DNA of 64,000 nt, taken from contig NC_043008.1 in assembly GCF_006345805.1 (NCBI RefSeq), positions 55,428,001-55,492,000 on the forward strand, read 5' to 3'. Under the pieces are notes generated by a model. The model did not search any database and was not told the origin of the DNA. It saw only the letters and a program-made list of their open reading frames with translations. This stretch comes from Octopus sinensis. Its lineage: Eukaryota. Each line of letters opens with the position of its first letter. The first letter of the stretch is position 1. Below, piece by piece: positions 1 to 64,000 of this stretch. The position numbers and the translations under genes are program-made.

Positions 1-289
1 CCTAAAATTATACGCTGATAACTTTCTTTGACATTTGTTCTTAGGCGTAGTCCTTTCAAGGTTCTACTGATGTGGAAAAAAATCAATAACCCATTATTGC
101 AAATCAACTAAATGTTTGTAGGCTAAATTATCACAGAAATATCATCTCTGCTTCTTCATGTATCCCAATTACATAATATCAAATACAGCCAAAGATTCAT
201 CCACCTCCTGATTTAGACTCCATCGTTTTCATCAAATAATTAAAGGTGCTGCTTCTAATAGTAATTGACCATAAAATTTATTTATAGCT

Positions 290-453
290 AGGTGTAGGCA
301 TGGCAGTGTGGTAACAAGTTTGCTTGCCAACCACATAGTTCTGGGTTCAGTTCCACTGTGTAGCACCTTAGACAAGCAGCAAGTGTCTCATACTATAGCC
401 ATGAGCTGACCAAAGCCTTATGAGTGGATTTGGTAAAACTGGAAAAAACTCAT

Positions 454-496
<43 letters not shown>

Positions 497-1030
497 AACC
501 ACATGTGTGTGCTTTTGTGTTTGTATTTGTTCCTCACTGCCATTTGACAACCAGTACTGGTTTGTTTATGTCCCTGTAACTTAGTCATTGTGGAGGCACA
601 TGGCCTAGTGGTTAGAGCAATGGACTTGCGGTCGAGGGATTTCAGGTTCGAATCTCAGACCGGGCGGCATGTGTGTTTATGAGTGAAACACTTAAGCTCC
701 ATGTGGCTCCGGCAGAAGGTAATGGCAAACTTCTGCTGACTCTTTCGCCACAACTTTCTCTTACTCTTTCCTCCTGCATCTTGCAGCTCACCTGCGACGG
801 ACCAGCATCCCATCCAGGTGGGGAACCTATACGCCAAGGAAACCGGCCCTTATAAGCCAGGCGTAGCTCGAGAAGGAACAAACAACTTAGTGGTTAGGCA
901 AAAAAAGAGACTGATAGAATAAGTATCAGGCTTTAAAAAAACCAAGTGCTGGGATTAATTTGTTTGACTAAACACTTCAAACTGGTGCCCCAGCATGGCC
1001 ACAGTCCAATGACTAAAACAAGATAAAAGA
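290..1030 (+). mobile_element. Family A tRNA-headed SINE with central (TA)/(TG) microsatellite, split by a family C SINE
   Basis: A-box-like TGGCAGTGTGGT, B-box-like GGTTCAGTT, CORE-like CCTTRGRCAAG segment, central microsatellite, conserved 3' half (CTTAG...CAAAAGAGAC.GATAGAATAAGTA...CCAGCATGGCC.CAGTC) and AAAAGAT tail; more than 20 related copies in the window. Confidence 0.85.
592..886 (+). mobile_element. Family C tRNA-derived SINE nested in family A
   Basis: A box TGGCCTAGTGG, B box GGTTCGAATC, AACAAACAAC tail; AACTTAGT repeated on both sides; homologous to 39721-40446 and 51088-51392. Confidence 0.85.
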
Positions 1031-1499
1031 TAATGAGAGAGAGAAATGATGATGATGGTGGTGTCTGTGCAACCTTAAAGTACATTTGTAGTAGGTATTT
1101 AGTTGGTCGGTCTTTTTGCTTATTAAATGAGGTTATTTATATTTCCAGCAGGCCCAGAGTTCCTTTTGACATTTCCTGTTTCCTGAAACAGCAGGATTCT
1201 CAGCCACTAACATTCACAAGTGGCAGGTCCAAAACGCTCCTCAACATCTGCTCTTAACAACAGCAACCTTTATCTATATTATCAAGATTAAGGTGCAAAA
1301 CTAAAACTAGGGACCATTTTCTGTTGATAAAAGAGATAAATATATTCTAAAATTGTATAATAAATATTCAATATTTGGCCATTCTAGATTATTGCATATT
1401 AGTCTTACAGACATAGATCAAGTATTTTGGTAGACCTACTGATTCCACATGTAACTTGTAGTCTAATTATTTGGTGTGGTTGATTAACATTTCTTAATT

Positions 1500-1912
1500 G
1501 GGATCTTTTCTGTTTGAACAGCAGTTTTTAAGATAATTTCTAGGTAATTAAAAAATTTTAAACTTCGTATACTGGTAGAATATGTTTATAAAACATCTTT
1601 TTCTCTTGGCTTTATTGAGAAAATTCTATAGTTTGTAAGATATTTGTTGTTTTTTTTTCTTCAATTTCTGCAATTTCAACCAATCACTGACGTCTATTGA
1701 GGTAAAAAAACATTCTGTGTCATATGAATATGTCCCTCGTTTAAGAAACAGATTGGGTTTATTTACATTTGTGAAGAAAAAAAGATACCCTTTCCCCCAC
1801 CCCTAACCCTAAAACATTGAAATGCAATAGATCGATACTAGGGTCATAATTATGGGTGACAATTTCATATGACACCGCTAGAAAAAACTGCCGTTCAAAC
1901 CGAAAAGATCCC
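1500..1912. mobile_element. MITE with ~29-bp TIRs and 6-bp TSD (superfamily unassigned)
   Basis: Left GGGATCTTTTCTGTTTGAACAGCAGTTTT; right end reverse complement GGGATCTTTTCGGTTTGAACGGCAGTTTT; TTAATT at 1494-1499 and 1913-1918; internal CCCTAACCCTAA. Confidence 0.9.
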
Positions 1913-2002
1913 TTAATTGTAATGAGTTCATATAAAAAATAAACAAAGCACTTTTACTACCCAGTTTCCACTCATAAATGGTTATAGTGGTATGAGAGTA
2001 TC

Positions 2003-2215
2003 TGTGTGGCTGCTGTTTTTACTTAACCCCAGGAGTGCACTTACTGAGCAGACTTATGTTCAAAGGCATTCTAGATGTGACCATTCTATCATATTACATG
2101 CCTAGGAATACATATCATCCAGTGTGTCCTGCCCTTTTTGATGTGATTCAAGGGAGATCATTTGACTGCTATTTCCATCAGGTTGAGCAACCACATACAG
2201 GTTCTCACACTAGCT
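2003..2215 (-). repeat. Old dispersed repeat (family J), probably a SINE/LINE 3' fragment
   Basis: Motif CTAGAAATAGCAGC.AAATCT recurs in opposite or same orientation near 18300, 19650, 22620 and 52145. Confidence 0.5.
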
Positions 2216-2580
2216 TGTGAAAGCTAATTTTATTGTATTGGTGACAGTAGAGATATTATGTCTGTAGTAGTTGGAATCCAGTTGTATATGATATGAGAGT
2301 GTCATACACAACTGGATTCCAAAGTGACAAAGTACTCACTATAAGGAGTACTTTGTATAGTGTCCTACATATGGCTCTCCCTCACCAATGAGGGTCTCTG
2401 TCTTGTTTATGGATCCTAAGGTGACTTACGAGTTAATTATTAGTCCTAAGAGTACAAGGCATACAAACACTGTACTAAGAATAAGGTCACAACAATTAAT
2501 ATAGAAATATGATACTAGCTAAATTAGTATCAAAACTAGATACAATAACTAGCATTGTGTTGCGTTCGTGTCAATAGAAT

Positions 2581-2866
2581 AGTGTGGTAAGAAGCTTGCT
2601 TCCAAATCACATGGTTCTGGGTTCGGTCCCACCGCATGGCTCCTTGGGCAAAGTCTTGTGAGTGGATTTGGCAGATGGAAACTGAAAGAAGCCCGTCGTA
2701 TATATATTTGTGTGTGTGTTATTGTGTCTGTGTTTGTCCCCCACCATCACTTGACAACCAATGTTGGTACATGTATGTTCCTGTAACTTAGCAGTTCGGC
2801 AAAAGAGATTCATAGAATAAGTACTAAGCTTTCAAAGAATAAGTCCCGGGGTCGATTTCTTTGATC
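2581..2866 (+). mobile_element. Family A SINE, truncated
   Basis: GTGGTAAGAAGCTTGC...GGTTCGGTCCC...GGAAACTGAAAGAAGCCCGTCG...GAATAAGTCCCGGGGTCGATTT. Confidence 0.85.
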
Positions 2867-2908
2867 CAACCTCCTAAAAAAACCCGTGAAAGAATCCCTA
2901 AACTCCCA

Positions 2909-3389
2909 ATCCCGCTGAAAGGTTTGATCCCTGTAGTGGTGTGTTGGCTTGTTTGCCAAAATGACCCCGAGAGCTATGCCAATGTAGCGCAAGCTGCTGG
3001 TAGGACCTCTAATACTGGACAGGTCAAAAGACTGAGGCCAGACTAATATAGATCAACTCTTCCCAGAGGCAAAAATAGGTTCGTGCTGGGCCAACACCCC
3101 TACCAAGACAAAAGCAAAGTTACAAAAGCACCAATGATAATTCAAAACCAATAAGACCTGGGAGAGCAAGGCCTTCTGCCCTCAGGGTAACAGGTCTCCT
3201 TGATCTGAAACCTACAAGATAAATGGAAGAGGTGACCCCCTAAAAATAGCTGAATGTGAGCGAGATGCTACGGCAGAACTGAAAAAGCAGTGACCCAACA
3301 GGAGAGAAGTAGAAAAAACAGCTTAGAATCAAGAACAGAGGAAAGAAGTTGTTGATGATTTATTCTCAATAGAAAATGAAGGGCTTAAG
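2909..3389 (+). mobile_element. Internally deleted non-autonomous RTE-clade element (5' leader fused to ORF C-terminus and 3' end)
   Basis: 10-bp TSD TAAACTCCCA (2899-2908, 3390-3399); RTE-like leader motif GAGCTATGCC...GGTAGGACC...CAGGTC; degenerate C-terminal peptide (GRGDP...EVEKTA*NQEQRKEVVDDLFS...EGLK*) resembling RTE ORF ends; TAAGT tail. Confidence 0.7.
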
Positions 3390-3545
3390 TAAACTCCCAC
3401 ACACTGCAACCGCCATTAACCTGTTCTATTCCCTGGACTGTAGAATAGGCAAAAAGTAGATAATATGATTCAGTGTGGTCAAGCCAAGAAACTAGATCCA
3501 ATTACTGCCAGCATGTTATAATTTGTGGAAAGTTCACTTGAGACA

Positions 3546-4352
3546 TAATGGTTTCAAATTTTGGCAAAGGGCCAGTAATTATTTTATGGGAGAGATAAGT
3601 CAATTACAGAGATCCCAGTGCTCAACTGGTCCTTAAGGCAAAGTTGACCTCTGTGGAACTTGAATCCAGAACATAAGGGCTGATAGAAACATTAGCACGC
3701 CGGGCAAAATGCTTAGCGGTATTTCGTCTGTCTTTACGTTCTGAGTTCAAATTCTGCCGAGGTCGACTTTGCCTTTCTTCCTTTCAGGGTCAATAAATTA
3801 AGTACCAGTTACACACTGGGGTCGATATAATTGACTTAATCCGTTTATTTGTCCTTGTTTGTCCCCTCTGTGTTTAGCCCCTTGTGGGCAGTAAAGAAAT
3901 AGGTATTTTGTCTGTCTTTACGTTCTGAGTTCAAATTCTGCCGAGGTCGACTTTGCCTTTCATCCTTTCAGGGTCAATAAATTAAGTACCAGTTACACAC
4001 TGGGGTCGATATAATTGACTTAATCCGTTTATTTGTCCTTGTTTGTCCCCTCTGTGTTTAGCCCCTTGTGGGCAGTAAAGAAATAGGTATTTCGTCTGTC
4101 TTTACGTTCTGAGTTCAAATTCTGCCGAGGTCGACTTTGCCTTTCATCCTTTCAGGGTCGATAAATTAAGTACCAGTTACATACTGGGATCGATGTAATC
4201 GACTTAATCCCTTTGTCTGTCCTTGTTTGTCCCCTCTAAGTTTAGCCCCTTGTGGGCAGTAAAGAAATAAGAACATAAGGGACAGAATTAAGGGGGGAAA
4301 AAACGCCACTAAGAGCATTTTGTCTGACATGCTAACATTTCTGCCAGCCCCC
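3546..4352 (-). mobile_element. Older family B2 SINE, interrupted by the B trimer
   Basis: Reverse-strand tail (ATAATGGTTTCAAATTTTGGC) at 3546 and head (CATGCTAACATTTCTGCCAGC) at about 4330-4350 flank the insert. Confidence 0.65.
3680..4269 (+). mobile_element. Family B SINE trimer (one head plus three ~184-bp units)
   Basis: Units start at 3718, 3902 and 4086 (GGTATTT.GTCTG); GAGTTCAAATT B-box-like motif; central GCCTTTCATCCTTTC.GGGTCGATAAA..AGTACCAG (Meta-domain-like, from memory); TSD AGAACATAAGGG at 3668-3679 and 4270-4281. Confidence 0.9.
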
Positions 4353-4855
4353 AATAACTTCATTGCAGGCATAATAACAGGCTTTAAGTGAGGTATTTGA
4401 ACCCACGAATCAAACTGGTAAAAAACTAACAACCTGATATCCCACCAAATCATCTGTTTCCCCTTTCCACCTAATTATTGACACCAGTGGGAATATCAAC
4501 ATAATACACAGTCAATTCTACCCTCATCCTTTGAGATCACAATAATAGAGAAGTATGTTTACAGTATTGTGTATATCCTCACTGTTTGTTTATAAACAAA
4601 GTGCACTGAGTTCTTTGTTTTTTGTCTTCTTTTTTTTTTCTTTTTTTCTTTTTCAAAGGATTGTTTATTCTGGCAGGGAAAAAAAATGGGAAGTGATAAC
4701 ATGTGTTTAGCAGCCTCCGCCAACGCTTTCATTTCGCATCCGAAACAACAACAACAACAACAACTTCTGTCACAACCGTTGCTGCTTACCATCACAACCA
4801 GAAGAGAATGAATTCCTAAAAGAATAGAAATATCCCCACCCCCAACTTATATCAT

Positions 4856-5024
4856 GGTGTGTATATATATATATATATATATATACATACACAACCATAC
4901 ATACACACAGACACATATATATACATCCATACATACCCCCCACATACACACATATACCCATACATACCCCAACATATATATATATATACATCCATTCATA
5001 CACACACATTATATACATCTACAT

Positions 5025-5073
<49 letters not shown>

Positions 5074-5170
5074 TTTATATATATATACACACACACACAT
5101 ATATACATTTTTATATATACATCTATACATCCACATATATACATCTATATATACATAACACACATGCATA
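4856..5170. repeat. Compound (TA)n/(CA)n microsatellite
   Basis: Direct inspection. Confidence 0.95.
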
Positions 5171-5564
5171 CTGATATCATGCAGGTGTTGTTCTTTGCAT
5201 AAGGTATCTGCAAACCATAAAACAAGGATTCAATACATCTGATGGTAGAGTGTAATAATTTCATTTCAAGACTTGCTGATAGCTTTGCAAGAAGTCTCAT
5301 CTACAGAGAAGTGGAACCAGCTCCAAGAATCCCCAGAGAATGGGATTTAACTATTACAAACTAAACTCTGAGGATCACGGGGGTCTTTTTTCACTCAATT
5401 CCAAATAAAACTTCTTGTAAGTAATTACTAGTTAGTAATATTTTATATCATTTGTTTATCAATAGATAGATGGGGGGATCAATGGATGGATGGCTAGATA
5501 TATAGACAATCACACAGACATATATATATATATATAGGAAGACAGAGAGACATATATGTATGTA

Positions 5565-5595
<31 letters not shown>

Positions 5596-5596
<1 letters not shown>

Positions 5597-5781
5597 GGGG
5601 CAGGAGTGGCTGTGTGGTAAGTAGCTTGCTTACCAACCACATTGTTCCGGGTTCAGTCCCACTGCGTGGCATCTTGGGCAAGTGTCTTCTGCTATAGCCT
5701 TGGGCCAACCAAAGCCTTGTGAGTGGATTTGGTAGACGGAAACTGAAAGAAGCTCATCGTATATATGTATATGTGTATGTG

Positions 5782-5832
<51 letters not shown>

Positions 5833-6030
5833 GCGTATGTGTGTTTGTGTTTGTCCCACAACATCGCCTGACAACCGATGCTGGTGTGTTTACATCCCTG
5901 TAACTTAGCGATTCGGTAAAAGAGACCGCTAGAATAAGTACTAGACTTACAAAGAATTTGCTCGACTAAAGGTGGTGCTCCAGCATGGCAGCAGTCAAAT
6001 GAATGAAACAAGTAAAAGAGTAAAAGAGAA
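5596..6030 (+). mobile_element. Family A SINE, full length
   Basis: GGCAGGAGTGGCTGTGTGGTAAG head to GAAACAAGTAAAAGAGTAAAAGAG tail. Confidence 0.9.
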
Positions 6031-6149
6031 ACACACACACACATATATAGACAGACACATACACACACATATATATATAGAGAGAGATATACAGACTGAC
6101 AGGCAGACATTACTATGTCACTCTTAAATCCCTTCTCAACAAAGTAACA

Positions 6150-6506
6150 AGACAACTGGTGATTTGTTGTGCTTGAGAAGACCTACCCAGCTATGTAAAA
6201 ATCCACATCCATGATCCTCTTTCCCCACAACCCAGCCATGCCCACCACTGCTCTTTCTCTCTTTCCTCTTCCCCCTACCTGCACACAATTATGCCGCCCC
6301 CACCCCATTAAATCCCTTCCCCACAACATATTCTCCTAATACCCCCTCCCTCTACCAGCACCCACTCATTACACCCCACCACTTCTCGTTTCCACTCTCT
6401 TTTCAAAGCTTTGTGAACTTGACCAGTCCACCTCACTAAATACACCCCACCCTGTTACTTGGGTGTACATCCCCTGCTTCCTCCCTGTTGCATCTTCACC
6501 ATCTTT

Positions 6507-6543
<37 letters not shown>

Positions 6544-7170
6544 ATTTAAGGTAGCCAAGTTTCTCTTCTTCGCTGTCCCTCAATACTACCCCCGCCCCCA
6601 GTTGATGGGTCTTGTTTTGCAAGTTACTTGGTAACCTTACTAATGCTGGTGTCATGTAAAAAGCACCCATTATACTCTGTAGAGTGGTTGGCGTTAGGTA
6701 GGGCATCCAGTCACAGAAAACCATGCCAAACCAGTCAGTAAAAAAGGAGCCCTCTGTCGGTTATGACGATGAGGGTCCCAGCTGATACGATCAACAGAAC
6801 AGCTTGCTCGTGAAATTAACGTGCAAGTGACTGAGCAATCCACAGACACGTGTACCCTTAACGTAGTTCTCAGGGAAATTCAGTGTGACACAGTGTAACA
6901 AGGCCGGCCCTTTGAAATACAGGTACAACTCATTTTTGCCAGCTGAGTGGTCTGGAGCAACGTGAAATGAAGTGTCTTGCTCAAGGACACAACAGGTCGC
7001 CGGGAATTGAACTCGCAACCTTACAATCGTGAGCCAAATGCCCTGACCACTAAGCCATGTGCCTTCACTAAACCAGTCAATAGAGCTTGGCAGACTTCTC
7101 ACTTGCCAGATCGTGTCAAACCATTCTACCCATAACAGCAGGGAAAATGGGCATGGAAAGAGGATGACAA
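6150..7170 (+). mobile_element. 3' end of RTE-type LINE (family E), interrupted by a family D SINE
   Basis: Degenerate ORF end (NW*FVVLEKT), GAGTGGTTGGCGTTAGG.AGGGCATCCAG motif, ACCCAT..CAGCA.GGAAA 3' end; insert flanked by TSD AAACCAGTCA (6728-6737, 7070-7079). Confidence 0.6.
6738..7069 (-). mobile_element. Family D (subfamily D2) tRNA-headed SINE
   Basis: Reverse-strand head GAAGGCACATGGCTTAGTGG...GAGTTCAATTCCC, CTTGAGCAAGACACTT core, TSD as above. Confidence 0.85.
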
Positions 7171-7443
7171 GGTATATAAGAGAGACAGACAGAAACAAAC
7201 TGATAGATGTAGCTAGATATAAACAGACAGAGACAGTCAGATATGCCAAAATCAAATAAGCAAATTCAACAAATAACATATTTATCTCATATACAGCAAA
7301 ACAAATTATATCATATCGCAAATCAAAATATAATTATGATTAACAAAACATTTTTTTAACACATTCCCTTATCTTTAGCTTATCAGAAACAACAGGTATT
7401 TTTATTAAAAAAAAAAGTTTTTGTACAAACATTTTGTTCCATA

Positions 7444-8245
7444 GACGCAGGTGTGGCTGTGCGATAAGAAGTTTGCTTCCCAACTACAAGGTTCTAGGTT
7501 CCTCCTAGGTGGCACCTTGAGTAAGTGACTTCTATCAAAGTCCCACACTAAGCAAAGCTTTGTGAGTAGATTTAGTAGACAGAAACTAAAAAATAAGGCA
7601 GCGAGCTGGCAGAAACGTTAGCCTTTCATCCTTTTGGGGTCGATAAATTAAGTACCAGTTATGCACTGGGGTTGATGTAATCGAATTAATACCTATGTCT
7701 GTCCTTGTTTGTCCCTTCTATGTTTAGCCCCTTGTGGGTAATAAATAGGTATTTCGTCTGCCATTACGTTCTGAGTTCAAATTTTGCTGAGGTCGACTTT
7801 GCCTTTCATCCTTTTGGCGTCGATAAATTAAGTACCAGTTATACACTGGGGTCGATGTAATCGACTTAATCTCTTTGTCTATCCTTGTTTGTTCCCTCTA
7901 TGTTTAGCCCCTTGTGGGCAATAAAGAAATAGGAAACTAAAAAAACTCATTGTGTGAATGAATGAATGTGACTGTGTATGAATGTGTGTATGTTTGTATG
8001 AATATGTGTGTGTGTGTTACTGTCCTGTTGTCTTGACATTGCACAATAGTTGTAAGCGAATGACGAATGTCACCCTCCTTTCCAATTTTCCACAAAAGCC
8101 TGTATGGTGATGGGGAATTATTAACCTTAATTGGAAATAGGCAAGAGTTAGCAACAGGAAGAGCATCCAGCCATAGAAAATCTGCCTCAACAAATTCCAT
8201 CTGACTCATGCGAGCATGGAAAAGAAAACATTAAAAATGAAGAGG
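7444..8245 (+). mobile_element. Family A head joined to an E-type tail, interrupted by a family B dimer
   Basis: A head 7444-7590; B dimer about 7596-7931; GAAACTAAAAAA duplicated on both sides; 3' part carries GGAAGAGCATCCAGCC...CATGCGAGCATGGAAAA. Confidence 0.7.
7596..7931 (+). mobile_element. Family B SINE dimer (first unit internally deleted)
   Basis: GGCAGCGAGCTGGCAGAAACGTTAGC head; junction AAATA|GGTATTTCGTCTG near 7747. Confidence 0.85.
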
Positions 8246-8269
8246 ATAATATTTACATGCATGCACATA

Positions 8270-8676
8270 TTACTCTTTTACTTGTTTCAATCATTTGACT
8301 GTGGTCATGCTGGAGCACCGCCTTTAGTCGAGCAAATCGACCCCGGGACTTATTCTTTGTAAGCCCAGTACTTATCCTATCGGTCTCTTTTGCTGAACCG
8401 TTAAGTGACAGGGACGTAAACACACCAGCATCGGTTGTCAAGCAATGCTAGGGGGACAAACACAAACACACAAACATATACACACACACTTATATATATA
8501 TACATATATACGACAGGCTTCTTTCAGTTTCCGTCTACCAAATCCACTCACAAGGCATTGGTCGGCCCGGGGCTGTAGCAGAAGACACTTGCCCAAGATG
8601 CCACGTAGTGGGACTGAACCCGCAACCATGTGGTTGGTTAGCAAGCTACTTACCACACAGCCACTCCTGCGCCTAT
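8270..8676 (-). mobile_element. Family A SINE, full length
   Basis: Reverse complement of the family A consensus. Confidence 0.9.
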
Positions 8677-9285
8677 ATGCAAGTGTTGTGCGTGGAGAGG
8701 AGGGGTAAATAGAAAAGTTTACAAAGATATATTCTCATATTCTTTCAAAATCGCATTTTTAGCATTTTTATATTATTACACTGTGAAAATGCAGGTTTGA
8801 TTTTGAAAAACAGAACATCAGTTATTTTTAATTAATACCTACACAGCAAAGTTAATGCATGCCACTTATTCATATTTTCCTTTTTCCTCTACCCCCCCCC
8901 CCACCACCCCGTTTTTTGTTAACAAGCCCACTCAAGATAAAATAATAAAGGAAGTAGCTAATTAATGGATTGTTGTAATTATTTAAATTATCCATCTAAA
9001 ACAATAACAACAGTTAAATTATGGTCTATAAAATAGGAGGATATATGTGTAGTAAATAAACATCAATGGCAGTAATTATTTGAATTTTGTTTCTTTGACA
9101 CCCTAACTGGCTTATTAATTAACATTATAAATAATTATGCTAGTAGAGATTTTTTTTTATCTCAGTATTTTACATCCATCTTCCACCTCTAAATCACTTC
9201 TATGGGAGGTTTTTCAAACAATTTTATACAAATGCAAAACGTTTTTATTATATTTTATTATCTTTAAATAAATAAATATCTACAC

Positions 9286-9655
9286 TGGTACAGGTGAGGT
9301 AAGTTTCCTTCTCAACCGCATGGTTCTGGATTCAATCCCACAATGTTCCACCTTGAGCAAATGTCTTCTACTGAAGCCTCAGGCTGACCAAAGCCTCATG
9401 AATGGATTTGGTAGATGGAAACAGAAACTGAAAGAAGCCTGTCTCATATGTATGTGTGCGTTTGTCTAGCACCACTGCTTGACAACTAGTCTTGATGTAT
9501 TTATGTCCCTGTAACTTAGCAGTTTGGCAAAAGAGACTGATAGAATAAGTACCAAGTTTAAAAAATAAAGAATTAGGATTGATTTGTTTGACTAAAATTC
9601 TTCAAGGCAGTGCTGCAGCATGGCCACAGTCTAATGAGTGAAACATAAAAGATAA
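9286..9655 (+). mobile_element. Family A SINE, diverged
   Basis: Head, core and 3' half recognisable. Confidence 0.8.
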
Positions 9656-10372
9656 CTAACTATGCACTGAATAATCAAATAGAGCAGTGGAGCATTGTCA
9701 GCCAAAAGGTGAGACACAATAAGGTTAGAACTCTTGATCATGTAGTTAGTCTAAAGCATGAGAAATACAATATTCATTTCTAAGGAAGAACAGTACCCAT
9801 AGCTATTTCTTTTAAATGTACCTATAATTGAGGTAGAAGTAACAGAAGCAGTTGTCAATCCCTAGGCTGTTGATGACTTGTTCAATAAACCCACTAGTCT
9901 CTAGCTGAAAATACTGAGATTCAATGAAACCTATGAACCTTTTATACATGACATTTTGAAAACATAATACAATGGATCAGTGAGGGAGATAAGCAGCAGA
10001 TCAAGATAAAAGAATGGTTATAGCAGTAAACTATTGATTTAAAGAGCAAATGTTCAAAACTGTAGGTCCATCAGGGATGCTGAGAGCATCAAACTATATT
10101 GATGGTGTGTTAATTATCTACTTAGTTAATCGGGTTATGCAGAAAGTTGTCCTGAAATGAAAGGTGGAGTAGGACCATTATCTTTACTCTCGATAGGGGA
10201 ATTCTAAAGGCAATGAGTTTGTATTAATAGCTCTCAGGGAAATTGTAACTAAAGGGAACTTCATCGGCGGTTACGATGATGAGGATTTCCAGTTGATCTG
10301 ATCAACTGAACAGCATGCTTGTGAAATTAACATGCAAGAGACAGGTCACTCTACAGACATGTGTACTCTTAA

Positions 10373-10817
10373 CCCATATATGCCCATAAAAAATTTCACC
10401 ACATTTAGATTAACCCTTTTGTTACCAATCTGGCTGAAACCGGCTTTGGCTCCGAGTACAAATGTCTTGTTTTCATAAGTTTTGAATAAAAATCTTCCAC
10501 CAAACCTTAATCACAATTTATATTCCTAACACTAGCTGAATTATAACTAAGTTATTTTACTAAATTCTTTGTTATATTTAAAATTAATTTAAAGAAATAC
10601 AGAGTATCTCAAATAAAATACAGTAACGAAAGGGTTAAACATTATGGTAAGCTTTAACAATCTGGAAGATAAGGGCAGTGTGCAGCTGTTAGCTATGGGT
10701 GTCGACTACCTACTGGACATCTCGTAGGCTCAGTCAGGTGCTTCCCGGCGAGTTCATGTTCAAACAAGTAGGAGCAGGTTTTGAGTTGCAAAAATTCAAA
10801 CCAGGAGTATATATGGA
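10373..10817. mobile_element. piggyBac-like MITE (outer)
   Basis: TTAA at 10369-10372 and 10818-10821; imperfect TIR CCCATATATGCCC / GGRGTATATATGGA. Confidence 0.75.
10414..10634. mobile_element. piggyBac-like MITE (inner)
   Basis: TTAA at 10410-10413 and 10635-10638; TIR CCCTTTTGTTAC / GTAACGAAAGGG. Confidence 0.85.
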
Positions 10818-10825
10818 TTAATACA

Positions 10826-11058
10826 TATTTCTTTACTGCCCACAAGGGGCTAAACATAGAGGGGACAAACAAGGACAGACAAAGGGATTAAGTCGATTAC
10901 ATCGACCCCAGTGCATAACTGGTACTTTATTTATCGACCCCGAAAGGATGAAAGGCAAAGTCGACCTCGATGGAAATTGAACTCAGAACATAACGGCAGA
11001 TGAAATACCGCTAAGCATTTCGCCCGGCATGCTAACGACTCTGCCAGCTCACCGCCTT
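10826..11058 (-). mobile_element. Family B SINE monomer
   Basis: Full reverse copy; ~22-bp TSD CAGGRGTATATATGGATTAATA (10802-10823, 11059-11080). Confidence 0.9.
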
Positions 11059-11679
11059 CAGGGGTATATATGGATTAATATAGCTCTCAGGGAGATTCAG
11101 CATGACAGAAGAATGCAGCAAAGTTGGCTTTTGAATTAGAGGTGCTACTCATTTTTGTCAGCTGCATGAACTGGATCAATGTGAAATAAAGTGTCTCACT
11201 TGAAGACACAACACACCACAAGGAATTAAATTCATGACTTGACAATCATGAACTAAATACCTTAACCCCTAAGCTGCACACCTTCAGGCTGGCTTAAGTG
11301 GATAGGATAGGGTTTAAATTTTCTCAGGATATAATTCTAGTGAGTCAGTGAAGAGAGATTTTTTTTTGTTTTGTTTTTTGATAAGAGCAGATGACTATCT
11401 TGTATTTGATGACCTGAGTCTCATCTTCCTCTATTTTGGTGAATGGTGAGCAATCTTTGTAGTTTGAGAAAGCAATTAAGGTCAGGATTCGCAATGATTT
11501 CAGTCAAGAGATTACACTCTGTAAAGTGGTTGGTTAACAAGTGGGGACATTCTAGGTCAAGAGGACCTTGTAGTTTTATCAAGGACATGGCAACATTCCC
11601 TAACACTGGTGCCATACAAATATGAACATTCTGTAAAGCGATTGGTGTTAAGAAGGGTCTCTAGCCATGTCAAACTCGA

Positions 11680-11880
11680 CCCTTTAGCATTCAGATTAAT
11701 TTGTCATATGCAATGTTTCTTTATTCACGTTGGTTTGAATTAGTTATGCATTATCTTACTGCTTTGAAGTTTTGATGATGTCACTGTTTATTTTTAGAAT
11801 GACATTGTAGGGTAGGTGTCAAAGGCCAGATCTGGCTAGTTCAAACATAATCAGAATATTATTTGGGCTGGATATGGCCC
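11680..11880 (+). mobile_element. piggyBac-like MITE family (CCCTTTAGCATT terminus), degenerate
   Basis: TTTATTTTTAGAATGACATTGTAGGGTAGGT core shared with 31750-31935 and, inverted, 55500-55666. Confidence 0.65.
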
Positions 11881-12871
11881 GCCAACCAATGCCAATAGGG
11901 AAAGCTGATATAAAACAGAAAATGATAAATATGAGTTTAGCAGATAAGTAAAATTATGCTAGGACCTCTCTTGATTCTATGTGGAATTTATTCCATAAAA
12001 TGAACCAAATCTCACAATGCTCCTATTTATTATTTATGACCATCTTCTCTTTAATTCCTTGTCAGATTATTCCAAAGTTCAAGACAGTTTGCTCACAAAT
12101 CTTTACACACACACACATGTAATGACATGCTCATTGTCTAATCTATCAAAGAGCTACAGAAAATACCAACAAAATGGAAGAGTGACCTGGCACCAAATAG
12201 ATTTATTATGAATATGGTAAAGACTACAGTATTAGTTAATATATGATAGTAGAGAATCTGTTGCAGTCTAAAATATGACGGCCTTACAACAAATGAGGAT
12301 TCAATATACTTTACTCAGCGCCAGAAATGGGTATACAAAGCATGCAGTGACAGGGAAACAGGACACCCAGATGCAATAGTGTAGAGGGAAGCAAAGATAG
12401 TAATGAAATATAAAACCAGACACTAGAGGCAGATGGCTTGCTGGAGGTTTTGGATAAGCTCTGTGACAAACTCAATATAATTAACATAGGAATATGAGTA
12501 GCAAAAATGTAGCAGCTAGGTGAGAACAAGATGAACTCTATGTAACCCTGTAATCAGGATAATTAGGATATGTATGAATATCTGAAGGTTTCCTGACAAA
12601 TAGAAATTAAGATGCCCCTTGTATTCATTTGGGTTGGGTTCAAGTATTTGATTAGTGCTGTAGCTATGGCTTTCACATATTTGTTATGGATCATGCTCTT
12701 TTTTCTTTCTTTTTTATGATTTAAAAATTGCACATGCACTCATCATTCATCAAGAGAAATTTAGCAGCTGGACTGAAAAAAAGCTGAATGAATAGATGGA
12801 GGTTTTCCTCCATTGGCTCTTCATTCACTTTACTTCAGTTCTTGCATGCCAGCATGGGTTAGACTAAGCAA

Positions 12872-13080
12872 CGCAACGCAAAACCTGCTCCTACTTGTTT
12901 GGATATGAACTCACTGGGAAGCACCTGACTGAGCATATGAAATGTCTAGTAGGTAGTCGACACCCATAGCTAACAGCTACATACTGTCCTTATCTTCCAG
13001 ATTGTTAAAGCTAACCATAATTTTTAACCCTTTCATTACTGTATTTTTTTTTTTGAGATGCTCTGTATTTCATTCAATTA
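12872..13080 (-). mobile_element. Inverted partial copy of the composite MITE at 10590-10790
   Basis: Reverse complement matches across the inner-MITE junction (ACCATAAT.TTTAACCCTTTC.TTACTGTATTTT). Confidence 0.8.
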
Positions 13081-13445
13081 CTGAGGCATTGTTTTACAGC
13101 TGGATGCCCTTCCTGTCACTAACCCTTACATGTTTTTCAAGTAAGGGATCTATTCCACATGTCATCAAAAGTGCAAACAAGAAGAAGTGACAACAGCAAC
13201 AACACTACTTGTAACTCATGGCTTTTGTACAGTGCAAATATAAACACACACATGGGCTTCTTTTAGTTTCTATCCCCCCCAAATTCACTCACAAGACTTT
13301 GGCCACCCTGGGGTTAATAGTAGAGTTATAGTCAAAAGGCATACAGTAAGACTGATGTGCCATACAGTAAGACTGATGTGCATACAGTAAGACTGCACCT
13401 GAAACCATGTGATTGGAAAGCAAATTTCTTCACCCCAAAACCATG
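13081..13445 (-). mobile_element. Degenerate A-head/E-tail SINE with small internal tandem repeat
   Basis: GCTGGATGCCCTTCCTG motif; CATACAGTAAGACTG repeated about 3x at 13340-13396; reverse A head. Confidence 0.55.
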
Positions 13446-14469
13446 CTGTCGGCACAACAATTCTGATGAGCTAAATAAAAACAACATCAACAACAATATA
13501 TCCAAGGTACACTTAGTCATTGTTTTCTTTACCTAATCTAGTCTGTAAGGAAGTAATTTGAAAGGAGAGCAATAAAGTACACGCTACTTGAGTACACTTA
13601 AATTCTTGTCTAACATTAATTAAACTCCCGCAAATAAAAGAACACGGCAAATAAACCATTCTTTGGCGGTTACGCAAGCAGAAAGTACACAAGTCCAGGC
13701 TTGATCTTATCAAACATACATGTTAGACTGATAAAACTATGCAGCATGGAAGAGGAAATATGGCAGATGAGAGAGAAAGAAAATAGCAGTTTGTAAGTGT
13801 GTGTGTGTGTGAGGAGGGAGTCGTGGATGGAAGGAGTGAGTGTGTGTGGGTGGATATTTGGGTGAGAGTGTATGTGTGTGCCCACATGTAATTTTATGTG
13901 TGTGTGTGGGTATGTCTGAAAGTGTATATATGTGCTTGCATGTAATTGTGTGTGTGTGCATGCATGCAAGTTTGTGTGTGGTATTTGAGTGTGAAAGAGA
14001 GAGTGCATGTGTGCTTGCATGCATGTGTGTGTGTGTGTGTGCATGAGTGAGTTTTCCGCTGTGAAGATTTTTATATTAAATGCAAAACTTAGTAATCATA
14101 TTAATACGGTTTCCTTTTGCAAAAGTTAGAAAAAAAAAGGGAATTTTTTTTCGTTTTTGTTTTTTGTTTTTTTTTGTATTACAGAATTGGAATTTTCTAT
14201 TCTAGAAAGGAAAGGAAGTAAAAAAACATTCTGTGAAATACAATTTGCAAACAATCAATTCCTTTGTTTTTTGGTAATTGTAGCTTCATTTCTATTTGTC
14301 TGTTTTCCCCTCTACTTAGAACAATTGCATCATAGAATCTGATAAATATGGATATTAGCATGTATGTTGTTTAACGTAATACTCTAAAGATGGGTATTGG
14401 ATTTTTTTCCTTAGATTCTGACAGGTAAGCAGATTAAAAAATAAAAATTAAATTAAAAAACAAAAATAT

Positions 14470-14632
14470 CATGGTTGCGTGGTAAGAAGCTTGCTTCTCA
14501 AACACCTGGTTTCAGGTTCAGTCCCCCTGCGGGGCACATTGGGCAAGTGTCTTCTATAGCTTTTAGCCAACCAAAGCCTTGTGAGTGGATCTGATAGACA
14601 GAAACTGTAAGAATCCCATTGTGTGTGTGTGT
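14470..14632 (+). mobile_element. Family A SINE 5' part
   Basis: GTGGTAAGAAGCTTGC...GGTTCAGTCCC...GGGCAAGTGTCTTC. Confidence 0.8.
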
Positions 14633-14984
14633 ACTAAGATGTTAGCTTCTCAACTTAGATGTTGATCATGACTTCATACAGACCTGACACTTTTCTTTTT
14701 TTTTTTCCTCAGTTGATAGAAGAGACAGGATTTGAACTCAGAATGAAGGGTGGAGACAGATACTGCAAGGCTTCTTATCCAATGCTCTAACAGTTATGTC
14801 AATTCACTGCACTTAACACCATCCCCAACAAAAGGATTAAGGGGGCTATGGCCTCCTTTCTTTGTCTCTTTTTTTTTTTTTTTTGCTGTGTCTTAAAAAT
14901 TTGTGAAAAAAAAGAGGAAAAACTAACCCATAACTCTAAAAGAAAACCTAGTCCAAACCCAATACTTACAGCAGAGTAAAAGTA

Positions 14985-15285
14985 AAGACCCCTTCAGTCA
15001 TGAATGACCATGGGATTGCATCAAGAAAGCTCCCTTCCAAGGCATAAGCCTGGAAAGGTTGTTTATGGAAGACCAGCAATCCCCTCTCCACCGCACTGAT
15101 GTTGTCCAACAGAAAGGTAAAAGGTCAATACAGCTTGGCACCAGTGACGTCACAACTCATTTCTACAGCTGAGTGAACTGGAGCAATGTGAAATGAAGTG
15201 TCTTGCTCAAAACACAGCCTAGTTTGGGAATTGAACTCACTACCTCATGTCTGTGAGCCCAACACTCTAACTACTGAGCCTTCAC
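14985..15285 (-). mobile_element. Family D (subfamily D1) SINE
   Basis: Same head/core as D2 with a different 3' half (GACCCC...GTCATGAATGACCATGGGATTGCA); homologous to 25640-25972. Confidence 0.8.
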
Positions 15286-15380
15286 TTGCAGCAGAGTAGA
15301 ATCTGTTAAAAACTGTCTCTGAGGGCCAGGAACCAGTTTTAAACTGGTCAACTACACAATAAGCATCCGTATAATTTTTG

Positions 15381-15515
15381 TCTAGGAAGGGCAACCAGCC
15401 ATAGAAACATTGCCAGATCAGACTGGGCCTGGTGCAGCCTTCTGGTTTCCCAGACCCCAGTTGAACCGTCCAACCCGTGCCAGCATGGAAAGCAGACACT
15501 AAACGATGATGATGA
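15381..15515 (+). mobile_element. Family E 3' end
   Basis: AGGAAGGGCA.CCAGCC...CCAGCATGGAAAGCAGACACTAAACGATGATGATG. Confidence 0.8.
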
Positions 15516-16179
15516 ATTCCACTAAGAGAAGAGATTTTGATAAAAGACTCTTGACCAAATGTCCACACGGTGGAACTGAAACTAGAACCATATCGTGATT
15601 GTGAAGTAAATTACTTAACCACAGAGATATGTTGTGCCAGAATTTGATCATTTAAACTATCCACCATAACATGTCTGAAGGGCTACTTTACTGCGTAGAC
15701 ATTTCTTTAATCTCATGTTGCATCTATGGTGACTTGTCCTCAAAGTTACAATTCAGCATTACATCATCACTAGACGAAGCAGCCATCAGCTGTTCACTTA
15801 CAAGAAGCTCAAGTACTAATATCCTTTCAGATACTCATGTTTCAGCTGATTATACACACACACACACAGAGGCACACACATAAATACCGACAACACCAAC
15901 CTGACTACAAAGTAAGCTGAAACTTGGGTTCACCATTCACATCTTAGTCTATCGACAATAGCTTGTTAGTCTTAATTACGGCATAAGTATAAATGTTTAT
16001 GTGTATGTATCAGTTCATGTTTCTGTATGTGTGTGTGCGTGCACAGAAACACACACACAAATAGCTGGATTAACTTCTCCAGTAAATTTCCTGTTTGTTA
16101 AAGGAACTAATTTCAGGGATTTCAACAATTATATTTTGTCTTAAGGACATGTGTATGCATGTCCATGTGTATGTACTGC

Positions 16180-16592
16180 TTACTCTTTACTCGTTTCAGT
16201 CATTTGACTGTGGCCATGCTGGAGCACCGCCTTTTAGTCAAGCAAATCGACCCCAGGACTTATTCTTTGTAAGCCTAGTACTTCTTCTAGCGGTCTCTTT
16301 GGCCGAACCGCTAAGTTACGTAAACACACCAGCATCGGTTGTCAAGTGATGGTGGGGAGACAAACACAGACACACAAGCATATACACACACATATATATA
16401 TGTGTGTGTATATATATATATATACATATATACGACGGGCTTCTTTAAGTTTCCGTCTACCAAATCCACTCACAAGGCTTTGGTTGGCCCAAGGCTATAG
16501 TAGAAGACACTTGCCCTAGGTGCCATGCAGTAGGACTGAACCCGGAACCATATGGTTGGTAAGCAAGCTACTTACCACACAGCCACTCCTGC
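16180..16592 (-). mobile_element. Family A SINE, full length
   Basis: Reverse complement of the family A consensus. Confidence 0.9.
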
Positions 16593-17392
16593 GGCTTTAT
16601 AAAATTATGTATAAAAATGTATAAAAATGTATTAAATTATTCTGCATCTCTTGAATGCTAAACCTCCATCCAAATGTTTCATAGTTACACCTAAGAGCAT
16701 TTCTGAAAGTTGGTAATTAGGCTGTAATTGATGGCATTAGATGGAGCAGATAAACCATTTTTAGGTAAAAATCGTAAACATCCCACCCATCATTTTCCAT
16801 CTGCTCCCTAAAATCAATAGATTTAATTACCCCTTGATTGACTGATTAATTGACTGATTCATAACTAATTATAACAAGCTGCCTACTTGGTTAGTTTGCT
16901 TCTACTAAACAGATTTCTGGAGATAAGGTTGAAACCATAAACACCAAGGATATCACAGTTGCATTGTTCGTTCTATACAGCATGTGTATGTGTGTGTGTG
17001 TGTATGTGTGTGTGTGTGTATGTGTGTGTGTGTATGTGTGTGTGTGTGTGTATGCACATGTGAACACATCTTTTGCAACCAGTGCACAAAAGAAATTAGC
17101 AAGCACACAAAGTTAATGTGCGCACAATAGGTTAATTACTTAAAATAACATACTAATTAATAATTATAATTATTCTATATTCTCATACTTTTGTTACAAG
17201 ACAAAAATGAGCTGATGCAACCAAAGATTTGTCAACACTGTTAAAACCTTAAACCTTTTACTACATAAAGCAGATTTATCCATTCAAAATTTAATTGCCT
17301 TTAACTGTGGAAAGCAATTTTACCTGACTGTCTATCTATTTTGTGGAGGAATATCATATTTGAAACTATTTTCCATAGAAATATGTCAGGTT

Positions 17393-18010
17393 AAGGCGGT
17401 GAGCTGGCAGAAACGTTAGCATGCCGGGCGAAATGCTTCGCAGTATTTCATCTGCTGTTACGTTCCGAGTTCAAATTCTGCCAAGGTCAACTTTGCCTTT
17501 CATCCTTTCGGGATCGATTAAATAAGTACCAGTTACACACTGGGGTCAATATAATCGTCTTAATCCATTAGTCTGTCCTTGTTTGTCCTCTGTGTTTAGC
17601 CCCTTGTGGGTAGTACAGAAATAGATATTTCATCTGCTGTTACGTTCTGAGTTCAAATTCCACCCCTTTCATCTTTTTGGGATCGATAAATTAAGTACCA
17701 GTTACGCACTGGGGTCGATGTAGTCGACCTAATCTGTTTGCCTGTCCTTGTTTGTCCCCTCTATGTTTATCCCCTTGTGGGCAATAAAGAAATAAGAAAC
17801 ATTAGCATGCTGGGCGAAATGCTTTGTGGTAATTCGTCTGTCGTTACGTTCCGAGTTCAAATTCTGCCACGGTCGACTTTGCCTTTCATCCTTTCGGGAT
17901 CGATAAATAAAGTACCAGTTACGCACCGGGGTCGATGTAGTTGACTTAATCCATTTGTCTGTCCTTGTTTGTCCCCTCTATGTTTAGCCCCTTGTGGGCA
18001 ATAAAGAAAT
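17393..18010 (+). mobile_element. Family B SINE trimer
   Basis: Three tandem units; TSD AATATGTCARGTT on both sides. Confidence 0.9.
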
Positions 18011-18929
18011 AATATGTCAAGTTTATTGAGGCAAAATGATTTACAGAAAATACCAATTCTAATTTTTGTTACATATTTAACAGCATTACTGGAATAACCA
18101 ATTTCGCAGAGCAAGGGTTAAAAATAACATAATACAGTCGTCGATAACACTGTCAAATCCAATTTCCCACATTCTCCATCTTCAGGGTGTCAACACAGCA
18201 ATGTGTAACTTCACTATAAAACACCTCAGGATGCACAGGAGTCAATTTTGATTAAGAATGCAATAAAGCCTTCTATCATATTTTTAAGTCATAATTAACC
18301 TGCTAGAAATAGCAGCAAAATCTCCTTCATATCACATAATACTGTCTTTAAGGAAGTACAGACACTCAGGATAATGCAGTCTGAGTTGCAATAAGTCTGA
18401 AGAAAATAAGAGAGAATCAAGGCTAGAATGGCTTCGGTAGTTTATCAGTTTGTTGGCATACAGCTAACCAACCAACCAACAAACCACCACATGCTTTCGA
18501 AAACATTCAACCTTCAGATGACATAATTCACAGCATAAATCAAAGCTGTTGTATTGGTCACACTTGTTAATGGTTATCCAACATATTCAATGCTAACCAT
18601 TTTCTCTTTCAATTGTGAATTCTTAAAAGCCTGTACATCCCGATTCTTGATGCACCATTTGGTTTGCAAACAGGAGATGCAAAAGGTTAATTGGAGTGGA
18701 ATGAGATGATAGGGTGCCCCTGTTTGGACATTTAGGATTTGGCATGGCTGACTGGACATTCAGCCAGTTTTAGAAATAACACTTTTTGATACTGGAGGAA
18801 AACACATGCACAGAACCATGTGTATACTTGAATACACTAGCACAGATGTACAAAAATAGAGCCATACAGATAGATAGATAGACAGAGAGAGAGTGGGAAG
18901 AGAGATTACTATTCATTAATTGAATATGA

Positions 18930-19146
18930 TTACTCTTTTATTCTTTTATTTGTTTCAGGCATTCAACTGTGACCATGCTGGAGCACTGCCTTTAGTCAAG
19001 CAAATCGACCCCAGGACTTATTCTTTGTAAGCCTAGTACTTATTCTATCAGTCTCTTTTGCCAAACTGCTAAGTTACAGGGACCTAAACACACCACCATC
19101 AGTTGTCAAGCGATGTTGGGGGGACAAACACAGACACTCAAACATA

Positions 19147-19207
<61 letters not shown>

Positions 19208-19366
19208 GACAGGCTTCTTTCAGTTTCTCTCTACAAACACTCACAAGGCTTTGGTCGGACAATGCTATAGTAGTAGACACTTGCCCAAGGTGTCACACAG
19301 TGGGAATGAACCCGGAACCATGTGGTTGGTAAGCAAGCTACTTACCACACAGCCACTCCTGTGCCT
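18930..19366 (-). mobile_element. Family A SINE, full length
   Basis: Reverse complement of the family A consensus. Confidence 0.9.
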
Positions 19367-20719
19367 ACACAACCTATGATTGACAAACTTTCATTCTCTT
19401 CATACACAGAGAAATATGTACACACATAAACAGAGAGAGATAGAGAGAGATAGGTGAGATGGAGAGAGGAGGTGAGATAGAGAGAGAAGGTGAGATAGAG
19501 AGAGGTGAGAGAGAGAGAGGAAGTGAGAGAGAGAGAGTGTGAATAGGTGAGAGATATGAACCCAAAGCTTTCCTTATCTTATTAATCATCACATCAAACA
19601 ACATCATCGTCATAAACTCCAGCTAAGGAGTCTCTACATGTTCACTTGACTGACTAGAATCAATAGCTAAATCTTCCCCAAACCACACTCTACTACCTCA
19701 AAAGGAAAGAAAATATCTTATATTATGAATGTGTGCACACAATGTCTGAATATAAGATGTGATGGTCAAAGCTGGACTGTGCTATAGATTCTGATCAGTG
19801 TTGAACAACTGGGGCTACACAACAATGTCCAACAAAGACTGCACTCAACTCCAATCATAGCTTCACAGATACATACTTTAGCTACGGCTGAATCTTAGAT
19901 TATTTAAAAGCTTAATAAACTCCGAAACATCATTCAGCTTTTATTGTAAATAAATCTGGAAGAGAAAAAAATATTCCTCGTTAATCTCATTATATGGTTA
20001 TAACTGACCTCAATAATTGACGAAATCCACACTAATCATTACAGTTATTACACACGGAGCAAAAGGTCTTTAATTGATGGCACCGATCACACACAGAGAA
20101 GTACATGCAACAGCTGAGAAAAACAGAAGATTAGAACTAATGTGGATAAACGGTGGGCAAATAATTCAAACATAGGATACAACCAGTGAGAAGCCATCAT
20201 GCAGAAGATAAAAAAAGAAAGAAAAATCAGTAGTTGGAACAACAACAACGAACAATAACACTAATAACAATTATAACAACTCAACAACAACAATGACAAC
20301 TACAAACAACAACAATGATGATGATAATTACAGTAGAGCAACCGAGTACTATAGCAAGCTATAAGCTGTCAAGTACTTACGAGGTTTATTGAGTTTTCAA
20401 ACAGTGAAAATCCATAAGAGGATTTGGGGTGAATTTATCGAAAGCTTGTTTCATTTCAGAAGCATTGTTTCAGTTTTCTCTGAAAACATTACACAAACCT
20501 GTGTTTGATATGGAAACATTTTGAGAGGCTACAACTAGATTGCAAACTGTTTAACTGTCAATGGATAAGATTACAGTATTGTGCAGCTTGTGAACAACAG
20601 CTCTGCGCTATCTCTCTCTCTCTCTCTCTCTCGTTTATTATTACTACACTTACATGAGGGATTTCGAACAGCCTTGATATATTAACAAAAAAAAAAAAAA
20701 AAAAAAAAAACTATGAAAT

Positions 20720-21013
20720 TTCTTTTGCTTGTTCTATTTCTGTTACTTGCTTCAGTCACTGGACTGCAGCCATAATGAGGAACAGCTGGTGAACAAATCA
20801 ACCCTAGTATTTATTCTTTCAATCTCATTTTGCCAAACTGAACTGCTAAGTTACAAGGACATAAATAAACCATCACCAGTTGTCGAGCAATGGTGGGGGA
20901 CAAACATGAATACACACACACACATACTCGCCCAAGGTGTCATGCAGTGGGAATGAACTCGGAACCATGTGGTTGGTAAGCAAGCTACTTACCACACAGC
21001 CACTCCTGTGCCT
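20720..21013 (-). mobile_element. Family A SINE, internally deleted or chimeric
   Basis: Diverged 3' half joined to a well-conserved head. Confidence 0.75.
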
Positions 21014-21089
21014 ACACAACCTGTAATTGACAAACTTTCAATTTCCTCATAGAGAAATATGCACACATATAAACAGAGAGATAGAGAGA

Positions 21090-21322
21090 GGGAGAGAGGT
21101 GAGATTGAGGAAGAGGTGAGGGAGAGGTGAGGGAGAGGTGAGATAGAGGGAGAGGTGAGATAGAGGAGAGGTGAGATGGAGGGAGAGGTGAGATAGAGGG
21201 AGAGGTGAGATAGAGGGAGAGGTGAAATGGAGGGAGAGGTGAAATGGAGGGAGAGGTGAGATAGAGGGAGAGGTGAGATAGAGGGAGAGGTGAGATAGAG
21301 GGAGAGGTGAGATAGAGAGAGG
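21090..21322 (+). repeat. 17-bp purine-rich minisatellite
   Basis: Unit GAGATAGAGGGAGAGGT repeated more than 10 times. Confidence 0.9.
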
Positions 21323-21444
21323 AGGTGTGTGTGTGTCTGAAGCTATTGTGTGTGTATATCCTCATCGTTTAAAGGAGGATGTTAAATGAGGATGATGATG
21401 ATAGTCACACACAATGAGTTTCCACGTACATATATATATTTAGA

Positions 21445-21682
21445 AGGTTGCTTGGTGAACTGGCAGAACTATTAGCACATCAGACAAAAATACTTAACAA
21501 CATTCCTCCCAACTTCGTGTTCTGAGATCAAATCTCACCAAGGTTAGCTTTGCCTTTCACCCTTCCGAAATCGATAAAGATAAGTAGCAGTCAAGTACTG
21601 GGGATCAATGTAATCGACTAGCCCCACTTCCCTCAAAATTACTGATGTTGAGCCAAGATTTGGCAAAATTATTATTACTATT
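21445..21682 (+). mobile_element. Family B2 SINE with (ATT)n tail
   Basis: CTGGCAGAA.TATTAGCA head, CTTTGCCTTTCA.CCTT core, ATTATTATT tail. Confidence 0.7.
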
Positions 21683-21684
21683 AT

Positions 21685-22086
21685 AAGCGTAGGAGTGGCT
21701 GTGTGGTAAGTAGCTTGCTTACCAACCACATGATTCCAGGTTCATTCCCACTGCATGGCACCTTGGGCAAGTGTCTTCTGCTATAGCCTCGGGCTGACCA
21801 AAGCCTTGTGAGTGGATTTGGTAGACGGAAACTGAAAGAAGCCCGTCGTATATATATGTTTATATGTATGTGTGTGTATATGCTTGTGTGTCTGTGTTTG
21901 TCCCCCCAACATTGCTTGACAACCGATGGTGGTGTGTTTACGTCCCCGTAACTTAGCGGTTCCGGAAAAGAGACCGATAGAATAAGTACTAGGCTTACAA
22001 AGAATAAGCCCGGGGGGGTCAGTTTGCTTGACTAAAAGCAGTGCTCCAGCGTGGCCACAGTCAAATGACTGAAAAGAGTAAAAGAC
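21685..22086 (+). mobile_element. Family A SINE, full length
   Basis: Matches the family A consensus. Confidence 0.9.
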
Positions 22087-22099
22087 TATTATCAGTATC

Positions 22100-22540
22100 T
22101 GGTAGCAAGCAGCAGAATCATGAGCATGCAGGGCAAAATGCTTCACAGCATTTCATCCATCTTGACTTTCTGAGTTCAAATACTGCCAAGGTCAACTTTG
22201 CCTGTCATCTTTTAGGGGTCGATAAAATAAGTACTAGTTGGGCACTGGGGCCAATGTAATCCACTTGCGTCCTCTCCCAACACTGCTAGCCTTGTGCCAA
22301 AATTTGAAAGCATTAAGCAATAGTGGCGTGGCGACATGGTAGAATCGTTAAGAGCATCAAAAATGTTCTGCAGTATTTTTCTGGACCTTTACACTCAAAG
22401 TTCAAATTTCAAGGTCAACTTTGCCTTTCATCTTTTCGAGGTTGATAAAACAGTGTACCAGTTATGTAGAGTTAACTGTATTATCTCACCCTTCCCTCAA
22501 AATTGTTGGCCTTGTGCCTAAATCAGAAATCATTACTACT
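22100..22540 (+). mobile_element. Two tandem family B2 SINEs
   Basis: Two head-to-tail copies each ending GCCTTGTGCC.AAA. Confidence 0.7.
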
Positions 22541-23249
22541 ACTACCTAGTATTTTGCATATTGGTCAATAAAACCTTACTTTTTTTTTAAGACAGTGGAG
22601 TGTAAGCGAAAAGAATTTGGCTGCTATTTTTTGTAAGTCAAGCAACCACATAGAAGCACACTCACTGGTTCATGTGACCACAAAGAGACACCATCTAAAT
22701 GTATATTAATAGAATATATACACTGTAAAAAATGAAGTTAATAGTCCAAAGGAAAACATTTTAATAACTCGTCTCAGAAATAGAAACATTCAATCAATAA
22801 CTGCACATGTTTAATAATTAGTAACAATAATTACATTAATAATTAGTAATAAATTAAACCCATTCGGGACAGCAGTTAATGACAGTAACAGGCTGTCAAA
22901 CTACCAACCAAAAATTAGTACTTCATATGTTAATAGCATTGCAGTGTCAGTGGCTAAGACTGTTTTTCACTTCCAAATTGCTCAGTTGGCTCAGCCGTAA
23001 ACAGGTGCCACTAGACGGTAAAGTTTCATCATAGAAAGTTAATGTGTACAAATAGCATAGCTGACAAATACTTTTAACAGCTTGTTGAAATCCTAGCATG
23101 TGTATAATGCAGAGAGGAACAGATTATGTGTCAGGTTGACTTGTCCTACATATATATATTCTATATACATTAACCACAGTGTATTTTCACTGGTGCCTCT
23201 ATGATCTAAAGAATTATGGAATTCACTGATATTTACATACATCATGTTA

Positions 23250-23863
23250 TTTCTTTATTGCCTACAAGGGGCTAAACATAGGGGGTACAAACAAGGACAG
23301 ACAAAGGGATTAAGTCGATTACATCGACCCCAATGCTCAACTGGTACTTAATTTATCGACCCCGAAAGGATGAAAGGCAAAGTCGACCTCGGCGGAATTT
23401 GAACTCAGAACGTAACAGCATACGACATACCTATTTCTATTTCTTTACTACCCACAAGGGGCTAAACACAGAGGGGACAAACAAGGACAGACAAAGGGAT
23501 TAAGTCGATTTCATCGACCCCAATGCTCAACTGGTACTTAATTTATCGACCCACAAAAGGAGGAAAAGTAAAGTCGACCTCAGTGGAATTTGAACTCAGA
23601 ACGTAACAGCATACGACATACCTATTTCTATTTCTTTACTACCCACAAGGGGCTAAACACAGAGGGGACAAACAAGGACAGACAAAGGGATTAAGTCGAT
23701 TACATCGATCCCAGTACATAACTGGTACTTAATTTATCGACCCCGAAAGGATGAAAGGCAAAGTCGACCTCGGCGGAATTTGAACTCAGAACATAATAGC
23801 AGACGAAATACCGCAAAGCATTTTGCCTGGCGTGCTAACGTTTCTGCCAGCTCGCTACCCTGC
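23250..23863 (-). mobile_element. Family B SINE trimer
   Basis: Three reverse units; 18-bp TSD TTTACATACATCATGTTA (23232-23249, 23864-23881). Confidence 0.9.
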
Positions 23864-23919
23864 TTTACATACATCATGTTATATTGATGTAGATACGAGT
23901 GATGTATCAGTTATGCTTT

Positions 23920-24050
23920 AAAATGGAAAGAGTCAGCAAAGGACTGTAAGAAGTGGAGATCAGCTGTGCATAGAGAAGCCAATGCTGATGAAGATACAGC
24001 AATCAGTATGCTGAAGAGGCAGATAAAGAAGTATGTGCACAACAACAGTA
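23920..24050 (+). pseudogene. Possible RTE-clade ORF C-terminal relic
   Basis: Translates WKESAKDCKKWRSAVHRE, resembling the W..LA.DR..WR motif of RTE ORF ends; short and weak. Confidence 0.3.
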
Positions 24051-24239
24051 AGCAATTCCACCTAAACATTGCTTAACTGCAGGTATTATCAAAAAACCAC
24101 GTCAAGCATAAGGTCTTGTTTAGGAAGAAGTTAAGTGAAGAAGTCAGATGTAAGAAATGAAGAAGATGTTATTGCCACAGGACTATCAAACAATAATGAG
24201 AAAGGCCACACATAGATCAGGTACACCAAAGTGAAAAAT

Positions 24240-24755
24240 GGATTTGCGAAGACTTGTTGAGGCAAGTGAAATCGAAATTGAAATCAAATTCGATGACTGG
24301 CATCCGTGCTAGTGGAGCGCTAAGAGTACTATATGAGTGAGATCGTTACCAGAGCAACAAGCTGGCCTCTGAGCCAATAGCACATTAAAAACACCATTCA
24401 AGCGTGATCATTACCTGCGTCACCTTACTGGCACTTGTGCTGGTGGCACGTTAAAAAACATTTGAACGAAGTCGTTGCCAGTGCCGCTAGACTGGCTCCT
24501 GTGCAAGTGACACATAAAAAGCACCATTTGAGTATGGCCATTGCCAGTACCACCTGACTGGCCCCCGTGCCAGTGGCACGTAAAAGCACCCACTACACTC
24601 TCGGAGTGGTTGGCGTTAGGAAGGGCATCCAGCTGTAGAAACTCTGCCAGATCAGATTGGAGTCTGGTGCAGCCACCTGGTTCACCAGATCTCAGTCAAA
24701 TTGTCCAACCCATGCTAGCATGGAAAGTGGATGTTAAACGATGATGCTGATGATT
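24240..24755 (+). mobile_element. Family E long 3' UTR with internal imperfect tandem repeats
   Basis: Repeated GGCAC.TAAAAA.CACCATT.GAG units, then GAGTGGTTGGCGTTAGGAAGGGCATCCAGC and GTTAAACGATGATG tail. Confidence 0.8.
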
Positions 24756-25639
24756 GACAGAAAGTCCTCCTTCTTCAGTTTAAAACATCTGGTGGTTCTT
24801 CCAACTGAGCAGATACATGGTATGCCAACTAATTAAGTGAATTAGGAGTCGTCCACAAATCCATTGTTTTTGAGTTATACCATAGTTCAGCCTATCTAAA
24901 GATCACACTCACACTGTAACATGCAGGGCCACATGGTAAGACTCAAGGGTTAGTTGCAAGGACGGTTCTTCACTGTCCAGTTTAGCCTTGTCAGACATAT
25001 CATCAAGACAGGCCAACCACAGCCTTGTAAGTGGATTTAGTAGATGGAAACCAAAAGAAGATTGATGTGTATGCGTATGTGTGTTGTAAGTTGATCTATT
25101 CATGGCCACCATTGTTTCAGCAAAAGCTAATGTTGGTGTCATCTGATAAGGTTATCTGGGCATATAAGCCCATTTACAAAATATTCTACATTCTGCATCA
25201 AAGTCTTTCATAATTGTGAGCAAACAAGATTATTGGATTGAAATTTTCTACATAAATACATGGAAAATATGGCTGCTGTTTTTAACATGTTTAGTGACCA
25301 TATAGAGGCTGCTGCACTAAGTTCTTCAATTATGTAACCTAGTGATTTCAAAACTGATGAAGAATTTAGGGGTACTAAGTTGCCAGCTATATCAACCAGG
25401 TGAAACAACTATATGGTCTCACCTTGATTAATAACAATACAGAAATAAAGTTTTACCTTTGTTGTGTAATTGTATGTATATTTGAACAAATGCAAGTATA
25501 AGTGTTCATATGATTGTATGTGTGTATGTGCATTCCTGTGTGTGTGAGCATTCACACCTGTGCGTACATAGTCATACCTGCCCACAAAGGCTTGAGTATG
25601 GGAATGTATGTGTGTATGTACAGGTATGTAAAAACTAAA

Positions 25640-25972
25640 GACCCTCTCCGGTCATGAATGACCATGGGATTGCACCTAGAAAGTTACCCTCTGAGGCACA
25701 AGTCCGGGTAAGGTTGTTTATGAAAGACCAGCAATTGGCCATGCATACCAGCCCCTCATCTCTAAACCACTGATGCTATCCAGGGAAAGGCCAAAACCGA
25801 TACAGCTTGGCACCAATGACATCACAACTTGTTTCTACAGCTCGAGTGAACTGGAGCAACACAAAATAAAGTGTCTTGCTCAAGAGCACAACACAAAGCT
25901 CAATTCAGGAATTGAACTCACAACTTCACAATCATAAGTCTGATGCTCTAAGCACTGAGCCATGCACCTTCA
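25640..25972 (-). mobile_element. Family D1 SINE
   Basis: Homologous to 14985-15285; reverse tRNA-like head. Confidence 0.85.
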
Positions 25973-26569
25973 CACAGGTATGTATATACATGTGTGTTAC
26001 TATAGTTGCCGAGTCCCTGGGTACCACTGCTGGCAATGCCCCATTGGAATGTATTAATTATTTTTTAGTCTGTGTATAAATAGCATCATTCTTTGTAGAA
26101 GAATGTTCAAAATCTTTTTTGCATAAGCAGACTAAAGGAAGAAGAATCAAAAACCATCTAGAGTTCATCCTTCCTTAATCTTTGTTACATACACACACGC
26201 ATGAATGCACAAGCACACGCACACACAACCTCTCATCTTTTATTGCAAATGCTGGTCACTTCTGGTCAGCTTTCTGATGGACAGATACATGAATTAAAAT
26301 TGCACAAATCTATTTTCATATGATATATGGTGATAACATACCTGGGGATAGTTGGAGATCACACCTGTTAAAAGAGAAGAAAAGAAAATATATATAGAGA
26401 TATATAAATAATATATATGTTATATTCTGGGTAAATTTACGATACACTATAATCAAATTAGAATATAAATATAATAAGGTTAGGAAAAAAATCCACAGAT
26501 TCCGCAGCATGACACCTTAGGCAAGTATCTTCTACTGTAGACTCAATGAAATTTTGTAGATGGAGACGT

Positions 26570-26896
26570 TATTTATTAATTTATTTATTTATGTGCCCTT
26601 TTCAAGCCTAGCCGGGCTCATGGGCCCAATTTCCCGGTTTCTATGGTATATGTGTTTTCCTCCAGCTGGACAGGAAGCCAGTCCATCGCAGTGTTACTCA
26701 AGAAAAATGAAGAAACAGTGAGAGAAAGTTGGGGCGAAAGAGTACAACAGGGGGCGCCACCACCCGCTGCTGGAGCCTCGTGGAGCTTTGGGCGCTTTCG
26801 CTCAATAAACACACACAATGCCCGGTCTGGGAATCGAAAGCACGATCCTCCGATCATGAGTCCGCTGCCTTAATCACTGGGCCATTGCGCCTCCAC
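26570..26896 (-). mobile_element. Family C variant (C2) SINE inserted in a family A fragment
   Basis: Reverse head GGAGGCGCAATGGCCCAGTG; TSD AGATGGAGACG at about 26558 and 26897; homologous to 41383-41680. Confidence 0.85.
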
Positions 26897-27189
26897 AGAT
26901 GGAGACGCACAAAAGCCAATTACATACATGTGAATGTGTGCATATGAACACACACACACATGAAGGATTGCTGATAAATTAGTGTCAAAACAAAAATAAC
27001 ATGCATCCCTACATGTTAAGGTGGACTTAACCATTCATTAAAATACACACTAGCCTAAATAGTGGAGTCGATATGATCGACTAAAAATAAAAAAGAAAAA
27101 AAAGGAAATCCTTCGGGATGGTGCCACAAGAAAGATGTAGTTCAGAAAGTGGAACCAAAGAAAGTAGTAGTTAGCAATGTTGAATAATG

Positions 27190-27447
27190 ATTGTCAAGCA
27201 GTGATGGGAACAAACACACATAGATATATACACACAGATATAAACACACACACATACACATATTTTTTTATATACACACACATTCACAAACTGCAGGTTC
27301 TTTCAGTTTCCATCTACCATATCCACTCACAAGGCTTTGGTCAACCCAGGGCTATGGTAGAAGACACTTACACAAGGTGCCATGCAGAGGGACTGAACCC
27401 AGAACCATACAGTTGAGAATCAAACTTCTTACCACACAGCCATGCCG
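27190..27447 (-). mobile_element. Family A SINE, partial
   Basis: Reverse head, core and microsatellite. Confidence 0.8.
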
Positions 27448-28288
27448 TACCAAATTGGGTGCTAAAAATGTTGCAAAAATAAATTGTAATCAATTCTGAA
27501 GACAGAATGAGAAAGAGCAGAGGATGACGTGATTGAATCTAAAGAGAGAAACTCAAAAATAACAACAGATGAAATACAAATTAGCAAGCAACCATTATAT
27601 GTACCTATGCAACTCATTTTACAGAAAGAAAAAGAAAATAAATGGTAAAAATTCAAATTATGAAGACAGGAATGAATTTTCGATAATCAACATTTATCAT
27701 TCGAGTTATTTCCAATATAACAGTAATTGCTTCAGTTTCAAGAATACCGCACGTGATTCCTTCTGAGGCTGTTTCGAAACTTAAAAGCTAATGGATCGTT
27801 AGCAGGTGAAACGTTAAACGAGCTGTGCTGCAAGCAGTGAATGTTTAAACTGCTGGTGTTTTGGACAGACAGGCAAAAACCGAAATGATAGAAACTTGAA
27901 GATGTGCCCATATTTTGATAACTGAAGAACTGACAGCTAGAAAAAGAGAGAGAAATTACCAGAAATTGCTAACCGATAAGATGAAAGAAGGCAAAGAGGA
28001 AACGAAACAAAAGATAAGGGGAGGTCTTCAAGATAAAAGTGTTATGGTTGCTCACTTTGCATGTGTAATGCTAGCAAGTTTTCCATAAATCAAAATCTAA
28101 TCTATTTGTTTTAATTTGACTATCAGCTCCAAGAAAATCTAGTGCCAACTTCATATTTCACATTTAATCTATTCATTTGGTGAAATAATGGACAAACTAA
28201 AGACTATTTAAATGACTCAATTCATACAAATAACTTTGCAGGAAATTTAGTCAGTCATTGAATATTCATAATAATAATTATTATTATT

Positions 28289-28498
28289 ATTACCTCTGCC
28301 TTATCGAAAGCAGAAGTATTGTTTTCAGTTGTGTTTGTTTGTCTGTTTGTCCGTGGACAAGATCTCCCAAGAACCACTGGATGGATTCAGATGAAACTTT
28401 CAGGGATGTTTGGCCTCGTGACTGGCACAAACTGATTAGATTTGGGGATTGATCTGGTACCGGACAAGGATTCTGGTTTATTTTTTATATTTTCTTAA
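28289..28498 (+). mobile_element. Helentron-associated (HINE/DINE-1-like) non-autonomous element, 5' part
   Basis: ATTACCTCTGCC...GCAGAAG subterminal IR, GTTT/GTCT microsatellite; homologous to the inverted copy at 51438-51806. Confidence 0.7.
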
Positions 28499-28630
28499 CG
28501 TGTACATGTAAAGTTTCACATAGTTCTCTTGTACATATACACACATATACTCACACATTTTCAGACACAAAAATCCAGAAGACTTACAACTAGTGCTCAG
28601 GTTGACTCCACACACACACACACTCACACA

Positions 28631-28683
<53 letters not shown>

Positions 28684-28792
28684 TCTTTCCTTCTACAAGA
28701 AACTTGCTATGTTCAAGCTAAAAGAGGAATGGGTTCCATCAATTTTAAAATGCACAAAACATGCCATATGTCAGAAGTTAAGGGCCCACCAC

Positions 28793-29185
28793 TCTCTTTA
28801 CTCTTTTACAGGTTTCTGTCATTTGACTGCGGCCATGCTGGAGCACCACCTTTAGTCGAGCAAATCGACCCCGGGACTTATTCTTTGTAAGACCAGTACT
28901 TATTCTATCGGTCTCTTTTGCCGATCCGTTAAGGGACGGGGACGTAAACACACCAGCATTGGTTGTCAAGCAATGCTAGGGGGACAAACACAGACACACA
29001 AACACATATACATATATATACATATACGCAACAGGCTTCTTTCAGTGTCCATCTACCAAATCCACTCACAAGGCATTGGTTGACCCAGGGCTATAGTAGA
29101 AGACACTTGCCCAAGATTCCACGCAGTGGGACTGAACCCGGAACCATGTGGTTAGTTAGCAAGCTACTTACCACACAGCCACTAC
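28793..29185 (-). mobile_element. Family A SINE
   Basis: Reverse complement of the family A consensus. Confidence 0.9.
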
Positions 29186-29964
29186 TCGCTAATATTACTT
29201 TTCTTATGATAAGTATACTCAGAAGCTGTATACTTTTGGCAGTGAGAGGAATGTAATGTTGTGATGTTTACAAGAGCATCAGAAGCAAAACTGAAGTGCA
29301 TTGTGGGTACGGCTCACACCATCACCAATTACTAGATAACCCCGTGCACTAACAGCGACTGTAACTTTAGTGGGAATAACAATTCACTATAGAAAACACA
29401 AAGGTCTCAGATTTACAGAGAAATAATGGAAATTAAAGTTGTCAGCCTCTGAAACTATTTTTTTTTCCTTTCCAAAGGAATCATTGGCATTAATGAGTAA
29501 AGACTATGATCAAAGAACTGACCCCAATTGCAACATAAGGGCCACTAAGTGCTGGCCTTTGTTCTACAGGCATTTACCAAAAATGCTGATCATTTTGGTT
29601 AATTAGGCATTTTGTATGCAGATGAGATTTAGAGATGTCAATATCAATAAATTTAGTTTCCAACAACAAGACAGATATTCACCATATTAATGAGACGGTT
29701 TCAAATGAAGATACATGATAGGGTGTGTCATTGATATTTAAGCTAAATATTTATCATTGCAACAGATTGACATTTATCAAATTACATTCAATTTAAAGTT
29801 TATTTTCCAGTTCCAGACTATAAGATTGTGCAGGTACAAAAAACATACACAAACATACTAAAAAAACAAAAAAACAAGTATGTGTGTATATACATAAATA
29901 TATGCATATACATGTATTAACACATTTACACACAACAGATATATATATATATAGATAGATAGAT

Positions 29965-30383
29965 GTAGGCGTGGTTATGAGGTTAATGAGTTCTCTTTCC
30001 AATCACACGGTTTCGAGATCGAATCTTTGTTAATGAACATGACAAAAGGAAACTGAAAGAAACCCATTGTTTGTGTGTGTGTGTGTGCACGCGTGCGTCT
30101 GCATGTGTGTATGTGTTTGTGTGTCTGCATGTGTGTACATGTCTGTATGTATGTGTGTGGTGTGTGTGTGCACGCGTGCGTCTGCATGTGTGTATGTGTT
30201 TGTGTGTCTGCATGTGTGTACATGTCTGTATGTATGTGTGTGTGTGTGTGTATGTGCATCAGTGCATGTGTGTGTGAGTGTGTCTGTGTGTGTGTGAGTA
30301 TGTGTGCATGTGTGTGTATGAGGTGTTTGTGTGTACACTTGTCTTGACATCTTGTGATGATTGCAAACAAGCATCATTGTAAG

Positions 30384-30416
<33 letters not shown>

Positions 30417-30575
30417 TTATGTCCCTGTAACTTAGTGGTTCAGCAAAAGAGACCAATAGAATAAGTACTAGGCTTACAAAAGAATAAGTCCTGGGGTAGA
30501 TTTGCTTGACTAAAGGTGGTGCTCCAGCATGGCCACAAGTCAAATGACTGAAACAAGTAGAAGAGTAAAAAAGAG
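29965..30575 (+). mobile_element. Degenerate A-type head with expanded TG-rich centre, followed by a family A 3' half
   Basis: GGAAACTGAAAGAAACCC; ~83-bp compound microsatellite unit duplicated at 30078-30243; A 3' half at 30410-30572. Confidence 0.7.
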
Positions 30576-30810
30576 TATTTCATTTGTTTGACCTTATTAC
30601 AGTGACGGTACTTATTGGGTTTACAAAAGGAAAACAGCAAAATGGACTAGGGCAGCATTTGACCTAGTGCTGCCACCACCATTTAACATGCCCTTATCCA
30701 TCCTTGTATGGGTCAGATAGGATTTGTTAAAGCAGACTTTCTATGGCCGGATACCTGTCCTGTCACTAACCCATACCTGTTTTCAAGCAAGGTAATATTT
30801 CCCTCGAGCA

Positions 30811-31005
30811 AAATGCTTAGTGGCATTTTGTCCATCTTTACGTTCTGGGTTCAAATTCCACCAAGGTCAGTTTTGCCTTTCATTGCTCCAGGGTCAATAA
30901 AGTAAGTACAGTCAAGCACTGGGGTCGATGAAGTCAACTAGTCCCTCTCCCAAAATTTCAGGCCTTGTGCCTATACAGAAAGGATTATCATCATTAATGA
31001 CAAGG
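30811..31005 (+). mobile_element. Family B2 SINE fragment inside a reverse E-tail element
   Basis: B2 core; shares private tail sequence with 35712-35881. Confidence 0.75.
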
Positions 31006-31749
31006 CTTTGAATGATGGTGATGCTTGCCTACAACCATGACATAATGTTAAGACAAGGGTAAACACACAAACACACACACATGTATGTATATATGTATTT
31101 ATGCATGTACGTGAGGATGTATGTATATGACTGGATTTAGTAAATGGAGACGGGAAGAAGCCTCTCACAAGGCTTTAGTCGACCCAGGGCTATAATAGAA
31201 GACACTTGCTCAAGGTGCCACACAGTGACAACATGGTTTCTCAAACCACAGCACCGTGCCAGCACCTATTATAAATTTAGATCTTACGCTGTTCAGGTAT
31301 TTGCTTTTAATATTAGCCTTGGTATATTATTTATATTAGTATGATATCATTTATACTAGTGTTGGTAGGAAGCATTCATAAATTCAAACCAACATTCAGC
31401 AGGGAAATTGTTTACATCTTTCGATCTAAATAACTTTCTCTCACTCTTTTCGCACTCCTTTCCTCAGACGTTGTGTAGGTTGGCAAAATATGTGTGAATA
31501 GAACAAGATGAACTTGTACATACAAACAGATGAATTCACGAACCAAAATATGTTAGTAACTCTATCATTGCTTCAGTAAAAATATTCAGAGAATATCCAA
31601 TCATATTATTGTATAACTACATTATATTCATACCACCACATGTAAACAGAGTTGATTCTCCATTTCATTTGTTTATTATGGTACTGAATTTTGGTAGACC
31701 TATCAAAGACTTTCCCTTGTATTATGCAATCAAAAATCTGACTGTTTTA

Positions 31750-31935
31750 ACAATTTAGCAATCAGGTTACTCTGTCAAGTGTAATACTTATTTATTCACA
31801 TTGTTTTCAAGTTAATCACGCATTATCTTCATAGCTTTGAGATTCTGATGAACAATGTGATTGTTTATTTTTAGAATGACATTGTAGGGTAGGTTTGAGA
31901 GGTCAAACCTGGCTGGTTTAAATGCTAATGGATGA
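31750..31935 (+). mobile_element. piggyBac-like MITE family copy
   Basis: Degenerate TTTAGCA.T ... AATGCTAA termini; core shared with 11680. Confidence 0.65.
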
Positions 31936-32385
31936 AAGCATTAATATTCAAAACCTTTCCACCATAATTTCATGGAAAAGTATATCTTATTAAATTCTTG
32001 CAAATTCTTGATTTTCAAAATCAATTCAAGCACACAGACATTCCATTTTATCAAGAAATATACCAAGAAAAGAATTAACTTCTTTTTGCTGAATTTCAAT
32101 ACTTTAGTTTCACATTCTTAAAAAACATTGACAGCAAGTCACTAAATCTGCACAAAAAATCTTTTTTTCCAAATATATTTTTTACTTTCATATATAGATA
32201 TATAATATTGACAGCAAGTCAATGACATCTGTATTAAAAGAGGGTTATCTTTTTTGTATAGATATTTTTATAGAATTTATTCAAGTAATTTTGCTGTAAC
32301 AAAAATAATTTTCTATAAGGCCATTGAATAAGTTTAGCATTTCAAATTTAAAGTTACAAAACAAAAAAAAAACAACAAAATACAT

Positions 32386-32750
32386 AGGTGCAGGTATGGC
32401 TGTGTAGTAAGAAGATTGCTTCCCAACCACATGGTTCTGGGTTCAGTCCCACTGTGTGGCAACTTGGACAAGAGTCTACTATAGCCACAGGCTGACCAAA
32501 GCTTTGAGTGGATTTGGTCTTATATATATATATAATATATATATATGTCTCATCAACATTATCATATATATATTTATGTGTTTCTGTGTTTATGTCCCCG
32601 TATCTTAGCAGTTCGGTAAAAGGGATTGACAGAATAAGTACCAGGCTTAAAACAAAAGTACTGGGGTCAATACATTTGACTATAAATTTTTCAAGGTGGT
32701 GCTCCAGCATGGCCACAGTCTAATGACAAACAAGAAAAAGATAGAAGATA
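32386..32750 (+). mobile_element. Family A SINE
   Basis: Matches the family A consensus. Confidence 0.85.
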
Positions 32751-33469
32751 TATATTTTCATGTAAGATACTTCAGGAAGGATCTAACAATGTTTAGTTGC
32801 ATGCACCAGTAAGACACCACCAAAATCTTCCTTATTTATGAAATGAGAAAAAGAAGGAGACACTGCAGTAACTTATTGCTTTCTCCAAGTAAAATGATGA
32901 AGTTAAGCCCAGTAATTCAAAATAAAGAAACACCTGTTAATGATACAATGCTCCCACTGCTCACACCAATGAACTTGCACAACTGTACCAAGCCTGTATA
33001 CCTAAGTATAATGCACTCAATGAAGGAGCTTCTACATAGTTAAAATTAAAAAAGGACACACTAAATAATGCAGTCCTAGATACAGCATTCTTGAAAATAA
33101 GATGGAGTAGTCACATCTGGAGTGTCTTTAATAGTAAATCTAACTCAAACAGGGATGGGTTGATTGAACCATCATCTGATTAATATCAAATGGCATCAAA
33201 TCAATATCAAATTTATAACCTAAAGGCACCACTGAAGTGTTCCAGTTTCATGAAGTATATCTTAGGTAAAAAAATATGCTGGGTAGCTCCCTTAACCCAG
33301 GAGGTGATGCCCCAGTATGGCCACATCCCAATGACTGAAACAAGTGATGTATATACACACACATACACATAAAATTATACAATGCACACATTATATAATA
33401 TACAGAATTATACATACATATATAGACCCATGAATCAGAATTATATAATGTATACATTATATAATAAAT

Positions 33470-33532
33470 ATTAATATACATGCATATATATATATGTGTG
33501 TGTATGTGTGTATGCATATATACATACATGTA

Positions 33533-33598
<66 letters not shown>

Positions 33599-33629
33599 AT
33601 ATATATATATCTATATATATATATATATA

Positions 33630-33684
<55 letters not shown>

Positions 33685-33711
33685 GTGTGTATAAGTATAT
33701 ATATATATATA

Positions 33712-33745
<34 letters not shown>

Positions 33746-33768
33746 AAGTATATATAAGTATATATATA

Positions 33769-33800
<32 letters not shown>

Positions 33801-33830
33801 CTCATACATGCACACATACACACATATATC
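33470..33830. repeat. Long (TA)n microsatellite
   Basis: Direct inspection. Confidence 0.95.
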
Positions 33831-34659
33831 TAAGTACATTTATACCAATCAGTGACTTCAAACTTCAAAAACAACCACTAAGCTGTGTTGTTTTTTTAAA
33901 CTTCTATGCCCAATGTGTGTGTGTGTGTGTGTGAGTGTTTTCAGGGCTAACACAAAGGATTTTCTTTTTCAGAAAATGACGAAATATTACAGCAATTTCA
34001 CTTGAAGGATTCCAGCAAATTCTGAAATAGTAAAAGTCCTGTTTCCATTCCCCGCTCACAACATCCCAATTACCCAACTAAAAACCGAAAATATTACATA
34101 TTAGACTAAACGTTCTTTAACTGTAAAATGTGATAAATAAAATATAAAATAAAATAAAATAAAAAAAGTAGTCTCGCAACAAACAACCTTTGCCTTTACA
34201 TCGCTCTCCCTCTAGTTTGCTTTTAATTTTTTTTTGTCTTACATAGTTTTTTTCTTTCTTCTTTTTCATTTCTCTTTATCTCTATTTTCTCTCTCACTCT
34301 CTACTTATGATTAATTACAAAGATATAAATTTCGAGTTGAGCGATTCTAAGACATGCATTAAATTCATGAGGCATTTCTTTCATTTGCAGAGACAGACAA
34401 GCTTCTGCAACAACAACAACAACAAGAACACAAAACAGACTCTGTGTGTGTGTGTCATTCAATTGTGGACATTTTCATCGGATGACTTTATTTCATCAAC
34501 ACGCAGCCAAATATAAATTAAATAATATAAATAAATAAATAAAACAAATCAGATGTAAAGTAAAAGAAAAAAATAGAAAAATAAAAAATTAAGTAGAAAA
34601 AACATGAAAAAAAAATTGTGGTTGCTATAGCAGAAATATATTTAAAAAAAAAAGGAAAA

Positions 34660-34817
34660 CAGGAGTGGCCGTGTGGTAAGTAGGTTGTTTACCAACCACA
34701 TAGGTCCGGGTTCAGTCCCACTGCGTGGCACCTTGGGCAAGTGTCTTCTACTATAGCCTCGGGCCGACCAAAGCCTTGTGAGTGGATTTGGTAGACGGAA
34801 ACTGAAAGAAGCCCGTC

Positions 34818-34862
<45 letters not shown>

Positions 34863-35088
34863 GCGTGTGTGCATGTATGTTTGTGTGTCTGTGTTTGTCC
34901 CCCTAGCATTGCTTGACAACCGATGCTGGTGTGTTTATGTCCCCGTCACTTAGTGGTTCGGCAAAAGAGACCGATAGAATAAGTACTAGGCTTACGAAGA
35001 ATAAGTCCCGGGGTCGAGTTGCTCGATTAAAGGTGGTGCTCCAGCATGGCCGCAGTCAAATGACTGAAACAAGTAAAAGAGTAAAAGA
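34660..35088 (+). mobile_element. Family A SINE, young full-length copy
   Basis: Near-consensus with CpGs retained. Confidence 0.9.
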
Positions 35089-35134
35089 ATATATTACTAC
35101 CTCTATGCTTAAAACATATCTGATAGAATTTGTA

Positions 35135-35430
35135 TCATTATATCATCATTATCATCGTTTAACATTCGCTTTCCATGCTAGCATGGGGTGGACGATTTTG
35201 ACTGAGGGCTGGCAAACCAGATGGCTGCACCAGGCTCCAATCTTGATCTGGCAGAGTTTCTACAGCTGGATGCCCTTCCTAACGACAACCACTCCAAGAG
35301 TGTAGTGGGTGCACGGGGGCCAGTCAGGTGGTACTGGCAACGACCTCACTCGAATCTTTTTACACATGCCACCGGCACAGGTGCCAGTAAGGCGACGCTG
35401 GTAACGGTCACACACGAATGGTGCCTTTTA
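35135..35430 (-). mobile_element. Family E 3' end
   Basis: ATCATCGTTTAAC...TTTCCATGCTAGCATGGG...GCTGGATGCCCTTCCTAACG. Confidence 0.85.
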
Positions 35431-35464
35431 TTTTATATTTTATAATTATCGTTAACATCATCAT

Positions 35465-36450
35465 GAAGGTGACAAGCTGGCAGAATCGTTAGCATGCTGA
35501 ACAAAATACAAAGTGGCATTTTGACTGTCTGTATGTTCTGAGTTCAAATTTTCCAAAGGTTAACTTTGTCTTTCATCTTTTTGGGATCCATAAATTAAGT
35601 CCAGTCAAGCACTAGGGTTGAAATTCCTGGCCTTGTGCCAAAATGTGAAACCATTATTATTATCATCATCAAAGCAGCAAGTGAGCTGGCAGAATTGTTA
35701 GCATGCTGAACAAAATGTTTAGTGGCATTTTGTCCATCTTCACGCTCTGAGTTCAAATTCCACCAAGGTCGGTTTTGCCTTTCATTGTTTGAGGGTCAAT
35801 AAAGTAAGTACAGTCAAGCACTGGGGTCAATGAAGTCATCTTATGCCTATACAGAAAGGATTATCATCATTAATGACAGGCACTGAGCTGGCAGAATCGT
35901 TAGCTTGCCAGGCAAACTGCTAAGTAGAGTTTCACCTGTCTTTACGTTCTGAGTTCAAATGGTGTCGAGGTCAATTTCTCAAGGTCAATAAAATAAGTTC
36001 CAGTCGACAACTAGGGTCAATGTAATTGACCTGGCCCCTCCCTCAAACTTGCAGGCCTTGTGATAAAATTAGAAATCACCATTATTATTATTATCATCAT
36101 CATTATTATGCTTTAATTTTGGATTATACCAAGATCGACTTTGCCACCTGTCTTTACGTTCTGAGTTCAAATGGTGTCGAGGTCAACTTTTCAAGGTCGA
36201 TAAAATAAGTACCAGTTGACTACTAGGGTCAATGTAATTGACTTAACCCCTCCCCCAAACTTGCTGGCCTTGTGCCAAAATCATCATCATCATCATTATT
36301 ATTCTTTAATTTTGGATTATACCAAGATCAACTTTACCTATCATCCTTTCAGGATCGATAAAATGAGTACCAGATGTAACTTCCCCACTTCTGAAGAAAA
36401 AAAAAAAAGCAGCTGGCACTGTGCCAAAATTTGAAACCATTATTATTTTT
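35465..36450 (+). mobile_element. Cluster of about five head-to-tail family B2 SINEs
   Basis: Repeated CTGGCAGAAT.GTTAGC heads and CTTGTGCCAAAA + (ATT/CAT)n tails. Confidence 0.8.
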
Positions 36451-37191
36451 GCTGTTAGATATGGTGGTAGCAATGCTATTAGCTTATAGTCATTATTAAT
36501 TTGGAAACCATTAACACCTTTAGAAGATTTTTTTTCTAGTTCTTTGATCCACCCTTCTGTACAAAAATGTTGGAGTTTTAAATGGAGGTGAAGCATGTAG
36601 TGAACAGGTAAGGGGCTTCTATTAAATATTGTTCGTCTAGCAAACACTTGAAGAAACCATCAAAAAACAGTTTCTGCATTGTAACAATAACAAACACAAA
36701 CACATGCATAAAACAAGGATAAAAGTTAACAAAAACCAAAAAACTCGGAATTACAGGGTCGGTTTGTTCCTTTGTTTCCACTCTGCCACCCGACAAAAGA
36801 TAAAACCACAAATAAAATGTTAAAAACAAAATACAATATACTTAAAAAGCAATCAGAAAAGAAAAGAAATGGTAATTAGAGAAAAGTGGAAAATAATGAA
36901 AGCGCAGTTAAGAAGGGGAAAGTGTTATGATAAGATTTTAAGAAGGACTCATAGCCGAGAAATTGGGGTGTTGGCCAGATTGAATCATGAGTGTTTGTGA
37001 GTGAGTTTCCTAATGAAAGAGCATGCAATGTTGAGCAATCTAACTACGACCATATGTCAGATAAGATAATTCTTTGTTTTATAAAGGGAAATACATTATA
37101 TTACATACACATATGCACAATATTGTATAACGTGTGCAAGTGTGTGTGTGTATAAATACAATCATATTGTATATATGTTTATATATATATA

Positions 37192-37291
37192 TATATATTT
37201 TTAATATTCAGCAGAAGGAACAGAGTGACTCAAGGTTCAAGAGTTTCCTTGAGTCACTCTGTTACTTCTGCTAAATATTTATAAAAATATA
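37192..37291. repeat. Near-perfect hairpin
   Basis: Arms 37203-37235 and 37247-37279 (33 bp, 2 mismatches), 11-nt loop. Confidence 0.9.
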
Positions 37292-37419
37292 CCATAGAAG
37301 CAAGGTTCCAGGTTCAGTCCCACTGTGTGGCACCTTGGGCAAGTGTCCTCTACTACAGTCTCAGACCAACCAATGCCTTGTGGATCCGGTAGATGGAAAC
37401 TGAAGGAAGCCGTCGTATG

Positions 37420-38129
37420 TGTGTGTGATCATTGCATTGACCATGACACAAAAAGCTGAGCAGAGAATCAACATTAAATTTTGCCAAACACTTGGCGATA
37501 CCTGCTTACAGACCTACGCAAAGTTCTCAATAAGTTTTCATTGTTCTCAACACAATCAAAGACATCTTGTGGAACTGAAACCCGGGTGTCTTTCTGGTCA
37601 GCCGAAAGCAGTTTTTGCACAAACTTTGCAGACATGCGTCTCATACTCAAATCTTCAGTGATAATGGACAGAACTGAACCATAACTAATCTGAACATCCT
37701 CTGATAACTCGCGGATGGTGAATCGATGATTTCCCCTCACAGCTGCACACACATCTGTGATGTTTTTCTCAGTTTTGTTGGTTGTGGGTCTTCCAGAATG
37801 TTTGTCAATATCAGCATTTTTTTAGCCATCTTGGAAATGTCTGAACTACTCGTACACATGCATGTGGCTCATACACCCCTCTCTATACATTTTCTGCAAC
37901 TTTGCATAGGCCTCTGAGCAGGTATCCTCATGACCACTTCTCTGTCACGATCAATGCAACAATTACACACTACACACCTTCCTTCCAAGCACTGTTATAA
38001 ACAGCAGAAATGAGCTAGAATGTTAAAACACAGCAGAATTCAAAGTCAATCTGTGCCAAGCGGCTTCACTTTGCATGCTTTAGCTTCGTTACTAAGGCAA
38101 CAGTCTAGATACTTATTGATCAAACCTTG
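37420..38129 (-). pseudogene. Mariner (Tc1/mariner) transposase relic with one TIR and an inverted N-terminal fragment
   Basis: Minus strand encodes DTCSEAYAKLQKMY...VYE*FRHFQDG...SGRP...RFTIRELSEDVQISYGSVLSIITEDLSMRRMSAKFVQKLLSADQK (two HTHs plus WVPxxL-type linker); TIR-like end TA-CAAGGTTTGATCAATAAGTATC at 38131; plus strand 37443-37523 encodes MTQKAEQRINIKFCQTLGDTC. Confidence 0.85.
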
Positions 38130-38149
38130 TATGTATATATATATATATA

Positions 38150-38179
38150 TATATATATACACGCACAAAAATCTTAGCG

Positions 38180-38227
<48 letters not shown>

Positions 38228-38285
38228 AATCTTAACGATTATATATATATACACACACACACACACAAAAAAAAATCTTAATGAT

Positions 38286-38321
<36 letters not shown>

Positions 38322-38370
38322 TGTATATTTATATACAGACACGCACAAATCTTAATCATTATGTATAGTA
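38150..38370 (+). repeat. Minisatellite with fixed core separated by microsatellites
   Basis: AAATCTTA..GATT core four times, spaced by (TA)n(CA)n. Confidence 0.8.
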
Positions 38371-38881
38371 TGTGTATGTATGTATTAGAGAGACAGACAG
38401 ATATTTCAGATTACTTTAAAAACCAGAAGAAGAAAAAACAAACATTTGACTTGAAATTTTTTTTTTTTCTTGAGAAGGCAGAAAAACCATTCCCTTCTAT
38501 AAGAACTTGATTGTATCAACTCCAAGATTTTGCTTCCAGCACTTATTAGACCCCTTCTGAAAAAGTAATTATGGTCATCTTAGTACATCTGAAGCTGATA
38601 TCATGTGAAGTTGGGGCGGTTCAAGGAAGTAGAAGCACAGTTTTGCAAATACAGTGAACAGTTATCAATTCACAAGGAGGAACGTAACCTTGTTGCGTTA
38701 CAATGTGGAGTGCAAAGATTCAAACCAGGAACTTTGGAATCTCACTCAACTTGATTGTTTTACCAAATAATGCTGACTTTTTTCACTTCAAAATTTGTGA
38801 TCTTTTACTGGTGATAGTTGTTGGTAATTAAGAAACCGATTGTGAAAGGAAAAGAAAAATAATATGAATGGAAATGAATAA

Positions 38882-39280
38882 TCTTTATATATAAAAGTAA
38901 GGTTGTGTGTGTGTCTATCTACTCCGATTTAGATTCCTAACTACTCCCACATTTTGCGGTGCAGTTTAACCAAAACCGGGTATCTTATAGTTGTGATTCA
39001 TATCGAGCCCTTCTGGGTATTAGCGCATGTCTACAATGAGTCTACGATTTTAAAAATAATTTACCATCATTTTTTTTTCCATTTTAATGCATATTTTTTT
39101 AATATAAGGGAAGTAACTCTCTAAAAATGTCTACGATGAGTCAACGATTTTTAAAAAAATTTACGATCATATTTTTTCCATTTTAATGCATTTTTTTGCT
39201 ATTTTTTGGCTATAACTCTCTAAAAATGCTTTATAGTTATTTCCCTTACAAACCTGAGCAACGCCGGGCAATACTGCTAG
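38882..39280 (+). mobile_element. Non-autonomous Helitron
   Basis: Inserted between A and T; 5' TC (TCTTTATATATAAAAG); subterminal hairpin CCTGAGCAACGCCGGG; 3' CTAG; no TSD; internal ~100-bp duplication. Confidence 0.85.
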
Positions 39281-39720
39281 TATAGCATATAAATATAGAT
39301 GCAGGTGTAGCTGTGTGGTAAGAAGGTGGCGAGCTGGCAGAAATGTTAGCATGCTTAGTGGTATTTCATCTGCCATTACGTTCTGAGTTCAAATTCCACC
39401 GAGGTCCAGAAGAGAGAGAGAAAGAGTTATATTTATTAGTAGTTGTGCCCTATATGTCTTGTATATCTGACCATGATATCCTGTTAATTTGCTCTAATTG
39501 ATGAGTTAATTGGAATCTCCAGTGCATGACAAAATCTTCAACTTTACTAACTGGATCAGAGTGAACTATATAACATTTAGTGTGAAAGCACATGTGTGTG
39601 TGTGTGTGTGTGTATGACTGCATAAGAGTATACATCATTGCGTGAGAAAACATGCATCACTGCATGTGATAGAATGTGAGTGTATGGGAATGCACACTTT
39701 CGTGTGAGAGAACATCGTTA

Positions 39721-40446
39721 TGTTTGTTTGTTCCTTCTTGAGCCATCCCTAGCTCATAGGGCCGGTTTCTCGGTTTCCTTGGCGTACAGATTCCCCACCT
39801 GGACGGGACACCAGTCCATCATAAGTGAGCCGCAAGATGCAGGAGGAAAGACTGAGAGAAATTTGTGGCGAAAGAGTCATCAGAAGTTTGCCATTACCTT
39901 CTGCCGGAGCTGTGTGGAGCTTAGGTGTTTTGGCTCATAAACACACACATCACCCAGTCTGAGATTCGAACCTGCAATCCCTCATCAGAAGTTTGCCATT
40001 ACCTTCTGCCGGAGCTGCGTGGAGCTTAGGTGTTTTGGCTCATAAACACACACATCGCCCAGTCTGAGATTCGAACCTGCAATCCCTCATCAGAAGTTTG
40101 CCATTACCTTCTGCCGGAGCTGCGTGGAGCTTAGGTGTTTTGGCTCATAAACACACACATCGCCCAGTCTGAGATTCGAACCTGCAATCCCTCATCAGAA
40201 GTTTGCCATTACCTTCTGCCGGAGCTGCGTGGAGCTTAGGTGTTTTGGCTCATAAACACACACATCACCCAGTCTGAGATTCGAACCTGCAATCCCTCAT
40301 CAGAAGTTTGCCATTACCTTCTGCCGGAGCTGCGTGGAGCTTAGGTGTTTTCGTTCATAAACACACACATCGCCCAGTCTGAGATTCGAACCTGCAATCC
40401 CTCGACCGCGAGTCCACTGCTCTAACCACTAGGCCATGTGCCTCCA
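39721..40446 (-). mobile_element. Family C SINE with five tandem copies of a 105-bp internal segment
   Basis: Units start at 39877, 39982, 40087, 40192 and 40297; intact head and tail outside the array. Confidence 0.95.
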
Positions 40447-41382
40447 GAGTGCTTGCTTGTATGAAAGCATGTGGTCATGCATGAGAGTATGTGCTCATGC
40501 ATAAGAGTGCAGAGTCATGCATGAGAGTGCATGGTCAGTGTGTCAAGCTACATGGTTGTATAAGAAAGTGTACGTTCACATGAAATAAATCAGTATAAAT
40601 TTTAGCCCAGTCAAAATGCATAAATCTGTTGGTGTATTTCTACGCATTCACGTATCAACGCATTTGTGCGTGTGCAGAATTTAGACAAAGCATCAGGATG
40701 CCATTTCATCAACAAACATTCCATAAATAGTCCAGTAAACAAACAAACAAATATGTAACATTCTACAAAATATCGCTGATTTTGTTTTAGTCAGTCAGTC
40801 AGAATGTATGAACAGTTGGTGATATTTAGAAAAAAATTGGAATACCACAAGCAAAATGCAGAACTCTCTGGAATAACCTCACTGACAAATATGAGCTTTC
40901 TGGTATTTTAGTTACAACGATTTTCCTACTCATGGCATACATGATATATGTAAATACATCCATAAACTCTAAGCTATGGGATGGGGGAAGCCATAAACTA
41001 AACTACTTGGCACAATCAGATGCTTTGGTAGATTACGGTAAAAATCTAAAAAAAAAAAAAAATTAAAAAATTAAAAAAAAGCAAGTGAATATAAGCAAGA
41101 AACTCCCTGAAAATTAATACAAAAATATCTGGGAAGATAATAAGTTAATGTCTGAAAATATTTACATACCTAAACGCAATTAAATTCCTGAAGTAATTCT
41201 ACCTTTATTATTATGTAGGACTTATCTACGGGCTAAATGTCTAAAATTAAATACATGCATCTCTTAACCATTCTCACGTCAGAATGATTTTCTTTGAAAT
41301 CCATTTGGAGAGTTATTCAGTAAATACTAGTTATGTATGGAGCCTGATTCAATCAATTATATTCAACCCCTACATATTTGTA

Positions 41383-41680
41383 GGGAGGCGCAGTGGCCCA
41401 GTGGTTAGGGCAGCAGACTCGCAGTCGAAGGATCATGGTTTCGATTCCCAGACCGGGCATTATGTGTGTTTATTGAGCAAAAACACCTAAAAGCTCCACG
41501 AGGCTCTAGCAGGGGTTGATGGTGACCCCTGTTGTACTCTTTTTGCCACAACTTTCTCTCACTCTCTCTTCCTGTTTCTTGAGTAACGCTGCGATGGATT
41601 GGCATCCTATCCAGCTGGGGGGGAACACATACGCCACAGAAACCGGGCCCATGAGCCTGGCTAGGCTTGAAAAGGGTGAA
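41383..41680 (+). mobile_element. Family C2 SINE
   Basis: GGAGGCGCAGTGGCCCAGTGG head, GTTTCGATTCC B box, CTGCGATGGATTGGCATCC motif. Confidence 0.85.
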
Positions 41681-41724
41681 AAAAAAAACATATTTATAGC
41701 CGTTATCAAAGCTGACACTCTTTA

Positions 41725-41950
41725 TAATGGCAAGCTGGCAGAATCATTAGCATACTGGACAAAATGTTTAGCAGCATTTTGTCCATCATTACATTCCTGA
41801 ATTCAAATTCCACCAAGGTCAACTTTGCTATTTATCTTTTTGGGGTCGATAAAAGAAGTACCAGTTGAGCACTGGGATTGACATAATTAGCTTATGCCCT
41901 TCCCCAAAATTACTGGCCTTGTGCCAAAATTTGAAACCATTATTATAATT
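41725..41950 (+). mobile_element. Family B2 SINE
   Basis: Head, core and (ATT)n tail. Confidence 0.8.
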
Positions 41951-42084
41951 AACAGGGGGACGGTGTAACAAAAATGGTAAAGAATGGAGCTAAATGCTCA
42001 GCACTAATTAGTTATGTCCACCTACATTTATGTTCCAGTCCTGCTTCAGCTTAATCCTTCCAGAGTCAATAAAATGAAATATCA

Positions 42085-42312
42085 ATTTCTTTACTACCAA
42101 CAAGGGGCTAAACATAGAGGGGACAAACAAGGACAGACAAATGGATTAAGTTGATTACATCGACCCCAGTGCGTAACTGGTAATTAATTTATCAACCACG
42201 AAAGGATGAAAGGCAAAGTCGACCTCGGCGGAATTTGAACTCACAATGTAACGGCAGACGAAATACCGCTAAGCATTTCGCCCGGCATGTTAACGTTTCT
42301 GCCAGCTCGCCA
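42085..42312 (-). mobile_element. Family B SINE monomer
   Basis: Full reverse copy. Confidence 0.9.
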
Positions 42313-42414
42313 TCATAAAATACCAGTTAGGTATTGAAGGATTATTAAATCAACCACAACTAAAAAGTCTGCCTCTGTGTAACAGTTCGAAACCATTATA
42401 ATTAACTTCATTAC

Positions 42415-42790
42415 GTGGCTGTGCGGTAAGAAGCTTGTTTCCAAACCACCTGGTTTTGGGTTCAGTCCCACTGTGTGACACCTTGGGCATGTATAGCCTT
42501 GGGCCAACTAATGCCTTGTGAGTGAATTTGGTAGATGGAAACTGAAAGAAGCCTGTTGTATATACATGCATATATCTTCATGCATTTGTCTGTGTTTATA
42601 CTTGTCTCCACCATCATTACTTGACAACTGGTGTTAGTTTGTTTATGTCCCAGTAATTTAAAGTTTCAGCAACATAAGGACTAGACTTAAAAATAAATAC
42701 TGGGGTTGATTTATTCGATTAAACCCTTCAATGTGATGCCAGACCATGGCCTCAAGCCAATGACAAACATGTGAAAGAAAGATAAAAGAA
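42415..42790 (+). mobile_element. Family A SINE, diverged
   Basis: Head, core and 3' half recognisable. Confidence 0.8.
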
Positions 42791-43359
42791 AAAAATTTTT
42801 CTTTCTTTAAAATGCTAAATAGGTAAAGACTGAAGAAACTGGATAAAATGCCTGGTGGTGTTTGCTCCAGCTGACTGCACTTTCAGTTCAAATCCTGCCA
42901 AAATCTATGTCATCATTTATCCTTTCAAAATTGATGAATAAAGTAATAATCCAGGGCAGTGGATTGATAGAATTGTTTGATCATCAGGTGAAAGAGAGGT
43001 TTTGCAGTACCTATTGTGGATTTGGGCAATCTGCATTTAACTTCTCTACCTAACTGAAATTCCATTAATAGCAAAGTTATTAATGTGGAGCAGTGGCATC
43101 AAGTCCCATGTAAAAAAAAATATATAATAATAATAGACAGTATGTGAAATGCCAATGAACTCATAATACTAATACAACATTAAATCATAAGAATTCAGAC
43201 AACCACAAAGTGAAGCTGGATTTCCATACTTCCTGTCTAAACTATATTATACTAAAAAATGTTCCTAAAAAGCAAGTTACCATCTCTATCCTGTTGACTG
43301 CCACACACACTCTCTCTCTCTCTCTCTCTCTCTCCTTCTCTTGCACTTCTCTCAGGTTG

Positions 43360-43880
43360 GGTAACCATATATCTCCTTTGTGGCAGCACACCTGTTTCTG
43401 TCCTCATTCCTGATCTCTCTCTCTCTCCCTCTGCCTTCTCTCTCACTCTCTCTCTGGCCTGGTAACCTTGTACCTCCTCTACAGCAAGACACCTGTCTCT
43501 GTCTCACTATAACTTTTCATCATCTGACACAAGACCACCTCCTCCAATGCCCCCTCCCCTCTCAAAAGATTTTTGTCTTGCAAGTTACTTGGTGACCCTT
43601 TCAGTGCAGGTGCCAGTCCATACTGTAAAGTGGTTAGCATTCGGAAGAGCATCCAGCTGTAAAAACCTTGCCAAAACTGACCTCACTTGTACTTGTGCCA
43701 AGTAGAAAACACTCAGTCCACTCTGTTGAGTGGTTGGTGTTTGGGAGGTCACCCAGCTGTAAAAATCCTGCCAAAACAGTCACAGAAGTCTTGTGCAGGC
43801 TTCTACCTGTCCATCTGTCAAACTGTCCAACCCATTCTAGCATGGAAGGCAGAAGTTGAACGATGTTGATGATGATGATT
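43360..43880 (+). mobile_element. Family E LINE 3' UTR
   Basis: TTGCAAGTTACTTGGT shared with about 6617; duplicated GGTT...CA.CCAGCTGTAAAA motif; GATGATGAT tail. Confidence 0.7.
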
Positions 43881-44349
43881 AACTAATAATCTTGGGGCCT
43901 TGATACATTATTACCATTTTTATCTTAGTCACATTTTAGATCTCTAACACTATTCGTATGTCTAAGTTGAACTATTGTTAATAAGATTATGAATTATCAG
44001 AGGACAAGGGTGCCGTTAACCTCATGTTTTACAATTATGATGAGTAGTTTTTAAATAATTACATTTACGTTACCTTTTGATCAGTTTGATCTTCAATTTC
44101 CATCAGATGTCTTGATGACAATCAGATATTAAACTGAATGAAGTGTAATACAGATACAAATCTTAAAAACAAAGGCTTCATCTTCAGAGAAAAAAATGAT
44201 TTTTTTAAAACGGTTTAAATGTCATATAATTTAGAATTTTATTTCTAATTTTCTTTGTTACACACAAAGTAGACTTTTGGACTTCGTTCCATTCTAATTT
44301 CAGTTCTTGCTAATGTTACTAAATTATTTGTCCATCCAGTTAAGTCCTA

Positions 44350-44580
44350 TCTTAAATGATCCTACCATTATTAGTATTCCATTTATCTTCTCCATGAACC
44401 CCAGAATTATAATAGTGATCTCAGATTCAAGGTCCTGATATTTCTCAAATGTTTTTCTCTTGTGTTCTTTGAATGCAATGTTGTTATCCCCAGATATTGC
44501 AATATCAGTAATTTTACAGAACCTTACCTCTGTGACACCACAACATCTGGTCTTATGAAAAAAATCCCAAGAATCTGGGA
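44350..44580 (-). pseudogene. Restriction-like endonuclease (RLE) relic of an R4/Dong/NeSL-type non-LTR element
   Basis: Minus strand translates RPDVVV...CKITDIAISGDNNIAFKEHKRKTFEKYQDLESEI (44417-44518 in frame), matching the RPD..D...EK..KY.DL signature. Confidence 0.8.
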
Positions 44581-44894
44581 TGTCTTCCGGTACAATTACA
44601 CTAGTGTTAGGAATTATACTGAGATATTCCTTCCTAACGTATTGCTATAATTCCAAGAACCCTACAAATAGAATAATGTAGTGGCTTAAGTGGTAGCAAG
44701 CTAAGCCATATTTAAGTTCACTCCTTTATATTCAAGTTCAAATCTTGCCAGAGATAATACTGACTTTTATCTCTTTAAAAACAATAAAACCCTCAAAAGC
44801 AAGGGCTGGAGTTGATTCTTTCAACTATACTCTTCTCTCCTACTAATTTCTAATTATACGATGATGATAATTATTATTATTATTTTTTTTTTTC

Positions 44895-45118
44895 CAGGTG
44901 ATGATCTGGCAGAATTACTAGCATGCAGGACAAAATGCTTTGCAGCGTTTCTTCCAGCTCTTTATGTTTTGAATTCATATTCTACCAAGGTCAGCTTTGT
45001 CTTTCACCTTCTCAGAGTCAATAAAATAAAGTTCCAGTCAAGTACTAGAAGTAATAAATTGTTCCTCTGCCCTTAAAATTACTAGCCTTGTGCCAAATTC
45101 GAAAGAATTATTATTATT
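44895..45118 (+). mobile_element. Family B2 SINE
   Basis: Head, core and ATTATTATT tail. Confidence 0.7.
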
Positions 45119-45335
45119 TTCCTTCTTTCTTCAAATTTTCTTCCGTTTCTAGCCGAGTGTTTTCCGTACACCTAGGACAGAGAAGCTCATTGCATGCATT
45201 CCTAGATTACACACGCAGATTCACAGGTAAAATATGTATTAAAATAAATAAATAAATAAATAAATTCATGAATGGATGTTGTTTTCACAGCGATAATGCT
45301 CTTCTCAGTACGAGTCGTTCCAGTTAACACGATTT
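45110..45335 (-). mobile_element. 5'-truncated R4/Dong-clade element: ORF end plus 3' UTR, in a (TAA)n tract
   Basis: IVLTGTT/VLRRALSL* with one frameshift (stop at 45285-45287), typical of the R4/Dong C-terminus; AATAATAAT on both sides on the minus strand. Confidence 0.75.
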
Positions 45336-45565
45336 ATTATTATTATTATTATTACTATTACTCCTATTATTATTACTATTACTACTATTATTATTACTAT
45401 TACTACTATTATTATTATTACTATTATTATTATTACTATTACTATTATTATTATTATCATTACTATTACTATTATTATTATCATTATTATTACTATTATT
45501 ATTATTACTATTATTATTACTATTATTATTATTATTATTATTACTATTATTATTATTATTATCAC
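45333..45565. repeat. (TAT)n/(TAC) trinucleotide microsatellite
   Basis: Direct inspection. Confidence 0.95.
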
Positions 45566-46391
45566 CATCATAATCAAGACGATAGCAATGTAAAAAGCAT
45601 AAACTGTTTAACATTCTATAGTCCTCTTCATCTGTTTCAAGGTCAAATCATGTTAGAGATCCAATGAATAGCAGAAATGAGAGAATAATGGAGCAAACAG
45701 TCTTCAGTAAACAGTCCAGTTCTTTTTATGTCCCCCGGTTTATATCACATCAAAGTTGACTTCAGAGTAAGTGAAATAAGTACAAGCGATGCACTGCGTT
45801 GATTAGCGAGAGATTACATCTTGCCCTACAAATGCATGGCCTTGAGCCAATGCGTGAAATCATTGTTACGAAAACACTGCATGGCATCATCACTGTGTTG
45901 AATCAATAGATTCAGTTGTTTAGTCATAGAAAATATAAGGGAAAAGAAAGGGAGAAAGCAATGAAATTGGAGACAACTCTTCAATGAAGTGGGCCTACTT
46001 GCAAAGATGGCGTCACGGCAGGATATTGCAGAAAGGGTCAAGTAGTATTTTTTGAGGGGTCTCTATCTATTTATCTATCTATCTATCTCTCTTTCTACCT
46101 GTGGCCACAGAGTACCAACAGAAAGCTGATTATTTTGTGGTGAATCTGAGCATGTGTAACCTCATATGACCAACAGTTATCAAGCACTCAGAGGAAGAGG
46201 GATAAGAAAAGGAGAATGTTGAGAGAAGGGGAAACTGACGGAAGGAAAATGAGAAAGAGGAGATAGATAGAGAGGGGAAGAGGAAAGACGGAGAATTTGG
46301 AAAGAGGAAAGATGGAGAGCAGGGCAAAGAGGAATGATAGAGATGGTAATAGGAAGAACAGAGAGGGGATATATATATATATATATATATA

Positions 46392-47456
46392 TACATTTGT
46401 GTGTTTGTGTGTGTCTTTATTTGTCCCCCCATCACTGCTTGACAACTGGTGTTGATGTGTTTATGCCTCCGTAACTTAGTGGTTTGGCAAAAGAGACTGA
46501 CAGAATAAGCAATAGGTGTAAAAAAAAAAAAGAATGCTGGAGTTGATTTGTTTGACTAAAACTATTCAATGCAGAGTTCCAGCATGGGCACAGCCAAATG
46601 ACTGAAACAAGCAAAAGAATTAAATTTTGATAGGTTTTAATTTAGAGAGAACCAGAAGTAGTTTCAGGCAGGTGGGTATCAAAAGGGTTAAACCACTCCT
46701 TGGACAAATAATAACTCTTACTCTTACTTGTTTCAGTCATTTGACTGCAGCCATGCTGGAGCACCGCCTTTAGTCGGGCAAATCGACCCCGGGACTTAAT
46801 CTTTGTAAGCCCAGTACTTATTTATCGGTCTCTTTTGCCGAACCGCTAAGTGACGGGGACGTAAACACACCAGCATCAGTTGTCAAGCAATGCTAGGGGG
46901 ACAAACACAGACACACACATACATATATAATATATATATATACATTTGTGTGTTTGTGTGTGTCTTTATTTGTCCCCCCATCACTGCTTGACAACTGGTG
47001 TTGATGTGTTTATGCCTCCGTAACTTAGTGGTTTGGCAAAAGAGACTGACAGAATAAGCAATAGGTGTAAAAAAAAAAAAGAATGCTGGAGTTGATTTGT
47101 TTGACTAAACTATTCAATGCAGAGTTCCAGCATGGGCACAGCCAAATGACTGAAACAAGCAAAAATTAAATTTTGATAGGTTTTAATTTAGAGAGAACCA
47201 GAAGTAGTTTCAGGCAGGTGGGTATCAAAAGGGTTAAACCACTCCTTGGACAAATAATAACTCTACTCTTACTTGTTTCAGTCATTTGACTGCAGCCATG
47301 CTGGAGCACCGCCTTTAGTCGGGCAAATCGACCCCGGGACTTAATCTTTGTAAGCCCAGTACTTATTCTATCGGTCTCTTTTGCCGAACCGCTAAGTGAC
47401 GGGGACGTAAACACACCAGCATCAGTTGTCAAGCAATGCTAGGGGGACAAACACAG

Positions 47457-47489
<33 letters not shown>
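46392..47489. repeat. Tandem duplication, period about 549 bp
   Basis: TACATTTGTGTGTTTG at 46392 and 46941; each unit is an A 3' half (+), a MITE end and an A 3' half (-), bounded by (TA)n. Confidence 0.95.
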
Positions 47490-47499
<10 letters not shown>

Positions 47500-47818
47500 T
47501 GGCGTTAGGAAGGCATCCAGCCGTAGAAACACTGCCAGATCTGACTGGGCCTGACGAAGCCTTCCAGCTTCACAGACCCCAGTTGACCCGTCCAACCCAT
47601 GCTAGCATGGAAAGTGGACGCTAAATGATGATGATGATGATGATGATATATACGACAGGCTTCTTTCAGTTTCCGTCTACCAAATTCACTCACAAGGCAT
47701 TGGTCGGCCCGGGGCTATAGCAGAAGACACTTGCCCAAGATGCCAGGCAGTGGGACTGAACCCTGAACCATGTGGTTGGTTAGTAAGCTACTTACCACAC
47801 AGCCACTCCTGCGCCTAT
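47262..47818 (-). mobile_element. Family A SINE with a family E 3' end inserted in its microsatellite
   Basis: E fragment at 47501-47645 (+) sits inside the central (TA)n. Confidence 0.9.
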
Positions 47819-48867
47819 AAGACAGCATCATTATATGCAATTTCTTTTTTTTTTTTAGATTTTTCTTATGTGCTTTGCTATAGTTTGTGTGTACCGTTCC
47901 TTTAATCATCAGATTATCAATTCAAGTAACTGTTAATCCTTAATTACTTGCATTAAAAAAAAAAATTACACTGTTGATAAAACCTTAATCCCAAACAATT
48001 ACTGTTCAGTGCAGCGCCAATCCCAAGCAATTAACATCAAAGTTATTTTACTATATAACTCCAACATATTCATAGTAATCAGACCCTGTTAAGTGTGGAA
48101 AGGAAACAGCTGAGTGAATAGCTAGTGTATTCTACCAACATCTGTCTCCTGTGTTCAGTAGTTTACATTATTTGACTGTTCAGTGACTCACTATGAACAG
48201 CACTGTAGACAGACGTTGGCAGAAGTGTAGCTTTGATAAAGGCACTTAACTCTACATGGTCCAGTGAACTAACGGCTTATAGATGTTCAGGATAAGCTAC
48301 AACATTATGGATAAATGGGGTGATTGTTAAAGAAGGGCAGGTGACAAGGGTGTGAATTTAACCTCATGAACCAAGTTAACGTTCATCAGATAGGGGTTGG
48401 CTAACATGTAATTATATAATTCCTAATAATACTATCAAAGTATGGCAAAATCAACATGATTTTGTAGAATGTTTTTATGACAGTGGATCTGGGTGTCATT
48501 TTTCTTAAGAAACCCTGTTGTTGTGTCATGAATCATTAGAAACTTACAGTATATTTGGTTAACAATATCTCAGAGGAAAACAAACCTACATTAAGGGCTG
48601 GAGATTCCCATACCATATTTAACAACACAAATTCCATTAGTTTAAAGAACTTTAAATATTTCTTTTTTTCCTTTTTTATTAGTTTATTGCTTTTAGTTAA
48701 ATAAGGTCACCACTTTCACGAGTTTTAGTCAATTATATCAACTCAGAACTTAATTCAGTATGGCATTTATTTATTGATTTCTATATAGCATTTCCACTAA
48801 GTTATGAAATGGATAACAAGGGATATAAGTCACTTCTAGCTTATACCAATGAAGACATACAAACTAT

Positions 48868-48906
<39 letters not shown>

Positions 48907-48919
48907 CTTTCTCTTTTTC

Positions 48920-49290
48920 TTTTTTTCTTGTTTCAGTCATGCTGGAGCACCACCTTTAGTTGAGCAAATCGACCCCAGGACTTATTCTTTGGAAGCCTAG
49001 TACTTATTCTTTCGGTCTCTCTTGCTGAACCACTAAATTATGGGGACGTAAACACACCAGTGATGTTGGGGGGACAAACACAGACACACAAACATATACA
49101 CACATACATATATATACATATATACGACGGGCTTCTTTCAGTTTCCCTCTACCAAATCCACTCACAAGGCTTTGGTCGGCCCTAGGTTATAGTAGAAGAC
49201 ACTTGCCCAAGGTGCCATGCAGTGGGAATGAACCCAAAACCATGTGGTTGGTAAGCAAGCTACTTACCACACAGCCACTCCTGCGCCTAT
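48920..49290 (-). mobile_element. Family A SINE
   Basis: Reverse complement of the family A consensus. Confidence 0.9.
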
Positions 49291-49340
49291 ATATATTTAT
49301 ATATATATATATATCATAATTAGTCCATCTATCTGAAAAA

Positions 49341-49665
49341 GAAGTACACTCTAAAGTGTTAAAGCAATAATATATTTTTTTAGGAAGTAAAAAAGTTATG
49401 GCCAGTCATAGAGTGACCATTGGTTCCACACCTATAAAGCACTAACCAGTATAGGTGACTCATCAATGGCCTTTAGCCATTTGAGTCTGACAAGTGGCCA
49501 ATACTGCTAAGCACTTTATGGGTGTGAAACTAATGGTTACTCTATGACTGGCCATAACTTTTCTCTTCCTAAAAGATAAATAGACACACGTGTGCGTGCA
49601 TGCGCACATGCACACATACATGAGTGTTATTTATTGTATAACAGAAAACTTTGGAAGTATACTTC
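49341..49665. mobile_element. Foldback (palindromic) MITE-like element
   Basis: Arms about 49377-49465 and 49488-49574 are reverse complements; outer GAAGTA.ACT..AAAGT arms extend the symmetry. Confidence 0.85.
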
Positions 49666-51087
49666 TGCCATCATGGGTAATGTAAGGAAATACGGCATAC
49701 AAACAATAATTATGATTTAACTTTCATCAAATTTCCTGGTGATTATACAAAATGGTGAAACAAATATCAATTTTCAAAAAAAAATATATATTACCTGAAA
49801 ATAAAATTAAATAAAACAAATTTTTTCAGTCCCATAACTCTGCCCAGAACTACTGCCATTTGCTCCTTCTTCTCTTCCCTCTGCCACCAAGCCTTGCACA
49901 TTTATCTTGCATCTCTTATGTTACCTCTCCTCCTTTCTATTTCATGTAAAAAAATGACTGGAGAAGTCAACCAACCAATCAACATATATATCAGCTATTA
50001 TTATACAGAGAAAACACACACAGACACACACACATGCATACACAGGTTTCATCTACATTGGATTAAAAAGCCAAGTTTGAAATAAACTCCTCCAGATAGA
50101 AATTCTGCAATAAACTAATATAATTTCCTATCCAGAAAGAGCGAGGTGTGTTTCTCATTTGCTAGACACAGAGAAAACCAGTATTATCTCTGGCATTTCT
50201 TATTTATTGCTTGTCAGTGACAGATGGTATAGACAAGAATTTTAGATGGAAAGAAATCCCGCTCAAAGAAAACCCAATTAATAGTTTCTCACTACTGTCA
50301 ATATTCCTGACTCCAGCCCCATTGTTCCATTAATGTACCCCAGCTTTGTAGAGTCATACATAAAATTACTAAGAGTAACAAACCATTCTCTAACATCTGT
50401 TAATTAATTAATTGTGTAAATGAACTGATGTGAAAAGAAAGAAGGCTTCTGAAAGCCAACTGGTTAATACTACATATAATAAATTCTCATATGCTGTTTA
50501 AGTACTGGAACCATATAAGATCATTCTAGTATGAAATGGTTACATCTAATAAACTTCAAAAATAAATGCTTTAAGCCTGGTGATTTCTCAAGGTTGATAC
50601 TTGGCTTCCATTTCATAGCAATCATGGACAGTATTTCTTCTGGAAATAATACGATTTATCCCAGGTAGCCTGCTCAGACAACATGGTACATATTCTTCAT
50701 GATACATAAACTGAGCCAATGCAGTATCAATCATATCCACCTTTCCTTTTCATGTCAGTCAATGCCATCGTAAATTGTTGGCGAATAGAAAGTTAATGAT
50801 ACAATACTTCAAACGGCTGAATGTCAGTATCCAGTTGAGTATCAGGAATTGTTGATGAAAAGAAAGCTAATCAAATAATGGACTTTGACCTAATCCAATA
50901 TGGTGGATAATAATAATAATACAAAACCCGTCATCTCATAGCAGCAGTCTAAACTACATGACTGATTGGTTGTAGACTAGCTGAATTCTGGTTTTATTTG
51001 TTGTAGTTGCACTTCTACTTCAGAGCTAAATCTTGATGCAAAAATTTCCCTTTCATAGTTTTAACTTAGCGCCATGTATAAGTTATG

Positions 51088-51392
51088 TTGTTTGTTCCTT
51101 GTCGAGCCATGCCTGGCTCATAAGGGCCAGTTTCCCAGTTTCCTTGGTGTATACGTTCCCTACTTGGACGGGACGCCAGTCCGTTTGTAGGTGAGCTGCA
51201 AGATGCAGGAGGAAAGAGTGAGAGAAAGTTGTGGTAAAAGAGTCAGCAGAAGTTCGCCATTACCTTCTGCTGGAGCCCCATGGAGCTTAGGTGTTTTGCT
51301 CATAAACACACACATTGCCCGGTCTGAGATTTGAACCCGCGATCCCTCGACCACGAGTCTGCTACTCTAACCACTAGGCCATGTGCCTCCAC
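51088..51392 (-). mobile_element. Family C SINE
   Basis: Full reverse copy; CATGTATAAGTTAT duplicated on both sides. Confidence 0.9.
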
Positions 51393-51437
51393 ATGTATAA
51401 GTTATACTCCAGTTTTATTCAGTAAAAGTCAAGTATA

Positions 51438-51806
51438 AACAAGAGCACTCAGAGAGCGCAAAGCTCCCCCAAGAAACACTAACGTCCTTTCAATGACTAG
51501 CCGGAGATGATTTTTAAAATGAGAATTTCTGAAATAAATTTGACTGCTCTCACAAACGAGTTTACTAAAAATTAGCCCAACTGCTTTCAAAAATTAAGAA
51601 AAATAAAAACAGGAAAAATAATCCAGAATCCTTGTCCGGAACCACATCGATCCCAAAATCTAATCAGTTCATGCCAGTCATGAGTCCAAACATCCCTGAA
51701 AGTTTCATCTAAATTTATCCAGCGGTTCTTGAGATATCTTGTTCATGAACAAACAAACAAACACAACTGGAACCAAAACCTCCGCCTTCGTTAAGGCCGA
51801 GGTAAT
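51438..51806 (-). mobile_element. Helentron-associated (HINE/DINE-1-like) element, full length
   Basis: 5' ATTACCTCGGCC...GGCGGAGG, GTTT microsatellite, 3' stem-loop GCGCTCTCTGAGTGCTCTTGTT. Confidence 0.75.
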
Positions 51807-52242
51807 TAGTGTGACGTATATGAGTGAATACAATGCTTCAAATGCTTGAATGGATCAGGATAAGCTGAGTTTCCTGGAGTACTACTAAATGACTGCTTGC
51901 CTACTTATTTCTCAGCTGTACTACTACTTTGTCTCAGACACCATACAGAGAGACTACTAGTAGTGTGAACTGACAAGAATCAACATTTTAGTAAAAGACA
52001 AAAATTGAGATATCTTAACGTGCAATGATAAGGGAAAAAAATATGTAAGATTCTTTTATCAAATCGAAGAATAAACAATATTAACTATATTTTTCTCATG
52101 ACAGCAATCTAAAAAGAGTCACTACGTAATTGGTCAATATGCTAGGCATAGCAGCTAAATCTCTTTTTACTCACATATTACCATCTTAAAAAAAAAACAA
52201 AAGGAAGGAAGAACACACTAGAAAATGTAGTTCTAGAACTAC

Positions 52243-52417
52243 AATGTTGGTGTGTTTATGTCCCTGTAACTTAGCGGTTTGGCAAAAGAGACCGATAGAA
52301 TAATTAGTAAGCTTTAAAAAAATAAGTCCTGGGGTTGATTTGTTCAACTAAAACTCTTCAAGGCGGTGCTCCAGCATGGCTGCAGTCAAATGACTGAAAC
52401 AAGCAAAAGAATAAAAG
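52243..52417 (+). mobile_element. Family A SINE 3' half
   Basis: Matches the consensus 3' half. Confidence 0.85.
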
Positions 52418-52511
52418 GAGAGAGGGGGGGAGTTAGTGATGCTAATAAAACACAACCTTGATGTGTGTATGTGTGTGTGCACGTGTGAAGCCTAACTATG
52501 TTTATCTGCAT

Positions 52512-52740
52512 AGGCAAGCTGGCAGAAACGTTAGCACGCCGGGCGAAATGCGTAGCCGTATTTCGTCTGTCGTTACGTTTTGAGTTCAAATTCCACCAAG
52601 GTCGACTTTGCCTTTCATCCTTTCGGGGTCGATAAATTAAGTACCAGTTATGTACTGGGGTCGATGTAATCGACTTAATCCCTTTGTCTGTCCTTGTTTG
52701 TCCCCTCTCTGTTTAGCCCCTTGTGGGTAGTAAAGAAATA
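52512..52740 (+). mobile_element. Family B SINE monomer
   Basis: 15-bp TSD TATGTTTATCTGCAT (52497-52511, 52741-52755). Confidence 0.9.
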
Positions 52741-53699
52741 TATGTTTATCTGCATCACTACCTCCATATCAGCTTCTCTTGAATTTCTCTTGTAGCCACT
52801 CTTGACATCATGGACCTAGCCCTGGACGAAGAATTCAGAGTTTAAGTTCAAATTCATTTGAGCACTGCTATGTGTTTTCTATACTGAACACATCTAGCTC
52901 TCACCTATTGTCTATATATATAGACATTCAGCTATAACCCAACCCAGCCTGAAGGATACAGTCACAGCAACTTGGTATCAAAGATTAACTGCACAACTAA
53001 GAAGCAAGCAGAGAATATTTTCATTGAAAAATAATTATAACATTTTAAACAATGATTAACAAAGAAAACTTTTTATAAATTACCTTGTGATAATACCATT
53101 TAAATTCACTAACGAAAGTAAACAAGTTTTAACAAGTTATCTGCTCATATCTCTTGGGTGATATGAATCGATTCATGCTATCCCTGACGTTGATTATAGA
53201 CTATTTTATCTCAATTTACACAGAAAATATACAGGAAAAAAAAGCAATAAAGTTTTCTATGGATTTAATTTCTTTGTTTTTCTCTCACTATTAATAGCTT
53301 GTAGGACAGTACTATTCTTCGGTATCATTTTGCAAAAGAGGAGGGAAAAAAAAACGGTCAAAAATAAATGCTGCAATTATTCTCTATTGACCATTCACTT
53401 TAACAGAAAAAAGTTTTTAAAAAAAGCGGGGAGGAAAAAAATCAATTTGATATAAGTGGATTAAAGTCCCAAAGAAAATTGTCTCTTTAATTCAATGTGC
53501 ACCAAGCGCATTGGTGGAATTGTTGCCATTTATATAGATTGCGAAAGAAATATTCAGCCAATTGATAGTGCTGTCTCAAAAGAGTTGATGGAGAGAGAAA
53601 AAAATGATGCATATCAGAATCTCAGAAGAATAAGAAATGTTGGTAACAAAAATGTTCATAGGTATATACATAGATACACATATATAAGTATATGCACAC

Positions 53700-53749
53700 A
53701 TTGAATATATATATATATATACATAAGTATATACACTCATATATATACA

Positions 53750-53791
<42 letters not shown>

Positions 53792-54050
53792 TAGATAGAT
53801 ACATACATATATACATACATACTCATATATATAGATACATACATATGTATATACACGCATTATATATATGTATATATATATACACACATATACATATATA
53901 CACATTATATACATATATACACACACACATTACGTATGTATATACACATTATATACATATATACACACACACATTACGTATGTATATACACACATTATAC
54001 ACACACACATTATGTATGTATATACACACATTATACACACACACACAGAA
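53700..54050. repeat. Compound (TA)/(CA) microsatellite
   Basis: Direct inspection. Confidence 0.9.
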
Positions 54051-55363
54051 CCATGTATACTTGTAGACATGCATACAGCACATAAGCAAAAACTGAATAA
54101 TGAATGCAGCAAAATTTTGTTAGTCCTCTTTGAAGACCTATACAGTCCGTACAGAAATATAAATAATAATAATAATAATAATAAAAACTGGCTGCAGTTA
54201 ATAATAATAATAACAATAATAATAATAATAATAATAAAACAATACAGTAGCAATAATAGCATTGGGAACAGTACAGATAAAACTTAAATTATTCATGTGA
54301 AACAAAATAATAATTTCGTGTCTAGCTAAAATCAAGGAGGCATACACACACACATACACACACACACACACACAGATGTGTGTGTTCTTTAATAATTCAT
54401 TTAGATGTCAATTTTGTTTTAGTACAATTTTAAGAGATACATATATATTATTTATGGTCAAATAATAGAAGAATTTGAGTGTGGGGGGGTTCTTTTCTTT
54501 TTCCTCTACACCCACAAAGATTGTGAACAATAAAAAGTATCTCTCATTTATCTTCAGTCATAATACCGTAATACATAATACTTGCATTACATGAGATGGT
54601 TCTGTAGGTTTTGAATAGCACTACAAGAATATCGAATTTCTTTTCTTCCATCACTAAATAAACTTCCAAATGCGTACATGTGTACACATACACACACAAG
54701 CAGTTGAGCATCTCTGAATAGATGCATTCAAATGCATTTGCATCCAGAAGACAAGTGCATACAGAATAGCATGCACTCAGAGTTGCACTTGTTCACACAC
54801 AAACTGATTACCAACAGGTTTCTCCCTTTTATTATTATTTTTTTCTTACTGAGACACAGTAGAAAGAGATTCCTTTTAAAAAGGGTTTGCTCCAGACAGC
54901 AACATCAAAATATCCTTAATAACACTGAGGACTGAATCCAGAAATATATCATCTGAGATTTGGTGGGTGGATGAGGGGATGGGGGAAAGAAAGACAATCA
55001 TTTAACAGTGGTGCTCCAGCTTGACCACAGCCACATGGCTGAAATATATAAAAGAATAAACAAAAACATCCACTTTTCTATGCGTGCAAGGATCAGATAG
55101 AATTTGTTGTGATAGATTTTCTATGGCTAGATGCTCTTCCTGTCTTTAACACCTGTTTCCAAGAAAGGAAATTTTTCTCATGGCCAGACACATTTTTCAG
55201 AGAAGACTGGAAACAAACAACACTGCTTGTATGACAGTGATGCTCGCTTACAACCATCATATGACATCAGGACAAAGATGCACACAAACGCACACTCCAG
55301 TTCTCTGTGGCTGCTGGATTTACATATATAAACAGATTTCCCTGGGATTGGTCAAGTGATGTC

Positions 55364-55413
55364 AACACCTCTGATGAGAGCTCAATAAGGTCTGAAAATC
55401 AATTAAGGCTGTT
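55364..55413 (+). ncRNA. Degenerate minimal type I hammerhead ribozyme-like motif (Penelope-type relic)
   Basis: AACACCT-CTGATGA-stem II (imperfect)-GAAA-ATCAAT-TA-AGGCTGTT; stem I AACACCT/AGG(C)TGTT. Confidence 0.45.
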
Positions 55414-55499
55414 CATGCTTTTTTACATTCTATGAAGAAATAGTTAAATTTGCTTTGTGTGTTTGTTGGCAAGCAGGCAGTATGTATGTATCTATGTAT

Positions 55500-55666
55500 G
55501 TAAACCAGTCAGATCTAACCTCTCACACTTGCCCTGCAATGTTATTCTAAAAATAATCACATCAGTAAAATCTCAAAAGCTATGAGATAAGGCAACATTA
55601 AATTCAAAGCAATGTGAATAAATAAGCATTACATTTGACAGAAGTAATCAGAATGTCAGAGGGTTA
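55500..55666 (-). mobile_element. piggyBac-like MITE family copy
   Basis: Reverse of the 11680/31750 family; ends AGGG-TTAA. Confidence 0.65.
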
Positions 55667-56774
55667 ATCAACCCACCTGTATGACTGGTACTATATTTTA
55701 TCTACCACAGAAGGATGGAAGGTGAAGTCAACCCAAGGCAGGATTTGATCCCCAACCAAAATGAAATTCTGAGAGACTGATTGATGAGGAATACACTTGT
55801 ATGGTGATGATGATGATGATAACAAAGAGAATCAGAAACGTGATGATGATGATGCTCAAAGTAATGTAGCAATATTAAAAGCTTACCTCTGTAGACAATG
55901 ACAATTCCAGCAAAAAACTATTAAAAAAACCCCCAAATTCTACAGGTTTCTTCCCTTTTTTTTTTTCTTATTTTCTTATTGAGACACAGTAGAAAGGGAC
56001 TCCTTTTAAAAAAGGGTTTACTCCAGACAGCAACATCAAAATATGCTTAATGAAACTGAGAACTGAATCCAGAAATATATCATCTGAGATTCGGTGGGTG
56101 GGTGGGTGGATGAGGGGATGGGGGAAGAAAGACAATGACAGACAGATAAAAAGAAAGACAAACTGACAAACAGACAGACATTGTGCACAGGCGGACTTAG
56201 GAAGACAGACACAAAGAAAGAAGTCAGCAGTTTATTTATAAGACAGTCATTCAAGAAACAATGGTCACACACATTGTATATATGTGTGTATATACATATA
56301 CATATATATATACACACACATTGTATGTGCGTATGTATATCATATAAACAACCAATCTATTCTGTACGCCCAATCCACAGAACCATTCTGTATTTCAACC
56401 TAGTTTGAAACTAACCCTAATGAATAACCTTTGACCCATCATTACCCACCAACACCACCAGAGTATAGCAATCTCTCTCCCTCCTCCTCCCTCCCTCTCT
56501 AATACAAACACACACACAGACACACACACACATTAGCACCACCTCTGGCAACAACTTTCTGGCTATATATGTATGTATGTGTGTGTATGTGTGTTATTGG
56601 TATCTATTGTTTACTTGGGATGGGAGACAATTACTTTTAGGATGATTCAAATACACCGTTTTAAGTGTGCGCATGTGTGTGTGTGCAATGCGTATGCGTG
56701 TGCACGCGTATTACAGCTGTTATCATCATTACTTCATCCTAATCATCATCATCATCAAGACCAATCAAACTTCC

Positions 56775-56938
56775 TTATGTACATGTACACATATACAAAC
56801 ATATATATATACATACATACATATATACACATACATACATACATACATATACATACATACATACATATATATACATACATACATACATATATATACATAC
56901 ATACATATATACATATATACATACATATATATATGCAT

Positions 56939-56971
<33 letters not shown>

Positions 56972-56984
56972 TACATACACACAC

Positions 56985-57015
<31 letters not shown>
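56775..57015. repeat. (TACA)n/(TA)n/(CA)n microsatellite
   Basis: Direct inspection. Confidence 0.95.
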
Positions 57016-57537
57016 AACGCATATATACTACATACAAATATGGATGTATAAGTATGCATACACACGTATGTATGTTACGTAAACCTGTCAGCTTAAAGTA
57101 TAAAGCATGTTTTCAAATGCTGCCTTTTTCTATGACACACGTACACACACACGCGAGCTGTATATAATATCCATATGTATGTATGTATTTATAAAAGCAC
57201 AAAGAACAGCTGATTAATATACTAACAAATGACTTCCTCTAGTGCTCTGCATATATCCCTCAAGACTCAAAAGAGGTTGAAGGAAGAAGCAGGGGGATAA
57301 GGGAGTAGTGTGGTGGCCTAAGGAAGAAAGTGGGTGAGAAGAGAGGGGGAAAAAAGGTAAAGAAAAGAAAAAGTCCAAAAGCAGCTGAGTCATTTATGTC
57401 AGGCCATGTGTAAGTTAAACAATGACTTTAATATGTGACACAGATTTCTTCCGACTTTCTCATCCTCAAACACATGCTGCTAAATATTAAATAAAATAAA
57501 ATGAAATAAGACAGATAGACAGGTAGAGATACATAGG

Positions 57538-57571
<34 letters not shown>

Positions 57572-57657
57572 AATACAGAGAATGAGAGAGAGAGAGAGAT
57601 AGGTAGATAGATATACATACACACATATATATACTTGCATATATATATATATATAAT

Positions 57658-57692
<35 letters not shown>

Positions 57693-57819
57693 CAGCCGAA
57701 ATTGCGAAGATGATCCGGTTCTTGACTGATGACTGAGAGCTGCGAATGTCCCATCCTGTGGTTCTTGTGTCGTCTTCTAGGTGTTTCACGTTCTTGTTCC
57801 AGTTTGTATATATTTTTTT

Positions 57820-57853
<34 letters not shown>

Positions 57854-57857
<4 letters not shown>

Positions 57858-58080
57858 AGGCGCATGGCTCAGTGGTTAGAGCGTCGAGCTTATGATCGTG
57901 AGGTTGTGAGCTCGAATCCCGGACCGGGCTGCGTGTTGTGTTCTCGTGCAAGGCACTTTATTTCACGTTGCTCCAGTTCACTCAGCTGTAGAAATGACAC
58001 AGAGTGTGACAAGGCAGGCCCATTAAAATACAGGTACTACTCATTTTTGCCAGCTGAGTGGACTGGAGCAATGTGAAATA
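57854..58080 (+). mobile_element. Family D SINE head fused to an inverted D2 core fragment
   Basis: Head TGGCTCAGTGG...CGAATCCC; 57959-57997 and 58041-58080 are reverse complements. Confidence 0.85.
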
Positions 58081-58196
58081 GAAAGGTTTTTAATGATACT
58101 TTTGGGGTATCTTCTTCCATTATAAAGCCATGCTCCTTCACCAGCGGACGTTAAACGATAATGATGATGATGATATATATATATATATATATATAT

Positions 58197-58602
58197 AGGC
58201 GCAGGAGTGGTTGTGTGGTAAGTAGCTTGCTAACCAGCCACATGGTTCCGGGTTCAGTCCCACTGCGTGACATCTTGGGCAAGTGTCTTCTGCTATAGCC
58301 CCGGGCCAACCAATGCCTTGTGAGTGGATTTGGTAGACGGAAACTGAAAAGAAGCCTGTCATATATATGTATATATGTGTGTGTGTACGTGTTTGTGTGT
58401 CTGTGTTTGTCCCCCTAGCATTGCTTGACAACCGATGCTGGTGTGTTTACGTCCCCGTCACTTAGCGGTTCAGCAAAAGAGACCGATAGAATAAGTACTG
58501 GGCTTACAAAAGAATAAGTCCCGGGGTCGAGTTGCTTGATTAAAGGCGGTGCTCCAGCATGGCCGCAGTCAAATGACTGAAACAAGTAAAAGAGTAAAAG
58601 AG
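58197..58602 (+). mobile_element. Family A SINE, young full-length copy
   Basis: Near-consensus. Confidence 0.9.
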
Positions 58603-59056
58603 TATATAGACACACACATACAAATAGAGAACAAGTGCGAGAGGTAGATAGAGACAAATACAGCTAGGGAGATATAGATGGACAATACACACACACACAC
58701 GAGTGTGTGTGTGGAGAGAGAGAATTCCAAACAACTCAACAAATGCTTATAGGAAGGATAAAGGAATTTTGAAAAATCAAATGAAAATTGTTGAGGCAGG
58801 CAATTAGAGATAATTAGGGAGCAGCTAATAAGGCTTTCTTACATCAGTACAAGGGTTACGCATTTTGCAGGGCAGAGTTGTATAGTTGATTGAATCTGAA
58901 CCCCCCCCCCCAGTACACAACTGGTACTTCTGATGAAAGGTTAATTCTATTCAGCTAGGAAGCAATTCAACACACACAACATGAAACAGATGTTATGTTT
59001 GCTCTTCTAATTACATTACTCCCACAAAAATTTTTGTGATATAATTGCTTAGTTTG

Positions 59057-59640
59057 AAGGAGAGCTGGCAGAAATACTTAGCAGTATTTCTTCTGTCTTT
59101 ACGTTCTGTGTTCAAATTCCACTGAGGTCGACTTTGCTTTCATCCTTTCAGGGTCGATAAATTAAGTACCAGTTGATTAATATAAACTGACTGGCCCACT
59201 CCCCCAAAATTTCGGGCTTTGTGCCTAGAGTAGAAAAGAAATAATTCTTTAGTTTGGAATTGGGTCTCAAAGCATATATAAAGCTATGAATACTCTCATT
59301 CTGCTATTGGCACAAGGCCAAGAATTTGGAGGGAAGGGGGGATAGTCAATTACATCAACCCCAGTGCTTTGATTGATACTTATTTCATCAACTCCGAAAG
59401 AATGAAAGGTAAATTTAATCTTGGCAGAATTTGAGCTCAGAACAAAAAGAGAGATGAAATGCCACTAAGTATTTTTGCCTGGCTTGCTAAAGATTCTGAC
59501 AAATCACTGCCTTCGACCCCGAAAGAATAAAAGGTAAAGTCAACCTCGGCAGAATTTGAACACAGAATGTAGCGACAGGCAAAACACCCCTTAAGGACTT
59601 CGTCTAGCATACTAACGATTCTGCTAGCTAACCGCCTTAA
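59057..59640. mobile_element. Family B2 SINEs in convergent orientation
   Basis: Plus copy 59057-59245; minus copies 59305-59640. Confidence 0.75.
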
Positions 59641-59958
59641 CGACAAGAATAATAACCCTTTCTACTTGAAGCACAAGGAATCAAATTTTTGGCAAAGTGC
59701 AAAGATTTCTATCTTTCAGGGAAGTAGGAAATGGGGATTGTGCAGTATTTTTTGAAGTCATCTGGAAAATATATGAATTAAACAGATTCCATTTGGAGCC
59801 TGAAACATTATCGTAGTGTCCTAATAGAATTATCATCATTATTTCATGCCCACCTTCTATGCTGACATGGGTTGGACAGACCACTGTAATCCAATTCAGT
59901 TCTTATGCATAGTGCTCTCTTTGATGGATAGGGACCACATTTCACTATGTTCGATTTT

Positions 59959-60330
59959 TTGGCATCCCCAAAGTCCATCCCCTCCTCACCATGGTGGGGA
60001 CGCTGGCAACGGGTAGTGTCAGAGCTATGCCGTCGGGAACTTCAGTTCCTGGTAAGGCCACATAAGGCGGATTGGTCTGACACCGAGTAGTATTAAGGCC
60101 ACAACCCGGCAGATGGGGCTCTGGTGAAAATCCTCAGAGTGTCTGTTTCGGCAACTGGTGGCTCCTCGGGCGTTCTGTTCCTGCGTCTGCGGACAATCTG
60201 CGGCAAACAGGATGTCTCTACATGCGGGATTGTTGGGGACTGCTTGTGAAATCCACATATTCCCACGAAACTTCTTCCAAGGAAGAAGCCGACTCAACCC
60301 GCCCATGGTGAATGTCGCCACAAGTACAAG
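59959..60330 (+). mobile_element. GC-rich, structured non-autonomous retroelement with RTE-like leader and no tRNA head
   Basis: 13-bp TSD TATGTTCSATTTT with one mismatch (59946-59958, 60331-60343); CAAGTACAAG(TA) tandem tail; AGAGCTATGCC leader motif; several hairpins. Confidence 0.7.
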
Positions 60331-61867
60331 TATGTTCCATTTTAGGAAGGTTACTATGGACTGATACCCATACTAACACTAACCACTTTATGGAGAAAGA
60401 GTACAAAGTGCATTTTACCATGGCACCAGCACTAGTGAAGCTGCTTTGTCTCCTGTAATGATGAAGAGTTCTAAGTACTCTATTTTGAAATATAAATTTG
60501 TAAAAAAAAAAAAAAATTATATTTTGTATTGATTTGATATTCAAATATTCCACTCACATAAGCATTTCAATCTGTTAGATTTTGTCAATGCAATTTTGAA
60601 ATTTAAGCCGAAAAGAGAATTAAATTTGTGTAATTTTGGAGATCAAGTGCTTAGTTTAAAAAAAATATTATTTGTAGTCACAATGTGGTTACAAAAATAG
60701 AAAATCATAATAACTACACAAAAAATTATTTTTCTTCAAGTTTAAAATTTCAGAATTAGACTGATGAAATCTAACAGAGATTGGAGCATGTTGCAATTGG
60801 AATATTAGAAAGAGAAAAGAAGTTTAAAAAATCAATAACATAAACATGAAGTAGAATAACTGTTCGTGACATTATTTGTCTGTTTTGCTAATTTACTTTG
60901 CAAATTTCATAAAGAAAATAGATTGTTAGGGAAACAAACAGAAAAAAAATCAGAGAGACAGAAAAAAAAAAATTTTTCTTTTATTATTTAAAAGAAGTGG
61001 ATATCAAATCTGGATGTTATTGAACAAAGAGATATTAGCCTCAGTATGAGTCAGATTTATCTCAAGCTATTTGCTAGAACACCAGTGACTGGCTTATATA
61101 AAGAAAGGAACCACTTTTCTCCATGGGGTTAAACCCTAAAAAGGCAAGAAGACTATCACTATAATAACACTTATACACACACACACACACACACACACAT
61201 ACATACATATATATACTAACACACACTGGCCACCCCTTTCCCACCTCTCCACAGCACACATCCATCAACAACCACTACCCCCAGCATCTTTGCTCCTCAT
61301 CCAAAACTCTTCTCTCACAGAAGAAGATATGTCTGTAATTCTATATTTGTAACCTGGTGCCAGGGCTGAGGCTGATAATTAATTTCAGCTGATAATTAAA
61401 TTCAATTTCACTTGTTGATATTTTTAGCACTTACTCCAATATTATCATATTCAACGTGTGTGTGAATGTATATACATGTGTATGTAAATATGCTTGTATG
61501 TGTATGTTTGCAAGTATGTGTAAATGTATACACGCTGATGAGAACGTTCTTCGTTCTGTTCCACCGCCACGTCTCCCCATTCTCGTTCCAAAGACTAAGC
61601 ACTGTCTTTGATATCACCGGCTACTCCCCTCTTCTTCCCACAGACCCCACCACCCTTTTTTTTTATCAGTTATCTTTCACTCCACTCCCTTCAAGTTGTG
61701 TTAGTTACTCTGTGTGTACACAAACACACAGACACACACATACACATTAACGAACACACACACACATTATTGATGATACAGATTTACGTTGTGATGTTGA
61801 TAAATCTGCTTGTCCATAACATGTATTTAACACACAATTATAAATATACACATACACACAGATGTAC

Positions 61868-61869
<2 letters not shown>

Positions 61870-61916
<47 letters not shown>

Positions 61917-62442
61917 ATATATATATTATATATATATATATATATATAGCATGGAAAACAGACGTTAAACGATGATGATGATGATATATATACACACACA
62001 TATACATATACATATATACATACACACATATATACATATATACACACATATATACACACATATACATATATATACACACATATATACATATATACACATA
62101 TATACATATATACACACATATATACATATATATATACACATATATATATACACACTATATACATATATATATACACCATATACATATATATATATATACA
62201 CATATATACACACACATATATACACATACATATACACATATATACACATATATATACACACATATACATATATATACATATATACACACATATATACATA
62301 TATATACACATATATATATACACACATATATACATTATATATACACACATATATACATATATATATACACACTATATACATATATATATACACACATATA
62401 TACATATATATATAACACACATATATACACACATATATATAT

Positions 62443-62493
<51 letters not shown>

Positions 62494-62570
62494 TATATAT
62501 ATACACACATATACACACAAATATATACATATATATATACACACACATACATACACATACACACACACAG
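61870..62570. repeat. Long compound (TA)/(CA) microsatellite containing a ~38-bp family E tail (61948-61985)
   Basis: Direct inspection; AGCATGGAAAACAGACGTTAAACGATGATGATG embedded. Confidence 0.9.
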
Positions 62571-62957
62571 TTACTGTTTATGTATTTAGGACCCTCCACC
62601 TCCTTATGCAATCCATGGTGGGGACTATTTGTATCTATTGAGAACACTAGATTGTTTGTATGTCAGTATCACAGATTAGGATTTCTGTTTATTTATAAGA
62701 GATGAAATGAGCCCTTAGTGTTTAATATTTTCATCATATTCCTTGTTTGTTTGGTCTTTTTTTTTAACATGGTGCTTGTTTTTAACCCTTCTTCTCCAGT
62801 CATTGGTTATTCTTGTTAGAGGATTGGCAGGAACTGTTGGTGCATCAGACAAAAGGCTTTGCAACGTTTTCTAACGGCATATTAATGCTCTCTTTCAAAT
62901 CCCGCTGAGTTCGGCATTGCCATTTCATCATTCTGAGATTGATACCATATTTTCTGG

Positions 62958-63304
62958 TGTAGGAATACGCTGGCATGAGCAGCGCAAGCGATCGGACGTG
63001 GCTTGGCTTTCTCTCAGGGAACGACCCTACACTCAGAGAACCTCACCCCAATGAAGTGGGAGCGAACCGACGAATCGTCTTGACTCGCAACAAGAAAGCA
63101 TCGCAACCAGTCCTGCGGATTCGGCTGCCGGTTTCCCTACTAGAGATACACGTGCACTAGTTCTTACCTGTGACCGCAGAATAAACCACCACTTATTGTT
63201 ACCGAAGACTGCCTGACTTTGTCTCCGTTTATTCAACTTAAATTGTATGTGACAGGATCAGATCGGACACCCCTCGAGTGTTCCTGAACTCCCATCCTGT
63301 TACA
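62958..63304 (+). mobile_element. Solo LTR (347 bp), Gypsy-like 4-bp TSD
   Basis: TGTA...TACA termini; CTGG at 62954-62957 and 63305-63308; internal AATAAA near 63180; GC/CpG-rich against the flanks. Confidence 0.8.
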
Positions 63305-63414
63305 CTGGTATATAAATCAAATTCTTCAGACCAAAATTTATAGCAAAATAAAGATAGGTCAACTTATACACCAAGATGACTTGGAGGACCAAAAAGTCCA
63401 TATGAAAAGCAGCA

Positions 63415-64000
63415 GGAATCAGAAAGATAGAGACAATGGTTGAAAGCTTGCACTACATGTTTACACTATATATTCTTTTCTACTCTAGGCGCAAGGTCTG
63501 AAATTTGTGGGGAGGGGGCCAGTTGATTATATCGACCCCAATATGCAACTGGTACTTAATTTTATCAACCCAGAAAGGATGAAAGGCAACGTCGACCTCA
63601 GAACGTAAAGACAGGCAAAATACCTATTTCTTTACTACCCAAAAGGGGCTAAACATAGAGAGGACAAACAAGGACAGGCAAATGGATTAAGTCGATTACA
63701 TTGACCCCCAGTGCGTAACTGGTACTTATTTAATCAACCCCGAAAGGATGAAAGGCAACATCGACTTCAGCGGAATTTGAACTCAGAACGTAAAGACAGG
63801 CAAAATACCTATTTCTTTACTACCCAAAAGGGGCTAAACACAGAGAGACAAACAGATTAAGTCGATTACATTGACCCGAGTGCGTAACTGGTACTTATTT
63901 AATCAACCCTGAAAGGATGAAAGGCAACGTCGACCTCAGCGGAATTTGAACTCAGAATGTAAAGACAGGCAAAATACCTATTTCTTTACTACCCACAAGG
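63415..64000 (-). mobile_element. Family B SINE multimer (four or more units, runs off the window)
   Basis: Repeated junction GACAGGCAAAATACC|TATTTCTTTAC; the terminal unit carries a B2-type tail. Confidence 0.85.

Follow-up and report, generated by a model that had tools for sequence, protein, structure and literature searches.

A conserved three-branched domain in P4 of a likely HDV-like ribozyme fold at the 5′ ends of RTE-type elements

The window, a 64,000-nucleotide stretch of Octopus sinensis DNA, contains two non-autonomous elements, A and B, and the first ~150 nt of both families likely fold as an HDV-like double pseudoknot. In this model, the motif of about 60 nt shared by the two leaders is a conserved three-branched arm in P4 of that fold. 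We consider it probable that the fold with this three-way-junction domain is self-cleaving at the first base of the element, and that the domain is a protein docking site. The helices of the fold covary, its start is the element 5′ end, and the position of the catalytic C is conserved. A sequence-only reading of this DNA had taken the motif for a candidate uncharacterised ribozyme, whereas it fits a peripheral P4 domain between the two halves of an HDV-like core. Its broader proposal, a conserved and covarying structured RNA that is tied to the 5′ end in RTE-type leaders, was borne out.

Elements A and B and their 5′ ends

Element A (2909..3389, + strand) is an old RTE-type copy comprising the 5′ leader and a short 3′ remnant. 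Its 5′ TSD (2899..2908, + strand) is an exact 10-nt repeat, TAAACTCCCA, with the 3′ copy at 3390-3399. Element B (59962..60330, + strand) is a young copy, and its 5′ TSD (59946..59958, + strand) is a 13-nt repeat with one mismatch, with the 3′ copy at 60331-60343. Both loci are decayed copies of high-copy non-autonomous families, with identities of 69–83% in family A (40 scored of 1352 first-look candidates) and 91–94% in family B (40 scored of 1532). Comparison of the copies agreed with the earlier observation that the element bodies are unlike. The two ends of a 3.4-kb element bearing endonuclease and RT frames are both found in B, the start in nt 1–318 and the end in nt 321–371, and judging from these matches family B is an internal deletion derivative of this parent. 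The parent copy (L463) spans 203-3635 and shows endonuclease similarity and RVT_1 matches in broken frames. A search of 60 A loci and of the surroundings of the nearest endonuclease locus (L167/L499) gave no autonomous parent of A.

LINEs of the RTE clade measure ~3.3 kb; a single ORF for endonuclease and RT follows a short leader, and the element ends in a short tandem-repeat tail and is flanked by a TSD. The B parent shows this anatomy; in A, only the leader, tail, and TSD are seen. We use the label RTE-type provisionally, on the basis of this anatomy and of the similar leader in Repbase-named RTE and BovB rows. Three B-type motif matches (L063–L065; G000:C8867:39699-40396) lie 333 nt apart, a spacing that suggests a tandem array of B units. 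Tandem ~180-nt units of a common SINE-like repeat occupy 3700-4280 and 63490-64000 of the window in opposite orientations.

The architecture described earlier as common to 2970-3025 and 60021-60077 was found again in the window sequence, and TSD mapping reproduced the distances from the 5′ TSD to the motif, 61 nt in A and 62 nt in B. A common start (ATCCC..AAAG..ATCCC) had also been proposed; it is in part an accident of decay, the family A majority starting otherwise. Of 30 B copies, 20 gave a TSD call (a few of them doubtful); these TSDs end at −64 to −55 from the motif, 13 of them within 2 nt of the predicted −60. Matches start at exactly the predicted +1 in 20 of the 30 B copies and within 5 nt of it in all 30, with a column support of 0.80 at +1 and 0.53 at −1; this precision is inflated because the top BLAST matches to a full-length query favour full-length copies. 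The 5′ ends of the copies thus map to P1, ~60 nt upstream of the motif. The distance from TSD to motif is the length of the ribozyme 5′ half, and it is constant because the motif lies within P4.

HDV-like core of the leader

In A, the 5′ strands of P1 (2912-2918) and P2 (2921-2927) were placed by the family majority and the descriptor fit, and both are decayed in the window copy. P3 (2928-2930/2938-2940), placed in the same way, flanks L3 (2931-2937), in which U20 has changed to C. The P1 3′ strand (2941-2947) follows, with J1/4 from 2948, so that the HDV-like 5′ half spans 2912..2951. J4/2 and the P2 3′ strand lie at 3041..3054, with the predicted catalytic C at 3043, A at 3046, and the P2 strand at 3048-3054. 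In B, P1 is formed by 59962-59969/59996-60003, with predicted cleavage 5′ of G59962, and the 5′ half spans 59962..60005. The descriptor fit placed the P2 5′ strand at 59979-59982, P3 at 59983-59985/59993-59995, L3 at 59986-59992, and the P1.1 partner at 60004-60005. In 60110..60118 of B, J4/2 (CAGA, where C60110 is the predicted catalytic base) precedes the P2 3′ strand at 60115-60118. All of these elements are on the + strand.

Relatives were collected from metagenomes by a sequence pattern (at least 96 stretches; 82 of those listed span the leader; 23 clusters) and from the same genome (sister family B2 and autonomous B). Of 26 family-level sequences, 24 could be fitted with the descriptor, which comprises P1, P2, P3, a 7-nt L3, P1.1, and C75. 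Thirteen sequences, scoring 10–19.5, were used further, and they place +1 at −56 to −65 relative to the motif. Of the 13 excluded, one was a family whose L3 bears an insert, and the remaining 12 were single copies, for the most part truncated or decayed. Chance loci (n = 238) had a median score of 5, a 99th percentile of 12, and a maximum of 14. Family A, at 11.5, is near the chance 99th percentile and unconvincing by that score alone.

Ten of the 23 metagenome clusters, among the matches listed, entered the family permutation test. With the 13 family sequences, own-family pairing exceeded cross-family pairing in P1 (0.92 vs 0.71), P2 (0.85 vs 0.53), and the base of P4 (P4a; 0.97 vs 0.50), each at p = 5e-5, values that are optimistic because the registers of these helices were picked by best fit and the families are related. 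The p value of P3 was 0.014. For 22 natural copies in an unguided alignment that contains some misaligned rows, 30 of 42 pairs were changed on both sides (0 of 500 shuffles), and sliding the partners left 13–15 such pairs.

P1 has 7–8 bp (6–7 bp in the HDV-like criterion), its start coincides with the element 5′ end, and six of its seven pairs change on both sides. P2 covaries and has 5–9 bp in family A and the metagenome families (at least 5 bp in the HDV-like criterion); in B and B2, it has only 4 contiguous bp. Family majorities show a 3-bp P3 and a 7-nt L3, in which U20 and G25 reach a conservation of 90% or more in the unguided alignment; the exceptions are a U-U in P3 of B, an 8-nt L3 in two families, and a variable C24. 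In P1.1 (1–2 bp in the HDV-like criterion), 15 of the 22 rows have G-C as the 22-38 pair and 4 have A-U; two rows do not pair there and one has a gap. The helix has 2 bp in B and B2 and 1 bp in most other families. C75 and A78 stand at one offset in 71 of the 82 metagenome copies among the matches listed; these letters are absent from the collecting pattern, and the local search was fuzzy and contained them. J4/2 is CAGA in 28 of 30 B copies, in agreement with the C-R-R-A of an HDV-like descriptor (PMC6326823); elsewhere its second letter is often U in place of a purine. The +1 nucleotide, in the HDV-like criterion a G paired with a pyrimidine, is G in 80% of the 30 B copies; most other families begin with C, which makes the cleavage register there uncertain by 1 nt. 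In cluster m18 (L082, L085, L086, L098, L142, and L155), a small hairpin lies between L3 and the P3 3′ strand in six of six copies.

The 4-bp P2 of B with its U-U in P3, and the C start and 1-bp P1.1 of other families, count against the HDV-like fold. The two peculiarities of B would also suit a catalytically dead relic in A and B, with the precise 5′ ends arising from an internal promoter at +1, and the 77-nt leader of L1Tc is both promoter and ribozyme (PMC3185411). We regard such a relic as improbable, since B and B2 keep C75, A78, U20, G25, and the 2-bp P1.1 while showing compensatory changes between them in P1, the P4 base, and an extra hairpin. The two window copies are, however, probably inactive on account of their core mutations: U20C in L3 and decayed P1 and P2 in A, and G25A at 59991 in B. 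G25A abolished cleavage in a Nasonia R2 and did not do so fully in HDV (PMC3774820). P1, the core, and J4/2 are all undamaged in 8 of the 30 B copies.

A weak Rfam match to HDV-F-prausnitzii starts at nt 1 of the B copy L032 (E 0.93), with 17 bits against a gathering threshold of 44, and is thus below the Rfam HDV threshold (e.g., RF02682). No Rfam ribozyme match was obtained for the window A copy, and the two leader regions matched neither twister nor hammerhead with an E cut-off of 10. The whole-window scan gave no ribozyme among the matches listed (150 of 199), those listed being simple-repeat artefacts. Standard Rfam models miss these predicted ribozymes, probably on account of the large P4, and HDV-like ribozymes in animal genomes may consequently be undercounted. 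The earlier judgement that the motif could not be fitted to an HDV consensus no longer holds once nt +1 to ~+150 are read as one unit.

Branched domain in P4

P4 of A with the branched domain extends over 2955..3038. It comprises a basal stem (2955-2959/3034-3038), GA/UC pairs (2971-2972/3024-3025), a junction-closing helix supported by covariation (2979-2983/3014-3018), a side hairpin with a GCAA loop (2984-2997), and a triloop hairpin (3003-3011). In B, P4 extends over 60010..60108 with a basal stem (60010-60014/60104-60108), an 8-bp stem (60016-60023/60076-60083), a junction-closing helix likewise supported by covariation (60030-60034/60066-60070), a side hairpin (60035-60050), and a triloop hairpin (60055-60063). 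Both are on the + strand, and the triloop hairpin is decayed in both window copies. The side hairpin loop of family B is of the cUUCGg type, and TTCA is a change specific to the window copy. An extra P4 hairpin specific to B lies at about 60087-60102, with a compensatory change from U-A to C-G in B2.

The motif is far beyond chance. Its covariance model found only the two training loci in the window and matched none of 100 control loci, which were chance-like matches of a looser pattern in prokaryotic and viral contigs. The five nucleotides after GAGCTATG pair with positions 6–10 of what had earlier been drawn as a 12-nt loop, in a register set by anchors and not by fitting. All five pairs of this junction helix change on both sides, with 92.7% paired vs 81.8% when shuffled (0 of 500 shuffles), and the family permutation gave p = 5e-5 with the 13 family sequences. 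Together with the tetraloop side hairpin and an almost invariant 3-bp triloop hairpin, the junction helix makes up a three-way junction, which RNAalifold yields unprompted (22 pairs, 16 of them changed on both sides). When the isolated domain was folded thermodynamically, the junction helix was preferred for no more than 6 of the 13 family sequences; the z-scores of the isolated motif were −1.47 (A) and −2.71 (B). The conservation of GAGCTATGY, GGTAGGGYCWCCCAWG, GAGCTATG, and GGTAGGG..CCCA in this set is no evidence, because the collecting pattern itself fixes these letters.

Three stems had been proposed from the two loci, and the junction helix had been overlooked. The 5-bp tetraloop hairpin is real and covaries (family permutation p = 5e-5), but the other two are unsupported. 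TGCCR/TGGTA can pair in 97%, yet none of its pairs is changed on both sides and cross-family pairing equals own-family pairing; GGYCW/WGGTC showed no detectable covariation. The ten pairs of the earlier structure include one changed on both sides (59 of 500 shuffles reached or exceeded the observed value); the shuffle counts of the two stems were 59/500 and 128/500, with family permutation p values of 0.32–0.77. The T-A to A-T swap holds between A and B, in 62 of 62 own-genome copies, but not elsewhere: the swapped pair is paired in 59 of the 82 metagenome copies among the matches listed and in 13 of 22 aligned rows. An alternative CUGGUA/UGCCRG helix was dropped, as it showed no covariation.

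Several observations would be in keeping with a new self-cleaving ribozyme in its own right, or with a stand-alone leader of the structure first proposed. The core letters of the motif are the most conserved part of the leader across two unlike families, the Rfam comparison called for earlier gave the motif no family among the matches listed, and folding energies favour TGCCR/TGGTA in window A (0.96) and in the family A majority (0.99). Against this explanation, both of the stems concerned lack covariation, the elements begin at P1, roughly 60 nt before the motif rather than at it, and strands of P4 and P2 that covary lie on either side of the motif. We therefore consider this explanation very hard to sustain.

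BovB-like leaders had been put forward earlier as carriers of a similar motif, and the supplement rows of Kojima 2018, a set collected independently, agree (PMC5786205). Inspected by eye, 9 of the 10 named RTE/SINE rows with both strands pair at all five junction-helix positions (RTE-7_PM, RTE-3_Crp, RTE-4_PM, RTE-60_LMi, RTE-14_Lch, BovB_Plat, RTE-1_OAf, RTE1-N1_LA, and SINE2-1_EC), and the tenth, RTE1_Pca, pairs at four (PMC5786205). The letters of the helix differ among these named rows (for example TCGCC/GGCGA, CCATT/AATGG, and CCACC/GGTGG), and the GA/UC pairs become GG/CC and AA/UU (PMC5786205). Four BovB rows are without the side hairpin, yet 3–5 pairs are kept (PMC5786205). The tRNA-headed SINE2-1_EC retains the domain with an L3 deletion and a damaged P1 3′ strand and J1/4 (PMC5786205); its G25A also occurs in RTE-1_OAf, so that change counts for little. 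SINE-1_Pmo and EbuSINE2 match the RTE sequence only from about C75 onward.

In the same genome, a tight pattern gave only 6 matches, all of them B-type. The covariance model gave 7 matches in 36 endonuclease-bearing loci, again all B-type. The domain was not found in 29 of 30 endonuclease-bearing own-genome loci, some of which may be 5′-truncated. Family fam1 of this genome has P3, L3, and J1/4 of B with a plain P4 hairpin; its ORF is present and the domain absent. The endonuclease tree (43 rows) has an unresolved backbone (74/78, 81/68), which makes gain, loss, and transfer of the domain indistinguishable. A compact HDV-like fold lies ~350 nt upstream of the endonuclease match in four own-genome loci (L164, L165, L166, and L169), again with P3, L3, and J1/4 of B, a plain P4 hairpin, and no Rfam match. 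Another own-genome family (L172–L185) has a structured-looking leader ~950–800 nt upstream of the endonuclease match; most copies begin at about one place, and the leader is unlike the HDV-like one.

Possible role and comparison with known systems

By analogy with known HDV-like ribozymes, a host promoter would read through the element, and the read-through RNA would fold into the double pseudoknot and be cut 5′ of P1, as in R2, L1Tc, and the reviewed RTE, giving an RNA with a precise 5′-OH end. Reverse transcription to the cut end would place the TSD beside P1, about 60 nt before the motif. The domain would dock the element protein rather than catalyse, which is the weakest part of this proposal.

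Among the roles of the domain, docking of a protein or RNP is plausible and the one we favour, translation initiation is possible, control of ribozyme folding somewhat doubtful, and a merely stable P4 improbable. Docking is favoured because named families that were not gathered with the collecting pattern also keep the unpaired letters of the junction, and because SINE2-1_EC retains the domain despite its L3 deletion and broken P1. The latter appears to point to a cleavage-independent role. The domain seems peripheral, since fam1 combines the B core with a simple P4 hairpin and R2 elements vary greatly in P4. On the other hand, the 29 of 30 endonuclease loci without the domain, and SINE-1_Pmo and EbuSINE2, which keep the downstream sequence only, speak against an essential docking role. 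A second structured-looking segment, a short hairpin followed by a G-rich stretch, lies at 3055-3110 of the window and at the equivalent place in L067–L162, and follows the ribozyme in A and in most metagenome families among the matches listed. As some SINEs keep the region downstream of C75, this segment is a rival candidate for the protein-recognition signal.

Within an HDV-like fold, the domain could chiefly serve translation, allowing the single ORF to be read independently of a cap once cleavage has left the RNA uncapped. Reviews describe IRES-like activity of retrotransposon HDV-like ribozymes (PMC6765202, PMC7761336), and in several metagenome relatives an endonuclease ORF starts a few hundred nucleotides downstream. 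However, non-coding A and B and a tRNA-headed SINE keep the domain, possibly by hitch-hiking, and fam1 has the ORF without it; we thus find this role unlikely. A switch that times or attenuates cleavage, with TGCCR/TGGTA or CUGGUA/UGCCRG as the off state and the junction helix as the on state, seems to us less likely still. The alternative pairings remain possible in 92–98% of positions and win thermodynamically in several families, and peripheral domains, in J1/2 only, tune the rates of HDV-like ribozymes (PMC4908430). Neither pairing covaries, however (p 0.36–0.58), and they are broken in family B or BovB_Plat.

It is conceivable, if doubtful, that a sequence-conserved P4 junction module, not described before, is present in a large RTE branch that reaches from this genome to BovB relatives in vertebrates, and that it serves the RTE protein as a cis handle at the cleaved 5′ end. 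If so, the retention of 5′ ends by non-autonomous RTE derivatives, which Kojima 2018 leaves as an open point, would be accounted for (PMC5786205). What was an odd motif is now a mapped structure that allows the peripheral domain and the predicted catalytic base and cleavage site to be mutated one at a time. RTE UTRs are used in RNA-based gene insertion tools (PMC13708176).

HDV-like ribozymes are known at the 5′ ends of RTE, Baggins, and R2 retrotransposons (PMC6765202, PMC5786205, PMC3774820). The predicted fold resembles them in its double pseudoknot from the element 5′ end, 3-bp P3, 7-nt L3 with U20 and G25, catalytic C and constrained A in J4/2, and RTE context. Like L1Tc/NARTc of Trypanosoma cruzi, it would be cut at nt +1, occurs in non-autonomous derivatives, and can have a single-bp P1.1, which in L1Tc/NARTc is disruptable by an upstream G extending P1 (PMC3185411). 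L1Tc/NARTc differs in its 77-nt length, simple P4, ingi clade, and experimentally shown activity (PMC3185411). drz-Agam-2 is likewise a large HDV-like ribozyme with a structured peripheral domain; there the domain lies in J1/2 and speeds cleavage (PMC4908430), whereas the present domain belongs to P4 of a fold with a short J1/2. Bipartite non-autonomous RTE elements and the bodies of RTE-derived SINEs also join 5′ and 3′ RTE ends by internal deletion (PMC5786205). Kojima 2018 shows the motif in named RTE and BovB leaders; in the portions of that work drawn on here, the similarity is treated as one of sequence, with no structure for the segment (PMC5786205). The articles covered by a full-text literature search describe no conserved branched P4 domain; Ruminski 2011 and Webb 2009 lie outside its scope and may show such structures. 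P4 of R2 is highly variable (PMC3774820), in contrast to the sequence-conserved, covarying junction common to unrelated families here. HDV-like ribozymes at RTE 5′ ends are thus already known, and it is the conserved branched P4 domain that appears to be new.
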